From Candidatus Cloacimonadales bacterium (lineage in GTDB: Bacteria > Cloacimonadota > Cloacimonadia > Cloacimonadales > JAFGVF01): 64,000 bases of DNA. The stretch is from contig OY762964.1 in NCBI GenBank assembly GCA_963667035.1, positions 3,008,001 to 3,072,000 of the forward strand. The letters run 5' to 3'. Position 1 is the stretch's first letter. Every line of letters begins with the position of its first letter. Shown piece after piece: positions 1-64,000 of the stretch. A program made the position numbers and the translations under genes. The notes below the pieces were generated by a model. The model did not search any database and was not told the origin of the DNA. It saw nothing but the letters and a program-made list of their open reading frames with translations.

Positions 1-371
1 GATTCAATCGGAAGTTCCTTTGAATCCATGTAACCGACTAAATAAACGGAAGTCAAAGCTGTTGGTAGAGTAACAAGTGTATGTAAGCTACCATTACTTC
101 CAGTAGCTCCACTATAAAGGTATCTTCCACCGTCATTTGGATCTGCGGAATAGAAATCAAAGCTAATATTTGGAATGCCTTGATTATTTCCGTTTAATAC
201 ATTAATTTCAACCTCTACATCATGCAAGGTAGAGAAGTTAAAATCCTCTGCTACAGTTAAAGTCTCGAAACTTGAATCTGAGTTAGTATCTACATCATCA
301 TTATTATTCGAACATGAAATTGCAGCAAGGAGAGTTAGAATCAATACAAATATAGACAAAATTCTTTTCAT
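1..371 (-). CDS. Secreted lipoprotein, 5' part (runs off window); N-terminus resembles LruC-domain lipoproteins
   Basis: Own translation from ATG at 371 after GGAGGT RBS: MKRILSIFVLILTLLAAISC-SNNNDDVDTNSDSSFETLTVAEDFNFSTLHDVEVEINV...; lipobox Cys; open to position 1. LruC assignment is tentative. Confidence 0.75.
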   Translation of the reverse strand, partial: MKRILSIFVLILTLLAAISCSNNNDDVDTNSDSSFETLTVAEDFNFSTLHDVEVEINVLNGNNQGIPNISFDFYSADPNDGGRYLYSGATGSNGSLHTLVTLPTALTSVYLVGYMDSKELPIE

Positions 372-475
372 ATTTACCTCCGGATACTATAAATTTATAG
401 AATAAATTTGTTTGTTATTTTGGCAATACTTTTATGTTAGTCAAAGTTTACCTAAATAAGCTTAATATTAACAAG

Positions 476-1240
476 TTAACTTGAAAGTGTGAGATTAAGA
501 CCTTTAATTAGTATATTTCTCAGCTCTTGCATGTGAATACTATCTGCTATCCCACTCCACTCATCCATAAATGTTTTTTTAAACTCCAAAGCGATAGCAA
601 TTGCTTTCTCGCCGTAAACATGATGTATCCATCTCGGAAAATGTCCTCCTGGAAATTTTACATTAATTCTACAATCAATTGATCTGCCATTGTAATCAAT
701 ATCACAGATATTATCTCTGAGTTTTTCAACAATTGATAGATTATTTTCCGGCATATTATTTGTTCCGAGAATTATCTCGGGATTATATTTAGGGTCATCA
801 TATTCAGCATCAGGTCCTAATCTGTGATGATTATAGGAATGTATATCCAAGACAATAATCCTTCCGTAAATATTTATAAGCTCGTCCAGATGAAGCTTAA
901 CACGACGATAGAAATCATCATATTCATTCAAAGAGTTTTCTATTTCTGTTTCAATAAGTGGAACGTCTCTTAGCTTAAGTCCCCAGCAATCTTCCGGATT
1001 CTGGTAAACAGATCTTGTTCTAGGTCTGTTTAAATCTACTTCAAATCTACTTGTATTAACGACTATCCTGTTTTTAGCAAACTCAGTAAAGAATCCCGTC
1101 AAAGGATCTTCTTCTCTTAATCTATCGGCTTTCGAAAGAATCATTTTCTCAGCAATTTCATCTCTTAGATAATGCCCATTATGGATAGCGGTACAAACTA
1201 ATGGAGTAGAATAATCGAAAATGAAAGTTGCTTTATGCAT
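476..1240 (-). CDS. N-formylglutamate amidohydrolase family protein
   Basis: TAIHNGH, REEDP, SRFEVDLNR, DIHS, ALEFKK motifs. Confidence 0.85.
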   Translation of the reverse strand: MHKATFIFDYSTPLVCTAIHNGHYLRDEIAEKMILSKADRLREEDPLTGFFTEFAKNRIVVNTSRFEVDLNRPRTRSVYQNPEDCWGLKLRDVPLIETEIENSLNEYDDFYRRVKLHLDELINIYGRIIVLDIHSYNHHRLGPDAEYDDPKYNPEIILGTNNMPENNLSIVEKLRDNICDIDYNGRSIDCRINVKFPGGHFPRWIHHVYGEKAIAIALEFKKTFMDEWSGIADSIHMQELRNILIKGLNLTLSS

Positions 1241-1242
1241 TC

Positions 1243-1938
1243 CTATACTTCCCAGTTTTCAATCAGGTTCATGAGCAATATCATCTGATTTATATAATTC
1301 TGAAAGAACTCTACAACTTTATCCCTTGGTAATTTCTCGGTTCTTAAGGTAATAGCTTTTCTAAAGCTATCGAGAACAACTTGTGTCACTTCATCTGTTT
1401 TTTCCAAAAGTTCATACTCTGTTTTAGGAATCTCTTCGTTCTCAAGAATAAGAATACCTTTAAATACGGGAATCAAAGCTAGCAGTGAGACTTGTATAAG
1501 CTCACTTATTACTTTCATATTGCCAAGACTCTCTAGTAAATATTGTCTTGTGAGAAGAACTTTACCTTTAACTTCTCTTTCCATTTGTAATCTGACATCT
1601 TTAGGATTGAACTCCAGAGACTTAAAAATATCCATTTTTGAATAGGTAGATTCGTAGTAATACTTGATATTGAGAAATTCAAGAGGGAAACTATCTAGGG
1701 AAGTTAGGATATATTCTCGGCTTATAATAAGCGGAAAAGGCATCTTCTTGGCTTTAATCTTTTTCAGTAAAGGGCGTAGTTCTACTAATGCAGCAACATT
1801 CTCATTCTCAACAATAAGGAAGAAATGTCCCATATCCAGGTGTCTGTTGTAGATACCGGCTTGAATAAGATTATCTCCGAGAATAGCTTCAAATTCTTTA
1901 GATATTCCTATCCAAAACTGTCTGTACTTCTCAATCAT
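1243..1938 (-). CDS. Hypothetical protein, nucleotidyltransferase-like fold with degenerate N-terminal motif
   Basis: DSFPLEFLNIK and VRLQMEREVKGK motifs of a conserved NTase-like family; tightly coupled to glyQ. Confidence 0.55.
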   Translation of the reverse strand: MIEKYRQFWIGISKEFEAILGDNLIQAGIYNRHLDMGHFFLIVENENVAALVELRPLLKKIKAKKMPFPLIISREYILTSLDSFPLEFLNIKYYYESTYSKMDIFKSLEFNPKDVRLQMEREVKGKVLLTRQYLLESLGNMKVISELIQVSLLALIPVFKGILILENEEIPKTEYELLEKTDEVTQVVLDSFRKAITLRTEKLPRDKVVEFFQNYINQMILLMNLIENWEV

Positions 1939-1943
1939 TTTAT

Positions 1944-2798
1944 CTACTCCTCTACGGTTTCATATTTCTTTGTATAGAGCTCAGCACATAATTTAGCCAT
2001 AGCTCTGATTCGACCTATATACGCGGCCCTTTCTGTTACACTTATAACCCCTCTTGCATCCAAAAGATTGAATGTGTGGGAGCTTTTTAGTAAATAGTCG
2101 TAAGCGGGATAAACTACATATTGTTTGATAAGTGCGTGACATTGCTTCTCGTAATCTTCAAAGTTTGCGAAAAGAGATTTAACGTCAGCCAATTCAAAAT
2201 TAAACTTAGAGAATTCAACTTCCTTATGGTAGAATATATCACTATAAAGAGTTGTATCATTCCATTTTAGTTTTCTGTAATCATCCACATTTTGGATATA
2301 CATTGCAAGTCTTTCAAGTCCATAAGTAAGCTCCACAGCTATCGGAGAAACATCTACACCACCTACTTGCTGAAAATAAGTAAACTGCGAAATCTCCATA
2401 CCATCCAACCAAACTTCCCAACCAAGTCCCCAAGCACCAAGAGTTGGAGATTCCCAGTCATCTTCCACGAAGCGAATATCGTGTTTCTCTATCTCAACAC
2501 CAATTGCCTTTAAACTTTGAATATAAAGCTCTTGGATGTTCTCAGGTGACGGCTTAATAACGGCTTGGAATTGGTAGTAATGCTGAAAACGATTGGGGTT
2601 TTCCCCGTATCTTCCGTCTTTCGGACGTCTGCATGGTTGAGCATAAGCTACTGCGGTATGGGTACTTCCCAATGCTCCGAAAAAAGTAGCTTGATGAAAC
2701 GTTCCTGCCCCCATCTCCATATCATAAGGCTGAATAATATTGCAACCTTGTTTTGCCCAAAATTTCTGCAAAGTAAGAATTATATCTTGAAAGTTCAT
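1944..2798 (-). CDS. glyQ: Glycine--tRNA ligase alpha subunit
   Basis: [52 protein letters not shown]. Confidence 0.98.
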
Positions 2799-2832
2799 AA
2801 CTTCTCCATTATGTATAATGTAATGAATATTT

Positions 2833-2860
2833 ATAATATAAGTATCTCTATGATTGTCAA
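2833..2860 (-). promoter_or_regulatory. sigma70-type promoter for glyQ operon
   Basis: Minus strand TTGACA-N16-TATTAT just upstream of glyQ ATG. Confidence 0.6.
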
Positions 2861-2908
2861 TAAAAATTGCTATCCCACTTTTATCATGTGTGCAAGGAAC
2901 AGCAATGA

Positions 2909-2943
2909 AAAACTGTCTCTCATTTACAACAAGAGACAGTTTT
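2909..2943 (-). terminator. Intrinsic terminator
   Basis: AAAACTGTCTCT / AGAGACAGTTTT inverted repeat 20 nt past stop of 2963-5278. Confidence 0.75.
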
Positions 2944-2962
2944 AATGCTAACTTATTAGCAA

Positions 2963-5278
2963 TTATTTAAGCAGAACCATTTTACCTGTAGCTACATTTT
3001 TACCTGATTCTATTCGATAGAAATAAACACCGGAAGAAACCGGTTGCTTATCACTGTTTACTCCATTCCAGGTAATTAAATGGGTGCCAGCTGAAAAGAA
3101 CTTATCGGTAACAACATCAATTTCTTGTCCTAAAATGTTGAAGATTGAGATTTTCACATCATTGCTTTCCTTTATTGTGAAACTCAATGTTGTAGAAGGA
3201 TTAAACGGATTGGGATAGTTTGAAATTCTGAGATTATTTGTAATCTCAGGGTTATTTTCATCATTGTTGGGTACACTAATCAGCGATATAAATGCATAAA
3301 CGTCATCTATATATAGTATTGAATTACCGATTGTTATAGATTGAATAGCTAATCGAATCTGCTCAGAATCAGGAATGGGAATAGCTACCCTATATTCAGT
3401 CCAATCAGTTCTTACTTGAATGGAGGAAGGGTATTCCTGAACATAAACAAATTCATTAGGATTAGCACTGCCATCAGAGTATTTAATATTCATAACAGCA
3501 ACTTCTTCTCCCGACAAAATATGGCTTTTAGCATAAAAGGTAACTAATAGAGAGTCCAAATCACCTATGTAATGAAGCGGTGTATCAAATAGAGGAGATA
3601 TTAACCAGTCATCAGTATTCCCATTAACACTTGGCAATGAAGCAACCATTTTAGTACCATTATGAGGATTTGTTCCTCCAACAATCGGATCAATTTCATA
3701 AGGATCCAGAACAATGAATCCCTTAGGGTCAGTATCACCGGGGAAGGTAGATTCTGAATAAGAAAGAGTTTCTGACTGGTCTAAATCCAAACTTAGCCAA
3801 GGAGTGAATTTATGATCAAAACTATTGTTGTCCTCAAAACCATCGTCCAAATAATTAACTGTTTCAGAATCTAAGAAATGAATCTTAGTGTTAGGGAGGA
3901 AATACCTTGTATCACCTGCCGGAGGGGTAGCAATTGAAGGCACTACCGAGTCAGAAGAAAAATATAGACTTCTTGACGAAGCTGTAGGAGTACATCTAAA
4001 ATTATCTGCATTGGTTTCTGAAAGGTTAGTATCTTCAAGACAAGCTATGACTAGGCTCTTGTCATGTTGTAAGACAAATGGTTCATCCAAATCTATTCTT
4101 AGCCAAGTATGTGAATCAACATTACTCACAATACCATCAAACACAAGAGTAAGTTCATCCTCAAGTAACCAAGAGTTGTTATTAGTGAAGCTACTTTCAG
4201 TTGTGTTACCCATATATATTCTTATATGATTAGAAAAAACCGAGTAACCTGTCCAGAAGTATGACAAACCTTTAATAACGTCCCCAAATGCTATCTCATT
4301 GTTTCTATATAATGATTGAGTATAACTATAGCGATTAACAGGATCCCAAGGTAATCCACCTAATACCGAAGTCCCAATGCCAATCTGATTAGAAAACTCG
4401 GTATTTTCGGTAGTAAATGATTTAACTCCTGATGTAGTAGCTCCATGTTCGTTTTCTGCATCTACTTTCCAAAAATATGTTTCACCTTGTTCCAGCATAC
4501 CAGAAAGTTCATAGTTTGTTACTTCTTCCTTTGCAGGACCTGTATATATGATATCTAAATCTTCTTCAGAATCACCAAAATAGACAATATTTGTATCTGT
4601 TGAAACACCATTCTGCCAGTAAAGACCAGAAGTTGCAGGAACTTCAGATTGACCAGCCATAGGATATATATCGAATGGGACAACGGGAGCTGATGAGTCG
4701 TAATAATACAACCTAATGCATGGAACCCAGTTTAGAATATTTCCGTTACCATAAGGGAAAGCATTATCACTATTTGCATATTTTATTCTAGGATTATAAT
4801 ATGTGTTATAATGATAGAATTCAGGACATCCAGAGTTGAATGCTCCGTCATTATTAATCCACACAATATTAAGTGAGTTTACTCCATCATAAGTAAATGG
4901 GTTATCCAATGTAATCGTGTTCCAATTCCCGTTAAAAGTAATGTCTCCATTGAACACTAACTGGTAACCATTACTTTCAGGAAAAGAATACAAACTTTGT
5001 GTAATCAAAGTATCCGGATAGTTTTTTAGATATATCTTCTGATTATGTAAAGTATAATAGCTTGGATTGTTACTAACATTATATGCTAATTGATAAATGA
5101 CTTTTGATTCACCTATCTCATGTTGTCTATATAATGATTCAGACCATCCGAAATCATATACTCCACAGACAGGTGTATCATAAGTCGTTAATTCTTCTGT
5201 TCCAATCTCTATATATTCTGCATTTAGTAGTATTGTTACGGTAAAAATAAACAATAGTAGTAATATCTTATTTCTCAT
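2963..5278 (-). CDS. Secreted multidomain protein with choice-of-anchor J/cleaved-adhesin-like domain and FlgD-Ig/T9SS-like C-terminal tail
   Basis: Signal peptide; two related beta domains ([11 protein letters not shown] / [11 protein letters not shown]); [19 protein letters not shown]...SGVYFYRI...KMVLLK. Confidence 0.8.
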
Positions 5279-5290
5279 ATTGTCCCCTTT

Positions 5291-5995
5291 CTAATCTGAA
5301 AATAAAGTTCTTAATCCTTCTGATGCGTTAACTCTGAGATGATAATCATAGAGAGAAGACATCTCCGTTTTCTCAGGATTTATCTCTATACAATAGGCAC
5401 TATTTTGTTTTGCATATCTCGGTAAACCTGCCGCAGGCCAAACAACAGCAGAAGTGCCTATACTTACAAACAGTTCAGCTTTTAAAACCGTTTCTATAGC
5501 TTTATCAATGACATTTTCATTTAAACAGTCCTCAAACCAGATTATATCGGGTCGTAAGAAAGAACCGCATTTCTCACATTTATAACTTTTATAGTTACTA
5601 TTCTCTTTATCGTGAATGATTCCGTGTCTGGGACACCTTAGTCTCCAATGACTACCATGAAGTTCTATCACATTCTCACTTTCCGCTTTCTGATGCATTC
5701 CATCAATATTCTGAGTAATAATCGTTACATTATATTTTTGTTCCAATTCATGAATTATCTTGTGCCCTTCATGGGGTAAACAATCAAATATTAGACCTCT
5801 ACGCATCTCGTGAAACTTTAATACTTTTATAGGATCTTTATCATAAGCTCTTTGACATGCATACTCCTGCCAGTTATATTCATGCCAGAGTCCTCCCTTA
5901 CCTCTATAAGTAAAGACTCCTGATTCAGCAGACATTCCTGCTCCTGTGAAAAAGACTATAGACTTATATTCATCTAATGGCTTAGGTAATATCAT
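5291..5995 (-). CDS. cobB: NAD-dependent protein deacylase (sirtuin)
   Basis: FTGAGMSAESG, TQNIDG, ELHG, LRPDIIWF, GTSAVVWPAA, EINP. Confidence 0.93.
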   Translation of the reverse strand: MILPKPLDEYKSIVFFTGAGMSAESGVFTYRGKGGLWHEYNWQEYACQRAYDKDPIKVLKFHEMRRGLIFDCLPHEGHKIIHELEQKYNVTIITQNIDGMHQKAESENVIELHGSHWRLRCPRHGIIHDKENSNYKSYKCEKCGSFLRPDIIWFEDCLNENVIDKAIETVLKAELFVSIGTSAVVWPAAGLPRYAKQNSAYCIEINPEKTEMSSLYDYHLRVNASEGLRTLFSD

Positions 5996-6000
5996 TAGTA

Positions 6001-7542
6001 TTAACTCCAGTATTTTTTATCAAGAGTTCTATACTGAATAGCCTCACTAATATATTCAGGTTTGATCTCCTTTTCACCGTTTAAATCAGCAATTGTTCTA
6101 GCTACTTTCAGTATTCTATCGTACACTCTTGCAGAAAAACCTGAATGGTCAATAGCTTTTTTTATTAAATTATGACAATCTTCATTCAGTATACAATATT
6201 TTCTTAACATCTTTGAAGTCATCTGAGAATTACAGAATATGTTATCGTCTTTAAATCTATTTAGTTGTATTAATCTAGCTTTGTTCACACGTTTACGAAT
6301 CTCTGATGAACTCTCGCCTGCCGGTTTTGATTTAAGTTCTTGATAGCTTACTGCAGGAACCTCGATATGAATGTCTATTCTATCTAAAAGAGGTCCTGAG
6401 ATTCTTGATCTGTATCGCGAAATCATAGTAAACGAGCAGTTACAGGTATGTCCTGGTATTGAGCATCCATAATATCCGCAAGGACAGGGATTCATTGAAG
6501 CTATAAGCATGAATTGAGCAGGGAAAGCAAGGCTCTGAGCTGCTCTTGATATTGAAACAATTCCGTCTTCAAGTGGTTGTCTTAGTACTTCAAGAGCATT
6601 TTTCTTGAATTCTGGAAGCTCATCCAGGAAGAGAACTCCGTTATGAGCAAGAGAAACCTCTCCAGGTTTTGGAAAAGTACCGCCCCCTATTAGTGCAATG
6701 TCACTTACAGTATGATGAGGAGATCTAAAAGGTCTGGATGAGACTATTCCCTCATGCATCTTTGATGATAATCCCGACACCGAATGTATCTTGGTTGTTT
6801 CAATAGCTTCTTCCAGAGTTAAATCAGGCAATATAGTTGGTAATCTGCGAGCAAGCATAGTTTTCCCTGAGCCTGGAGGTCCTATCATAATCAAGTTATG
6901 CCCACCTGCAGCCGCAACTTCCAAAGCTCTTTTAGAGAAGTATTGCCCCTTAACATCATACATATCTACATCAAAGCTGTTTAGGCTACCAAAAAGTTTA
7001 TCTTTATCAATTACATACGGGTCTATCTTAATGCTTCCTTCCAGAAATTGAACAGCTTCCATAAGAGAATCTACAGGATACACTTCCAACCCTTCAACAA
7101 TAGAAGCTTCTTTTGCATTTTCAGAAGGTAAAATCAATCCTTTCAGGTTCTCTTCAGCAGCTTTTACAGCTATTGGTAAAACGCCTTTTACAGGTCTTAA
7201 TGAACCATCCAGTGATAGCTCTCCAATCAATGCATATTCATTAATTCTTTGAGGTTTTATTATCTTAAGAGTAATTAATAGTGAGATAGCTATTGGCAAA
7301 TCAAGAGACGAACCGTCTTTTTTTACATCTGCTGGTGCAAGATTGATAGTATATCTTAGATTAGGTACTCTCCAGCTACTGTTTCTTATTGCAGCACACA
7401 CTCTATCCTTACTCTCTTTTACACTATTTGTTGCCATACCCACGATTGAGAACATTCCCGCACCCAATCTGGAATCACTCTCAATTGTTATCCTTATTGC
7501 ATCAATCCCTATTGTAGAATATGAAATAGCTCTGCCAAGCAT
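6001..7542 (-). CDS. comM: YifB/ComM family Mg-chelatase-like AAA+ ATPase
   Basis: INLAPADVKK, GELSLDG, GPPGSGKT, RSPHHT, PGEVSLAHNGVLFLDE, MNPCPCG, ISGPLLDRID. Confidence 0.93.
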   Translation of the reverse strand: MLGRAISYSTIGIDAIRITIESDSRLGAGMFSIVGMATNSVKESKDRVCAAIRNSSWRVPNLRYTINLAPADVKKDGSSLDLPIAISLLITLKIIKPQRINEYALIGELSLDGSLRPVKGVLPIAVKAAEENLKGLILPSENAKEASIVEGLEVYPVDSLMEAVQFLEGSIKIDPYVIDKDKLFGSLNSFDVDMYDVKGQYFSKRALEVAAAGGHNLIMIGPPGSGKTMLARRLPTILPDLTLEEAIETTKIHSVSGLSSKMHEGIVSSRPFRSPHHTVSDIALIGGGTFPKPGEVSLAHNGVLFLDELPEFKKNALEVLRQPLEDGIVSISRAAQSLAFPAQFMLIASMNPCPCGYYGCSIPGHTCNCSFTMISRYRSRISGPLLDRIDIHIEVPAVSYQELKSKPAGESSSEIRKRVNKARLIQLNRFKDDNIFCNSQMTSKMLRKYCILNEDCHNLIKKAIDHSGFSARVYDRILKVARTIADLNGEKEIKPEYISEAIQYRTLDKKYWS

Positions 7543-7561
7543 TATACCTCCGAATACTTAA

Positions 7562-8842
7562 CTAACTTTGCTCCTTTTTTAATTTACTCCACCATTTCAG
7601 ACGTTTGTTAATCTCTTTTTCAAACCCGAATTCCGAGGGAGTGTAAAACTCCTGCTCTTCCATCTGATCTGGAAAACATTTTTGATAATTATAGGCATTT
7701 TTATAAGCATGGGAGTATTTGTAATCTTTACTATATCCGAGATCTTTCATAAGTTTCGTGGGAGCATTTCTCAGATGCAAGGGAACTCCCATAGTACTTG
7801 TTTTAACAGCTAAAGCAGAAGCCTCTTTGTAGGCCATATAACAAGCATTGCTTTTAGGAGCTGTTGCAAGATAAACAACCAACTGAGTCAAGGCAACATT
7901 AGATTCAGGCATCCCTAGCATCTTGATAGTATCTTTAACTGCAATTGCTTGCACCAAAGCATTAGGGTCAGCCAATCCCACATCTTCAGAAGCAAATCGG
8001 ATTAGCCTTCGCACTATATACATCGGATCTTCACCTGCTTCCAGCATTCTTGCTAGCCAATATATCCCGGCTTGAGCATCACTTCCTCTTAGAGATTTAT
8101 GCAAAGCGGATATTAGGTTATAATGTTCCTCTTTGTTTTTATCATAAAACATGGCTTTGCGAGTTAGTATCTTGCTAATAAGTGACAATTCAGGTTTTTC
8201 ATCACTTCTTAGATATGGAATTATAGCATCCAGATAGTTCATTACTTGTCTGCCATCTCCCTCACTAACATCAGCTAGATATGCTACAATATCTTCAGGA
8301 ACATCTAACTTAAGTTTCTTCAATGCTTGCTTAATTATTTGGGAAAGACTCTCAACTGTATGTATTTCCAGTACGAATACATGGCATCTTGATAGAAGTG
8401 CAGGAATTATTTCGAATGAAGGGTTCTCTGTTGTTGCTCCTATCAGAATTATTGCTCCTGATTCAACGAAAGGAAGAAAGGCATCTTGTTGAGATTTATT
8501 AAATCTATGTATCTCGTCAATAAACAAAATTGTGTTTGTTTTATGAACTTTGAAGTGATAATCAGCTTCTTGCATTACTTGTTTTACTTCTTTAATACCG
8601 GATAGTACCGCACTGAAATATATAAAATCTTGATTACAGCTTTTCTCAACAAACTTTGCTATTGTAGTTTTTCCACAACCGGGTGGTCCCCAAAGTATAA
8701 AAGAACTGTACTTTCCTGAATCAAGCATTTGACGAAGTAAGGAACCCTTGTCTAAAACTTTATTCTGTCCCTTAATTTCATCAAGCTCTGTCGGTCTCAT
8801 CCTCTCGGCTAAAGGTATATTAGTATTAGTTTTTTGTGACAT
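7562..8842 (-). CDS. rarA: Replication-associated recombination protein A
   Basis: [61 protein letters not shown]. Confidence 0.96.
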
Positions 8843-8905
8843 ACCCTAACAAAATTAGTGAGTTAAATTTAGTCTATATTTTTCATTATATATTATGAGA
8901 AAAGT

Positions 8906-8933
8906 TCAGGCAAGAAGTTAGTTTCTTGCCTGA
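8906..8933 (-). terminator. Intrinsic terminator
   Basis: TCAGGCAAGAA / TTCTTGCCTGA 11-bp stem just after stop at 8946. Confidence 0.75.
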
Positions 8934-8945
8934 TACTAGTATCAA

Positions 8946-11900
8946 CTATTTAATAAGAATCATCTTTCTTGTCTTTGTATAAGTTCCCGATTTCATCTTA
9001 TAGAAATAGATACCACTGGAAACTTGTTTATTGTTTTGATCTCTTCCGTTCCATAGAACCGAATGCCTCCCGGAACCAAACTCATTATCGGCAACTCTAG
9101 AGACAAATTGTCCTTTGATTTTATAAACATCAATAACCACATTTTCCGATTGCTTCAATTCAAAATTTATATTGGTAGTAGGATTGAACGGGTTAGGATA
9201 GTTATTCAATAGTTTTGTTGAAAGAATAGGTTGTGCTTCAGTTGAGTTATCTACAACTCCATTAACAGAATCAATTGAAAGGTCATCAATGAAGAGAGCA
9301 AAACGATCACATGAGCAACAATTTAATCCTACCCTAATCACATCGCCGACATACTCTGATAAATCATAACTATAGTATGTCCATTGAATCCCAACTTCTA
9401 GAGGATTATCATTGTTAAACATAACAAAGCTATCTGTACCCTCCGATTCGGTACTTACTCCAACATTTAAATGTTCAAATCCGAATTGACTTGTGTATGA
9501 GCGTGCCCAAAAACTGACAAATCCTCCTTCATCGCCAAGCTGAATAGTCGGAGAAATAATCCAATCATCATTCGCTTCATGTAATGACGAGAAGCATGCA
9601 ATATATTTATCTCCACTATGTGCAGAAGCGAAGGGTACCGGAGGAACGGCAGTATTAGGGTTAAAAACCATGAAAGCCATCTCTTCTCCTTGATTATCAA
9701 ACTCAATATTAGCAAAAGAGATAGTGTTATCATTATCATTATCTATCAATTCCCAATCACCGAATTCAAGTGAGAAGTCTGAATAACTCTCAAAATCATC
9801 TCCCACAACAACTGCTCTTGGAGTTAACTCAATGTTACACATTTCAATGTACTCTCCCAAAACAGGTAAATCATATAATTCCAATGGAAGATACATGTTT
9901 GCTTCTACATGGAAATCATGAAAGCCTTCGTCTAAACAAACGATATAGTATCCTATATCATCTGTGACAATTGTGAGCGTATCGACTGTAATCACTGCTC
10001 CGGGTATAGACTCCTGAGTATTAATATCCGTTACAAGACCTTGTAAATAACCACGTTGGTCTTTATGAACAATATTGGATATGGATGCTGTAGATTCAAA
10101 ACCTCCTGTATAGACTGCTCTTACCGCATATCTATAATCATTTGAAGGTAATTCTGTCCAACCATAATCCGTAAACAGTGTATCTGCAGTAAGAACTTCT
10201 ATCAAATTCCAACTTTGAGGACTACTTTCGGTACCTGCAATGAATCTATAAAGATTGTAACCTAAAACTTCTCGTATCTCTCTGTTTACACCATCGGTAG
10301 TTAATAAGGATAAATCGGAATTAGTGTTTCTGTTACTCTCCGGAATAAACGGTTTACCAATTCTAATAGCATTCTCTCCGTTTGTATCCCAATCTACCCA
10401 TGCTTGCAAATTCCAATTATAGTCGAGTTCTTCGTTCACTTCAAGAAGAGTTTGCCATGTTCCTCCCCAAAGCATCATATTACCGAAACCATCTATTGCA
10501 GGTCCCTGGTCACAACCAACCGGATGTCCTGTTTGTGTGTCTACACTTACACCAACCCATAACTCCTGAGATGCATCTATTTGAACAGGATTGTTTAATA
10601 TCTCAGTATGCCAATTATTGTAGCTTGTGATATTATTGCACAATTGGTCTATTAATATCGTTTGAGCATTTTCTCCTGACCAAACTCTAACAGAATACTC
10701 ACAATTTGCTTCTCTCGGATAGAATTTAACTTTAGTAATAAACATTCCACCATAGTCATCTAGAAACTCAGGCTCCCATCTGCAAGCAATGTCAAATTGA
10801 GCTTCTGCTCCTGTTCCAACACCACTACTATTTTGCCCTGAATCCCAAGCAAACCATTGAGGTATACTACCTTCATTAGGCTCTCCCCAATGTACACTAA
10901 CAAATGTGCTATACTCATCCACCTCTGCTCTGACATCATGGGATGGAATAATATATTCTGTAATCATCATATCCAGTTCATTAGCACCATCAATAATATA
11001 ACTTTCAATAGTACTTCCTTGGTATCCATCAAGACTTGCCACAATTCTATAATTACCTAACCAAATGTCTGATATAGTAGCAATTCCCTGATTATTAGTT
11101 AGTCCACTGTATTCGTTATATATGCCGTCAGGATTAGGAGTAAGAGCCGTTAAATTTATTGATGCTCCCAATGGAGTATCCCCCGAGTTTGTTGTAAGAT
11201 TTATTGTAAGACTACCATACATTACTCGAGGAAGCCAATTCGATAGTATCGGATATGATTGGTATCCATTAGTATAATTTGCTTGAACAGCATATTTATA
11301 CACTCCCGGATTAGCTCCTATCCAGTTTGAATCTGTGTAAGTTGTATCTTGAATCGTAGCAAGCTCAATCCAGTTTTCAGGATTGTTCTCATCATTCATA
11401 TTTAATCTGAACACTGTGTAATCAAGAAATGTTCTATTCTGCACAATTCTGGTTACCAATGGACTAATGTTTCGTTGTTTCTCAATCATCAATGGATGAT
11501 TTGCAGTTTGCTTCTCTACTCTTCTATTTAGTAAACTACCACTTGAGAATGGAAGCTCCGAGACATAGGCTTGAAGATTCCAGTTACAATCAAGTGTAGG
11601 GGCTATAATATGAAGTTCTTCCCAAACATCGGTAGTTTTTATCATGTCTCCACCGGATTGATGAGGACCTTCATCGCAACCGACAGGTCGATACTCAGAT
11701 GTATGTTCAACCTCATAACCAAGCCATATAGGTGAATCTCCTGTTATTGGTATTGATGTATCAAGTTGCACTTCATTCCATGCATCGATATTATAAGTAG
11801 GAACAGATTGTTCATGAAGCAGCAAATCACCATTCTCGCCCGAATATATCTTTATTGTAACGGACACTGCAGAACTCTGTATATAGAGTCGCATTGTATT

Positions 11901-12428
11901 TATGAATAGTCCGAGATAGTCGTTTAACTCGTTAACCTCATATTTACAAGCAACTTCAAATACTCCTCCGTTTGACAATCCTACTCCATCACTATTAACA
12001 CCATCGTCTTTATAGAGCCAGGTATTGTTCAATCCACTAGTCTGAGGTGTGTCCCAGTTTAATAACACTTCGTCATTATCTAGTACTTCAGCTGTTAGTT
12101 CACTAATCGGATAAGTTACTTCTTGTAACACAATCTGTCCTAACTCTATATCAGCTGTCCCTACTACAAGTTCTTGACTAATAGAGAAATATCCTTGGGC
12201 ACAAGCAATCTGTTGATAAGTATAGTTGCAATTAACGTTATTAATACTAAAGAAACCGTTAACATCGGTTTCAACTTGATAATCATAATCACCATGTAAG
12301 TAATAAAATCCACTAATTCCGGTCATTGTGTCTGATCCAATCAACTGACCACTAACATTGCATACAGGCTGTGCAATTATAATTGCAGAAAATAGAATGA
12401 ATACACTTAACAGTAATGTTCTTTTCAT
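8946..12428 (-). CDS. Large secreted protein: carboxypeptidase-regulatory-like and FN3 modules, choice-of-anchor J, FlgD-Ig/T9SS-like tail
   Basis: Start moved to ATG 12428 (MKRTLLLSVFILFSAIIIA signal peptide); internal duplication; [18 protein letters not shown]...RKMILIK. Confidence 0.8.
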   Translation of the reverse strand: MKRTLLLSVFILFSAIIIAQPVCNVSGQLIGSDTMTGISGFYYLHGDYDYQVETDVNGFFSINNVNCNYTYQQIACAQGYFSISQELVVGTADIELGQIVLQEVTYPISELTAEVLDNDEVLLNWDTPQTSGLNNTWLYKDDGVNSDGVGLSNGGVFEVACKYEVNELNDYLGLFINTMRLYIQSSAVSVTIKIYSGENGDLLLHEQSVPTYNIDAWNEVQLDTSIPITGDSPIWLGYEVEHTSEYRPVGCDEGPHQSGGDMIKTTDVWEELHIIAPTLDCNWNLQAYVSELPFSSGSLLNRRVEKQTANHPLMIEKQRNISPLVTRIVQNRTFLDYTVFRLNMNDENNPENWIELATIQDTTYTDSNWIGANPGVYKYAVQANYTNGYQSYPILSNWLPRVMYGSLTINLTTNSGDTPLGASINLTALTPNPDGIYNEYSGLTNNQGIATISDIWLGNYRIVASLDGYQGSTIESYIIDGANELDMMITEYIIPSHDVRAEVDEYSTFVSVHWGEPNEGSIPQWFAWDSGQNSSGVGTGAEAQFDIACRWEPEFLDDYGGMFITKVKFYPREANCEYSVRVWSGENAQTILIDQLCNNITSYNNWHTEILNNPVQIDASQELWVGVSVDTQTGHPVGCDQGPAIDGFGNMMLWGGTWQTLLEVNEELDYNWNLQAWVDWDTNGENAIRIGKPFIPESNRNTNSDLSLLTTDGVNREIREVLGYNLYRFIAGTESSPQSWNLIEVLTADTLFTDYGWTELPSNDYRYAVRAVYTGGFESTASISNIVHKDQRGYLQGLVTDINTQESIPGAVITVDTLTIVTDDIGYYIVCLDEGFHDFHVEANMYLPLELYDLPVLGEYIEMCNIELTPRAVVVGDDFESYSDFSLEFGDWELIDNDNDNTISFANIEFDNQGEEMAFMVFNPNTAVPPVPFASAHSGDKYIACFSSLHEANDDWIISPTIQLGDEGGFVSFWARSYTSQFGFEHLNVGVSTESEGTDSFVMFNNDNPLEVGIQWTYYSYDLSEYVGDVIRVGLNCCSCDRFALFIDDLSIDSVNGVVDNSTEAQPILSTKLLNNYPNPFNPTTNINFELKQSENVVIDVYKIKGQFVSRVADNEFGSGRHSVLWNGRDQNNKQVSSGIYFYKMKSGTYTKTRKMILIK

Positions 12429-12573
12429 ATTATTCCCCCGATAATTAATTAACAGATACTTAATTGGTACCAAGTATAAGTTTGGCAATATTAAGGAGTC
12501 AATATTTTTTTTGTAACTGTAAGTTATAATTTTAGTTAAATAGGTTTCTAAAGGCGTTCTGCCATATATGAAA

Positions 12574-12601
12574 AAAGAGTATGCTGTTCAGCAGACTCTT
12601 T
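12574..12601 (-). terminator. Intrinsic terminator
   Basis: AAAGAGTaTGCTG-tt-CAGCAgACTCTTT hairpin with A-tract on + (U-tract on -). Confidence 0.6.
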
Positions 12602-12623
12602 GTTTTATCTTTAGTTTTAGAAA

Positions 12624-13769
12624 CTACTTTACCAGTACCATGTTATTCCAATACATCTCTGAACCTGATTGAACACTGTAATAGTAGATACCGGATGATA
12701 GATTATCAGCATTAAACACGATATTGTTTTTCCCTTGTGAGAAATATTGGTCAGCAATTGTTCTAACTAACTGTCCTCTGTTATTGTATACTTTTACGAC
12801 GACCTTATCGGCTTTTTGAAGATTGAACGATATTGTTGTTTCAGGATTAAAAGGATTAGGATAATTACTTATATCATTTATTGTCGGAGTGTTTACATTC
12901 TCGCTGTTAGATACTGGGTCAAACAGTATATCTATAGGTCCGAAATTATAACCAGATGCATCCATTGTCATTCCAGAAACCCAATAATAATATGTATTTC
13001 CTGCAACAACTTCGGTATCGTTGAAGTTGTAATTCGAAGGAACAGCCATATTCATTGCAGGTATAAGGTTTGATGTGAGTCTGGTAGCAGTATCAAAATC
13101 ATTGTTTGTATTTCTATATAACTCATATCCTGCCATATTGTTTTCTTCGGCTTGCCAGTTTATTCTTATATAGTCATCAACTCTCTCAGCAGAGAAATTC
13201 GTTAATGAAACAGGAACCAATGCACTGTAGTCAATGCTAAAATCATGGAAATAAGTATCTACATCCGAGCTAATCTGATATGATTCCGTACCTTTTTCAA
13301 ACTCCAGCATAGTCCAAGGTCCATCCGGAATGCTTCCTGAAGCAGAGTTTGATTCTGTGAATTCAATGTAAATTCTATATATTCCGTCCGGAACTTCAAC
13401 TCCATTATAGTTTGTTCCGTCCCAAGTAAGATTATGAGTTGTGTGATAATTCAAAGAAGCTCCTGTTACCGCTCCTACGCTATTACCGCCTGTCATCTGC
13501 ATAAACTTAACAAGATGTTGCATATAGCTCAAAGCCTTACGTTCAACCGTTTTCACAAATGTATCAGTATCGGTTGTTATCCATAAAGCAAAACAATGTC
13601 TGGGTGCATATTGTCCGTTATGAGTTGTTGTTCTAACAGTTATATCCATTGTACCCGGAGTTCTCTCTTCTACAGAGAGGATTCCATCATTAGGTATAAA
13701 ATTGGTTTGCTCCAATGCAAACATGAATGTACTAAATAAAAGTAAACTAATTATTAATATCTTTTTCAT
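12624..13769 (-). CDS. Secreted DUF2271-like domain protein with FlgD/T9SS-like tail
   Basis: YAPRHCFALWI...FVKT, AVTGAS, LTWDGT...VPDGIYRIYIEFTE; PVSLTNFSA linker; [10 protein letters not shown] tail. Confidence 0.75.
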   Translation of the reverse strand: MKKILIISLLLFSTFMFALEQTNFIPNDGILSVEERTPGTMDITVRTTTHNGQYAPRHCFALWITTDTDTFVKTVERKALSYMQHLVKFMQMTGGNSVGAVTGASLNYHTTHNLTWDGTNYNGVEVPDGIYRIYIEFTESNSASGSIPDGPWTMLEFEKGTESYQISSDVDTYFHDFSIDYSALVPVSLTNFSAERVDDYIRINWQAEENNMAGYELYRNTNNDFDTATRLTSNLIPAMNMAVPSNYNFNDTEVVAGNTYYYWVSGMTMDASGYNFGPIDILFDPVSNSENVNTPTINDISNYPNPFNPETTISFNLQKADKVVVKVYNNRGQLVRTIADQYFSQGKNNIVFNADNLSSGIYYYSVQSGSEMYWNNMVLVK

Positions 13770-14052
13770 AATCTCTCCAAACTTGTTATCCGCTTATCTC
13801 ATCTAAAATCTATAGGCAATATGTCAAGTAACTTTAGTTTAGGGATTTATCTGATTCTCAGTTTTAACAGTTTTGTGACATAAATTTCTTACTAAGATTA
13901 TGAAACTCAATACAATTGCATTTGTCTTTCTTTCTACACTTTGTATCAATGAACTATTACAGATTACTGCATAAAATTGCATTACCGAAAGTAATTTTCA
14001 AGAATTATACAAATAATAGTTTAACAATCCTCATCGTATCTCTCTGCCAATT

Positions 14053-14112
14053 TGCTCCAGTTCAATACACGAGACTTACTCGGGAATCTTGTGGGATTTT
14101 GCCCGAGAAATT
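14053..14112. repeat. Short copy of dispersed 11-bp-periodic repeat element
   Basis: caatacacgagacttactcgggaatcttgtgggattttgcccgagaaatt aligns to 41433-41515 minus three 11-mer units. Confidence 0.7.
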
Positions 14113-14132
14113 TAGTTGACGAGTAAAAAGAT

Positions 14133-15584
14133 TTACTTGAATTGTTCAATAGTCCAGGCAAGAGCTTCCTCAAGTAACTCGGGTGGAGGGCTTTTTATCA
14201 TACCTTCCTCTATTAACAAGTGGGTTGAAGTGCGAGCATTATCAATTCCTTCTTTAGCTTTATCATAAGCTTCTTGCCAAGTTAATATATGTCGTGCAAC
14301 TCCATCTTCAATTGCTTGCATGGCAACATCGGCGGCTTCTTTAGGAAAAACTTCCGTTTCATCCATTGTAGGAACAATGTTATCCGGAGTGATACCTCTT
14401 TGTTCAGCAAATTCAGCTAAGGAATAAGCTGCACGAATTGCCATATTATCCGTTATTTCTTTAGCTTCTGTTAAAAGAGCTCCCTTAAGTATTCCAGGAA
14501 ATCCCAGAGAATTGTTAATTTGATTAGGGAAGTCTCCTCTTCCTGTTGCAACAATATATGCTCCTGCTTCCTTCGCTGCATAAGGATAAATCTCGGGTAC
14601 GGGATTTGCACAAACAAAAACAATAGGTTTCTTGTTCATCAATTTAATCCATTCAGGTCTGATTGTATTTGGCCCTGGTTGGGATAGGGCTATTAACACG
14701 TCAGCATTTTTAAAGGCTTCTTCTTTATCCTGAATCATGTTAGGATTAGTTTTTGAGGCTAATTCCCATTGTTTATAACTTCCCGGATTGTTCTTTAAAT
14801 CATCTCGGTTTTTATGTAAACTTCCCTGAGAATCAAATATAATCATATTACTTTCCGGTAAACCTGCCTTGATTAGGAAACGAGCAATAGTTGAATTTGA
14901 CGCACCACAACCAAACATTACCGTCTTAATATTGTTTATATTTTTGTTCGCTAACTTCATTGCATTGATAAATCCGGCGAGTGTTACACAAGCTGTTCCC
15001 TGAGCATCGTCATGCCAAACAGGTATATCACATTCTGCCCTGAGAGTATCAAGTACCTTATAACAGTTAGGTTGCGAAATATCCTCAAGATTGACAGCAC
15101 CAAATGAAGGTTGGAGCATTTTCACAAAATCAATTATCTTTTGAGGATCTGGATTACCCTTTTCATCCCTATTATCTATACACAAAGCAACTGCATCAAT
15201 ACCGCCTAAATATTTCATTAGAAATGCTTTACCCTCCATAACCCCAAGACCACCGGGAGGTGTGCAATCACCGTCACCAAGCACACGAGTTGAATCACTT
15301 ACAACAGCAACAAGATTACTTCTGTTTGAGAGCTTAAACGAGGAATAATTGTTATCTCTAATACTGGTTGAGACTTTAGAAACACCAGGTGTATACCAAA
15401 CGTTAAACCAGTTAAATCCCCATACACCGGCTTTGGGTAAAGTCTGCATTTTACCATTATAGAAATAGTGAGCCTTCTCTGATAGTCTCTTTAAAAAAAT
15501 AGTTTGAGCATTAGCTTTCTGTTCGGGAGTAAACTCTTCAGGGAAAATATTACTCAGGTTGTTTAAATCAATATTCAGCTTCAT
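14133..15584 (-). CDS. NAD(P)-dependent malic enzyme
   Basis: WYTPGV, VSDSTRVLGDG, VMEGKA, NLEDI, HDDAQGTA, ANPVPEI, ATGRGDFPNQINN. Confidence 0.93.
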   Translation of the reverse strand: MKLNIDLNNLSNIFPEEFTPEQKANAQTIFLKRLSEKAHYFYNGKMQTLPKAGVWGFNWFNVWYTPGVSKVSTSIRDNNYSSFKLSNRSNLVAVVSDSTRVLGDGDCTPPGGLGVMEGKAFLMKYLGGIDAVALCIDNRDEKGNPDPQKIIDFVKMLQPSFGAVNLEDISQPNCYKVLDTLRAECDIPVWHDDAQGTACVTLAGFINAMKLANKNINNIKTVMFGCGASNSTIARFLIKAGLPESNMIIFDSQGSLHKNRDDLKNNPGSYKQWELASKTNPNMIQDKEEAFKNADVLIALSQPGPNTIRPEWIKLMNKKPIVFVCANPVPEIYPYAAKEAGAYIVATGRGDFPNQINNSLGFPGILKGALLTEAKEITDNMAIRAAYSLAEFAEQRGITPDNIVPTMDETEVFPKEAADVAMQAIEDGVARHILTWQEAYDKAKEGIDNARTSTHLLIEEGMIKSPPPELLEEALAWTIEQFK

Positions 15585-16115
15585 CTATCTCCTCTTAAAA
15601 ATGTTGTTTCCGTTAGTATCAATTGCCACTATACACGGAAAGTCTTTTACTTCCAGTTTTCTTACTGCTTCCGGGCCTAGTTCTTCCCAAGCAATGACTT
15701 CCGCAGAAACTATTGTCTCAGAGAGCAGAGCACCAGCTCCGCCAATAGCTACAAAGTAAACACCTCTATTTTTAACAATGGAACTAATAACATCGTCAGA
15801 GCGACCTCCTTTTCCAATCATGCCTTTTAAACCATTTTCAAGAAGAGTAGGAGCATAAGCATCCATTCTGTAGCTGGTTGTAGGACCTGCCGAGCCTATT
15901 ACTTCTCCCGGTCTTGTAGGAGTAGGGCCTGTATAGTAGATTACACTGTTTTTTAACTCAAAAGGTAAACTCTTTCCGGATGCAAGTAAGTCAACAATTC
16001 GCTTATGGGCAGCATCTCTAGCTGTATAAATAATACCGGAGATTAAAACATTATCTCCAATTCTAAGTTTATTAATATCTTCTTGTCTTAATGGTGTTCT
16101 AAATTTAATGTCCAT
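15585..16115 (-). CDS. Fe-S fumarate/tartrate hydro-lyase, beta subunit
   Basis: YTARDAAH, GPTTSYRM, MIGKG, ELGPEA. Confidence 0.93.
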   Translation of the reverse strand: MDIKFRTPLRQEDINKLRIGDNVLISGIIYTARDAAHKRIVDLLASGKSLPFELKNSVIYYTGPTPTRPGEVIGSAGPTTSYRMDAYAPTLLENGLKGMIGKGGRSDDVISSIVKNRGVYFVAIGGAGALLSETIVSAEVIAWEELGPEAVRKLEVKDFPCIVAIDTNGNNIFKRR

Positions 16116-16123
16116 AATTTATC

Positions 16124-16966
16124 CTAAAGAATAGCAGTTTTGTGCCTATGGGCATGACACTGAATATTGATTGCAACAGGAAGTGATGCAATGTGACACG
16201 GCATTGTCTCTATCATTACTTTAAAAGCTGTAGTATTTCCGCCAAGTCCCTGAGGTCCGACATTGCTCTGATTAACAAGTTCTAGAAGTTCATTCTCAAG
16301 TGTAGCCCAGTTCTTCTCTTTATTGTTTGAACTTAGCGGACGCATAAGGGCTTTCTTTGCCAATAAAGCAGAAGTCTCAAAATTACCTCCTACTCCAATT
16401 CCAATGATTACTGGAGGACATGGATTACCTCCAGCTTCAATCACGGTATCCAGAATTAATTTCTTTATACCGTCTACACCGTCAGAAGGCTTTAACATCG
16501 CTATCCTACTCATATTTTCCGAGCCTCCTCCTTTAGGGGCTACAGTTAACTTAAGCCTGTCTCCGGAAACGATATCGTAATGAATTATAACAGGAAGATT
16601 GGTATTTGTATTACTTCTTCCGAAACAAGGATCCGTAACCATGGATTTACGGAAGTAGTTATCTTTATAACAGAGTCTTACACCTTCTTCTATTGCTTCT
16701 TTTAAATTGCCGTCAATGTGCAATTCTTGCCCTAATTCAACAAATACGACAGCAACTCCTGTATCTTGGCAAATAGGTTTTTGTTTCTCTATTGCCAGAT
16801 TTGCATTAAGTAACAACTTCTCAAGTATATCTTTAGCAAGAGGATTGTTTTCTTTCTTTATAAATTCTGCAACCAGTTGAGGTAATTCTTCATCCAATTC
16901 ATAATTTGCGTTCTTGAAGAGTTTTATTATCTCGTTAGTTATCGACTCAGCTTTTATTTCTCTCAT
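16124..16966 (-). CDS. Fe-S fumarate hydratase, alpha subunit
   Basis: PICQDTG, PKGGGSEN, GNPCPP, GPQGLGG, CHAHRH. Confidence 0.93.
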   Translation of the reverse strand: MREIKAESITNEIIKLFKNANYELDEELPQLVAEFIKKENNPLAKDILEKLLLNANLAIEKQKPICQDTGVAVVFVELGQELHIDGNLKEAIEEGVRLCYKDNYFRKSMVTDPCFGRSNTNTNLPVIIHYDIVSGDRLKLTVAPKGGGSENMSRIAMLKPSDGVDGIKKLILDTVIEAGGNPCPPVIIGIGVGGNFETSALLAKKALMRPLSSNNKEKNWATLENELLELVNQSNVGPQGLGGNTTAFKVMIETMPCHIASLPVAINIQCHAHRHKTAIL

Positions 16967-18173
16967 TTTCTTTCCTTACTCTTCTTGTATAGGCCTCAGC
17001 TAATCCACCAATAGAAGTCTCTCTGTAGCTGGGCGATAAATCTTTTCCTGTTTGGGTCATAACATACACTACTTCATCAAATGAGATTCTATGTCTACCG
17101 TCAGAGAATATGGCATACTCGGCACAAGAGATTGCCTGCTTTGCAGCAAAAGCATTTCTTTCAATACAAGGTATTTGTACTAATCCCATCACAGGATCAC
17201 ATGTTAGACCCAGATTATGCTCTAAGCCCATTTCTGCAGCATACTCTATTTGAGAAGGTGTACCTCCCAGAATTTGGGCAACAGCCCCTGCAGCCATTGC
17301 ACAAGCTGTTCCTACTTCTCCCTGACAACCAACTTCAGCTCCAGAGATAGAACCATTCTGCTTAACTAAATTACCTATTAATCCTGCAGTTAGTAATGCT
17401 CTAAAGACTTCTTTCTCAGTACAATCCATTTGGGTTAGGCAATATTTCATTGTTGCTGGTAGGACTCCACAAGCACCGCAGGTTGGTGAAGTGGCAATCA
17501 AGTTTCCTGAAGCATTTTCTTCGGATACTGCTAAGGCATAAGCTGTTATAGTTAAACCTCTCTTGTAATGTGGGGAAGAAAGCTTAGACTTTCTCAAAAG
17601 AGAATTGGCTTTCCTAGCTACCCCCAATCCTCCCGGAAGTACTCCTTCATCCGATAAGCCTCTCTGTATGGCATCTTCCATAACTCTCCACACCTCTTTG
17701 ATATGATCAAGAATCTCTATCCCTTCCTGTTCAATGACATATTCCCACAAGTTTAGTCCCTTCTCTTCACAATATTCAAGAATATCATCCATAAACTGGT
17801 GTTTATAAACGTTATGAGCGGTCTTATCACCGGTTTCGGATACGGAACCTCCTCCGATGCTATATACTTGCCATTCACCTAACAGATGATCTTGCTCATC
17901 AAAAGTTTTAAAAAGCATACCGTTAGGATGAAGGGGGAGCTCAATTTCAGGTTTCCAAACAATATCTAGTTTTCTATCATGAAAGACAGAGTTGAGAGCA
18001 GTATCTGTTAAATGCCCCTTGCCTGTTGCAGCAAGACTGGCAAAGAGGGTAACTTCGAAATGTGGGGCTAGAGGAAATCTATTTAAAAATGTGGTTGCAG
18101 CAATTGTCGGCCCCATAGTATGACTACTTGAAGGTCCTCTGCCTATTTTGTAAAGTTCTCTGAGAGTTTCCAA
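16947..18173 (-). CDS. sdaA: L-serine ammonia-lyase, Fe-S dependent (fused beta-alpha)
   Basis: GPSSSHTMGP, TGKGHLTD, SEENA, PTCGACG, SGAEVGCQGEVG, GLTCDP, PCIERN; TTG start. Confidence 0.93.
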   Translation of the reverse strand: METLRELYKIGRGPSSSHTMGPTIAATTFLNRFPLAPHFEVTLFASLAATGKGHLTDTALNSVFHDRKLDIVWKPEIELPLHPNGMLFKTFDEQDHLLGEWQVYSIGGGSVSETGDKTAHNVYKHQFMDDILEYCEEKGLNLWEYVIEQEGIEILDHIKEVWRVMEDAIQRGLSDEGVLPGGLGVARKANSLLRKSKLSSPHYKRGLTITAYALAVSEENASGNLIATSPTCGACGVLPATMKYCLTQMDCTEKEVFRALLTAGLIGNLVKQNGSISGAEVGCQGEVGTACAMAAGAVAQILGGTPSQIEYAAEMGLEHNLGLTCDPVMGLVQIPCIERNAFAAKQAISCAEYAIFSDGRHRISFDEVVYVMTQTGKDLSPSYRETSIGGLAEAYTRRVRKENERNKS

Positions 18174-18378
18174 TTATACTTTTCCTTCTCGTACAAGACG
18201 AGTAAAATGTTCATAATATCTATCCATTGTCTTCTCATATTCTGCCGGAAAAAAACAACCGGGTAATTGTCTCGACTTTTTTATGATAGGCAACACATTC
18301 ACAACAGATTCCTTTTTTGGAACACGGGTCATAAGTGCAAGTACAATTTTGTTGGTTATCACTCTTCTTGCAATCCAT
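18174..18378 (-). pseudogene. DUF6485-like small Cys-rich protein, split by a 1-nt frameshift
   Basis: AGGAG RBS + ATG 18378 gives MDCKKSDNQQNCTCTYDPCSKKGICCECVAYH; continuation KKSRQLPGCFFPAEYEKTMDR... is in another frame, joined by removing one A from the A6 run at 18277-18282. Confidence 0.75.
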
Positions 18379-18475
18379 TTTGACTCCTGAGGTTTTTGTT
18401 TATTGCATTCGCAAGAAGGTTTTTGTAAAGTTAAATTTTAAAGATACAATTGACCATTTATTTACAGATAGCAAA

Positions 18476-18503
18476 AAAGACTACCCTATAAAGAGTAGTC
18501 TTT
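18476..18503 (-). terminator. Intrinsic terminator of ABC/M1 operon
   Basis: AAAGACTAC / GTAGTCTTT stem with upstream A-tract (U-tract on -). Confidence 0.7.
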
Positions 18504-18521
18504 ATACTAATAATCAATAGT

Positions 18522-19238
18522 TTATTCTTCAAACAGGTCTTCTTCCGAAGGTGGAGTGTATTCAAAGTGTTTAGACATCTTCATGGTTGTAGTATTCTCC
18601 ATTTTCTGTCCGCCTGCTTCAATAACAGTTTCAGAAATAACTTTACTTGCAAAGAATTTTCCCTTACTGTTTGTTTTATAATAAGAAGTGTTCTTCATAG
18701 CAGTAACAAATTGAGGTAAAGGAAGCATGCTGTTTTCATCTTTTATAGGCTCTCCTGTTTTAGCATCTAAGAAAACCGTGCCAAACAATTGAGTTTCTTT
18801 ACCACTCTCATCCGTTACTGTTTTTTTATATGAGAAGACGGCACAATCGATTCCTTCAAAGTCCTGATTACCTTTTCTTTTAAGTTTTATCTCATTAGGA
18901 TCATCAACAAATACACCATCTTTCTTTGGAGTAAAATCTTGAGCAAGAATCTGATTTACAACAGGGTTATCTGCAGTAATTTCTTCTTCTCCCATAACAC
19001 CTTTAATAAATTCAGATTCAAGTCCTTCATCTGTTTGCTTAACGCCAACATGAAACTCTGCGGTAACACTTTGAGGTCCGGTCATACTGGTTGTCATCTT
19101 CATTAATCCCGGAACAAGATTCCAGTTGTTATTATAGAATTCTTGGGCTTTTGTCCAGAGGGGGTCCACTCCTTTAGCAGTAAGACAACTACATATAACT
19201 ACAAATAGTAATGTTGTGAATAAAAGTTTTTTTAACAT
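18522..19238 (-). CDS. Hypothetical secreted protein
   Basis: Signal peptide, beta-rich, AGGAG RBS, 9 nt after M1-fusion stop. Confidence 0.7.
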   Translation of the reverse strand: MLKKLLFTTLLFVVICSCLTAKGVDPLWTKAQEFYNNNWNLVPGLMKMTTSMTGPQSVTAEFHVGVKQTDEGLESEFIKGVMGEEEITADNPVVNQILAQDFTPKKDGVFVDDPNEIKLKRKGNQDFEGIDCAVFSYKKTVTDESGKETQLFGTVFLDAKTGEPIKDENSMLPLPQFVTAMKNTSYYKTNSKGKFFASKVISETVIEAGGQKMENTTTMKMSKHFEYTPPSEEDLFEE

Positions 19239-19247
19239 AATATCTCC

Positions 19248-22200
19248 TTAATTTGCTCTCCCTTGAACCGTAACAACTTCTTCAGGGGCAGAACCACTTA
19301 CACTAACAATATTGTCATAGGGATTTTTGTCAATAAGCATAAAATATGGATCAACACCTACTTTTATAGGTTTAATCGGAGTTTTTATACTAAAATGCCT
19401 CTTCCCATCAGCAATTTGAATTTTATTAATATAAAGAGGATACTCCTTTTCTTTTCCATTAACAAACTTTGTACCTAGTACAGCTACATCTATCCAATCA
19501 TTCATATCCGTTTTAGTTGTTTCTCCTTTACCGTCATCATACATCTTTGCAACTTCTACATCAAAATCAACGGTATACTCTTCATCATCAGTTTCAGGAT
19601 TGGTTATTTTCAGATTTGTTACTTTATTATCATAGAGGGTAATCTTTTTATACCAATCATCAACAAGATATATAAGAGAGTCAGGAGTTTCATTCTCCAA
19701 ATATGACAGGAATTCCAAGGTATTTGTATACGGTCTGTCTTGGAATTTAACGGAATCAAGATAGTTTGATAAAGCTCTATTCATTGGTCTTCCACCAATC
19801 ATATCGGCCATGCCGTACATTACAATTGCTCCTTTGTTATAATATATGTATTGTTGGTTCTCAACAAGATATAGGGGTTCCTCTTCACGATCTTCGTAAG
19901 CTCTTCCTGTAAGATAAGAGCTCAACTCATGCTTAAGGAATTTTCCAACAATCTCCATTCCAAACTTCTTTTCCATTACTTTAACGGATGAATATTGTGC
20001 AAAGGCTTCACTAAGCATTACTGCACCTTGAACGTCAGCACCGATTACCTGATGTGCCCACCACTGATGAGCAACTTCATGACATGTAACCCAATAAGGA
20101 TAATCAATATCTCCTTTATCTGCATTAACATCAGCAATGAAGCCTATTGATTCGGAGAATGGTATTGTTGTAGGGAAGGATTGTGCATAAGTTGCCCAGC
20201 GAGGGAATTCTACGATTCTTAATACCTTATTCTGGAATGGTCCAAAGCTATTGGTATAGTATGATAAAGAGTTCTTCATAGCAGTCATCATTCCATCTGT
20301 GTTGTAAGGATGTTCTGAGTCGTAATATACTTCCAAATCAACTTCTTGTCCTGTTTTCTTATTTTTCCAATGACCTTTCTTAACTTCAAGTTCAGCGGAA
20401 AGGAATGCAACAAAATTCAAGATAGGTTGATCCATTTTAAAGTGAACATACTTCCTTCCATTCTCTTCCCATTTGTCCATTACATAACCGGGAGAAATAG
20501 GAGTCTGAGAGTTCACGGTACTCATCACAACTTCATAGGTTACCCAATCCGAGTCATTAGAGATATATGTATTCTGACGTGCTTTTACGTCATCGACTTT
20601 TGCCATTCTTTCTTTAGGCGGGAGTCCCATTTTCTTTCTTTTATCAGGACTAGAAATCTCCATGCCCGTATCATAGGCAAAACCCGGTACAAACATCTTG
20701 TTGTTAAGAAATGTTCCGTTTTTAACAACCGAAGTAGAATTAAATCCTTTTGGCTCTGTAACAAATTCAAAATCACAATGGAATTCTTCTCCTGGTTGCA
20801 ACGGCTCAGTAAATTTATATGTTCTGATACCGAAGTCCGTATTGTCGACACTTATTGTTGAAGGTTTATCAAACTCCAGCTTTTTCATTTCCATATCTTC
20901 GTTGTATGTAACATACATGGAGTCTAAAGCAACAGTTTCTTTGTTTCTAAGAGTTAGTCTGCCACCAAGTACACCTATACCATCTTCGGGATATAAATCA
21001 ACTTTAAGACTTACATCTGTAACTCTTGGCCCAAGCATTCCGTCATATTTCTTAAAGTCTTTTTCAAGCTGTGCTCTGATTTTGACCCAAGTCTTACTTA
21101 AATGAAAATCATTAACTATGTTTGTTTGATAGAATACTATGGAAGCCATAGAAAGATATACTACTCCCAAGCTTATCAAGAGAGTTTTAACAGCAGGAGT
21201 CATTCTTTGCTTTGCTAGACTTTTTCTCTCTATGATATTATTGTTTCGACCTCTAACCATAAACAGATAAGCTACTACAAGAAGTATTATATCCAGAGAT
21301 GTCCATAACAATGTACTAACAATATTAAATCCTGTATTTCCTCTCCATCCTGCCATATCAGAATAACTCATACCTATACCGGATTGGTAATTAAACAACG
21401 GGTGTTCAAGACCAATCATTGATACAAAGCCTCTAAGAATAACAACACCTAAGAATACGAAATGAGACACATATTTGTTGTTTACAAGAGTATGTACTGT
21501 AAAGGCTGTAAGAGTGAGTCTAAAGATTGCCAAGGTTCTGAAAATAAACTCAACAAGATAGACATCAGGCTTTATATTAGTAAAACCACTAAACAATTGA
21601 AATAGAATTGCAACTAAAAATGCTCCAATGATTATTATCAACTGCATTCCCATTAAAGCAAATAGTTTAGAAACAAGGAATACCCAACTCTTGGATGGTG
21701 TAGAATCCAGTATCAAATCCATTCTATTGATTCTACTTTTCCAAAGCAATTCACCTGCAAACAGAGTTACTAGCACCAATATCAAAGTAGAGATACCACC
21801 ATGAACACCGGACATCACTTTGTAAGTTACCGGTAACGTTTCAGTTTCATATATCTGACCTGATGTTCTTATGGTAAAATATGTTAGTGCTAAACCACAT
21901 ACAACCAAAATCCAGAAATAGAATCTGGAAGTTATATTTTTTGTCTCCATCCCAATAAGGTAGTAAAGTTGCTTCCAGCTCTGTTTTGATGAAAAGTCTT
22001 TTTGAACATTAGCAGAATTAAAGCTTATGGCTTTATATTTTGATACTGTTGATTTACTCTTTTTCTCTCTCTTACCTTTCAATTCAGGATAAGCAAAAAC
22101 AGTTTTTATGTAAGAAAGCCAGAATAGAACTAATCCTACACCACACCACAGTAATCGATTAATCATCATTACAGGAGTAAACGGTACAAGGTGATTATTC

Positions 22201-22904
22201 TTTTCAGCAACACTCATTAAATCTGTAACAAATCCTGAAGTAAATATTGCAAAAGGATCAAGGATGGCTATCAATCTCTTCATGCTAACTTTACTTGCTA
22301 AGGTTGAAATTATCAGGTAGAAAACCAATAAGAGTATGGCACCGACATAAACAGAAGCTTGTTTTTTTGTTAATGAACCGATTGCATAGAATATCCCACA
22401 AGTAAATATCATGTTGGGAAGAACAATTGTTACGTAAGGCCATAAATAAGCCGCAATGTTAATACTACCAAAATAGCTTCTGTCTATCCAAGGTGATATT
22501 GATGATAGGAATATTCCCACTGCTATAGAGAACATTATCATGGTTAGCACTATAGCATTGCCAAGGAATCTGCCTAGTAAGTAACTAATCTTGCTGATAG
22601 GTTTGGTGTAAATTAACTGAAACATAGAATATTCATGATCCCTGCTGACTGCATCTCCCGAGAAAGCTGCACAGAAGAAGATTGCCAGTAGTTGGAAACC
22701 AAGAATAGTAGAGTGAATAAAGAATGGAGAGTTAAGCATAATTCTCTCACCACTTCCTGCCATCATAACTCTCATTCCGGTAAATGCACCTCCGGCAATC
22801 TGAAGAGTAAAATATGATAGTAGAAAGAAAACTCCCATATATATGTATGTAGAAATTCTAGTTAGTCTGTATTTTAGCTCAAATTTAAGCATTTCAAGGA
22901 ACAT
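19248..22904 (-). CDS. ABC-2 type permease fused to M1-family zinc aminopeptidase domain
   Basis: Two hydrophobic ABC-2 permease repeats (TKPISK..YLLGRF; STPSKSW..LVSK), then HEVAHQWW...LSE zinc motif and YYNKG. Confidence 0.88.
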   Translation of the reverse strand: MFLEMLKFELKYRLTRISTYIYMGVFFLLSYFTLQIAGGAFTGMRVMMAGSGERIMLNSPFFIHSTILGFQLLAIFFCAAFSGDAVSRDHEYSMFQLIYTKPISKISYLLGRFLGNAIVLTMIMFSIAVGIFLSSISPWIDRSYFGSINIAAYLWPYVTIVLPNMIFTCGIFYAIGSLTKKQASVYVGAILLLVFYLIISTLASKVSMKRLIAILDPFAIFTSGFVTDLMSVAEKNNHLVPFTPVMMINRLLWCGVGLVLFWLSYIKTVFAYPELKGKREKKSKSTVSKYKAISFNSANVQKDFSSKQSWKQLYYLIGMETKNITSRFYFWILVVCGLALTYFTIRTSGQIYETETLPVTYKVMSGVHGGISTLILVLVTLFAGELLWKSRINRMDLILDSTPSKSWVFLVSKLFALMGMQLIIIIGAFLVAILFQLFSGFTNIKPDVYLVEFIFRTLAIFRLTLTAFTVHTLVNNKYVSHFVFLGVVILRGFVSMIGLEHPLFNYQSGIGMSYSDMAGWRGNTGFNIVSTLLWTSLDIILLVVAYLFMVRGRNNNIIERKSLAKQRMTPAVKTLLISLGVVYLSMASIVFYQTNIVNDFHLSKTWVKIRAQLEKDFKKYDGMLGPRVTDVSLKVDLYPEDGIGVLGGRLTLRNKETVALDSMYVTYNEDMEMKKLEFDKPSTISVDNTDFGIRTYKFTEPLQPGEEFHCDFEFVTEPKGFNSTSVVKNGTFLNNKMFVPGFAYDTGMEISSPDKRKKMGLPPKERMAKVDDVKARQNTYISNDSDWVTYEVVMSTVNSQTPISPGYVMDKWEENGRKYVHFKMDQPILNFVAFLSAELEVKKGHWKNKKTGQEVDLEVYYDSEHPYNTDGMMTAMKNSLSYYTNSFGPFQNKVLRIVEFPRWATYAQSFPTTIPFSESIGFIADVNADKGDIDYPYWVTCHEVAHQWWAHQVIGADVQGAVMLSEAFAQYSSVKVMEKKFGMEIVGKFLKHELSSYLTGRAYEDREEEPLYLVENQQYIYYNKGAIVMYGMADMIGGRPMNRALSNYLDSVKFQDRPYTNTLEFLSYLENETPDSLIYLVDDWYKKITLYDNKVTNLKITNPETDDEEYTVDFDVEVAKMYDDGKGETTKTDMNDWIDVAVLGTKFVNGKEKEYPLYINKIQIADGKRHFSIKTPIKPIKVGVDPYFMLIDKNPYDNIVSVSGSAPEEVVTVQGRAN

Positions 22905-22915
22905 CTGTCCCTCCT

Positions 22916-23797
22916 TTAAACTATCTCATCAGCCGGTATTGTGCTGAAATAAACATCTGATAAATCCGGATTCTTAAGATCAAAGCCTTCTCCCGGATTC
23001 TCTTCACTAAGGACAGTAATCTGTAATTTCCCAACTTGGAGTTTAGAAGATATAACTTGATATTCCTTTTGGTGTTGCTTCATTTCGGATTTATCAATCA
23101 GCTTTATCCACAAACGATTTTTAAGATTATCTATTGCAGTAATAGGATCGGAAGAGATAAGCACTTCTCCTTTATGAATAATAGCAAATTCGGAACAAAG
23201 TTCACTTACATCCTCAACTATATGAGTTGATAAAATCACTATTCTGTTCTCGCCTAATTCGGATAGAATATTGTAAAAATGATTTCTTTCTTTAGGGTCA
23301 AGTCCGGCTGTGGGCTCATCAACAATCAATAAATCAGGTTCTCCGAGAAGAGCTTGTGCTATTCCGAATCTTTGTTTCATACCACCGGAATACCCTCCCA
23401 GATGTTTCTTTCTTACATCGAAAAGGTTTACCTCATTCAAGTAGTGGTTAACAATCTCTTTTCTTTGAGAGTTATTAGCAATACCTTTCAGTCTGGCAAA
23501 ATGGCTTAGCATATCATAAGCGGAGACATTAGGATAGAAATCAAAATCTTGAGGTAAGAATCCCAAGCGTTTCCTAATTCCCAATTTATCTTTAGTTATA
23601 TCTATACCATCAAAAATTACAGTACCTTTATCTGCCTCTTGAAGAGTTGAGATAGTTCTCATTAAAGTTGATTTACCTGCCCCGTTAGGTCCTAAAAGAC
23701 CGAACATCCCTTCACTAATCTTAAGATCGATACCCTTGAGGGCTTGAACTCCATTGGAATATGTCTTTTCCAAACCGCTTATTATAAGCTCTTTCAT
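22916..23797 (-). CDS. ABC transporter ATP-binding protein
   Basis: GPNGAGKS, YSGGMKQR, IVDEPTAGLDP, LSTH. Confidence 0.95.
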   Translation of the reverse strand: MKELIISGLEKTYSNGVQALKGIDLKISEGMFGLLGPNGAGKSTLMRTISTLQEADKGTVIFDGIDITKDKLGIRKRLGFLPQDFDFYPNVSAYDMLSHFARLKGIANNSQRKEIVNHYLNEVNLFDVRKKHLGGYSGGMKQRFGIAQALLGEPDLLIVDEPTAGLDPKERNHFYNILSELGENRIVILSTHIVEDVSELCSEFAIIHKGEVLISSDPITAIDNLKNRLWIKLIDKSEMKQHQKEYQVISSKLQVGKLQITVLSEENPGEGFDLKNPDLSDVYFSTIPADEIV

Positions 23798-24001
23798 CTT
23801 TATTCCTTCCTTAGTAGATATTTCTAAGCGTCACTATAATAATTATTGTCATTTCTCATGGTTACTGAGAATTTACAAAACTATACTCAAAGTGTTATTA
23901 TCAATTAAAAGTGTAAAGTTGTTTTTTATAATACAATCTATTATCCTATTATGAACATAAAGCCATCTGATAATTATTAACATGGTTAAGAAATTATTCT
24001 C

Positions 24002-24029
24002 TTGACCTTTATTTTTGTACTAGCATAAT
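24002..24029 (+). promoter_or_regulatory. sigma70-type promoter for comEC
   Basis: TTGACC-N16-CATAAT. Confidence 0.5.
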
Positions 24030-24050
24030 TCTATCTCAAAGGTATTTAAA

Positions 24051-26366
24051 ATGATAGGTAATAGAATAGGGATGAAAGAATTCCCAAATCCAATATTATT
24101 TCCGACATTGGGATTCTGTCTTGGAATTATTCTCCAAGCTTATTGGCATTTACCGTTTCTTGCCCCTATAGTGATTATGCTCCTTACTATTACTTTAGTA
24201 ACTAAACTGAAGTTTGTCCCATTATTACTACTTATAATAGCCTTAGGTGCAATGCGATATGATGCAACTAATCCAAAAAATCCTCTGGAGGAATATCTTT
24301 CTCATGAGGAAACAACCAACGAGTATATAAAGGGTCATGTTACAGATAAAGACCATCTTCAATCCGGTGATTGGGTTTATATAGTCAGAACAGAATCTAC
24401 ATATAGCTTTCCTTTTCAAGTTACATTAAGAGTATTTTCGGAGAATGACACACTTATGATTGGAGACATTATCTCTGCGTATATCAATTTGAATAGGGTA
24501 GACCCCGCTCTCAATCCGGGAGAATTCGATTACTCCGGATATATGCTAAGGAATGGTATTCACGGGAAAGCAAACTTCTCAAGCAAAATAAAGGTTTTTA
24601 GAAATAGGCAGAATCTAAGAACAGTACTAAATCGGATAAAATTATCTGCTCTTGGAAGAATTGAAAGAGTATTTCCCAATAACTCCGGATTTGTTAAAGC
24701 AGTCCTATTTGGGGATAGGTCGGAGTTAAATGAAGTGAGAGATACATTCAAAGATGCTGGTGTAATGCATTTGTTAGCAATAAGCGGTTTACATATAGGG
24801 ATTATCTATCTGTTTGTGTTTACCTCTTTAAGGTTTTTTTTATCAAAAAGGGCTTCCATAGCAATCGCTTGTATTATTTTGCTTGGATATCTTGCTGTTT
24901 GTAATAATTCACCATCAGTAAGTAGAGCTGTTATCATGATAACAATTATCTCACTTGCAAAGATATTGGAAAGAGATATTAGTATAATCCAGTTGTTATC
25001 ACTTTCCGCATTACTAATTTTATTCTTAAACCCGCATGAATTGTTTAATGTTGGATTTCAGTTAAGTTTTACTGCTGTCTATACCATATTGGTAATTACC
25101 CCAAAACTGGGATTTATAAATCATCATAAAGAGAATAGATACATTAAGTATCTTCTAACCCCCATTGTGATAACAGTAAGCGTTAACTTGTTACTTCTTC
25201 CCATAATATTATATCACTTCCACGAAGCACCATTAGTTGGAGTAATCAGTTCTATCCCTGCAATTCTACTGTTCAGTTTATATTTCCCCATAACAATCTT
25301 AGTATATATAACTCCAGTTTCTGCGTTAAGTCAGTTTCTTTATCCTGTTTCAGAGCAATTGCTTCATTTATTGTTTAAACTGGTATATATGACATCAAAT
25401 TTACTACTCAAACTTGATTATATAATCTTTCCGCGATTCTTAATAATTGCATTCTGGATTTTTATCGTGATTATCCCTTTGTTAAAGCATAGACGCATAG
25501 TAATGTTATGCTTTATTATTTTGTTCTCAGCTACTTTATTCTATGTTAATGAGTTTGGAAGTAAAAGGTTTGAGGTCGTCAGCTTTGCAGTTGGGCACGG
25601 AGATTGTCATTTAATCCGGAATGGTAACGGAGTTGTGATGATTGATACGGGAGCATTCAATAAAAGGGTATCAGAAATTGAAAGACATGTATTCCCTTAT
25701 CTTAAGGAAAATGGTATAAAATCTATAGATAAGCTTATCATTACTCATCAGCATAATGACCACTACGGGGGAATTCTACCTCTACTAAATGAAGTTAAGG
25801 TAAAGGAGCTTGTGGTAAGTAGTAATTTTGCAAGAAGCGGATTATTCAAGCATTGGAAGAGTATTTCTTCTCCTATTGAGAATACCGTGGTAACTGTTGT
25901 TGATGATACTTTGCATTACAAAAAAGGCAATATGGATTTGCTCTTTATTAATCCCGTGTCTAACTATATGGAGTATAGTGTGAATAATCAGTCCTTGATA
26001 ACAAAACTGGAATATAAACAACTCTCAATTCTGTTTACAGGTGACTTGGAGATAGAAGGCGAGAACGAAGTTCTAAGAAAGTACAAGAAGAGGTTAAAAA
26101 GCGATGTATTGAAAGCCGGTCATCATGGAGCTAAGAATACTATCGGTTATTCTTTCTTAAAAACAGTTTCCCCATATCTGGTGATAATTCCTGCTAATTG
26201 TAAAAAACATTCTGATTTTGCAAAAGAAACACTAATAAAACTTAAAGAATTTGAGATAGAGTACTATATTACAGGATATGACGGAGCAGTGATTATTACC
26301 GAAGAATCGGATAGATTTTTTGCCCGTACCTATCATACTCATGAAACAGTCTACTTAAGCTATTAG
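24051..26366 (+). CDS. comEC: DNA internalization competence protein ComEC/Rec2
   Basis: NPGEFDY, HLLAISGLH, SPSVSRA, GFQLSF, VGHGD, THQHNDH, FTGD, KAGHHG. Confidence 0.93.
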   Translation: MIGNRIGMKEFPNPILFPTLGFCLGIILQAYWHLPFLAPIVIMLLTITLVTKLKFVPLLLLIIALGAMRYDATNPKNPLEEYLSHEETTNEYIKGHVTDKDHLQSGDWVYIVRTESTYSFPFQVTLRVFSENDTLMIGDIISAYINLNRVDPALNPGEFDYSGYMLRNGIHGKANFSSKIKVFRNRQNLRTVLNRIKLSALGRIERVFPNNSGFVKAVLFGDRSELNEVRDTFKDAGVMHLLAISGLHIGIIYLFVFTSLRFFLSKRASIAIACIILLGYLAVCNNSPSVSRAVIMITIISLAKILERDISIIQLLSLSALLILFLNPHELFNVGFQLSFTAVYTILVITPKLGFINHHKENRYIKYLLTPIVITVSVNLLLLPIILYHFHEAPLVGVISSIPAILLFSLYFPITILVYITPVSALSQFLYPVSEQLLHLLFKLVYMTSNLLLKLDYIIFPRFLIIAFWIFIVIIPLLKHRRIVMLCFIILFSATLFYVNEFGSKRFEVVSFAVGHGDCHLIRNGNGVVMIDTGAFNKRVSEIERHVFPYLKENGIKSIDKLIITHQHNDHYGGILPLLNEVKVKELVVSSNFARSGLFKHWKSISSPIENTVVTVVDDTLHYKKGNMDLLFINPVSNYMEYSVNNQSLITKLEYKQLSILFTGDLEIEGENEVLRKYKKRLKSDVLKAGHHGAKNTIGYSFLKTVSPYLVIIPANCKKHSDFAKETLIKLKEFEIEYYITGYDGAVIITEESDRFFARTYHTHETVYLSY

Positions 26367-26519
26367 GACAGTAGTAATTATGAGCATACTATGCTAATAA
26401 ATTAGTCCTCATGTTAGTACAGTCTTTTGCATATCAAGAAAAACGGATTATTATTTTTCTTGTGTAAAAAAATGTAGCTATATATAGCGGAATCAGGATT
26501 GCTATAAAGTGGAGGATTA

Positions 26520-27473
26520 ATGAACTACGATGTGATTATCATTGGTGCCGGACCTGCCGGTCTTTCAGCTGCAGTATATGCAGCTAGGGGAGAGATGAAA
26601 ACAGTTGTTTTCGATAAAGGTATTGAAGGCGGTCAGATGAACCTAACCGATGAGATTGAGAACTATCCGGGATTTGAAAAGGTTGTAACCGGTTATGAAA
26701 TGGGAATGAAAATGAAGGCACAAGCTGAGAAATTTGGAACTCAGTTTAAATATGAAGAAATTACAGCTGTTTCTCTGGACGGTTATTGCAAAGTTGTTGA
26801 AACAACTAAAGCTAAGTACAGAGCGAAAGCACTTATAATTGCTACCGGTGCTTCTCCAAGAAGATTGAATGTTCCGGGAGAAGAAAGATTAACAGGACGA
26901 GGTGTTTCCTATTGTGCCGTATGTGACGGAGCTCTTTACAGAGGTAAAACCGTTGCCGTTATCGGTGGAGGTGATTCGGCAGTGGAAGAAGCAATGTATT
27001 TAACTAAGTTTGCTAAAAAAGTATATCTTATCCATAGAAGAGAGCAACTCAGAGCTGAGAAAGTTATTCAAAACAGAGCTTTTACAAATAAGAAAATAGA
27101 GTTTATCTGGAACACTGTTGTAAATGAGGTAGAAGGTGATCCTGTAGTCTCTGGTTTAAAATTATTCAATCGTAAAGAAGATAAGAATACTTATCTTAAG
27201 GTTGACGGTGTCTTTATTTATGTTGGGATTCTTCCTAACAATAATTTGTTTGAATCCAGAATTGAATTGAATGAAGCAGGATTTGTAACAACCAATTCTC
27301 TTATGCAAACAAACCTTCCGGGAGTTTATGTTGCAGGTGATTTGAGAGAAAAACCTTTAAGGCAAGTTGTTACTGCTGCAGCAGATGGAGCAATTGCAGG
27401 TTGGTCTGCCGAGAAGTGGATTGAAGAGAATGAAGAACACTTCGCAGACGGTGTTTGTGAAATTATAAAATAA
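26520..27473 (+). CDS. trxB: Thioredoxin-disulfide reductase
   Basis: GAGPAG, ENYPG, GVSYCAVCDG, GGGDSAVEEA, HRR, AGD. Confidence 0.97.
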   Translation: MNYDVIIIGAGPAGLSAAVYAARGEMKTVVFDKGIEGGQMNLTDEIENYPGFEKVVTGYEMGMKMKAQAEKFGTQFKYEEITAVSLDGYCKVVETTKAKYRAKALIIATGASPRRLNVPGEERLTGRGVSYCAVCDGALYRGKTVAVIGGGDSAVEEAMYLTKFAKKVYLIHRREQLRAEKVIQNRAFTNKKIEFIWNTVVNEVEGDPVVSGLKLFNRKEDKNTYLKVDGVFIYVGILPNNNLFESRIELNEAGFVTTNSLMQTNLPGVYVAGDLREKPLRQVVTAAADGAIAGWSAEKWIEENEEHFADGVCEIIK

Positions 27474-27496
27474 CTATTATCAAAAATTGAAACTAT

Positions 27497-27523
27497 AGCC
27501 TGCTGTTTTCAGCAGGCTTTTTT
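27497..27523 (+). terminator. Intrinsic terminator of trxB
   Basis: AGCCTGCTG-tttt-CAGCAGGCT followed by T-tract. Confidence 0.85.
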
Positions 27524-27529
27524 AGATGT

Positions 27530-28235
27530 GTAACGAAATCCACCTGCTCTGCAGGTGGTTCCCCAAAGCTTTAGCTATGCACAAAAATTCCTCCATCGTA
27601 ACTTTGTAGTGTCAGCTGCAAAATAAACAAAGGAGGAATAATGGATAATAGTACATTATCACATACTACATGGAATTGTAAATACCACATAGTCTTTGCA
27701 CCCAAGTATCGACGACAGGTAATTTATCGCAAACTAAAAAAAGATATTGGTGAGATACTGCGAGTATTATGTGAACGGAAACAGATTGAAATCATTGAAG
27801 CAGAGGCTTGCCCCGGTCACATTCACATGTTGATAAAAATACCACCGAAATATAGTGTTTCATCAATAATGGGATATCTTAAAGGTAAGAGTAGCCTGAT
27901 GATTTTTGACCGACATACTCAACTGAAATACAAGTATGGTCAACGTCGATTTTGGTGTCGAGGCTACTTTGTCGATACCGTTGGCAAAAATGAACAGCGA
28001 ATAGCAAATTATGTCAGGTCACAACTCCAAGAAGATGTACTCTCTGATCAGATGACAATCAAAGAGTTTAATTGACCCGTTTACGGGTAAGCAAGAAAAC
28101 TAAGGCATTAAAATAACCCCTTTAGGGGTATCCGGAAATAGTTGTGCAGCTGACATTTTCTCAGAGGGCGAAAGCCTGGTCAGTGTCCGCCCTTATAGGG
28201 CGAGTCCAAACCACCAGCTGAGCTGGTGGTCATGA
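27530..28235 (+). mobile_element. IS200-group insertion sequence (tnpA only, no tnpB); ends approximate
   Basis: Subterminal hairpins CCACCTGC-tct-GCAGGTGG (27540-27558) and ACCACCAGC-tga-GCTGGTGGT (28210-28230) flank a Y1 transposase; inserted directly after trxB terminator. Confidence 0.85.
27641..28075 (+). CDS. tnpA: IS200/IS605 family Y1 (HUH) transposase, C-terminally frameshifted
   Basis: CKYHIVFAPKYRR, HIH, GYLKGKS, FWCRGY, YVRSQ; expected tail IDPFTGKQEN* lies in the +1 frame to 28103. Confidence 0.92.
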   Translation: MDNSTLSHTTWNCKYHIVFAPKYRRQVIYRKLKKDIGEILRVLCERKQIEIIEAEACPGHIHMLIKIPPKYSVSSIMGYLKGKSSLMIFDRHTQLKYKYGQRRFWCRGYFVDTVGKNEQRIANYVRSQLQEDVLSDQMTIKEFN

Positions 28236-28340
28236 TTATGACACTTTTTTTAACAATTCCATAGACTAATAGGTTAAGTCTGTATTTAATGCAGTTAATA
28301 ATACACAATTTTATGCTTACACTGAATTATCTGTTCTCTT

Positions 28341-28473
28341 TCATTTACCTATTTCAATTCCTAATAGATACTCGTTAGCGCCCCGTTAGATTCTCATTAC
28401 GATAAATAGGAAACGAACAGGCAACTGTTGAGGAACCGATAATCATCTAATATGAATTGAGATAGATAAATGA
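28341..28473. repeat. 29-bp imperfect inverted repeat enclosing 75 bp (structured element)
   Basis: 28341-28369 pairs with 28445-28473 at 25/29 Watson-Crick positions; internal AACAG-GCAA-CTGTT hairpin. Confidence 0.7.
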
Positions 28474-28486
28474 GAGACTAAAGAAA

Positions 28487-29539
28487 CTACTGTGGTTTAT
28501 AACACTTATTCCACCAAATGTTCTGTATCTCTGCATCGTGGGATATCGCTTCGTTAAATTCCTGAATAGAAAGATTACAACAATTGGGATTCCAGACATT
28601 CTTTTTAGCTTTTTCATGATTAGCCTTATGAATGAAATCAGAGATAGAGGTTACAGGCTTGAAGTCACTCACTTTGGTATGGATTATGTAACCTTCATAA
28701 ATATCCGAAAGTTTGAGTTGCTCATACCCCGGATTGTAAATAGTATTAATAACCTTTATATCTCCATAAGGAGTTTGATGTAAATCAATACCAACAGTTC
28801 CGATCTCATCGTATAGCTCTTCAAATTGACCGTTACCGGGTAGACTTGTAGATTCACCATCAATCAAGATTTGCGGAGAGTGCATGAAAACATTGTAGAT
28901 TCTACCGGGTAGCTTCTTATTAAGATAGTTTCCATATCTGTCGTCCATAAAATGTACATGTGTATACTTCCCATCATTTACACTGACAGCCGGTTGTTTG
29001 AATTTTGTAAAAGAGTGATTACGACCTGTTATCGTAAGAATCTTATCATTATGATTTACAACCCTATCTACTACTGCATCTGCCCAATATTCCTCAGAGC
29101 AACCCTTACCAATCTCTTTCCATTGCTCATTGGTAAGTTCAACACCTTTTGCATGATATTTATTCTTCAACTCGAGGTTTGGTGAATCATTTAAACCTAT
29201 AAGATTAAGTTTATTCCCTGATTGATTAACTAGCCATACAGCTTTATAGACATCAATATATTCTTGATAACCCCAGAAAACACTCATATTGAATTGAAGT
29301 TGTTTTGCCAGTTCAAAATCAAATACTTCGGCAGTTACCAGATTGTTAATAAGATTCTGATCACTCCTACATAGAAATTCGGTTCCGACTGTATTAACTC
29401 CCATCTCCGGTAACATTTGGACCAGTTTACAATAGAACTCCAAGTCTTGTTTTACCCGATGATACTCTCCTAGCATGACGACATCATACTTGCAGAAAAG
29501 AGTTTTTATGAATTCTATAGGATTTGTATTAATTGTCAA
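28487..29539 (-). CDS. Hypothetical protein, EreA/ChaN-like fold (GExH motif)
   Basis: VVMLGEYH, VGTEF, TGRNH; probable TTG start 29539 after GAGG overlapping the YitT stop. Confidence 0.55.
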   Translation of the reverse strand: MTINTNPIEFIKTLFCKYDVVMLGEYHRVKQDLEFYCKLVQMLPEMGVNTVGTEFLCRSDQNLINNLVTAEVFDFELAKQLQFNMSVFWGYQEYIDVYKAVWLVNQSGNKLNLIGLNDSPNLELKNKYHAKGVELTNEQWKEIGKGCSEEYWADAVVDRVVNHNDKILTITGRNHSFTKFKQPAVSVNDGKYTHVHFMDDRYGNYLNKKLPGRIYNVFMHSPQILIDGESTSLPGNGQFEELYDEIGTVGIDLHQTPYGDIKVINTIYNPGYEQLKLSDIYEGYIIHTKVSDFKPVTSISDFIHKANHEKAKKNVWNPNCCNLSIQEFNEAISHDAEIQNIWWNKCYKPQ

Positions 29540-30446
29540 AACCTCTAAAGCCTTTTCCAAGAGTTTGATGAATATCCGATACAACAAAGAAGGCGTCCGG
29601 ATCAATATCTTTAACGATTTGCTTCAAGCGTCCAACTTCTCGATTAGTAATAATCGTGTAGATGATATCTCTTTTTTCTCTGGAGAATCCACCCTCGCCT
29701 TTAAAAATGGTACAACCTCTTTTCATCTCAAAGAGAATCTCTTCCCTAATCTGTTCAGTGTTGTTGGAAAGAATAGTTATTCCTTTAGTGATTGAGAAAC
29801 CTTCAATTACTAAATCGGCGACTTTTGAACTAACATAAAGCGAGAACAAAGCCCAGAGGATTAGATTGGCATTCTTAAAGAAATATCCTGAAAGCATTAT
29901 TATCATTGTATCAATGATAAGGTAACTAGTTCCAATGGAGAATCCGAAATACTTTCTCATAAGCAGAGCCGGGATATCCGAACCGCCCGTAGAACCATTG
30001 TTTCTAATTACCAAACCGATTCCGGCACCATAAATTAGCGAACCTGCGAGAACAGCAAGAATGTACTCGTTAGTAAAACTATTGGCTCCATTTACAACGT
30101 AAAGAAAAGGTTTAATAGCATCCATACCTATGAAATGATTGCTAATAAAGTAATCAGAGAATACGGAAGTGAGTATTATAGCAATGATGGATTTAAATCC
30201 GAACTGTTTTCCGAATTGCCATAAACCTATAAAGAAAAGAGGTATATTAAGCATGAGCATGAACGTACCGGGTTGAACACCTGCTTTAAAAAAAGCAATT
30301 TGAGCTAAGCCGGATACTCCTCCCGGAGCAATCTTAAAAGGCATAAGAAATAGACTGTATCCAAATCCCATTGCCACAGAGCCAATCAATATACCAAGTA
30401 GATTGAGAAGATTAGCTTTTGATATTAACTTTCTTTTTTTCTTCAC
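29529..30446 (-). CDS. YitT family membrane protein (DUF161/DUF2179)
   Basis: APGGVSGLA, LNIPLF, GSTGGSD, RGCT..GEGG, DPDAF; GTG start 30446 after GGAGG. Confidence 0.92.
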   Translation of the reverse strand: MKKKRKLISKANLLNLLGILIGSVAMGFGYSLFLMPFKIAPGGVSGLAQIAFFKAGVQPGTFMLMLNIPLFFIGLWQFGKQFGFKSIIAIILTSVFSDYFISNHFIGMDAIKPFLYVVNGANSFTNEYILAVLAGSLIYGAGIGLVIRNNGSTGGSDIPALLMRKYFGFSIGTSYLIIDTMIIMLSGYFFKNANLILWALFSLYVSSKVADLVIEGFSITKGITILSNNTEQIREEILFEMKRGCTIFKGEGGFSREKRDIIYTIITNREVGRLKQIVKDIDPDAFFVVSDIHQTLGKGFRGFDN

Positions 30447-30492
30447 AATAATCCTCCGATGATATTTTATTGATACGAAATTGGGAGTCAAT

Positions 30493-30849
30493 ATGGAAAT
30501 TAATAAGTTGATAAATCTATGTAAAGAATTACAGGGAACATGGGAAGACAGACCTTTTGGACCCGATAATTCCGTTATGAAAGTAGGTGATAAAATGTTT
30601 GCTATCATATCTGAAGATAAAGGCTTGAGGATTAATTTGAAGTGTGATCCTGATTTTGCACTCGTTCTAAGAGAACAATACAGTTACATTATTCCCGGTT
30701 ATCACATGAACAAAAGACATTGGAATACAGTTGTTATAAATGATGATGTAGATATAGAATTACTCAAAAATCTTGTTAAGGACTCATATAGTCTGGTCTT
30801 TAACAGCCTTCCTAAAAAAGTAAGACAAAGGATTCAAGGAACTCAATAG
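30493..30849 (+). CDS. MmcQ/YjbR family protein
   Basis: PFGPD..VMKVGDKMFA, NLKCDP, PGYHMNKRHWNTV, SYSLV; ATG 30493 after GGGAG. Confidence 0.92.
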   Translation: MEINKLINLCKELQGTWEDRPFGPDNSVMKVGDKMFAIISEDKGLRINLKCDPDFALVLREQYSYIIPGYHMNKRHWNTVVINDDVDIELLKNLVKDSYSLVFNSLPKKVRQRIQGTQ

Positions 30850-31196
30850 TGCATTTTTTAATTAAAACCATAATCTCAGCAGTAATAATAGTGCTTATCT
30901 CGGAGATTTCAAAACGCTTCACCTTAATAGGAGGTATTCTAGCATCTTTACCGCTAGTCTCATTCTTAGGCATAATCTGGTTGTACCTTGATACTAAAGA
31001 TGTCAAACCGATAATATCTTTATCACAATCTATATTTTGGTTAGTGATACCCTCCTTGCTCTTCTTTGTATTGTTTCCCATTCTGTTAAAGAAAGGTGTA
31101 GCCTTCTGGACCTCTTTTGCTATCTCTACAGGAATAATGATTGTTTTCTATGGAATCATGGTCAAAATACTGCAGTTCTTCAATATCATTCATTAG
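30849..31196 (+). CDS. DUF3147-like small membrane protein
   Basis: ISEISKR...GGILASLPLVS...WLY; overlaps previous stop. Confidence 0.8.
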   Translation: MHFLIKTIISAVIIVLISEISKRFTLIGGILASLPLVSFLGIIWLYLDTKDVKPIISLSQSIFWLVIPSLLFFVLFPILLKKGVAFWTSFAISTGIMIVFYGIMVKILQFFNIIH

Positions 31197-31444
31197 GAAA
31201 CGAAAGGAGTCGGTACCTTCTAGTAATAAGCAAATACTATTTTAAAGATTACGTTTACTCATAATATACATAGAGATTACTATTAATTACAAGTCATCAT
31301 GTTACAATCACTATAGAAACAAGTTATTAAGAATGATACCAGGCAATCCTAAATGAAAGAAAATCTTGGATTACTAATAATTTAAACTTATGAATATGAG
31401 TGTAAAAAATAGGCTTAATTTTCTTAATTGTGTAAAATAAAGAG

Positions 31445-31604
31445 ACTATCTTCCAAGCTTAAAAAGGATTTGACAGTATTACAAACTATTGAAAAATAAC
31501 TAAACTGGAAGATAGTATATACATTTACTCGTCGTTGCAATTACTAAATCGCAAGTAAGTAATAATTTTTGCAGGTGTTTATGTGATTAGAGAAATGTAT
31601 GTAT
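31445..31604 (+). promoter_or_regulatory. Promoter (TTGACA 31470) bracketed by 11-bp inverted repeat, followed by structured leader
   Basis: ACTATCTTCCA (31445-55)/TGGAAGATAGT (31506-16); stem 31515-30/31590-604. Confidence 0.5.
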
Positions 31605-31650
31605 AAAGTTATTATAAATAAATGAATCGAAAAAAAGGAAGGAGATTCGT

Positions 31651-34434
31651 ATGATTAAACATCGAAGAGCGGGTTTATCTCTTTTGATGGTTCTTCTTGT
31701 CCTTGCTGTTACTCCATTATGGAGTACCTCAGCAGCAGACATGATTGTAAAGAACCTTCAAGTAACAGATATCCCCAACGATGACGGATCAGGACTGCGT
31801 ATTAGCTGGACTCCGCTACCTAAGGAAGCAAGAATCCAAGAATACCATATATATCGCGGTATAAGCCCTGATTCCCTCTTTTTAGTCAGTACAATTCCGG
31901 TAAACCCCAAAACAGGTGTTTCTTCGGATGTTATGTACTATTACGATAGCGGTTGGACGCAGCTTATTAGCATTAACTCTCCCGCTAAACTGAAAAAAGA
32001 TAAGCAACCGGACCAAGAGAACAGTCCTCTCTATCTTGAAGTACCGCATGATATGGAGATTTTAAACAGTCTTCAACGTGCTACAACAATGCTTTATGCA
32101 ATGGATATAAAACCTTACTATTATCAATCAAAGAAGATTGAGAAAGATGGACAGGTTTATGCAGGTGTACCATGGTATTATGGAAGCATTTTAGGAAGAC
32201 TTGTTCCGGGTAATGAATATTACTATACTGTTGTTGCAACGAACGAACAAAGAAAATACTTCATGAGAGCTGATATTGTTTCTGGAACCCCAATGCCGAA
32301 TGAAGCAGCTCCGGTACTTGACTTTTACAGTAAATACCTTCCTGAAGAAGGAAACATTCAATTTGAATGGAAACACCCAGTGCAATCAACAGCTATTAGA
32401 GCGTATTCAGTTTTCATAGTTGAAGATAGCAAGTTAGATGCATTCCTTAACGGTGATTATGATAAAGCTACTCAAGTAGCTCAAGTAGGAGCTAGTACAA
32501 CTTATGCATCTGCTAAAGTAAGTGAGTTGTCCGGTTATGATTTTGACTCACTTGAGAAATATTCATTTGTAATTGGTGGTATTTATGGCGGTGGAATAAC
32601 TCTTTCAGCTCCAATTAAAGCCATGCGTTCCAAATTACCTGAATATTTCAAAAACACATCATTCTATGCCGGTGATGCTCCCGATGATAAAGGTGATTAT
32701 AACTTGATTCAATGGGGCAAACCATCAGCTTTTATTTCAGCTACTTCATTCTTAGGTGAAAAGAAAGATAGAATGATGATTGCTTATGATTATAAGATTA
32801 ACGATTTATACAAAGTTGATCAGATACACTTTTATTTCTTTGAAAAAGGAAAGGATGAACCTTTCTATATTCATAATGAATTCTATCAAGATAATAAGCT
32901 TGTCGTAACCTTACCGGAGGGTTATAATCCTGCAAATGGTATTGATGTTGAAATCAGATTTAAGGCTAAATCTCAGAAGAAAAACATTGAAGCTATTGAT
33001 GACAGTTATTTCTTAACTCAAGAGCTGAAATGGGATGACTTTATCAAGTCTTTGAAACCCGGTGATGTGTTCTATAACAATGTTAACTTGAACAAAACAT
33101 TTTACACTGTATTTAGTAAAGATAAACAATCGGCTTCTTATAGCGTAGCTAAAGAAGTTGTTGCCGTTGAAAGAAACTTCAATGACTTATCAGATTATCT
33201 CAAGAGAGATTATGCTATTGTTCAAGGTATTGATGTTGAAAACAATCTTTTTCTCGTAGACCATAACATTAGCTACAAATATGATAAAGCTTCTGACTCT
33301 GTTCTCAGTGTTAGCTTGTTCCCCGGTGTTGATGATGAGACTAAAGCAAGTCTTAAAAAAGAGATTGATGCTTTATTAACCCAAAAGGGTACTGAGACTG
33401 AGCCTGAAGCTATTGCTACTATTGATGCTCAAATAGCTGAGATGAACGCTCAACTTGAGCAGTTAAACAATCCTGTTCTTGAGAAAGTAAATAGCATCAA
33501 AGGCCGTAGAACCAGAATGAATCACATCAGAAGAGTAAGAGAAAAAGAACTTCGTAGCATTAGCTATAAACTTATGATTTCTGATGGTAAGGGACTTTTC
33601 TTTCAAGGAAAACCTCTTGAAAATGTTAGCGGAGATTTAGCTTATTTCTATCCAAGACCTAACTGGATTTACAAAACACGTATCGGTGGGTTAATTGCTG
33701 CTCTTATTTTTGGTATACTTGTGTTTGTAATGGTAGCTCTTGCAAGAAGAGGAAAAGCTCTTTATCTTAGACCTATTGCAGGTATTCAGGAAATTGACAA
33801 TGCAATTGGTCGTGCTACTGAGATGGGTAGTCCCATTCTTTTTGTTCCGGGACTTTCAGGCATCAGTGATGTTGCAACTCTTGCAGGACTTCAGATTCTT
33901 AATCAGGTTGCAAAAAAAGCAGCCGAATATGATACACCAATTCTTGTACCATGTAGAGACGTTATCGTTCTTCCTATTGCACAGGAAATTGTTAAAGAAG
34001 CTCATTATGAAGCAGGTCGTCCTGATACATTTGATCCTTCAAGTGTATTCTACATGACCGGTTCACAGTTTGCTTTTGTTGCCGGTATTAACGGTATCAT
34101 GGTTCGTGAAAAAGTAGCGACAAACTTCTATATGGGTATGTTCTATGCTGAATCACTTATCATGACAGAAACCGGTAACTCAATTGGTGCGGTACAGATT
34201 TCAGGTACTGATGCTGTTACGCAGATTCCTTTCTTTATTACCACTTGTGACTATACACTAATGGGTGAAGAACTTTATGCGGCAGCCGCTTATCTTTCTA
34301 AAGAACCAATGATGCTTGGAACACTTAAGGCTCAGGATTATTTCAAGTTCCTTATCCTTTTCTTTGTTGTTCTCGGAACATTACTTTCTTCGTTTAAAAT
34401 AACCTTTTTAGTTAACGCATTCCCTGATAAATAG
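31651..34434 (+). CDS. Membrane protein: large exported FN3-like region + C-terminal DUF6754-like domain
   Basis: Signal peptide; DIPNDDGSGLRISW and DAPDDKGDYNLIQW repeats; TM; RPIAGIQEIDNAIGRATEMG...QIPFFITTCDYTLMGEELYAA; final TM. Confidence 0.8.
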   Translation: MIKHRRAGLSLLMVLLVLAVTPLWSTSAADMIVKNLQVTDIPNDDGSGLRISWTPLPKEARIQEYHIYRGISPDSLFLVSTIPVNPKTGVSSDVMYYYDSGWTQLISINSPAKLKKDKQPDQENSPLYLEVPHDMEILNSLQRATTMLYAMDIKPYYYQSKKIEKDGQVYAGVPWYYGSILGRLVPGNEYYYTVVATNEQRKYFMRADIVSGTPMPNEAAPVLDFYSKYLPEEGNIQFEWKHPVQSTAIRAYSVFIVEDSKLDAFLNGDYDKATQVAQVGASTTYASAKVSELSGYDFDSLEKYSFVIGGIYGGGITLSAPIKAMRSKLPEYFKNTSFYAGDAPDDKGDYNLIQWGKPSAFISATSFLGEKKDRMMIAYDYKINDLYKVDQIHFYFFEKGKDEPFYIHNEFYQDNKLVVTLPEGYNPANGIDVEIRFKAKSQKKNIEAIDDSYFLTQELKWDDFIKSLKPGDVFYNNVNLNKTFYTVFSKDKQSASYSVAKEVVAVERNFNDLSDYLKRDYAIVQGIDVENNLFLVDHNISYKYDKASDSVLSVSLFPGVDDETKASLKKEIDALLTQKGTETEPEAIATIDAQIAEMNAQLEQLNNPVLEKVNSIKGRRTRMNHIRRVREKELRSISYKLMISDGKGLFFQGKPLENVSGDLAYFYPRPNWIYKTRIGGLIAALIFGILVFVMVALARRGKALYLRPIAGIQEIDNAIGRATEMGSPILFVPGLSGISDVATLAGLQILNQVAKKAAEYDTPILVPCRDVIVLPIAQEIVKEAHYEAGRPDTFDPSSVFYMTGSQFAFVAGINGIMVREKVATNFYMGMFYAESLIMTETGNSIGAVQISGTDAVTQIPFFITTCDYTLMGEELYAAAAYLSKEPMMLGTLKAQDYFKFLILFFVVLGTLLSSFKITFLVNAFPDK

Positions 34435-34447
34435 GAGCAGAATACAA

Positions 34448-35071
34448 ATGAAAAAACAAGTACCATTATTAATAGTAATTGTCATGAGTTTTCTGTTTGC
34501 CTTATGGGCTATCATACCACATAAGATTTCAGAAGACTTCTATCAGGGCTATCTTGTCTTCATCAGAGCAATGTCACCATTTGGTGTTGTTCTTGGTATT
34601 ATGAGTCTCACAATGGTTAACGTTGTGAAGATTAAGAGAAAAGCCCCAAATTGGCAGTACAGTTACGTTACTCTTTTTGCTTTTTATGCTACAGCAGCAA
34701 TAGGATTCATTTGGGGAACTAGTGAAGGTTCACCATATATATGGATATTCAAGAACATACAGATGCCGATGTCAGCAACTATGTTCTCATTGCTTGCTTT
34801 CTATATCTCAACAGCTGCTTATAAAGCTTTCCGTGCACGTTCTGCCGAAGCAACAGTACTTCTTGTTGCAGCTGTCGTAGTTATGCTTGGACAGGTTCCA
34901 TACGGTGTCATGATTAGTCCGAAGATCCCTGCATTTGCACAATGGATTCTGGACGTACCAAACCTTGCCTCTAAGCGTGGTTTCATGCTTGGTGTTGGTC
35001 TTGGTATGACCGCCGTATCCCTTAAAATCATGTTAGGTATCGAGCGTTCTTACCTCGGTGGCGGAGATTAA
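34448..35071 (+). CDS. Uncharacterised ~6-TM membrane protein (DUF6754 operon subunit 2)
   Basis: Hydrophobic, ATMFSLLAFYISTAAYKAFRAR, GIERSYLG; AGGAG RBS. Confidence 0.8.
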   Translation: MKKQVPLLIVIVMSFLFALWAIIPHKISEDFYQGYLVFIRAMSPFGVVLGIMSLTMVNVVKIKRKAPNWQYSYVTLFAFYATAAIGFIWGTSEGSPYIWIFKNIQMPMSATMFSLLAFYISTAAYKAFRARSAEATVLLVAAVVVMLGQVPYGVMISPKIPAFAQWILDVPNLASKRGFMLGVGLGMTAVSLKIMLGIERSYLGGGD

Positions 35072-35084
35072 TAAAGGAGATATG

Positions 35085-36068
35085 ATGGAATTTATTCAAA
35101 AACTACAGGATCTGGATAGAAAGTGGATTTATCTGATAGTTGCATTAGCTATCATTATCCCTTTACTTATTCCTTTTAACGCACCGACTTATACAACTGC
35201 TCCAACCGAAAAGTTATATCAGTTGATAGATTCTTTCTCTGATAGAGAAGACAGAGCTGTTCTTATTTGCTTTGCTCATGATGCTTCAACTATGGCAGAA
35301 CTTTATCCGATGGAAACAGCTATTCTTAGACATTGTTTCGAGAGAAACGTAAAAGTGTTTACTCTTACTTTCCTTGAAACTGCAGCTCCATTAATCAATT
35401 ATGCTATTGATACCGTTAAGAGTGAGTTCCCTGATGTAAGGTCAGGTGAGAATTATATCAATATCGGTTTCAAACCTACAGCTCTTTACTTACCTATCGT
35501 TATCGGTATGGGTGACGGAATTGCTGCTGCTGTTGAAACAGATGCAGAAGGTAGAAAACTTGAATCATTACCTATGATGAAAGGACTTAACAACTATAAC
35601 GAACTTAAACTTGTTGTTGAAACTTCAGGTGCAAGTTATGGTATGGGCTGGGTTACTTATGCTCGTGCTCGTTATGGTGTTAATGTTGCTGCCGGTGTTA
35701 CAGCTGTTATGGCTGCTGACGCTTATCCTTACCTTCAAACCGGTCAGCTTACCGGAATGCTTTCAGGTATGAAGGGTGCTGCCGAATATGAATATCTCAA
35801 TGACGTTTTTGCCGCATACGAGAGCAAAGATTTCCCTAATGGAAGACCATTCAGTAAGGAAATTCTTAAAGACAAGAACGAAATTGCTAAGATTGACATA
35901 GCTAAAGATTGGGATCCTGAGACAAAGACAGGTATCAAGTATAAATGGAAAACTGCCAGAATCGGTATGAATGCTCAATCTGTTGCTCACGTGATGATAT
36001 TCTTGTTTATCCTCATCGGTAATATAGGATTCTTTGTTGAGCGTCATCAGAAGAAGAAAAACAGTTAA
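35085..36068 (+). CDS. Uncharacterised membrane-anchored protein (DUF6754 operon subunit 3)
   Basis: AAGGAG RBS then ATG 35085 (or 35082); N- and C-terminal TM around alpha/beta domain; YPYLQTGQLTGMLSGMKGAAEYE. Confidence 0.8.
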   Translation: MEFIQKLQDLDRKWIYLIVALAIIIPLLIPFNAPTYTTAPTEKLYQLIDSFSDREDRAVLICFAHDASTMAELYPMETAILRHCFERNVKVFTLTFLETAAPLINYAIDTVKSEFPDVRSGENYINIGFKPTALYLPIVIGMGDGIAAAVETDAEGRKLESLPMMKGLNNYNELKLVVETSGASYGMGWVTYARARYGVNVAAGVTAVMAADAYPYLQTGQLTGMLSGMKGAAEYEYLNDVFAAYESKDFPNGRPFSKEILKDKNEIAKIDIAKDWDPETKTGIKYKWKTARIGMNAQSVAHVMIFLFILIGNIGFFVERHQKKKNS

Positions 36069-36079
36069 AAGGAGAAGAC

Positions 36080-36682
36080 ATGTTTGAGATTATTAGTAAT
36101 TTAATTGCAGCTTTCTTTACATTGGCTATCTTCTCTTTCCTCTACAAAGATAACCCTGTGTATCGTTTGTCTGAGCAGTTATTGGTTGGTATTTCCGCTG
36201 GATACGGTCTTCCGCTTATGTGGCAGAATGCATTTATCCCTTTCGTTTATCAGCCTATATTCATTCAACATAAATGGTATTTACTTATTCCATGTATCGT
36301 CGGTACCTTCTATTGGTTCCGTTTTAACAATAAACTTAGCTGGTTAGCACGCTACCCCATAGCTATTGGTATGGGTATGACAGGTGCCGGTGTTATCTTG
36401 TCAATGAATGCTAGTGTTCTTGTTCAGATGCGCTCAGCTATGCAACCAATCGATAGCTTCAATATGTTCCTTGTTTTCCTCGGAACAGTATCTGTGATGC
36501 TTTATTTCTATTTCTCTAAAGCTCATACAGGTATCTACGGTAAGTTTACTAAGGTTGGTATTTGGTTCATGATGATTGGTTTCGGTGCATCATTCGGTAA
36601 TACAGTTATGGCTCGTATTTCCCTTTTGATCGGGCGAATTCAATTCCTTGTAAATGATGTTATCATGGGATTTATTAAATAA
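36080..36682 (+). CDS. Uncharacterised ~6-TM membrane protein (DUF6754 operon subunit 4)
   Basis: SFLYKDNPVYRLSE..VGISAGY, MMIGFGASFGNTVMARISLLIGR; AAGGAG RBS. Confidence 0.8.
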   Translation: MFEIISNLIAAFFTLAIFSFLYKDNPVYRLSEQLLVGISAGYGLPLMWQNAFIPFVYQPIFIQHKWYLLIPCIVGTFYWFRFNNKLSWLARYPIAIGMGMTGAGVILSMNASVLVQMRSAMQPIDSFNMFLVFLGTVSVMLYFYFSKAHTGIYGKFTKVGIWFMMIGFGASFGNTVMARISLLIGRIQFLVNDVIMGFIK

Positions 36683-36705
36683 TATTTACTCTAATAGATT
36701 ACATT

Positions 36706-36731
36706 AAAGACCCGCTTAATGCGGGTCTTTT
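36706..36731 (+). terminator. Intrinsic terminator of four-gene operon
   Basis: AAAGACCCGC-ttaat-GCGGGTCTTT + T. Confidence 0.85.
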
Positions 36732-36827
36732 GCTATCTATGATGAAGCATTAACAGTATTTACTAGCTTACAACAATCCTTGAGTTAAATGTACAGCTAT
36801 TATTTTAACATAGTCACACACAATAAA

Positions 36828-36859
36828 AGAGTTGACATGTAAAGAGTTAACTCTACAAT
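36828..36859 (+). promoter_or_regulatory. sigma70-type promoter with overlapping inverted repeat
   Basis: TTGACA-N16-TACAAT; AGAGTTGAC/GTTAACTCT IR overlaps -35 and spacer. Confidence 0.6.
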
Positions 36860-36902
36860 TTGAAAATTGTAGGTTTATTTAAAATAATAAGGAGTGTGTA
36901 TT

Positions 36903-38660
36903 ATGAAGAAAACAATTCTAATATTGTTTGTTTTAACTATTACCGTTTTACTCTCAGCAACTACCAGAGACGTAATGACTCTCTCTAATCACGGGGCTTC
37001 GATTTCTAACTATTGGAATGCTCCTAATCAATATGGCGATATTGATCAAGGTGTACAGTACACTGCCGTGGCAGATTGTACTTTGGAAACATGGCAGCTA
37101 TTGTTATACAATATAGTAGGAACTCCTCCCTCAATTGTTGTACATGTATACGGAGATAATGGTGGCTATCCGGGGGTTGAGCTAGGCTCTTTGACTGTCC
37201 CAACATCCGGTTTGGTTACTTATTCATCTGGCTGGAATAATATCGATTTAAGTAGTCTTAATATCAGCCTCAATACAGGAGATGTCTTTTATATTACTTA
37301 CACAGTAACAAACGGAGTGTATGGTACTGCAGAGGTACAATGGCTTTCTGATAATGGTACTTATGCTACTACAAGTAAAACATATCAAGGTAATGGAAGC
37401 TCATGGCTAACTATGGGAGAAGGATGGGGTACACCTTATGAAATGTTTGCTAATGCTGTTATAGAGACTACCGGAACTGTAGGTCCTATCTTTGATATTA
37501 ATTTTGAGTCTTATAATTATGGATTAACCGCTATTGGAGGAGGTAAATATGAGATATTTACTATATCCAATACAGGTGGTGGAGCAATGGTTTTGCAGAG
37601 TGTTGGGCTCACAGGTTCTTCTGATTTCAGTGGTTACTGGAATGGAGACGTTCCAACATTCCCTCTCTCTCTTGCAAATGGAGAATCTGTTTCATTAGTA
37701 ATTGATTATTATCCAACAGACGTAGGATCTGACTCCGGTAGTATTGATATTACTTTGGATGATAGAGAAGTTCAGAATATTCCATTAAGCGGCTCAGGCT
37801 ATATCCATAATACATGGGCATCAGCAGGAGCAATGTTCGATCAGTCCCCGGCAGGAAATCAGGGAGATTATGCTTGGTCTATGTCTACATCTGATACTGA
37901 TGCCGGATATCTTAAAGCTGAGAATTTTGCCGGATTAACAGAGCAAATAGGTAGCATTGATTTTTGGGGTGTTAATTTTTATAATGACGGTTCAGGATGG
38001 TCAGAAGTAACTACCGAAAATCCTATGGACTTCCAGATTATATTCTATAATAACGACGCTAATGATCTTCCAGGAACTATTGTCCAAACATATAACCCAA
38101 CTATTTCAAGAGAGACTATAACAGATTCCTTATTTAACAGCTCTGCTGTTTATAAGTATCATTACGAGCTACCTTCACCTATAACTCTAAACGAAGGGTG
38201 GGTGTCAATACAGGGAACAAGCACAGGCACTCCTGATAATGCTTGGTTCTTGTGGTCAACATCTCCTATAGGTGATATAGTAAAGGGTAATTATACTACA
38301 GCATGGGGTTGGGATGCTACAGACTTAGCATTTGCTCTTTATCCTTCAACAGCTATAGATCCACCTCAGGATATCACGATTACAATGAATGGTCAGTATC
38401 CTGAAATCTCTTGGACAGATGCTCCCGGTCTTGTTAATAACATCTACAGAGCTGATACTCCCGGAGGTGCATACAATGTAGTAGGTACAGTAGGTGATGG
38501 TGCAGGCTCTTTCCTTGATACTTCTATTACTCAAGATAAGCATTTCTATCATGTTACTAATAATACAATGGTAAGTCGTAGAATGACAATGACACCTTTA
38601 AGAGCTATTAGAAGAATAGAACCAAGACTTGTTAATCGAGATGAAACTATTACACAATAA
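36903..38660 (+). CDS. Secreted protein with choice-of-anchor D (ASH/Ig-like) domain
   Basis: Signal peptide MKKTILILFVLTITVLLSA; FTISNTGGG...L..GES...YYPT..G...IPLSGSG; partial FN3 at end; no FlgD tail. Confidence 0.75.
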   Translation: MKKTILILFVLTITVLLSATTRDVMTLSNHGASISNYWNAPNQYGDIDQGVQYTAVADCTLETWQLLLYNIVGTPPSIVVHVYGDNGGYPGVELGSLTVPTSGLVTYSSGWNNIDLSSLNISLNTGDVFYITYTVTNGVYGTAEVQWLSDNGTYATTSKTYQGNGSSWLTMGEGWGTPYEMFANAVIETTGTVGPIFDINFESYNYGLTAIGGGKYEIFTISNTGGGAMVLQSVGLTGSSDFSGYWNGDVPTFPLSLANGESVSLVIDYYPTDVGSDSGSIDITLDDREVQNIPLSGSGYIHNTWASAGAMFDQSPAGNQGDYAWSMSTSDTDAGYLKAENFAGLTEQIGSIDFWGVNFYNDGSGWSEVTTENPMDFQIIFYNNDANDLPGTIVQTYNPTISRETITDSLFNSSAVYKYHYELPSPITLNEGWVSIQGTSTGTPDNAWFLWSTSPIGDIVKGNYTTAWGWDATDLAFALYPSTAIDPPQDITITMNGQYPEISWTDAPGLVNNIYRADTPGGAYNVVGTVGDGAGSFLDTSITQDKHFYHVTNNTMVSRRMTMTPLRAIRRIEPRLVNRDETITQ

Positions 38661-38697
38661 ACATTAGGAATACAATAAAGTTTCTTTCGCAATAGTT

Positions 38698-38726
38698 AAA
38701 AACCCGGTGTATATAACCGGGTTTTT
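38698..38726. terminator. Bidirectional intrinsic terminator
   Basis: AAAAACCCGGT / ACCGGGTTTTT between convergent genes. Confidence 0.85.
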
Positions 38727-38755
38727 TATATATGAATAGGGACTATGAAGTTTCG

Positions 38756-40087
38756 CTATTTATCACCCGTATATTTCTTCCATTGATAATCAAATTTACG
38801 GTAACTAAGATTTAACAGCTTAGCAGCTTTCACTTTGTTTCCACCTGCTACTTGCATGGCATTTACAAAGTATTTCCTCCTAATTTCATCTAAGATGTTC
38901 TCCAAATCAAAATCATCATCTTGTACGTCAGCTAATACACCTGAATCATTCTTGCCGGAAAAACTAAAGTGTTCAGGTTTAATCAGGTCATTAGAGAGAA
39001 TAGAAGCTCTCTCTATTTCGTTCTTTAGCTCTCGAATATTACCCGGCCAGTTATGATGCTTAAGAGCATCTAAAGCCATACGTGATACTTTACGGTTCAG
39101 TTTGTTTGCAAAGCATCCAGTTAATAGTGAAATATCTTCAACTCTCTCTCTCAGAGGAGGAATTTCAAGAATAAAGGTCTTTAGCCTATAATACAGGTCT
39201 AATCTGAACAGTCCCTGATTAATCAAATCCTGAGGATTCCTATTGGTTGCAGCAATGATTCTTACGTCTGTCTTTACACTTCGAGAGCTTCCTACTGGAG
39301 TTACTTCTTCTGATTCAAGAACTCTTAGAAGTTTGGCTTGAAAAGCCAGAGGCATATCACTTAGTTCATCAAGGAAAAGAGTACCTCCTTTAGCCTCTTG
39401 AAATTTACCCTTGTTATCCCTGATTGCTCCGGTAAAAGCCCCTTTAACGTGGCCAAAAAACTCTGATTCAAAAAGATTTTCGGATATTGCCGAACAATTA
39501 ACTGCCAATAACGGTTTGTTTCTCCTCTTCGAAAGCACATGAATTGCTTTAACAACTAATTCTTTTCCTGTTCCACTTTCTCCTACTACCAATACTGATG
39601 CTTCTGAAGGAGCAACAACTCTGATTAGACGCTTTACTTCAGCAATCTGAGGAGTATCACCTATAATGTGAGAGCAATAGTCGGATTTATCCAATCTATG
39701 AACAAGCTCAGACACTTTGTCGTGCATCTTTTTTACTTCTTCCGCACCTCTAACCAAGCCTATTAGTTCATCATTATCAAAAGGTTTCTTGATAAAGTTA
39801 TACGCTCCGGTCTGTATTGCCGACACCGCTTTTGATACATCTCCGTTAGCTGTAATTATTATATATTGAGTTCCATAAAGGAGTTTCTTCATCTCAATCA
39901 TTGTCTCAATACCGTTCATTCCTGGTAGGACCAAATCAAGTAGCACAACATCAGGGTTAAATCTGGTAGCTTCCACCAAAGCATCTTCACCTGAGTTGCA
40001 ACTTTGCGTCTCGAAACCTTCATCCTCTAACAAAAGGCAGAGAATTCGGCATATCTTTTTCTCGTCATCAACTACAAGAATCTTCAT
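38756..40087 (-). CDS. Sigma-54-dependent response regulator (NtrC family)
   Basis: ILVVDDE..LLD receiver, GESGTGKE, ESEFFGHVKGAFTGA, LFLDE, WPGNIREL, Fis-type HTH; ATG 40087. Confidence 0.95.
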   Translation of the reverse strand: MKILVVDDEKKICRILCLLLEDEGFETQSCNSGEDALVEATRFNPDVVLLDLVLPGMNGIETMIEMKKLLYGTQYIIITANGDVSKAVSAIQTGAYNFIKKPFDNDELIGLVRGAEEVKKMHDKVSELVHRLDKSDYCSHIIGDTPQIAEVKRLIRVVAPSEASVLVVGESGTGKELVVKAIHVLSKRRNKPLLAVNCSAISENLFESEFFGHVKGAFTGAIRDNKGKFQEAKGGTLFLDELSDMPLAFQAKLLRVLESEEVTPVGSSRSVKTDVRIIAATNRNPQDLINQGLFRLDLYYRLKTFILEIPPLRERVEDISLLTGCFANKLNRKVSRMALDALKHHNWPGNIRELKNEIERASILSNDLIKPEHFSFSGKNDSGVLADVQDDDFDLENILDEIRRKYFVNAMQVAGGNKVKAAKLLNLSYRKFDYQWKKYTGDK

Positions 40088-40091
40088 TATT

Positions 40092-41267
40092 CTATTCCTT
40101 AAAATCAATAAGTTTAAATGTGAATCTGGTTCCAACTCCTGGGTTAGATGTTACTCTCAAGTCAGAGTTAAGTTGCTTCAACAATTTCCTACAGAATGCT
40201 AAACCAAGTCCATAACCTCCGCTTTTGGTTGAGAAGAAAGGTTCGAAGGCTCTATTCATAACTTTTTCTGTCATCCCGATACCGTTATCGTTCCATCCGA
40301 TAACAACTCCATCCGCAGTTGGGAGTATATCAATTTCTATTTTAGGATATATAGTTTCCTTCAAAGCGTTTATACTGTTTGATAGCAGGTTACTAAAAAC
40401 TCTCATTAGAGCTGTTTCATTTCCTAATACGGGTCTTTTATCTGTAAGCTTATTCTCAATAGCAAAATCGATTTTTTTCTCTTTCATAAGGTTATCGTTA
40501 AGCCTAACTAATTTATTTAGTAGTTCCGATATATCTATACTTTCAATTTTACTGACAGTAGGATTAGTCATTTCAAGCATTTCGTGAGTAATCTGTCCTA
40601 TCCTATCCACTTCATCAATCAAGTCGTGTGTTAGCTGTAATTCAGTATCGTAAGTAAGTTTTTTTGCTATAAATTGAATACTACTACGAATGGAAGTCAG
40701 AGGATTTTTTATCTCATGTGCTAGGACAGAAACCATTTTTTCCATAATAAAGAGTCTGTTTCGTTCTTTTTCGTCATCGTGTATTTTGTTAAGTATTCTT
40801 ATTCTTCTGGCATTATCATAAGATAAGGAGCACAAGGTGAAGATGCTTTCCATTAAAGGAACAATCCTCTTGTATTTCTTTGTGTCATCCAGTTCTATAA
40901 ATGCGATTGCAAGGAGATGGTTTAAGTTAATCAAAGGAAAGATATGACTGTATGAGAGCAGACCGACCCTATTCAATTCGACTTTAATATAATCCTTGAT
41001 ATTACCGTCTACCGGTAACACGGTTCGGTTTACTTTTAACCAATTTACCAGTTTGGAATCACAACTAAAGGAATAGTTCTCATTATCCTTAAGAGCTGTG
41101 AAATTGTCCATGTTCTCTACCAGAAAGACTATATTGCTAACAGACCAGAGTTCATTAATTTTTCCGGCAGTAACTTCGAGTATCATGTTCTCATCAGCTA
41201 TATTGGAATATGCTCCGATGAATTCATTATAGATTTTCCCGAAATCGTCTCGATTTTTTCTTATCAA
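40092..41267 (-). CDS. Soluble sensor histidine kinase with GAF-like N-terminus
   Basis: LAHEIKNPL, NLLSNS, DNGIG, FEPFFSTK, GYGLGL; no clear TM. Confidence 0.9.
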   Translation of the reverse strand: MIRKNRDDFGKIYNEFIGAYSNIADENMILEVTAGKINELWSVSNIVFLVENMDNFTALKDNENYSFSCDSKLVNWLKVNRTVLPVDGNIKDYIKVELNRVGLLSYSHIFPLINLNHLLAIAFIELDDTKKYKRIVPLMESIFTLCSLSYDNARRIRILNKIHDDEKERNRLFIMEKMVSVLAHEIKNPLTSIRSSIQFIAKKLTYDTELQLTHDLIDEVDRIGQITHEMLEMTNPTVSKIESIDISELLNKLVRLNDNLMKEKKIDFAIENKLTDKRPVLGNETALMRVFSNLLSNSINALKETIYPKIEIDILPTADGVVIGWNDNGIGMTEKVMNRAFEPFFSTKSGGYGLGLAFCRKLLKQLNSDLRVTSNPGVGTRFTFKLIDFKE

Positions 41268-41435
41268 GTTTTCTCCGTAAGTTTAGAAATTTTAAATTAG
41301 ATTATACTCAATTCCACTAATGTCAACTTAAATCCAATTTACTTTGATACTCCTTAATGTGATTTGCTCACTTTTTAATTAAACCAACATTCGAATTCTG
41401 TTCTGTATGATTGTACTTTTACTGCTCCCTTACAA

Positions 41436-41556
41436 TACACGTGACTCACTCGGGAATCTCCCGGGAATCACTCGGGAATCACTCGGGAATCACTCGGGAC
41501 TTTGCCTGAGAAATTCCCGTGTTTGCCCTGACCAAATCCCGGAAAACTCCCGCGAG
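41436..41556. repeat. 11-bp tandem repeat (CACTCGGGAAT) array with degenerate flanking units
   Basis: Units at 41447, 41458, 41469, 41480, 41491 (3 exact, 2 variant) plus about 6 degenerate in-phase units. Confidence 0.85.
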
Positions 41557-41802
41557 TTAAACAGTAGCACTAAGGGTGCTCAAAGATTGAAAACAATGTG
41601 AACCTCTTTTATGGAATCCTCTTGTAATCCTCCTGCCAAATCCATGATGTAAAAGGGAGGTTCCGGAGTTGGACGTGAGAAACTCAAGAGCGGATATGCC
41701 GCTTAATCCGAACACATATAGAACTAATCTTATCCATAAGTTAAAGTTCACATTGTTTATGGAGAGATGAAGTCTTTTTGAAGAAATAATACTTATCACT
41801 TA

Positions 41803-42513
41803 CTAATCATTTCCTTGCATATAATCCAGATATATACGTTCAAGATTTTCGTATTCAAACTCTTTACGAGATAACTGCATAACCAGATTACCATCTTTCA
41901 TGATCCCGATAGTATCGGCTATCTCTTTAGCTTTAAATATGTTGTGAGTGGACATGAGGATTGTTCTGTTTTCATCTCTCATTTTAACTAACAATCTTTG
42001 AAAATCAAAAGCTGCTTTGGGATCAAGCCCTGAGAATGGCTCGTCCAGAATGATGAGATCAGCGTCCTTTGCCATTGCTATCGCAATACCGGTTTTCTGA
42101 CACATGCCCTTTGAATAAGAGCTGACAGGCTTATGTATAAACATTTCTTGTAAACCGATATCTCTTAGAAGATGCTCCAACTCCTTTTTACTCATATCTT
42201 TTCCTGCTAACTCGGAAAAAAACTTAAGGTTTTCATAACCGGTAAACTGTTCGAATAAACGCACATTTTCAGATACATAGGCAATATGGTTTCTCGTTTT
42301 GAGAGGCTCTTTTAAAGCATCAATTCCATTGATAAAGATTTTGCCTGAAGTTGGCGGAATAAATCCACAGATTAAGTTTATTGTTGTAGATTTACCTGCA
42401 CCGTTAGCACCTAGCAGGATATATAACTCTCCCTTTTGAATATCAAGAGAGATGTGATCAAGAGCAAGAGAGTCATCTTCGTATCTTTTAGTTAATTCAT
42501 TTATTTTAAGCAT
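41803..42513 (-). CDS. ABC transporter ATP-binding protein
   Basis: GANGAGKS, YSKGMCQK, ILDEPFSGLDP, MSTH. Confidence 0.95.
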   Translation of the reverse strand: MLKINELTKRYEDDSLALDHISLDIQKGELYILLGANGAGKSTTINLICGFIPPTSGKIFINGIDALKEPLKTRNHIAYVSENVRLFEQFTGYENLKFFSELAGKDMSKKELEHLLRDIGLQEMFIHKPVSSYSKGMCQKTGIAIAMAKDADLIILDEPFSGLDPKAAFDFQRLLVKMRDENRTILMSTHNIFKAKEIADTIGIMKDGNLVMQLSRKEFEYENLERIYLDYMQGND

Positions 42514-42522
42514 GTCGTTCTC

Positions 42523-43932
42523 CTATCTGACATCATACTTTTGCATTTGAATACTTACCCAGATGAAGCCGAGTAGATTTATTAGTAGTATTATTGATAA
42601 TAATGGAGTGATTGTTAGTAGTCTTTCAGTTAAACTGATAGGTGGAAATGAAGTAAGAATGACGTGTTGTTTGTCTGTATATGGCTGACTAGAAAAAGGC
42701 TGATTATTATTACCATCTTGTGAAGCCCATGAATACCACAGATGCAAACTGTTTTCATCATTAGAATCTATCTCCTTTAAAATGTTTTCTACATGATTAC
42801 GATGTTCCGAAAAAGCATTCATCTCTCTATTCAATCTTAAAAGACCTTGTAAAACTATGTTTTGATACATTTTGCTTAACTGGGAATAGGGAGAGAGGAA
42901 TGAAAGTTTCTCTAATTTCTCCAATTGAGAGATATATTGCTTGTTCGTATCTTTGATAACTTCAGCTATTTTCTCATCTGAAGCTTGAACTGCTCCGCTT
43001 CTGTAGCCTTCCCCCAAGTAACTGTTGCCCGATACCTTGTTTGTCATGGTTGCATTATCGTCATACTTATCCGACCATATCTGGAATTCTTCACTCCAAG
43101 CTTGATCCTTAAGATTAGTAACCTCAATGAAAGAAGGAATGGGATTAGTTTTCTTCCCGAAAATCCAAGTTAGATTCGGTATTATAATAATAAAGAGTAA
43201 CCATAATGATAGTGCTATTATAATACCGCTTCTTTCGTTCTTCAAAAGAGATATTCCCAAACCGGCTAAGACAAAGAAACTGATATAAATAAGACTGATA
43301 ATATATATAATAAAGGATATTCCGATATATGCAGGATCAGTAGACTCACCCATCAATACTCTTGTTAGCAAAGAAAGCAGTATACCTAAAAGAAATGTAA
43401 CAGCAAAGAGAATCAGATTGGCTAGATATTTACTAAAGAGTAGATGTTTTCTACCCATTCCGGTGATGAGTTTTAGCTTTAATGTACCTTGCCTCTTTTC
43501 AAGTGAGATGTTATCATAACTGAAAACCAAAGCACAAAAACTGCCTATCATTCCTATTATAAATAACCAGTTCAATTGGAAATAGCTTTTGCCGTGTTTG
43601 AGAAGACTATAAGGGGTGATAGCGTCTACAACAGTAGTAGTAGTAAGCCTGTCCGGTAAACCTCTTTTGTCAACAATCATATTATATTCAGAAGGTTTCT
43701 GTATGTAATGTAAACTATTGCATAGTAGCCTGTCTGCATGCTCTAGGATAGGAGCATAGTTGTCCATCTGAGTCTGGTAATCTCTTTGAAAGTCCGCATT
43801 TAACTTTCGATTTGATAAGGAGGATGATATTGCACTAAGAATGAAAAGTAGTAAGATTATAATGGTAAACACTTTTATCTTGTAATCTCTACTCATCAGC
43901 TTTAAATTGGTAATTAACTCAAGTTTATCCAT
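42523..43932 (-). CDS. ABC-2 type permease with large extracytoplasmic loops
   Basis: SYDNISLEKRQGTLKL...LLFSKY; ends KYDVR. Confidence 0.85.
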   Translation of the reverse strand: MDKLELITNLKLMSRDYKIKVFTIIILLLFILSAISSSLSNRKLNADFQRDYQTQMDNYAPILEHADRLLCNSLHYIQKPSEYNMIVDKRGLPDRLTTTTVVDAITPYSLLKHGKSYFQLNWLFIIGMIGSFCALVFSYDNISLEKRQGTLKLKLITGMGRKHLLFSKYLANLILFAVTFLLGILLSLLTRVLMGESTDPAYIGISFIIYIISLIYISFFVLAGLGISLLKNERSGIIIALSLWLLFIIIIPNLTWIFGKKTNPIPSFIEVTNLKDQAWSEEFQIWSDKYDDNATMTNKVSGNSYLGEGYRSGAVQASDEKIAEVIKDTNKQYISQLEKLEKLSFLSPYSQLSKMYQNIVLQGLLRLNREMNAFSEHRNHVENILKEIDSNDENSLHLWYSWASQDGNNNQPFSSQPYTDKQHVILTSFPPISLTERLLTITPLLSIILLINLLGFIWVSIQMQKYDVR

Positions 43933-43940
43933 AAGACCTA

Positions 43941-45575
43941 CTATCTTAAATCGAATTTTCTAAAGATTCTCTCATTAATAAAGAATAAGAGTAGTGATAG
44001 AACACCGAGAATAACAACATTAATCCAGATTCGGGAGAGTATGACTAATGGATTAAGCCTTCTCTGAACAAAATGAGGAAGATTTTCAGTGTTAATGTGA
44101 TTTTTTTTAGCTTCATTCATATCCCTAACAATTTTTGCATAATAGTCTTCTCTTAGCCAATTAAGCTTCTCCGGAGTTCTGTCCTGTATTTCAGAAACAG
44201 TCCTTTCATTCCATTTTGCAACACCTAACAAACGCTTTCCCTTAGCCTTAACCTCAGGTAGATAACAGTACTCTGTTATTCCTATGATAGTAAATGAAGT
44301 GTCTTGAGAACAGAAATACTCTTTTGTAAAGAGCCACCCGTCTTTCTCTCCTAATGTGATTAGATTATTTCTTAAATCAACAGCATCTTGAAGAAATCTG
44401 ATATAATCAGGAACAGAGTTCATTGCCGTAAGATTAGCAGCATACTTAAACTGCTCTGCAGGAGAAAACCAAAGTAAATAGGGCTGATAGTTTTGGGATT
44501 CATTATCCAGTCTTAACTGTCGCTCTCTTATTTGCTCTCTTTCCTGTATCAAAGGATAGATGTTCTCATGAAAGTATTTGTTAAACCTCAAATGGACATC
44601 ATAAGTCTCTTTAACACCAATAACTGCAACATCCTTTTCAAAACCCATGTTCCAAGCCATATGACCGCATTGCTCAGGATTTATTTCACTTGGTAGGTCA
44701 TCTTTAAAATATGTCTGAGTTCTTAAAAGAGAAGCAAACTTCTCGTTCAATTGTGTGCTGGTTTTTGCATTGTCAAAAATGAATTCTGAAGCAAAATCAT
44801 ATAGTGTCGGAGTTATAATCATTAATATTATCCAGATACTAAGAGAATAAATCAATGAACGTGCGGGATTCTTTGTCACTATGGATGTCATTATTCCCAA
44901 TAATGCAATCACAAATAGGAATAGCATTGTGAGTAAACCATATATAATCATAAACCAGATGAAACCCGAGTCTATTTCCGATGTGTAAGCAATTATTAGG
45001 TAAATTGCACTCAATATATAAGGAACTAGGAATACAATTCCAATAAATAGAAGACTTCCAAGCATCTTTTTCAATATATACTGGCTACGTTTTACCGGAT
45101 AAGTGAATATAATTCTTAATATGCTCTCGTTCTTTTCTCTGTTAATACTGTCAAACGTAATTAGTAATACGAAAAGAGAGAAGAAGAATGTTATCAGAAA
45201 TGAAATATCAAGATTACTGGGCTCTTTAAAAAAGGGATTAGATACTTGGCTCAAGTCGGTAGCGTTTCTGACATAGGTCAAAGGCTCAACTGTTATCACA
45301 CTTCCTCTTTTGTGAGTCTCTCCTTCGTTGAAAATAGAGTAAAGAGTTGGTTTGTTAACTGCAGGTAGATTAATCATACTATAATTGAAAGCATTATCAA
45401 GATCATATATACTACTCGAAATGTCTTCAATATAAGCTTGTACTCGTTTGTTATAATCATCTACTCTTACAATAAATACGGTTGTGTATAGAATGAGGAA
45501 GATGACAATAGACCAAATTACTTTCCTTGATTTGATAAGAGCTTTGATTTCCTGCCTTAGTAGTATTCCTGTCAT
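43941..45575 (-). CDS. ABC-2 type permease with large extracytoplasmic loops (paralog)
   Basis: TFDSINREKNESILR..FTYPVKRSQYILKK; ends KFDLR. Confidence 0.85.
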   Translation of the reverse strand: MTGILLRQEIKALIKSRKVIWSIVIFLILYTTVFIVRVDDYNKRVQAYIEDISSSIYDLDNAFNYSMINLPAVNKPTLYSIFNEGETHKRGSVITVEPLTYVRNATDLSQVSNPFFKEPSNLDISFLITFFFSLFVLLITFDSINREKNESILRIIFTYPVKRSQYILKKMLGSLLFIGIVFLVPYILSAIYLIIAYTSEIDSGFIWFMIIYGLLTMLFLFVIALLGIMTSIVTKNPARSLIYSLSIWIILMIITPTLYDFASEFIFDNAKTSTQLNEKFASLLRTQTYFKDDLPSEINPEQCGHMAWNMGFEKDVAVIGVKETYDVHLRFNKYFHENIYPLIQEREQIRERQLRLDNESQNYQPYLLWFSPAEQFKYAANLTAMNSVPDYIRFLQDAVDLRNNLITLGEKDGWLFTKEYFCSQDTSFTIIGITEYCYLPEVKAKGKRLLGVAKWNERTVSEIQDRTPEKLNWLREDYYAKIVRDMNEAKKNHINTENLPHFVQRRLNPLVILSRIWINVVILGVLSLLLFFINERIFRKFDLR

Positions 45576-45585
45576 AGTAGCTCCC

Positions 45586-47010
45586 TTAGCTTTTTGATAA
45601 TTTAGTTACGCTATATATTACACCAGTGATTATCAGAACAACTGCCAATACTAACAATAGAGTCATCCATGGGTTTGCTCTTTTGGAGACCTCCACTCTT
45701 AACTCTTTGTTAGTTGTACTGATTGCTCTGCTCATGTTCTGACCTTTAGCCGAGAGGGTGACTTGGTAGAGTCCTTTTAATACTCTCTTGTCAGGAATGA
45801 CTTTAAGTCTAAGACTTTGCTCTTTACCGGCTTCTAAAAAAGTGATTTTTTCAGGTATAAGCTTAGTCTCCCATCCTGATGGTAGACTTAAATCAAGACT
45901 AATATTCCTAATCGAGACTTGTCCTGAGTTTTTAAGTTTTATCGGGTATATCTCTAAAGTGTCTTTCTGACTGACAGAGAAATACATATTGTCTAATGAT
46001 AACTCAAGTAGAGTTCTTCCCGATGGAGTTAACTCAAGTGGTAATTCACTAATCACTTGGTTGCTCTCATCGGTGATAATTGTCTTGAAGTTTATTGTTT
46101 TACCTATTTCAATAGTCTCATCAGGTTTTTCCGGAATGATAATGCTAAGTTGATACTGCTGAGAAGGAGTTAGATTGGAAAAGACAGCGGATGAAATACT
46201 AGCTCCGTTAGTTGGGTTAATGAAATGACCCTCAATTCCTTTCGGTAATCCCTCTACTTTGAAGAGGCATTTCATCCTTCTTTCTCCATAATATTCAAGA
46301 GAAATGTTGTAGGAAGCTTTGAATCCAAATTCAACTTCCTGAGAGTACATGTTAGGGGTAAGATTTATCACATTCTCTGTGCCTCTTCTTTTAAGCCAAA
46401 TCCTCTTTGTATCATATTTATCTCCATAATTAGCCGAAACTGTTACCGCTTCGTCGTCTTTAAGAAGTTGAAATGTTATCTTTGTTGTTTTATTACTGGC
46501 AAGTTCACTAATATGTTGTTCATAAGGTTGTGATATAATGTTCCCACTATCATCAGATAAAGATATATATACGTCATGGATTGAGTTAAGAGATAGCCCC
46601 TTCAACTCTGCAGAGTCAATAATCTCTTTCTCCATTTCAATATTGCTATCAGTAGAGTTGCGGAGCTCCATATCGACAAATGTTTCTCCCCTCTCATTCT
46701 GGTACTTCTCCGCTTTAAGTATTGAGAGGTGCGGTTTATCAAACACTACACTTAAAAGGTATTGTTGGAAGTTAAGCTTATCGTTGTTGTATTGGAGCTT
46801 TACATCTTCAAACTCCCTTTCACTGATTAGACCTTTCTCAAACAATTCTTTATAATTTTTATAGTCACTTTCGGAAACCGTTAGTCTTTCCTGTGCTTTC
46901 TTTAAAGCTAGAATCTTAAATCTATCGTCGTTGGGATTATACTCCTGATAAGTAAGCCCCGATAGGATTGAACATATTCCTAATATAATAAACAAAGTTA
47001 TCCGTTTCAT
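45586..47010 (-). CDS. NEW3/COG1470-like exported Ig-domain protein with N-terminal alpha-hairpin and C-terminal TM anchor
   Basis: Signal peptide; ELFEKGLISEREFE hairpin; LKNSG...LSLPSGWE...L.AG.....L.V.P...GLYQV; C-terminal TM. Confidence 0.75.
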   Translation of the reverse strand: MKRITLFIILGICSILSGLTYQEYNPNDDRFKILALKKAQERLTVSESDYKNYKELFEKGLISEREFEDVKLQYNNDKLNFQQYLLSVVFDKPHLSILKAEKYQNERGETFVDMELRNSTDSNIEMEKEIIDSAELKGLSLNSIHDVYISLSDDSGNIISQPYEQHISELASNKTTKITFQLLKDDEAVTVSANYGDKYDTKRIWLKRRGTENVINLTPNMYSQEVEFGFKASYNISLEYYGERRMKCLFKVEGLPKGIEGHFINPTNGASISSAVFSNLTPSQQYQLSIIIPEKPDETIEIGKTINFKTIITDESNQVISELPLELTPSGRTLLELSLDNMYFSVSQKDTLEIYPIKLKNSGQVSIRNISLDLSLPSGWETKLIPEKITFLEAGKEQSLRLKVIPDKRVLKGLYQVTLSAKGQNMSRAISTTNKELRVEVSKRANPWMTLLLVLAVVLIITGVIYSVTKLSKS

Positions 47011-47032
47011 TTAAACCTCTATATTAATGAAT

Positions 47033-47049
47033 AGCAATTGCTGTTCCAA
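47033..47049 (-). promoter_or_regulatory. sigma-54 (-24/-12) promoter
   Basis: Minus strand TTGGAACAGCAATTGCT = GG-N10-GC, about 22 nt upstream of ATG 47010. Confidence 0.75.
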
Positions 47050-47102
47050 ATTGTAATATGCTAATTTATAGTGAGTTGAGTGAAAAAGAAGTTCTGGTGC
47101 TT

Positions 47103-47137
47103 TGACAATTTTGTAAGATAATATACAAGATTGTATA
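47103..47137. promoter_or_regulatory. Tandem enhancer palindromes (putative UAS) ACAA-N2-TTGT
   Basis: TGACAAttTTGTAA (47103-16) and TATACAAgaTTGTATA (47122-37), 20 bp apart. Confidence 0.6.
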
Positions 47138-47208
47138 ATTTATATTGGGAAATAGCTTGTAAGAATGAATTGATAGATATTTGAGATGAGATAAAGATTG
47201 AAATGAAA

Positions 47209-47232
47209 AAGCTATGGAATAAACCATAGCTT
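47209..47232 (-). terminator. Intrinsic terminator of acyl-CoA ligase gene
   Basis: AAGCTATGG / CCATAGCTT stem, U-tract on minus strand. Confidence 0.75.
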
Positions 47233-47257
47233 AGAAAAATAAATAATCTATAAGTTT

Positions 47258-48898
47258 TTATTGATACAAATACCTCTTAATCTTTTGAGTCGGAGTCTTT
47301 TGGAATGGCTCTGTGACTAGCCTAAACTCAAGTATCTTTGAATATGCAGGCAATTGGGCGTTAACCTGCTTTCTGTCTTGCTCAATTAACTCAAGCATCT
47401 TTTCTTCTGTTAGCTTAAGCTTGTCAATCTCTTCCATATCTATATATATCATGGCAATTATTTTGCCACTTTTCTCAACGACGAGAGATTCTTGTATACA
47501 ACTCATATTGTTTATCATGAATTCAAGTTCCTCCGGATAGATATTTTCACCGGCAGGACCAAGAATCATTGACTTACTCCTACCTTTAATAAAAATAAAG
47601 TCCTCACTGTCTATGATTCCAATATCTCCTGACCTCATCCAACCATCTTTAGTGAAAACCGAATCAGATGCTTCTTTGTTTTTATAGTATCCCATCATAA
47701 CCTGTTCACCTTTGATAAGAATCTCGCCCGGAGTATTTGCCGGATCAGGTGAATCAATCTTTACATGTAAGAAATCTACTTCTCTACCAACACTGCCAAT
47801 CTTTCTTTCATACCACCTCTCATAAGATATTAAGGGAGCACATTCAGACATGCCATAGCCAATTGTAACAGGGAATCCTATTCTTCGTAAGAATATTTCC
47901 ACTTCATGATTCATTGGAGCTCCACCTACTATCATTTCATCAAGCTTACCCCCAAAGGTATCCATTAGCTTATCTTTTATTTTTCTATACACAAGCTTAT
48001 TAACCCCTGGTATGCTTAGCAACAGTTTCATCTTAGGCTCACTTAAAGTAGGTTTTAACTTCTTATGATAGATTTTTTCCAGAATTAGAGGAACTGCTTC
48101 TATAACATAGGGTTTTACTTCTGCTAATGCTCTTAACAGTAATTTAGGGGAAGGGATTTTAGACATAAAGTAAATGTGATTACATCTTATAAAGGGATAT
48201 AAAAAATCGAAGGATGCTCCATAGGCATGAGCACTTGGGAGGAATGCTAGGATAGAGTTTCCTTTAGGAAAAGCAAATTTGTCATTAGCATATATCATGT
48301 TAGCCATGATGTTATTGTAAGATAGCATTACACCTTTTGAAAATCCGGTTGTTCCTGAAGTATATAGTATTACCATGAGTTCTGAATTATCTGTTTGCTC
48401 AGGAAGTTCATAACTCTCAGGAGTTAAATCAGTAATGGAATCATTTAATTTGAGGAAAAACTTGGACTCTGCTCCCTTTTGAGAATATAGAATCTCTAGA
48501 GATTGTAAGGATATAACAATTTTAACACGAGGAAGAGCTTCTTCATTTAACTCATCGAAAATGTCATTATCTACGAATAGTATTTCACTATCCGAGTGAT
48601 TAATAATGTGTTGGATATCTTTACTATGAAAATTTGGAAGAATTGGAACTATTACTCTGTTGTTCAAAACAGCTCCAAGATATGTTAAAGCCCAATTTGA
48701 ACAGTTTTTTCCACAGACTGAGACTTTAGATCTCTCATCAATATTTAAAAATTGTAATAGTTTGCCCATCGCTATACTATATCTTGCGACATCTTTGTAA
48801 TAATATGTAGTTGAAAATCCGTAATCGGAAAAAACGGGCTCATTCCAATATTGGATAATAGTGCTGTGATAATAAGGGATGAATACTTCTTTAATCAT
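47258..48898 (-). CDS. fadD: Long-chain fatty acid--CoA ligase (AMP-binding)
   Basis: YTSGTTGFSKG, GYGMSE, MMGYYK, GWMRSGD, GENIYPEELE, KTPTQKIKR. Confidence 0.9.
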   Translation of the reverse strand: MIKEVFIPYYHSTIIQYWNEPVFSDYGFSTTYYYKDVARYSIAMGKLLQFLNIDERSKVSVCGKNCSNWALTYLGAVLNNRVIVPILPNFHSKDIQHIINHSDSEILFVDNDIFDELNEEALPRVKIVISLQSLEILYSQKGAESKFFLKLNDSITDLTPESYELPEQTDNSELMVILYTSGTTGFSKGVMLSYNNIMANMIYANDKFAFPKGNSILAFLPSAHAYGASFDFLYPFIRCNHIYFMSKIPSPKLLLRALAEVKPYVIEAVPLILEKIYHKKLKPTLSEPKMKLLLSIPGVNKLVYRKIKDKLMDTFGGKLDEMIVGGAPMNHEVEIFLRRIGFPVTIGYGMSECAPLISYERWYERKIGSVGREVDFLHVKIDSPDPANTPGEILIKGEQVMMGYYKNKEASDSVFTKDGWMRSGDIGIIDSEDFIFIKGRSKSMILGPAGENIYPEELEFMINNMSCIQESLVVEKSGKIIAMIYIDMEEIDKLKLTEEKMLELIEQDRKQVNAQLPAYSKILEFRLVTEPFQKTPTQKIKRYLYQ

Positions 48899-49240
48899 GA
48901 ATTAACCTCATTTTTATCATTCAATTAGACTTTTATAAATATATATTATCTCTGTCAAACTTTTAATGTTTTTTATGAATTTCAAGCTAATATTGTCCAA
49001 AAAATAGAGCGGCTTCTTCTTCTCAATGAATATACTGGATAAAGGTAAGATTGAATAACCTGTATTTCATGGAGATATATAAGTAAAAAAGTGGAATTGT
49101 GAAATTTAAAGAGACAAATATGCTTGGATTGCATGCAAACTATCAAGTTGCTACAAAATTATTTTGCGTTATATTTTAATGTAAAACAGTAAGTTAAAAG
49201 TGTGCATACATCTAATTAATCAGAATGCAACACTTTTTTA

Positions 49241-49268
49241 TTGACTCTAAAAGGGGTCTCATTAGGTT
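49241..49268 (+). promoter_or_regulatory. rrn promoter; boxA-like TGATCTTTAA near 49317
   Basis: TTGACT-N16-TAGGTT preceded by T-tract (UP-like). Confidence 0.55.
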
Positions 49269-49372
49269 GTCGAAACACTTGTGAAACGGATGCGGAAACG
49301 CGGAAGTTAGACAGGTTGATCTTTAAGAAGTCAGAAATAGTGAGTGAATAATAAGCCAACAAGTCAATTATG

Positions 49373-50918
<1,546 letters not shown>

Positions 50919-51021
50919 TAAAGGTGTATAAAGCGATGAATCTTTTAATCAGATTCCATTGCAATAATTAATGTTCGGTAAGTTGTTCACTCACTTTTAT
51001 AAATTTTAAGCAAAATATAGT

Positions 51022-51098
<77 letters not shown>

Positions 51099-51104
51099 GC
51101 ATTT

Positions 51105-51180
51105 GGGGGTTTAGCTCAGCTGGGAGAGCACCTGCTTTGCAAGCAGGCGGTCAACGGTTCGATCCCGTTAACCTCCACCA
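51105..51180 (+). tRNA. tRNA-Ala (TGC)
   Basis: GGGGGTTTAGCTCAGCTGGGAGAGC...TTTGCAA...GGTTCGATCCC...CTCCACCA; G3:U70. Confidence 0.97.
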
Positions 51181-51235
51181 TATTTTTAGATCTAACAAAG
51201 TGAAATACGTGGGATAGAGTGTATAGAGGATATTC

Positions 51236-54110
<2,875 letters not shown>

Positions 54111-54161
54111 AAACTTTATATACTCTATCCCAGCAAATATAGTCGCAAAGCAGCGGCTGAA

Positions 54162-54277
54162 GATGGTGGCAATTGCGGTGATGATACACCTGTACCCATT
54201 CCGAACACAGCAGTTAAGCTCACCAGCGTCGATGGTACTGCATTGGCAACGATGTGGGAGAGTAGATCGCCGCCATC
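54162..54277 (+). rRNA. rrf: 5S rRNA (ends approximate)
   Basis: CACCTGTACCCATTCCGAACACAGCAGTTAAG, GATGGTACTGC, GGGAGAGTAG. Confidence 0.96.
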
Positions 54278-54332
54278 TTCAGCCGCTGTTGACTTTTAAA
54301 GACAAAGTCAATGACATTTATTTTTTTATAAC

Positions 54333-54363
54333 AAAAAAGGGAACCGAAAAGGTTCCCTTTTTT
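54333..54363 (+). terminator. rrn terminator
   Basis: AAAAAAGGGAACC-gaaaa-GGTTCCCTTTTTT. Confidence 0.9.
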
Positions 54364-54454
54364 ACTTTTGAAAATAAAGCATAAAAAATAAGCTAGATAT
54401 TGACATATAAATAGGATTGTTCCTTATATGCCTAATTGTATTAGGAGGTATTTT

Positions 54455-55375
54455 ATGAAATTCAAGTTTATGATTTTGATTATGACTCTATTTATTGCCA
54501 TAGGATGTTCGTCAAACAGGAATGAACGTAAACAAATAGAGAAAGATAAGACATTTATGTGGGAAGTTACAGGGAAAAACAATAGCTTATACATTCTTGG
54601 TTCAATTCATCTCATGCCAGAAGAAGTATATCCTTTAAAGGAAGTCATCACAAACGCTTTTAGTCAATCTGATATTTTAGTTGTTGAAGCGGATCCAAGA
54701 AATGTAAATCAAGATGATGTACAGAAGATAATTATAGAATCAAGTATGTATACCGATGGTAAGACATTAAAAAGCGAGATATCAGATGAATTGTATACAT
54801 ATATCTCTGGGGAATTCAAAAAAGTGGGTCTTTCAATTGAACAGTTCAATATGTATAAACCATGGTACATTACTCTAACTCTAAGTGTATTAGAAATACA
54901 GAAAGCTGGAATGAGTCCTGAGCTTGGAATCGATATGTATTTCTTAAATCTAGCAAAAGAGAAGGACATTAAAATTGAAGAGCTTGAATCTGCATATGGG
55001 CAGATAGAATTGCTATCCACAATACCTGAAGAAGTTCAAAAAGAATATCTGGAATACTCAGTAGAAAATTATGAGAATACTGAAGATATTCTTAGAATTA
55101 TGGTAGATTCATGGAAGACTGGAGACGTTGAAGCTATGTATGATGCTACAAAAGGTAAACTGAGAGAACAAGCAGAAAGAAGTGAGAATGTGAAAACTTT
55201 CTATAATTTACTATTTGCAAACAGAGATAAAGAAATGGTCGAGAAGCTTGAAAATATGCTAAAGAGTAATGATGGGAAGAAAAGGTTTGTCGTTGTTGGT
55301 GCCGGACATTTAATTGGAGAGGATGGAATAATAAATCGTTTAAGAACTAGAGGTTATAAAGTAACACAGAAGTAG
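54455..55375 (+). CDS. TraB/GumN (TIKI) family lipoprotein
   Basis: IAIGC lipobox; YILGSIH, KPW, GIDMYF, ELES..Q, NRD, VVGAGHL; ATG 54455 after AGGAGG. Confidence 0.9.
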   Translation: MKFKFMILIMTLFIAIGCSSNRNERKQIEKDKTFMWEVTGKNNSLYILGSIHLMPEEVYPLKEVITNAFSQSDILVVEADPRNVNQDDVQKIIIESSMYTDGKTLKSEISDELYTYISGEFKKVGLSIEQFNMYKPWYITLTLSVLEIQKAGMSPELGIDMYFLNLAKEKDIKIEELESAYGQIELLSTIPEEVQKEYLEYSVENYENTEDILRIMVDSWKTGDVEAMYDATKGKLREQAERSENVKTFYNLLFANRDKEMVEKLENMLKSNDGKKRFVVVGAGHLIGEDGIINRLRTRGYKVTQK

Positions 55376-55581
55376 AAAAGGAAATTGATTTAATCTGAAA
55401 TTACGAGGTTAAAGACCTATAGTAAATATGGGACAATCAGACATAATACTCACTCCATTTATTTAAGTAACTTTTGTGTTCTGATAAAGATTCTTTTCCA
55501 CTAAAAGTTTTCTATCAAATCGACTTGACATCATATACATAAGATAAAAACGCTCATGCATGAATTGTAATGAGGAGTTAA

Positions 55582-56478
55582 ATGAAAAAGAGCTTTATTG
55601 TATATAGTCTTGTGCTGATTTCAATGCTTTGCTGGAGTATGACATTCATTATTTATAAGGTTGCTTACAAATATTATCAACCTTTTACTTTAGTATTCTT
55701 ACGTTTACTGATTGCAACCTTGTTTTTAGAAATAGTAGCAATTTTTAGAAAGCGAGAAAAAATAGCAAAGCAAGACCGAAAAGCATTTTTCTTACTTGCA
55801 TTATTTGAACCTTTTTTGTATTTTATGGGTGAAAGTCTTGGGCTACAGTATGTGTCTGCTACTGTAGGAGCAATAATGATTGCAATAATACCATTAATAA
55901 CGCCTTTCTTTAGTTGGATAGTACTGAAAGAAAAAGTGACACTGTTAGGTTATATAGGTGCTTTAGTATCATTTATCGGTGTCTACATGACAATTTCAGG
56001 AGACAGTACTTCCGGAACATATATGAAGGGAATACTCTTTATGCTATTAGCTGTGGGATCCGGATTATGTTACGGATTATTGGTAAAACCTCTTACTCAT
56101 AAATATAATGCGACAACTATAGTAAGAATGCAAAGTACAATAGGTATGTTGTTGTTCTTACCTTTTTTTCTAATCAAAGAATGGAAGCATTTCATAACAG
56201 TTGCTCCCAATACCGAGTTAGTAGTATCAGTTCTATCTATGGGTATAATTGCATCTGTTTTTGCGTACATGCTATATACAATAGCTATTAAACATATCGG
56301 ATTAAATAATGCTTCATATTTTGCTAATCTTATACCTGCCTTTACAGCTGTTGCATCATTCTTTATATTGAAAGAACACTTTAGTTTTACTAAAATAACC
56401 GGAGTAATTCTTGTAGTTCTAGGTCTATTTGCAACGCAGATATTCGATTATAGAGACAAACGTAAGGTTAAAGCATAA
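55582..56478 (+). CDS. DMT/EamA family transporter
   Basis: About 10 TM, two repeats ending LKEK / LKEH; FLRLLIA. Confidence 0.9.
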   Translation: MKKSFIVYSLVLISMLCWSMTFIIYKVAYKYYQPFTLVFLRLLIATLFLEIVAIFRKREKIAKQDRKAFFLLALFEPFLYFMGESLGLQYVSATVGAIMIAIIPLITPFFSWIVLKEKVTLLGYIGALVSFIGVYMTISGDSTSGTYMKGILFMLLAVGSGLCYGLLVKPLTHKYNATTIVRMQSTIGMLLFLPFFLIKEWKHFITVAPNTELVVSVLSMGIIASVFAYMLYTIAIKHIGLNNASYFANLIPAFTAVASFFILKEHFSFTKITGVILVVLGLFATQIFDYRDKRKVKA

Positions 56479-56537
56479 TAAAATACTTTACAATTAAAAA
56501 TCAGATTCAATAGTATAAAAAACTCCGGAGGGGGTAC

Positions 56538-57494
56538 ATGTTTCTAAAGAATTTGATATATGCTATTCTAATAATTGTCCTTGTTACAATACTTTTAACC
56601 CAAGTTCATCAATTGGGCTATATTGCCGGAGCTATGATTCAACAGAAAGATATAAGAATCCCTTCAACGCTTTCCACTCCGGATGAATTTGAGAATTGGG
56701 ATACATTATCTGATTTTGAAAAGATAGTAGTCTATTTCAGCGGATACATACTAATAATGATTGTTTGGTTTATAATGGTAGTATTACTCCCATATTCAGC
56801 CAATGCTTTAATAATCTGGAGTAGAATATGGAGTTCAATAATAATTTTACTCTATCAGCTATGTGCAATAATAGGTATAGCATCTATATATTTCTCCGAA
56901 AATATACAAGAAAGGATAGGGTTTGCTAATCTTAATTATGACAAAGAGCCGATTTATGTAATTCTGATAGTGTTAACTTTGTTATTTATTACAATAATTG
57001 CCATAGTTAGAAAACATATATTTTCAAATTTGCTAAATACATTTATAAACAATGAATTGATTTTGTATAAAGAATTTAACATTATTGGTAGTTTTCTTGT
57101 CAGTATTCTCGCTTTATCAATTGCTCTAACATCTTTTAGAATTACTCCTCCTGATATATTTAGCTTAGAGTTTGTCACAAATAGAAAGTTTGAGAAGATT
57201 TACAATATCGAGAATGATAATCTTGAAGAGGATATTTATAGTTTTACTCTTGATAAAGATCAGCGTGTAGTAATCAATCTGTTATTAGAACATATAGATT
57301 CTCAATATCTTGCATTAGAAATCCGTAGTGATTCATTTGAACACACAATCTTAAATGAGGATAATATTAAAATAGATGAAAGAACAATAGAAGCAGAATT
57401 AAAATTAGGGACAGGAACATATTACATAAACCTTACAAATTTCAATAATATAATTAATGAATCAAGGATAACGCTTTCTCTAAATATTTATTGA
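56538..57494 (+). CDS. Hypothetical membrane protein with C-terminal PPC-like beta domain
   Basis: About 5 TM, then DIYSFTL...GTYYINL; GGAGG RBS; very AT-rich. Confidence 0.6.
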   Translation: MFLKNLIYAILIIVLVTILLTQVHQLGYIAGAMIQQKDIRIPSTLSTPDEFENWDTLSDFEKIVVYFSGYILIMIVWFIMVVLLPYSANALIIWSRIWSSIIILLYQLCAIIGIASIYFSENIQERIGFANLNYDKEPIYVILIVLTLLFITIIAIVRKHIFSNLLNTFINNELILYKEFNIIGSFLVSILALSIALTSFRITPPDIFSLEFVTNRKFEKIYNIENDNLEEDIYSFTLDKDQRVVINLLLEHIDSQYLALEIRSDSFEHTILNEDNIKIDERTIEAELKLGTGTYYINLTNFNNIINESRITLSLNIY

Positions 57495-57555
57495 CCTGAC
57501 CATTTATTGAGAAAAATTGGATATACTAGAACCGCCTATAATCGGAGTACAATTG

Positions 57556-58542
57556 ATGCAAAAGATATGTTTACTATTACTGGCAGGATTAGTTTGCCTG
57601 CAAGTATTGGCTCAAGAAATTATAAATGTTAGAACCGAAGTTGATGATGGAAGAGTTATTATTACTTATGACTTGATAGGAGAAGATAAAATAAATGTTT
57701 TAGTTAAAGCATCTAAGCATGGAGAGACTATTCTTCCGTCTGCAATAGCCGGGGATATCATTGAAGTATTGCCTGGACAGGAAAAGCAAATCTGGTGGGA
57801 GCCTTATCTTGAACAGTACACTGCTAATGAATGGACAATCGAACTTTCTATCTGGAGTGGTGAGTATATATATGTGCAAGGTGGTTTGATCAATTTTGAG
57901 GATAATAGTCAGGTAGAGATTAAGGGTATATATGTTGGAAAATATGAAGTCAGTCAGAAGGAATGGCTGGAAGTAATGGCAAATAGACCTTCCAGGTTTT
58001 CAGGAGAAGATAAACCAGTTGAGAGCATACGTTGGGATCAAGCGATTGAATTCTGTAATAAGAAGAGCATTAATGATGGATTTACTCCATGCTACACTAT
58101 CACTGCTGATTCAGTTGAATGTAACTTTGAGGCTGATGGCTATAGATTACCCTATGAAGCAGAATGGGAATATTGTGCTTCAGGAGGTATTCTTTCAAAA
58201 GAGTATACATATAGCGGTAGTAAAGATGTTGATGAAGTTGCGTGGTACGATGAGACTTCAAACCATGAGACAGAGCTACGAGGTCAGCTTACACCTAATG
58301 AGCTAGGAATATATGATATGAGTGGAAACGTAAAAGAATGGTGTTGGGATAATTACATGGGAGATAAATACAAACCTTATTACGGAGAAAGAGTTAGTGC
58401 TGTTAATGCTAAGAAGGTTATCAAAGGTGGCAGTTGGTTTGAGACCTATAAGAAGAGTAGAATTGATGCCAGAAGTGGAGAGCATGGTGATGTTAGAGAT
58501 TTTAGAATTGGTTTCAGACTATTCAGGACAGCAGTAAAGTAG
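57556..58542 (+). CDS. Secreted SUMF1/FGE-sulfatase domain protein
   Basis: GKYEVSQ, PVE.I.W, YRLPYEAEWEY, PNELGIYDMSGNVKEWC, GGSW, IGFRL; ATG 57556. Confidence 0.9.
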   Translation: MQKICLLLLAGLVCLQVLAQEIINVRTEVDDGRVIITYDLIGEDKINVLVKASKHGETILPSAIAGDIIEVLPGQEKQIWWEPYLEQYTANEWTIELSIWSGEYIYVQGGLINFEDNSQVEIKGIYVGKYEVSQKEWLEVMANRPSRFSGEDKPVESIRWDQAIEFCNKKSINDGFTPCYTITADSVECNFEADGYRLPYEAEWEYCASGGILSKEYTYSGSKDVDEVAWYDETSNHETELRGQLTPNELGIYDMSGNVKEWCWDNYMGDKYKPYYGERVSAVNAKKVIKGGSWFETYKKSRIDARSGEHGDVRDFRIGFRLFRTAVK

Positions 58543-58548
58543 GTTTAT

Positions 58549-60045
58549 ATGAAGAAGATAACATTTATCCTTTGCCTTTGTTTTATTTCAAGTTTGTTTG
58601 CTTTTACTACTATAGAAAAAATCGATATGCTGAATAAGCTTAAAGAGCATAAATTTTCGGCGGAGAATTTAGAGACCGAATGGAAAGAGAGATTAGCTAA
58701 TCAGCGTAAAGATATTCAATATTCAGGACATGGTCGAACTCATTCGTTACTTGATATCAGATTCAGCGATATAGATGATTTTTCCAAAGCACTTGAGAAA
58801 GAGTATACAACTCAGATAAACTATTCAAGGGCATGCTTTGATTATAGAATGGCTAACATTGAGCTTGAACTGGAACAGGAGAAACTGAATAGTCGTGAAG
58901 AATTAAAACTTAACTTCACGAAATTGCATTATTATGAAGAAGAAAGCATGCTAGCTATTAACATACAAGGTTTTGAGAATACTTTTGCTACCAAGGGTGA
59001 CATATATATTAATGCGTATATAAACGAATATCCTGATACATGTTTTGTTAAGGTGACTAAGGAATATCAAGGTTATGCTAATTGGGATTACTTTAATTGG
59101 AGATTAGTTTTAGGACAGATGGAGTATCCATTCTCATCGCAAAGAATCGTTAGAAAAGATGCTGAAACTGATGAGATACTTGAAAGCCCATTTGAGAAAG
59201 AGGTCTGGGAGTATGAGAAAGTTGAGTATGACACAACAGGCTTCACAAAGGAGTTTAGTGTTGCTGATAGTCTTCTTGCTTTAGAGGGTCAAAAGAAACT
59301 TGCAATAGTAATTGGTTTATCTGAATACAACTATTTACAATCGTATAAGTATGCTGATAAAGATGCCGAAAAGGTTAGAGATAAACTTAAGAAGCTATTA
59401 CTGATACCTGATAATAATATATATTATGCTACCAATAAAGATTTTAAAGGATTTGTGGATTTGTTTAAACCTTATGGTTGGATAGCCGATAAAACAGAAA
59501 GGGATACTCTTGATTTATATTTCTACTATGCGGGTAATGGAGTAAGTGCTAATGGTCAGGCGGCTTTATTAGAGCCTAACTACAATTTTCATTTACTTGA
59601 TATGGGAATCACGATTGTAGACTCGCTTATATCTGATTTATCTAATTATAATCTCGGTAGTATAACAATGTTTCTGGAAACCAATTTTGTTTCTTTGAAT
59701 AACGAAAGCATTTTTATTACCAATAATCTTGATTCACTACCTCCGGCAGTAGAATTATCAACAATTCCTGATAATGTGAGCATTTTCTACGGAGCTAACA
59801 CTAGAGGAAAATCATATATCCTAGAAGATTATAAGCAAAATCTTTTTACCCGGGCATTTTTGGAGAGTTTGCAGGCTAGAACAGATAGGAACAGAGATAA
59901 ATATGTATCTCTAAATGAGATGGAAGCAAAGATATCAGAGCTTTGCGGAAAGTATAGTAAAGAGCTGGGACTGACTCAGAATCCTCGACTACAAACCAAG
60001 AATGGGAATAGAGTTTTTTTCAGACTTGACAATCCGTATAAATAA
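58549..60045 (+). CDS. Secreted caspase-like (peptidase C14) domain protein, catalytic dyad apparently lost
   Basis: LAIVIGLSEY..YADKDA, YFYYAGNG, MFLETNF, LFTRAFLESL, DRNRDKYVSLNE, QNP. Confidence 0.75.
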   Translation: MKKITFILCLCFISSLFAFTTIEKIDMLNKLKEHKFSAENLETEWKERLANQRKDIQYSGHGRTHSLLDIRFSDIDDFSKALEKEYTTQINYSRACFDYRMANIELELEQEKLNSREELKLNFTKLHYYEEESMLAINIQGFENTFATKGDIYINAYINEYPDTCFVKVTKEYQGYANWDYFNWRLVLGQMEYPFSSQRIVRKDAETDEILESPFEKEVWEYEKVEYDTTGFTKEFSVADSLLALEGQKKLAIVIGLSEYNYLQSYKYADKDAEKVRDKLKKLLLIPDNNIYYATNKDFKGFVDLFKPYGWIADKTERDTLDLYFYYAGNGVSANGQAALLEPNYNFHLLDMGITIVDSLISDLSNYNLGSITMFLETNFVSLNNESIFITNNLDSLPPAVELSTIPDNVSIFYGANTRGKSYILEDYKQNLFTRAFLESLQARTDRNRDKYVSLNEMEAKISELCGKYSKELGLTQNPRLQTKNGNRVFFRLDNPYK

Positions 60046-60097
60046 AATCTGTAAACTCAACACAAATAGTTAAATAATTATAAATATAGAGGTAACA

Positions 60098-61984
60098 ATG
60101 AAGAAGCTAACCCGGGAAGAACTTACACAGATCGCTGAACAAGCTAGAATTGCCAGAGGTGAAATTATTAAGATGACCACATTGGCCAAATCCGGTCATC
60201 CCGGTGGTTCTATGTCCACTATTGATGCAATGATGGTTTTATACAAGATGATTAACATCTCTCCTGAAAATTATTTAGCAGAAGATAGAGACAGAGTTAT
60301 TGTCAGTAACGGACACATCTCTCCGGCAGTGTATTCTACACTTGCACTTAACAAATTCTTTGATTTAAAGAAAGCTGTTTCTCAATTCAGATTATGTGGC
60401 TCAATATTCGAAGGTCATATAGAAAGAGACGTACCCGGAGTGGAATGGGGAACCGGAAATCTTGGACAAGGACTTTCAACTGCGGTTGGGTTTGCTTTGG
60501 CTAATAAAGTTAAAGGTATTGATAGTAATATTTATGTTTTCATGGGTGATGGAGAACAACAGAAAGGTCAAATAGGAGAAGCACGCAAGGCGGCTATAAA
60601 ATTCGGTCTTTCAAATATTACAGTTGTTATTGATTATAATAAGCTACAGATTAGTGGTGATATTGATTCCGTTATGCCTAATCGAATTAGTGATAATTTC
60701 ATTTCGGATGGATGGGAAGTAATAGAAATAGACGGTCATAACTATGAAGATATCCAATATGCCTATGAACAAGCTAATAAGAGTGAGCTACCTGTTATGA
60801 TATTAGCCGGAACAATCATGGGTAAAGATGTTTATTTCATGGAAAATTTAGAGAAGTACCACGGTTCTCCACTAAGTGAAGAGCAATTAGCTTCTGCTTT
60901 AGAGGAACTGGGACTGGAGAATAATCTTGATGAGTTAAAAGCAATGAGAGCAAGTTTCATCAAAGAGGAAGATATAGATGACAAGTTTAAATACTCTTTT
61001 GATTTAGATTCAGGAAAACCTATTGTTTATACTGATAAAACAGATAATCGTTCCGCTTGGGGTAAGGCACTTGCAGAGCTTGCAGAGAATAACAAGAATA
61101 AACCTCTTGCTGTATTCGATTGTGATTTAGCCGGTAGTGTTAAAACCAACGGTTTTGCCAAAGTAGTCCCGGAGAAGTTCTTCCAGATGGGAATTATGGA
61201 ACATAATACTGCAGTTATTGCTGGTGCCGTATCTTCTTGTGGAATTCAGACTTTCTGGTCTGATTTCGGTGTCTTTGGAGTGGATGAAGTAATTAATATG
61301 CATCGTCTCACAGACATAAATCACGGGAATTTGAAGGTTGTAACTACTCATGTTGGTCTTGACGTGGGTGAAGACGGGAAAACTCATCAGTGTATTGATT
61401 ATGTTGGTTTAACAAGGAATTTGTTCCACTTTGGTATTATTATTCCGGCAGATCCGAATCAGACTGATAGAGCTACCAGATGGATGGCAAAGCAATCGGG
61501 TAATTACCTAATGGCAATGGGGCGCTCTAAACTTGATATTTTAAAAGATAATGACGGCAACATTATTTATGGTGAAAACTATGAATTTGAATATGGGAAA
61601 GCCGATAAACTAAGAGATGGTGATGTTGCTGCTATTCTAGTAATGGGTACGGTAACTGAGAAGGCTGTTAAAGTAGCCGATGAGCTTGCAGAGAAGGGAG
61701 TCAATATTCAGGTTTGGAATGTTTCAACACCAACAGACATTGATAAAGAAGCTCTTAAGATTGCAGCAAAAACCGGAACTATTTTTACTTATGAAGATCA
61801 TAATGTAAATACAGGACTTGGATCTTTGGTTGCTTCCGAACTGTTCAAACTTGGTTTAAACTGTAAACTTAAGTGCTTCGGTGTAGAAGATTATGCAGTT
61901 TCAGGAGCAAGCCCGGATGTATTCAAACATTGTGGATTAGATTCCGAGTCAGTTAAGAAGAGGATTGAGGAATACCTTGCATAA
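60098..61984 (+). CDS. tkt: Transketolase (single chain)
   Basis: SGHPGGS, SNGH, GNLGQGLS, GDGEQQKG, DYNKLQ, GIMEH, GEDGKTHQ, EDH. Confidence 0.92.
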   Translation: MKKLTREELTQIAEQARIARGEIIKMTTLAKSGHPGGSMSTIDAMMVLYKMINISPENYLAEDRDRVIVSNGHISPAVYSTLALNKFFDLKKAVSQFRLCGSIFEGHIERDVPGVEWGTGNLGQGLSTAVGFALANKVKGIDSNIYVFMGDGEQQKGQIGEARKAAIKFGLSNITVVIDYNKLQISGDIDSVMPNRISDNFISDGWEVIEIDGHNYEDIQYAYEQANKSELPVMILAGTIMGKDVYFMENLEKYHGSPLSEEQLASALEELGLENNLDELKAMRASFIKEEDIDDKFKYSFDLDSGKPIVYTDKTDNRSAWGKALAELAENNKNKPLAVFDCDLAGSVKTNGFAKVVPEKFFQMGIMEHNTAVIAGAVSSCGIQTFWSDFGVFGVDEVINMHRLTDINHGNLKVVTTHVGLDVGEDGKTHQCIDYVGLTRNLFHFGIIIPADPNQTDRATRWMAKQSGNYLMAMGRSKLDILKDNDGNIIYGENYEFEYGKADKLRDGDVAAILVMGTVTEKAVKVADELAEKGVNIQVWNVSTPTDIDKEALKIAAKTGTIFTYEDHNVNTGLGSLVASELFKLGLNCKLKCFGVEDYAVSGASPDVFKHCGLDSESVKKRIEEYLA

Positions 61985-63719
61985 GAATAACCTAAATCTC
62001 TTTTTATTGATGCTACTACTCTTACCGATATTCGGATGTAAAGAGGGAGGAAGTAGTTACAATGAAGGGATAGACGGACCTGAACCTCCTGTTGTTGAGG
62101 AAACAATAAATATTGGTCGAAATGATACTTTTGAGGCAGTTACTTGGAATCTGCATAATTTTCCTAGCGATACAAGTCGTACTTTGGAGATTCTACCTGA
62201 TCTTATTACAGAGATAGGGGCGGATATATATGCAGTACAGGAGATTGCTCAAAACGATTATTTTGAAGAGCTTGTTTCTTTGATACCTTATTATGATGGT
62301 ATTGTAATGAACTCCGATAGGTATCAAAACCTTGGATTTATTTATAATACTAGAGAAGTTAGTATTCAAGGTTATGAAGAGATTATGGAATGGGAAGACT
62401 ACAGTTTTGCTCGTATTCCCTTAATGATACACCTTCAATGGAATGGAATTCCCGTTTCATTGATAACAGTTCATTTTAAAGCTAATGATTCCGGATCAAG
62501 TGATGAAAATAGACGTCGAGTTTCATGTAATCTCTTAGACGGGTATATTACGGAATATTATGGTAATAGTAATGTGATAGTTCTGGGTGATATGAACGAT
62601 GAGTTAACGGACAGTGCTTCTGATAACGTATTCACTACTTTAATCAATCAACCCGAAAAGTATCTTTTTGCTGATATGGATATTGCCGAATCTATGAATA
62701 CAGGAAATGCTTCATATCCAAGTTATCCTAGTCATATTGATCATATTCTAATCACTAATGAGCTTTACTCTGCCTTGGAACAAGACAATTCTTTAGTTAA
62801 GACTCTGTTACCGGAGAACTTTGTCGAAGGCGGTACCAGTAACTATAGAACCTATGTTTCTGACCATAGACCGGTAGCTATAAGACTTGATTTAGATATA
62901 CCTGATGAGTTGAAAGTTATTTCCTGGAACATTGAGCATTTCCCTAAGAGTGGAGAGACTACAATTAATCATGTTAAGGAGCTTGTTAGCGAATATGATG
63001 CCGATTTCTTTGGAATTCAAGAGTTAGCGGATACTCAACAGTTCTTGGAAATGGTGGAAGAACTGACAGATTATTCGGGGTATGTTGCTAATTATTTTGT
63101 AGCAGAACCTGATGAGACATATAATCCACCTGTCGGTTGTTTGGTTAAATCGACTCTAGATGTAACCGATACATATACAATCTTTAACGGTTATGATAAT
63201 TATATTCCTCTTCCACGTGCTCCTTTAGTTGTGGAAACAAGGTTCGGTAACGAAGAAATAGTGTTTATCGTTATTCACTTGAAAGCAGCAGGGGATAATA
63301 TAATAGATTATGATGATGAATGGGACGAGGAGAATAGAAGATTGGTAGCGTGTACTCTGTTAGAAGAGTATATAAGAAACAATTTTGATGGGAAACAAGT
63401 AGTACTTATGGGTGATATGAATGACAGATTACAGGACCAAACTACTTCCAATGTCTTTGAAGTATTCTTTAATGCTCCTTCCGAATACTTGTTTACCGAC
63501 TATGATTTGGCTCTAAATCCTACTACGGATAACTATTCTTATCCTATGTACTATCCTGCATTAATTGACCACATACTTATCACCAACGAACTTTTCGACA
63601 ATTATGAGTCTGGAAATACTTTAGTCCTGAAGCCGGATATAGACCATTTTAACTGGTCATATTACGAAACTAATCTGTCTGACCATAGACCGGTGCAATC
63701 AATACTTACGTTTGAATAA
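61965..63719 (+). CDS. Lipoprotein with two tandem endonuclease/exonuclease/phosphatase domains
   Basis: IFGC lipobox; twice WN..FP, QE, H.KA, GDMND, IDHILIT, SDHRPV; start could be 61977. Confidence 0.88.
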   Translation: MRNTLHKNNLNLFLLMLLLLPIFGCKEGGSSYNEGIDGPEPPVVEETINIGRNDTFEAVTWNLHNFPSDTSRTLEILPDLITEIGADIYAVQEIAQNDYFEELVSLIPYYDGIVMNSDRYQNLGFIYNTREVSIQGYEEIMEWEDYSFARIPLMIHLQWNGIPVSLITVHFKANDSGSSDENRRRVSCNLLDGYITEYYGNSNVIVLGDMNDELTDSASDNVFTTLINQPEKYLFADMDIAESMNTGNASYPSYPSHIDHILITNELYSALEQDNSLVKTLLPENFVEGGTSNYRTYVSDHRPVAIRLDLDIPDELKVISWNIEHFPKSGETTINHVKELVSEYDADFFGIQELADTQQFLEMVEELTDYSGYVANYFVAEPDETYNPPVGCLVKSTLDVTDTYTIFNGYDNYIPLPRAPLVVETRFGNEEIVFIVIHLKAAGDNIIDYDDEWDEENRRLVACTLLEEYIRNNFDGKQVVLMGDMNDRLQDQTTSNVFEVFFNAPSEYLFTDYDLALNPTTDNYSYPMYYPALIDHILITNELFDNYESGNTLVLKPDIDHFNWSYYETNLSDHRPVQSILTFE

Positions 63720-63734
63720 ATTGAGGAGATATAT

Positions 63735-64000
63735 ATGAAGTCTTTACGTATTATGATTTTAATTGTTAGTGCTATGCTTTTGTTTGCTTGTAGCACTAAT
63801 AAGAAAGTTGAAACAAAGGAGGTCGAAGAACCTATGAAATCAAAATGGACAACAAATACAGGACTTGAGATTGAAGTTCTTCAAGAAGGTGACGGTGCTG
63901 TAGCAAAAGCAGGTGACTACGTTAACGTACATTATACAGGCTGGTTACTTGACGGTACTAAATTCGATAGTTCTGTTGACAGAGGGCAACCGTTCAGCTT
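63735..64000 (+). CDS. FKBP-type peptidyl-prolyl isomerase lipoprotein (5' part)
   Basis: [28 protein letters not shown]...[37 protein letters not shown]. Confidence 0.93.

Follow-up and report, generated by a model that had tools for sequence, protein, structure and literature searches.

Organization of the four-gene locus

In the window, meaning the whole stretch of 64,000 nucleotides that was analysed, positions 31651–36682 hold four tightly packed ORFs on the same strand in the order A-B-C-D (Table 1). As the first-pass annotation had described, each gene follows an AGGAG-type ribosome-binding site, and the spacers A-B, B-C and C-D measure 13, 10 and 11 nt. The ORF list places the start of gene C at GTG 35058. 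Because ATG 35082 is preceded by AAGGAG and the homologues begin at this same codon (97% coverage), we take gene C to encode 328 residues.

The operon was also thought to carry its own promoter and terminator. The terminator is borne out by a fold of −21.6 kcal/mol (z −6.8), which none of 200 shuffled sequences equals in stability. The promoter is a consensus match: promoter-like sites number 26 in the region, where shuffles predict 20.1 ± 4.6, a density not above chance, so the match upstream of gene A ranks as a candidate promoter.

Table 1. Coordinates of the genes, protein regions and putative signals of the A-B-C-D locus in the window
Feature	Position	Strand	Description
Promoter-like site	31470..31497	+	TTGACA-16-AAAAAT, ~150 nt 5' of gene A; candidate, from consensus scan alone
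Gene A	31651..34434	+	927 aa; ORF; RBS GGAAGGAG
Exported part of A	31735..33672	+	~residues 29–674; fast-evolving
DUF6754 region of A	33655..34416	+	TM1 ~675–699, cytoplasmic six-stranded alpha/beta domain, TM2 ~886–914
Gene B	34448..35071	+	207 aa; ORF; RBS TAGGAG
Gene C	35082..36068	+	328 aa; corrected ATG start; RBS AAGGAG, 10 nt past the stop of B
Gene D	36080..36682	+	200 aa; ORF; RBS AAGGAG
Intrinsic terminator	36706..36732	+	10-bp G+C-rich stem, 5-nt loop (hairpin 36706–36730), T-run

Architecture of the four proteins

Protein A begins with a signal peptide, recognised by eye in the sequence, followed by an exported region of ~640 residues, a transmembrane (TM) helix, a cytoplasmic Rossmann-like DUF6754 domain and a C-terminal TM helix. 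DUF6754 (PF20539), a catalogued but uncharacterised family, matches residues 669–922 with an E-value of 1.5e-114, these 254 residues covering the model end to end. The two parts of A evolve very differently. Against 76 orthologues within the phylum, the DUF6754 part retains 73–85% identity, whereas the exported part shows 13–37% per 50-residue block, and 59% at residues 51–100. A conserved FN3-like module with an NDDG motif locates at the start of the exported part, and a coiled-coil-like stretch lies near residues 555–640. For the ~650-residue FN3-like region of the earlier description, the fn3 match is weak: it scores 20.8 bits, below the cut-off of 25, and spans residues 34–68 only.

Neither Pfam nor NCBIfam has a family that matches B, C or D, which leaves A as the only catalogued member, and the profiles of B and D found no relative among PDB chains. 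B is a polytopic protein of ~6 TM segments with both termini inside, and D, also with ~6 TM segments, has its N-terminus outside. C consists of a TM helix, a periplasmic six-stranded alpha/beta domain, a second TM helix and a basic cytoplasmic tail (K+R = 3.8). C has homologues in 3618 representative clusters at E ≤ 1e-3. In its last helix N314 is invariant, and M296, Q299 and H303 are nearly so. The invariant E32 of D and the conserved R177 and E199 of B lie in or beside predicted TM segments. B contains no cysteine and D a single one, which is not conserved.

Mirror-oriented topology and the question of paralogy

AlphaFold2 models show the same plan for the C-terminal part of A and for C (pLDDT 96.3, pTM 0.92), namely a TM helix, six beta-alpha units forming a Rossmann-like domain, and a TM helix. 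The two domains face opposite sides, that of A inside and that of C outside. On family alignments, the basic loops of B fall after TM2 and TM4 and those of D after TM1, TM3 and TM5, reproducing the pattern read from the single sequences, and natural fusions and insertions fit the same orientations. In four B proteins a C-like domain is inserted; among relatives of B, the loop between TM3 and TM4 accommodates this domain together with extracellular-type ones (an FG-GAP-like repeat, as its source names it, and PF02018 domains). In the six natural C-D fusions, the linker includes an additional hydrophobic helix. The arrangement, with A and C mirror-oriented, B N-in and D N-out, is therefore shown or strongly indicated, and the first-pass annotation was right in this respect.

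The opposite orientations had led to the idea that the four proteins by themselves form a pseudo-symmetric secondary transporter or channel, built from the inverted paralogue pairs A-C and B-D and needing no ATPase. The shared secondary-structure order of the A domain and C favours such a plan, as do the 14 entries common to their two top-50 fold lists and the similar size and number of hydrophobic segments of B and D. The common fold matches, however, are generic Rossmann-like folds in flat lists. BLASTP gave no homology signal within either pair, and unfiltered hmmsearch scored no better than reversed controls. With shallow and deep alignments, hhalign returned P 0.04 or 0.026 for A-C, comparable to non-pair comparisons, and P 0.35 or 0.12 for B-D. 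RnfA and RnfE of the same phylum, which are genuine antiparallel paralogues, served as a positive control and match each other by plain phmmer. The paralogy claimed within the pairs finds no support in these searches.

Conservation of the cassette

Among 80 related Cloacimonadota loci, a homologue of A is present in every one and all four genes in 70; the remaining 10 end at a contig edge. The order is A-B-C-D in 69 of the complete loci and A-B-D-C in the other (L081). This co-occurrence is far above chance. The same genome holds a second, paralogous cassette encoding proteins of 365, 231, 273 and 213 residues; compared with its A protein, the exported region of the window copy is unusually long (~640 against ~100 residues). 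Besides the fusions and insertions described above, one B-C fusion occurs, and inserts are also present in C and in D. The kept order, the second cassette and the natural fusions support the view that A-B-C-D forms one conserved membrane unit.

The flanks are not conserved, any one flanking gene recurring in at most 4 of the 80 loci. No conserved hydrolase or surface-structure gene was found beside the cassette, and pilus and secretion families are absent from the recurrent neighbour clusters scanned (nine ORFs). The cassette recurs in every phylum sampled, including a Bacillota MAG. Neither a solved structure nor a curated family nor any paper that could be searched accounts for this system.

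An actin-fold ATPase and its barrel-sandwich partner

In other phyla, 80 loci were retrieved with a distant C homologue, mostly from Nitrospirota and Eisenbacteria, and 49 of them were informative, having at least 3.2 kb of upstream sequence. In 43 of these 49, an ATPase related to GlmL, its partner or both lie on the strand of A and no more than 3.5 kb upstream of it, the usual order being GlmL-like actin-fold ATPase, barrel-sandwich partner, then A-B-C-D. The other six have no linked ATPase. PF13941, the family of the ATPase, is found elsewhere in both genomes checked for loci of this sort (L103/G003, and L091/G005, a locus lacking upstream sequence), and all five genomes checked carry it.

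Co-occurrence was compared in two phyla. Of 121 Nitrospirota genomes, 19 contain DUF6754 and the same 19 contain PF13941, and in one more genome a fragment of PF13941 lies where a contig ends. Among 101 Cloacimonadota genomes, which are related and not independent, 94 have both cassette and ATPase, six have neither, and one, 93% complete, has the ATPase only; the joint absence represents one family of six small genomes. DUF6754 gives 1–5 matches per genome and PF13941 1–3. Many relatives possess three cassettes but a single ATPase, so cassettes and ATPases are not matched one for one.

In the genome studied here, no ATPase lies in or beside the cassette. A cytoplasmic unit is encoded elsewhere (G000:C1, about 2,586,967–2,592,282), consisting of a ~130-residue protein, a 620-residue PF13941 protein (E 1.1e-126) and a 376-residue partner, and a paralogue at about 117,710–120,580 is a natural ATPase-partner fusion of 956 residues. 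Since neither locus is linked to the cassette, the case for coupling comes from the other phyla and from co-occurrence. The cassette appears to act together with an actin-like ATPase whose gene lies at another site of the genome.

The PF13941 match spans the full length of the 620-residue protein, which assigns it to the ASKHA (actin/Hsp70) fold family. Between phyla, the ATPase is 59–65% identical. Its relatives are GlmL/MutL, the accessory protein of glutamate mutase, and the Or-4 protein (PF13941, NF040745, NF040744), from which it differs in several ways. It scores far under the curated cut-offs (217 against 475 for GlmL, 203 against 600 and 161 against 204), it has a C-terminal extension of ~120 residues, the barrel-sandwich partner follows in place of mutase genes, and outside this phylum it shares operons with membrane proteins. 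The glutamate mutase E subunit was not found in the present genome.

These results contradict the earlier step from a missing ATPase to a self-contained transporter. The lack of an ATPase next to the cassette would suit such a secondary transporter, but the linkage in other phyla and the co-occurrence in two phylum samples have already weakened this reading, which we now consider improbable.

The partner raises a different comparison. Its N-terminus shows a weak likeness to the barrel-sandwich domains RnfC_N and NqrA_N (E 1e-4 to 2e-4, below cut-offs). The overall plan is also reminiscent of the Rnf/Na+-NQR core (RnfA/RnfE, NqrD/NqrE; RnfC/NqrA), with two ~200-residue polytopic subunits of ~6 TM segments in opposite orientation, bitopic subunits whose domains lie outside or, Rossmann-like, inside, and a soluble subunit that begins with a barrel-sandwich domain. 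The system might thus be a redox-driven or ion-translocating relative, with B and D as an RnfA/E-like antiparallel pair and the partner as an RnfC/NqrA-like subunit. Yet B and D do not match PF02508, and hhalign against a same-phylum Rnf-Nqr profile of 60 sequences gave P 0.14 and 0.17. Their searches against PDB chains and their cysteine content speak against it too, and the partner reaches 21 bits for rnfC (TIGR01945), where the cut-off is 246. The genome has separate Rnf-Nqr genes (four matches), and genomes without the cassette retain Rnf. We find a true kinship very improbable; the likeness is one of working plan, with no sequence relation, conserved cysteines or cofactor-binding families, and with an ASKHA ATPase in place of the redox input module.

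A proposed translocation machine

We propose, with a probability of about 0.6, that A-B-C-D is the inner-membrane module of a widespread, undescribed ATP-dependent multi-component translocation machine, which probably moves something across the cell membrane. The ~130-residue protein, the GlmL-related ATPase and the ~375-residue partner would form its cytoplasmic unit. A presents its fast-evolving, surface-exposed region outside and its very conserved Rossmann-like domain inside, with C mirroring it through an outside alpha/beta domain, and B and D carry conserved polar or charged residues in or beside their predicted TM segments. In the mechanism that we envisage, the ATPase unit would bind the module, in all likelihood through the cytoplasmic domain of A, and would power a conformational cycle in a pathway formed by B and D along with the TM helices of A and C. 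The exposed parts of A and C would capture a ligand, and the cycle would carry it through the membrane, most likely to the inside. The ATPase unit or units would be shared by several interchangeable modules, of which this genome has two and relatives up to five. A point against this proposal is that no transporter driven by an ASKHA ATPase is known.

Modular importers with a common energising unit include the ECF transporters and the ABC sugar importers that share one ATPase. The present system is analogous in having one or two cytoplasmic ATPase units for several interchangeable modules per genome. It differs from them in that the cassette contains no ABC ATPase, EcfT or S-component family, the ATPase has an actin/Hsp70 fold, and transport is here a matter of inference.

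Actin-fold proteins are also known to dock on bitopic membrane proteins, as in PilM/PilN, FtsA and GspL. The present system is analogous to PilM-PilN-PilO, GspL-GspM and FtsA-type assemblies in the genetic coupling of a cytoplasmic actin-fold protein to inner-membrane partners, bitopic and polytopic. The module might thus belong to an ATP-driven envelope machine that moves no solute. The ATPase unit would then transmit force across the module to the outside, by mechanotransmission of the FtsEX/MacB type or with a scaffold of the PilM-N-O type, in order to assemble, anchor, remodel or activate a surface item by way of the exported, variable regions of the four proteins. Beyond this precedent, the large, fast-evolving or swappable outward parts (the exported region of A, the inserts in B, C and D) suit such a role, as does the high conservation of both the cytoplasmic domain of A and the ATPase. 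Against it, the system spans phyla with different envelope types, the Bacillota MAG being an example, which makes a function bound to a single envelope structure less likely. In or next to their TM segments, B, C and D bear conserved polar residues, as expected more of a translocation path than of a pure scaffold, and a conserved hydrolase or surface-structure neighbour is lacking. From the known assemblies the system differs in lacking any match in sequence or family, in having an ATPase of the GlmL clade, and in its non-conserved cassette neighbours. We regard the envelope machine as a serious but rather unlikely alternative to the translocation machine.

Codon usage

Codon adaptation was measured against 27 ribosomal-protein genes and ranked among 2011 ORFs. 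A, B, C and D reach percentiles of 96.1, 82.2, 99.4 and 93.2, which agrees with the high-expression codons noticed by eye, and the split ATPase and its partner reach 89 and 98. The second cassette lies at 16–54 and the fused ATPase at 43. Codon usage suggests that the window cassette and the split ATPase-partner pair are the highly expressed set of this organism.

Organization and conservation of the four-gene cassette

The genome is a single Cloacimonadales contig of 3.10 Mb, 98.2% complete, and the four tightly packed genes of the cassette are referred to as A, B, C and D. DUF6754 (PF20539) forms the last 254 residues of A in Pfam (E 1.5e-114; 381.9 bits against a gathering cut-off of 27, model positions 2–255 of 257; 385.9 bits in the whole-genome search). 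Neither Pfam nor NCBIfam has a family that matches B, C or D. The exported region of A had been described as FN3-like, a label backed by a single sub-threshold fn3 match at residues 34–68. We place the start of C at ATG 35082, because this codon lies 10 nt past the stop of B and behind AAGGAG, and homologues begin there.

AGGAG-type ribosome-binding sites precede all four genes, with spacers of 13, 10 and 11 nt. The first-pass annotation had given the cassette its own promoter and terminator. The terminator is supported by folding energy (dG −21.6 kcal/mol, z −6.8). The promoter remains putative: TTGACA-16-AAAAAT upstream of A is a consensus match only, and such matches are not enriched in the region. 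Relative to 27 ribosomal-protein genes of the same genome, the codon adaptation index (CAI) of A, B, C and D ranks at the 96th, 82nd, 99th and 93rd percentiles among 2011 ORFs, so that the earlier impression by eye of high-expression codon usage holds. Among public sequencing runs, three from a single study contain this DNA, and no RNA run is listed with it.

Using the DUF6754 domain as query, we obtained 80 loci, of which 78 carry the title Cloacimonadota or uncultured bacterium and 2 the title Armatimonadota. All four genes are present in 70, and the remaining 10 end at a contig edge just past the last gene seen, which bears out the expected co-occurrence. The gene order is A-B-C-D in 69 loci and A-B-D-C in one (L081); A-B-C-D order is also kept in loci of other phyla. 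None of the window's neighboring genes recurs in more than 4 of these 80 loci. DUF6754 is found in 94 of 101 sampled Cloacimonadota genomes, with one to five matches each. At E ≤ 1e-3, homologues of C account for 3618 of the 1.84 billion cluster representatives searched (50% identity). Comparison of A with 76 orthologues gave 13–37% identity over most of the exported part, 59% over residues 51–100 and 73–85% in the DUF6754 part.

The same genome carries a second, diverged A-B-C-D cassette, encoding proteins of 365, 231, 273 and 213 aa. The exported module of its A protein is short (about 100 aa), and its codon adaptation is ordinary (16th–54th percentile). In ten Cloacimonadota loci out of 80 (L007, L012, L014, L021, L024, L034, L035, L048, L075 and L083), the gene directly after D is a second long A-type gene (935–1012 aa), which suggests tandem cassettes. 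In the window, this position is taken by an unrelated 588-aa gene.

Coordinates of the cassette and of other features in the window and in the same genome (G000)
Feature	Position	Strand	Remarks
Cassette A–D	window 31651–36682	same for all four	A, 927 aa; B, 207 aa; C, 328 aa (listed as 336 aa from GTG); D, 200 aa
Terminator	window 36706–36732		10-bp G+C-rich hairpin and T-run, 3' of D
Promoter-like site of the 588-aa gene	window 36832–36859		TTGACA-16-TACAAT
588-aa secreted-looking protein	window 36894–38660	+	choice-of-anchor D domain (NF012200), sub-threshold
459-aa ORF	window 38756–40135	−	by eye, response regulator with AAA+ sigma-54 activator domain
rRNA operon, complete	window 49373–54278	+	16S, two tRNAs, 23S, 5S
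Second A-B-C-D cassette	G000:C1 about 1,343,509–1,346,768 (L003 5510–8769)	−
Fused ATPase-partner, 956 aa	G000:C1 about 117,710–120,580 (L087 5711–8581)	−
Restriction-modification pair	G000:C1 about 2,589,982–2,591,890 (L086 8983–10891)	−	R.HinP1I-like endonuclease and C-5 cytosine methylase

Membrane topology of the cassette proteins

Opposite orientations within A-C and within B-D had been proposed from the positive-inside rule, and the predictions from family alignments, natural fusions and inserts agree with this. In the family alignment of A, the 15 residues after TM1 hold 3.0 K+R against 0.6 before it. This excess, together with the signal-peptide exported region preceding TM1, places the A domain inside. 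The C-terminal tail of C carries 3.8 K+R, which puts the tail inside and the domain outside. Alignments of 46 and 41 sequences locate the basic loops after TM2 and TM4 in B and after TM1, TM3 and TM5 in D.

Natural variants lend independent support to this topology. Most of 21 longer B relatives have an insert of about 170–400 aa at profile position ~92, in the loop between TM3 and TM4; these include one that its source record names 'FG-GAP-like repeat', one PF02018 domain and four C-like α/β domains. Among 81 longer D relatives, 21–23 have an insert at profile position ~120–135, in the loop between TM4 and TM5 (147–215 aa in the four measured). In other lineages, B, C and D take large inserts in loops or domains that face outward, up to about 550 aa in C (relatives P0163, P0197, P0223 and P0249 for C, P0275–P0295 for B, P0296–P0370 for D). 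The exposed surface is thus modular in all four subunits and not in A only.

One protein is a direct B-C fusion, which sets the N-terminus of C on the same side as the C-terminus of B. Six of the 81 longer D relatives are C-D fusions with a linker of 105–113 aa containing an extra hydrophobic 19-mer (hydropathy 1.5–1.9), as required to pass from the inside tail of C to the outside N-terminus of D. Two further fusions, possibly artefacts of read-through or of a frameshift, do not fit the topology: P0305 has a 7-aa linker, and P0347 has an incomplete C and lacks a hydrophobic linker. The natural fusions also speak for a common location of B, C and D. Three kinds of evidence are consistent with the predicted arrangement, in which B is N-in, D is N-out, the A domain is inside and the C domain is outside.

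Relationship between A and C and between B and D

The first reading of the cassette was a transporter working without ATP, built from two inverted paralogue pairs, A-C and B-D. BLASTP detected no homology within either pair (B against D, E 1.1). With shallow and deep alignments, hhalign returned P 0.04 and 0.026 for A-C, the latter over only 22 columns of the last TM helix, against 0.029–0.037 for non-pair comparisons; B-D gave P 0.35 and 0.12. Scores of unfiltered hmmsearch within the pairs were no better than those against reversed sequences. As a positive control, phmmer recovered RnfA and RnfE of 30 Cloacimonadota loci, all from one seed. The paralogy of the pairs therefore finds no signal in any of these comparisons.

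The common plan noticed in the A domain and C fares better. In the AlphaFold2 models (pLDDT 89.0 for the A domain, 96.3 for C), both consist of a TM helix, a helix, six β-α units and a second TM helix, and their fold lists have 14 generic matches in common. Judged by these models, the architecture is genuinely shared, and a common ancestry of A and C is possible.

We also predicted the four-chain complex of the A domain, B, C and D, with D as the partner chain. The scores, which we count neither for nor against a complex, were 0.70, 0.71 and 0.71; they were 0.00 and 0.00 in controls with the partner chain replaced and 0.57 with chain 3 replaced.

A GlmL-like ATPase and its partner accompany the cassette

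The cassette had been taken as self-contained and free of any ATPase, which does not hold for the system as a whole. The genome has two genes for PF13941, a GlmL-like ATPase of the ASKHA (actin/Hsp70-fold) type. One encodes a 620-aa protein (E 1.1e-126) and is directly followed by the gene of a 376-aa partner, the N-terminus of which weakly resembles the barrel-sandwich domains lipoyl, RnfC_N and NqrA_N. The other is a natural ATPase-partner fusion of 956 aa. Its residues 2–493 are 40% identical to the ATPase (E 2e-114), and within residues 596–954 it is 28% identical to the partner over 721–954 (E 1e-24) and 33% over 596–712 (E 2e-10). Most sampled Cloacimonadota have a fused protein of this kind (950–1080 aa), and match coordinates in G145 and G211 appear to place it directly upstream of a long-A cassette. 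We discarded a one-to-one pairing of the long-A cassette with the fused ATPase, as several genomes have three DUF6754 matches against one PF13941 match.

A second search, seeded with a distant C homologue, yielded 80 loci from other phyla, the sources being Nitrospirota, Eisenbacteria, Zixibacteria, Ignavibacteria, Dormibacterota, Methylomirabilota, Binatia, Fidelibacterota, Latescibacterota, WOR-3, Stahlbacteria and a Bacillota MAG. Where at least 3.2 kb precedes the first A gene (49 loci), the ATPase and/or partner is encoded on the same strand no more than 3.5 kb upstream in 43. Several of the 80 loci have two or three tandem A-B-C-D sets behind a single ATPase pair. In two genomes whose locus has no cassette-linked ATPase, PF13941 is encoded elsewhere, and all five genomes checked carry it. 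The ATPase is 59–65% identical between phyla.

Cassette and ATPase also go together across genomes. Both are present in 94 of 101 sampled Cloacimonadota and neither in 6, with the ATPase only in one genome (93% complete); the 121 Nitrospirota divide into 19 with both, 101 with neither and one with the ATPase only (a fragment at a contig end). Because related genomes do not count as independent, these numbers speak for consistency and are not statistics. The six Cloacimonadota with neither belong to one family with genomes of 1.5–1.6 Mb. This family, f11 (G127, G130, G133, G142, G148 and G189), comprises six complete genomes of one genus without DUF6754 and PF13941, and is a reduced lineage that lost the whole system. 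Rnf-Nqr genes are retained in all five f11 genomes that were sampled for them (those other than G189).

In the genome under study the parts are unlinked, with cassettes at 3.04 and 1.35 Mb and ATPase genes at 2.59 and 0.12 Mb; in some Cloacimonadota relatives they are adjacent or on the same contig. High codon adaptation is common to A–D and to the split ATPase and partner (89th and 98th percentiles), and is absent from the second cassette and the fused ATPase (43rd percentile). Ahead of the ATPase, 18 of the 80 other-phyla loci and three Cloacimonadota relatives encode a small protein of about 130 aa. In the genome under study, a restriction-modification pair lies within the operon of the cytoplasmic unit, between this small gene and that of the ATPase; in three relatives, G150 (same genus), G170 and G128, the genes of small protein, ATPase and partner directly adjoin one another.

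Lipoylation or biotinylation of the partner was considered and rejected, because the hairpin-tip lysine is not conserved in a 19-sequence alignment. A lipoate-protein ligase-like gene directly past D in eight loci, mostly of Eisenbacteria (L092, L099, L122, L124, L143, L153, L164 and L166), is for this reason probably coincidental.

Comparison with known families and structures

The 620-aa ATPase scores 217 bits against GlmL (NF040745) and 203 bits against Or-4 (NF040744), short of the curated cut-offs of 475 and 600. The glutamate mutase E subunit (PF06368) has no match in its 98.2%-complete genome. With this score and no mutase E subunit found, we set aside a role of the ATPase as glutamate-mutase helper here.

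The predicted opposite orientation of B and D matches that of antiparallel paralogue-pair transporters (EbrA/B, RnfA/E, NqrD/E), whereas the homology within such pairs was not detected. A redox pump resembling Rnf or Nqr would also accommodate the RnfC_N- and NqrA_N-like N-terminus of the partner. However, A–D have no Pfam match to Rnf/Nqr PF02508 at E ≤ 0.1, and against a 60-sequence Rnf-Nqr alignment hhalign gave P 0.14 for B and 0.17 for D. In contrast to the intramembrane Fe-S cysteines of Rnf/Nqr, B has no cysteine and D a single one, C72, outside the conserved columns, which confirms the earlier remark that paired cysteines for such a site are missing. We consider a redox pump of this type unlikely.

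No ABC ATPase or permease family appears among A–D in Pfam, and PADLOC anti-phage models assign 0 families to A–D, the ATPase, the partner and the small protein. Sequence-profile searches of the PDB with A, B, C, D, the partner and the ATPase gave nothing significant; the best results were a chance-level match to an acetylcholine receptor (E 0.72) and weak matches of the partner. The latter were led by N-acetylmannosamine-6-phosphate 2-epimerase (E 0.012) and included KOW-like Spt5/uL24 (E 0.2–0.45). Foldseek against the PDB found no match for the A domain at E ≤ 1e-3 and for C a single, poor one (3wdl_C, E 8.5e-4, TM 0.32–0.39, rmsd 12.5). In the ESM Atlas, the nearest clusters of B are unnamed and D has no usable named match. 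A literature search for DUF6754 or PF13941 by name found no publication, and the portions covered of the literature on GlmL/MutL ASKHA proteins, membranes and glutamate mutase held nothing relevant. No curated family beyond the Pfam DUF (NCBIfam and PADLOC included) and no solved structure, by sequence or fold, explains the system.

Possible function of the module

Our results show, or strongly indicate, a conserved four-protein inner-membrane module with the predicted topology A-in, C-out, B N-in and D N-out. They equally point to its genetic coupling with a cytoplasmic unit of small protein, ASKHA ATPase and barrel-sandwich partner.

We tentatively propose, with a probability of about 0.3 for this most far-reaching version, that the cassette is an interchangeable, substrate-specific membrane module of an ATP-driven transporter that would represent a new class. 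Its motor would be a GlmL-like ATPase of the actin/Hsp70 fold, working with a barrel-sandwich adaptor, and not an ABC, P-type or V/F-type ATPase; several modules per cell would be served by one motor. B and D would form an antiparallel core, the common origin of which, if any, has been erased in sequence. In the reading that we hold most likely, the ATPase unit would dock on the module, and the conserved cytoplasmic domain of A is the obvious candidate site. Once docked, it could power a cycle of translocation, the path of which would run through B, D and the TM helices of both A and C. Polar residues are conserved in these parts: in C (Q299, H303 and N314), in D (E32) and in B (R177 and E199). 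Cargo may be bound by the variable exposed parts. Several modules sharing one or two motors recall ECF transporters and those ABC importers that share one ATPase. OppD/F-type ATPases within 10 kb of 13 of the 80 other-phyla loci (none in the window) are a weak hint towards peptides.

A serious rival is an envelope machine with a role other than transport. The ATP-independent transporter of paralogue pairs shares the opposite orientations with our proposal; given the ATPase upstream of the cassette in most other-phyla loci with enough upstream sequence, and the lack of detectable homology within the pairs, we regard it as unlikely.

If the ATP-driven reading is true, a conserved membrane machine of about seven proteins, to all appearance well expressed, is present in many bacterial phyla, among them Cloacimonadota, Nitrospirota, Eisenbacteria, Zixibacteria, Ignavibacteria, WOR-3 and Binatia. 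The actin/Hsp70 fold family, to which its motor would belong, is not known to energize membrane processes, and its membrane subunits are unlike any transporter studied so far. Cloacimonadota and Nitrospira matter for anaerobic digestion and nitrification, and the system could be a major uptake or envelope function there, one that present annotation would miss entirely or mislabel as a glutamate-mutase helper. Concrete, testable points of departure are the topology predicted here, the naturally occurring fusions and the link to the ATPase.

Neighboring genes in the window

The 588-aa gene past D has its own strong promoter-like site and adjoins the cassette in only 3 of 80 loci. Its product scores 40.2 bits against NF012200 (cut-off 45; E 3.9e-10). 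Further downstream, the complete rRNA operon accounts for the rise of G+C to 0.49–0.50 at 50–54 kb.
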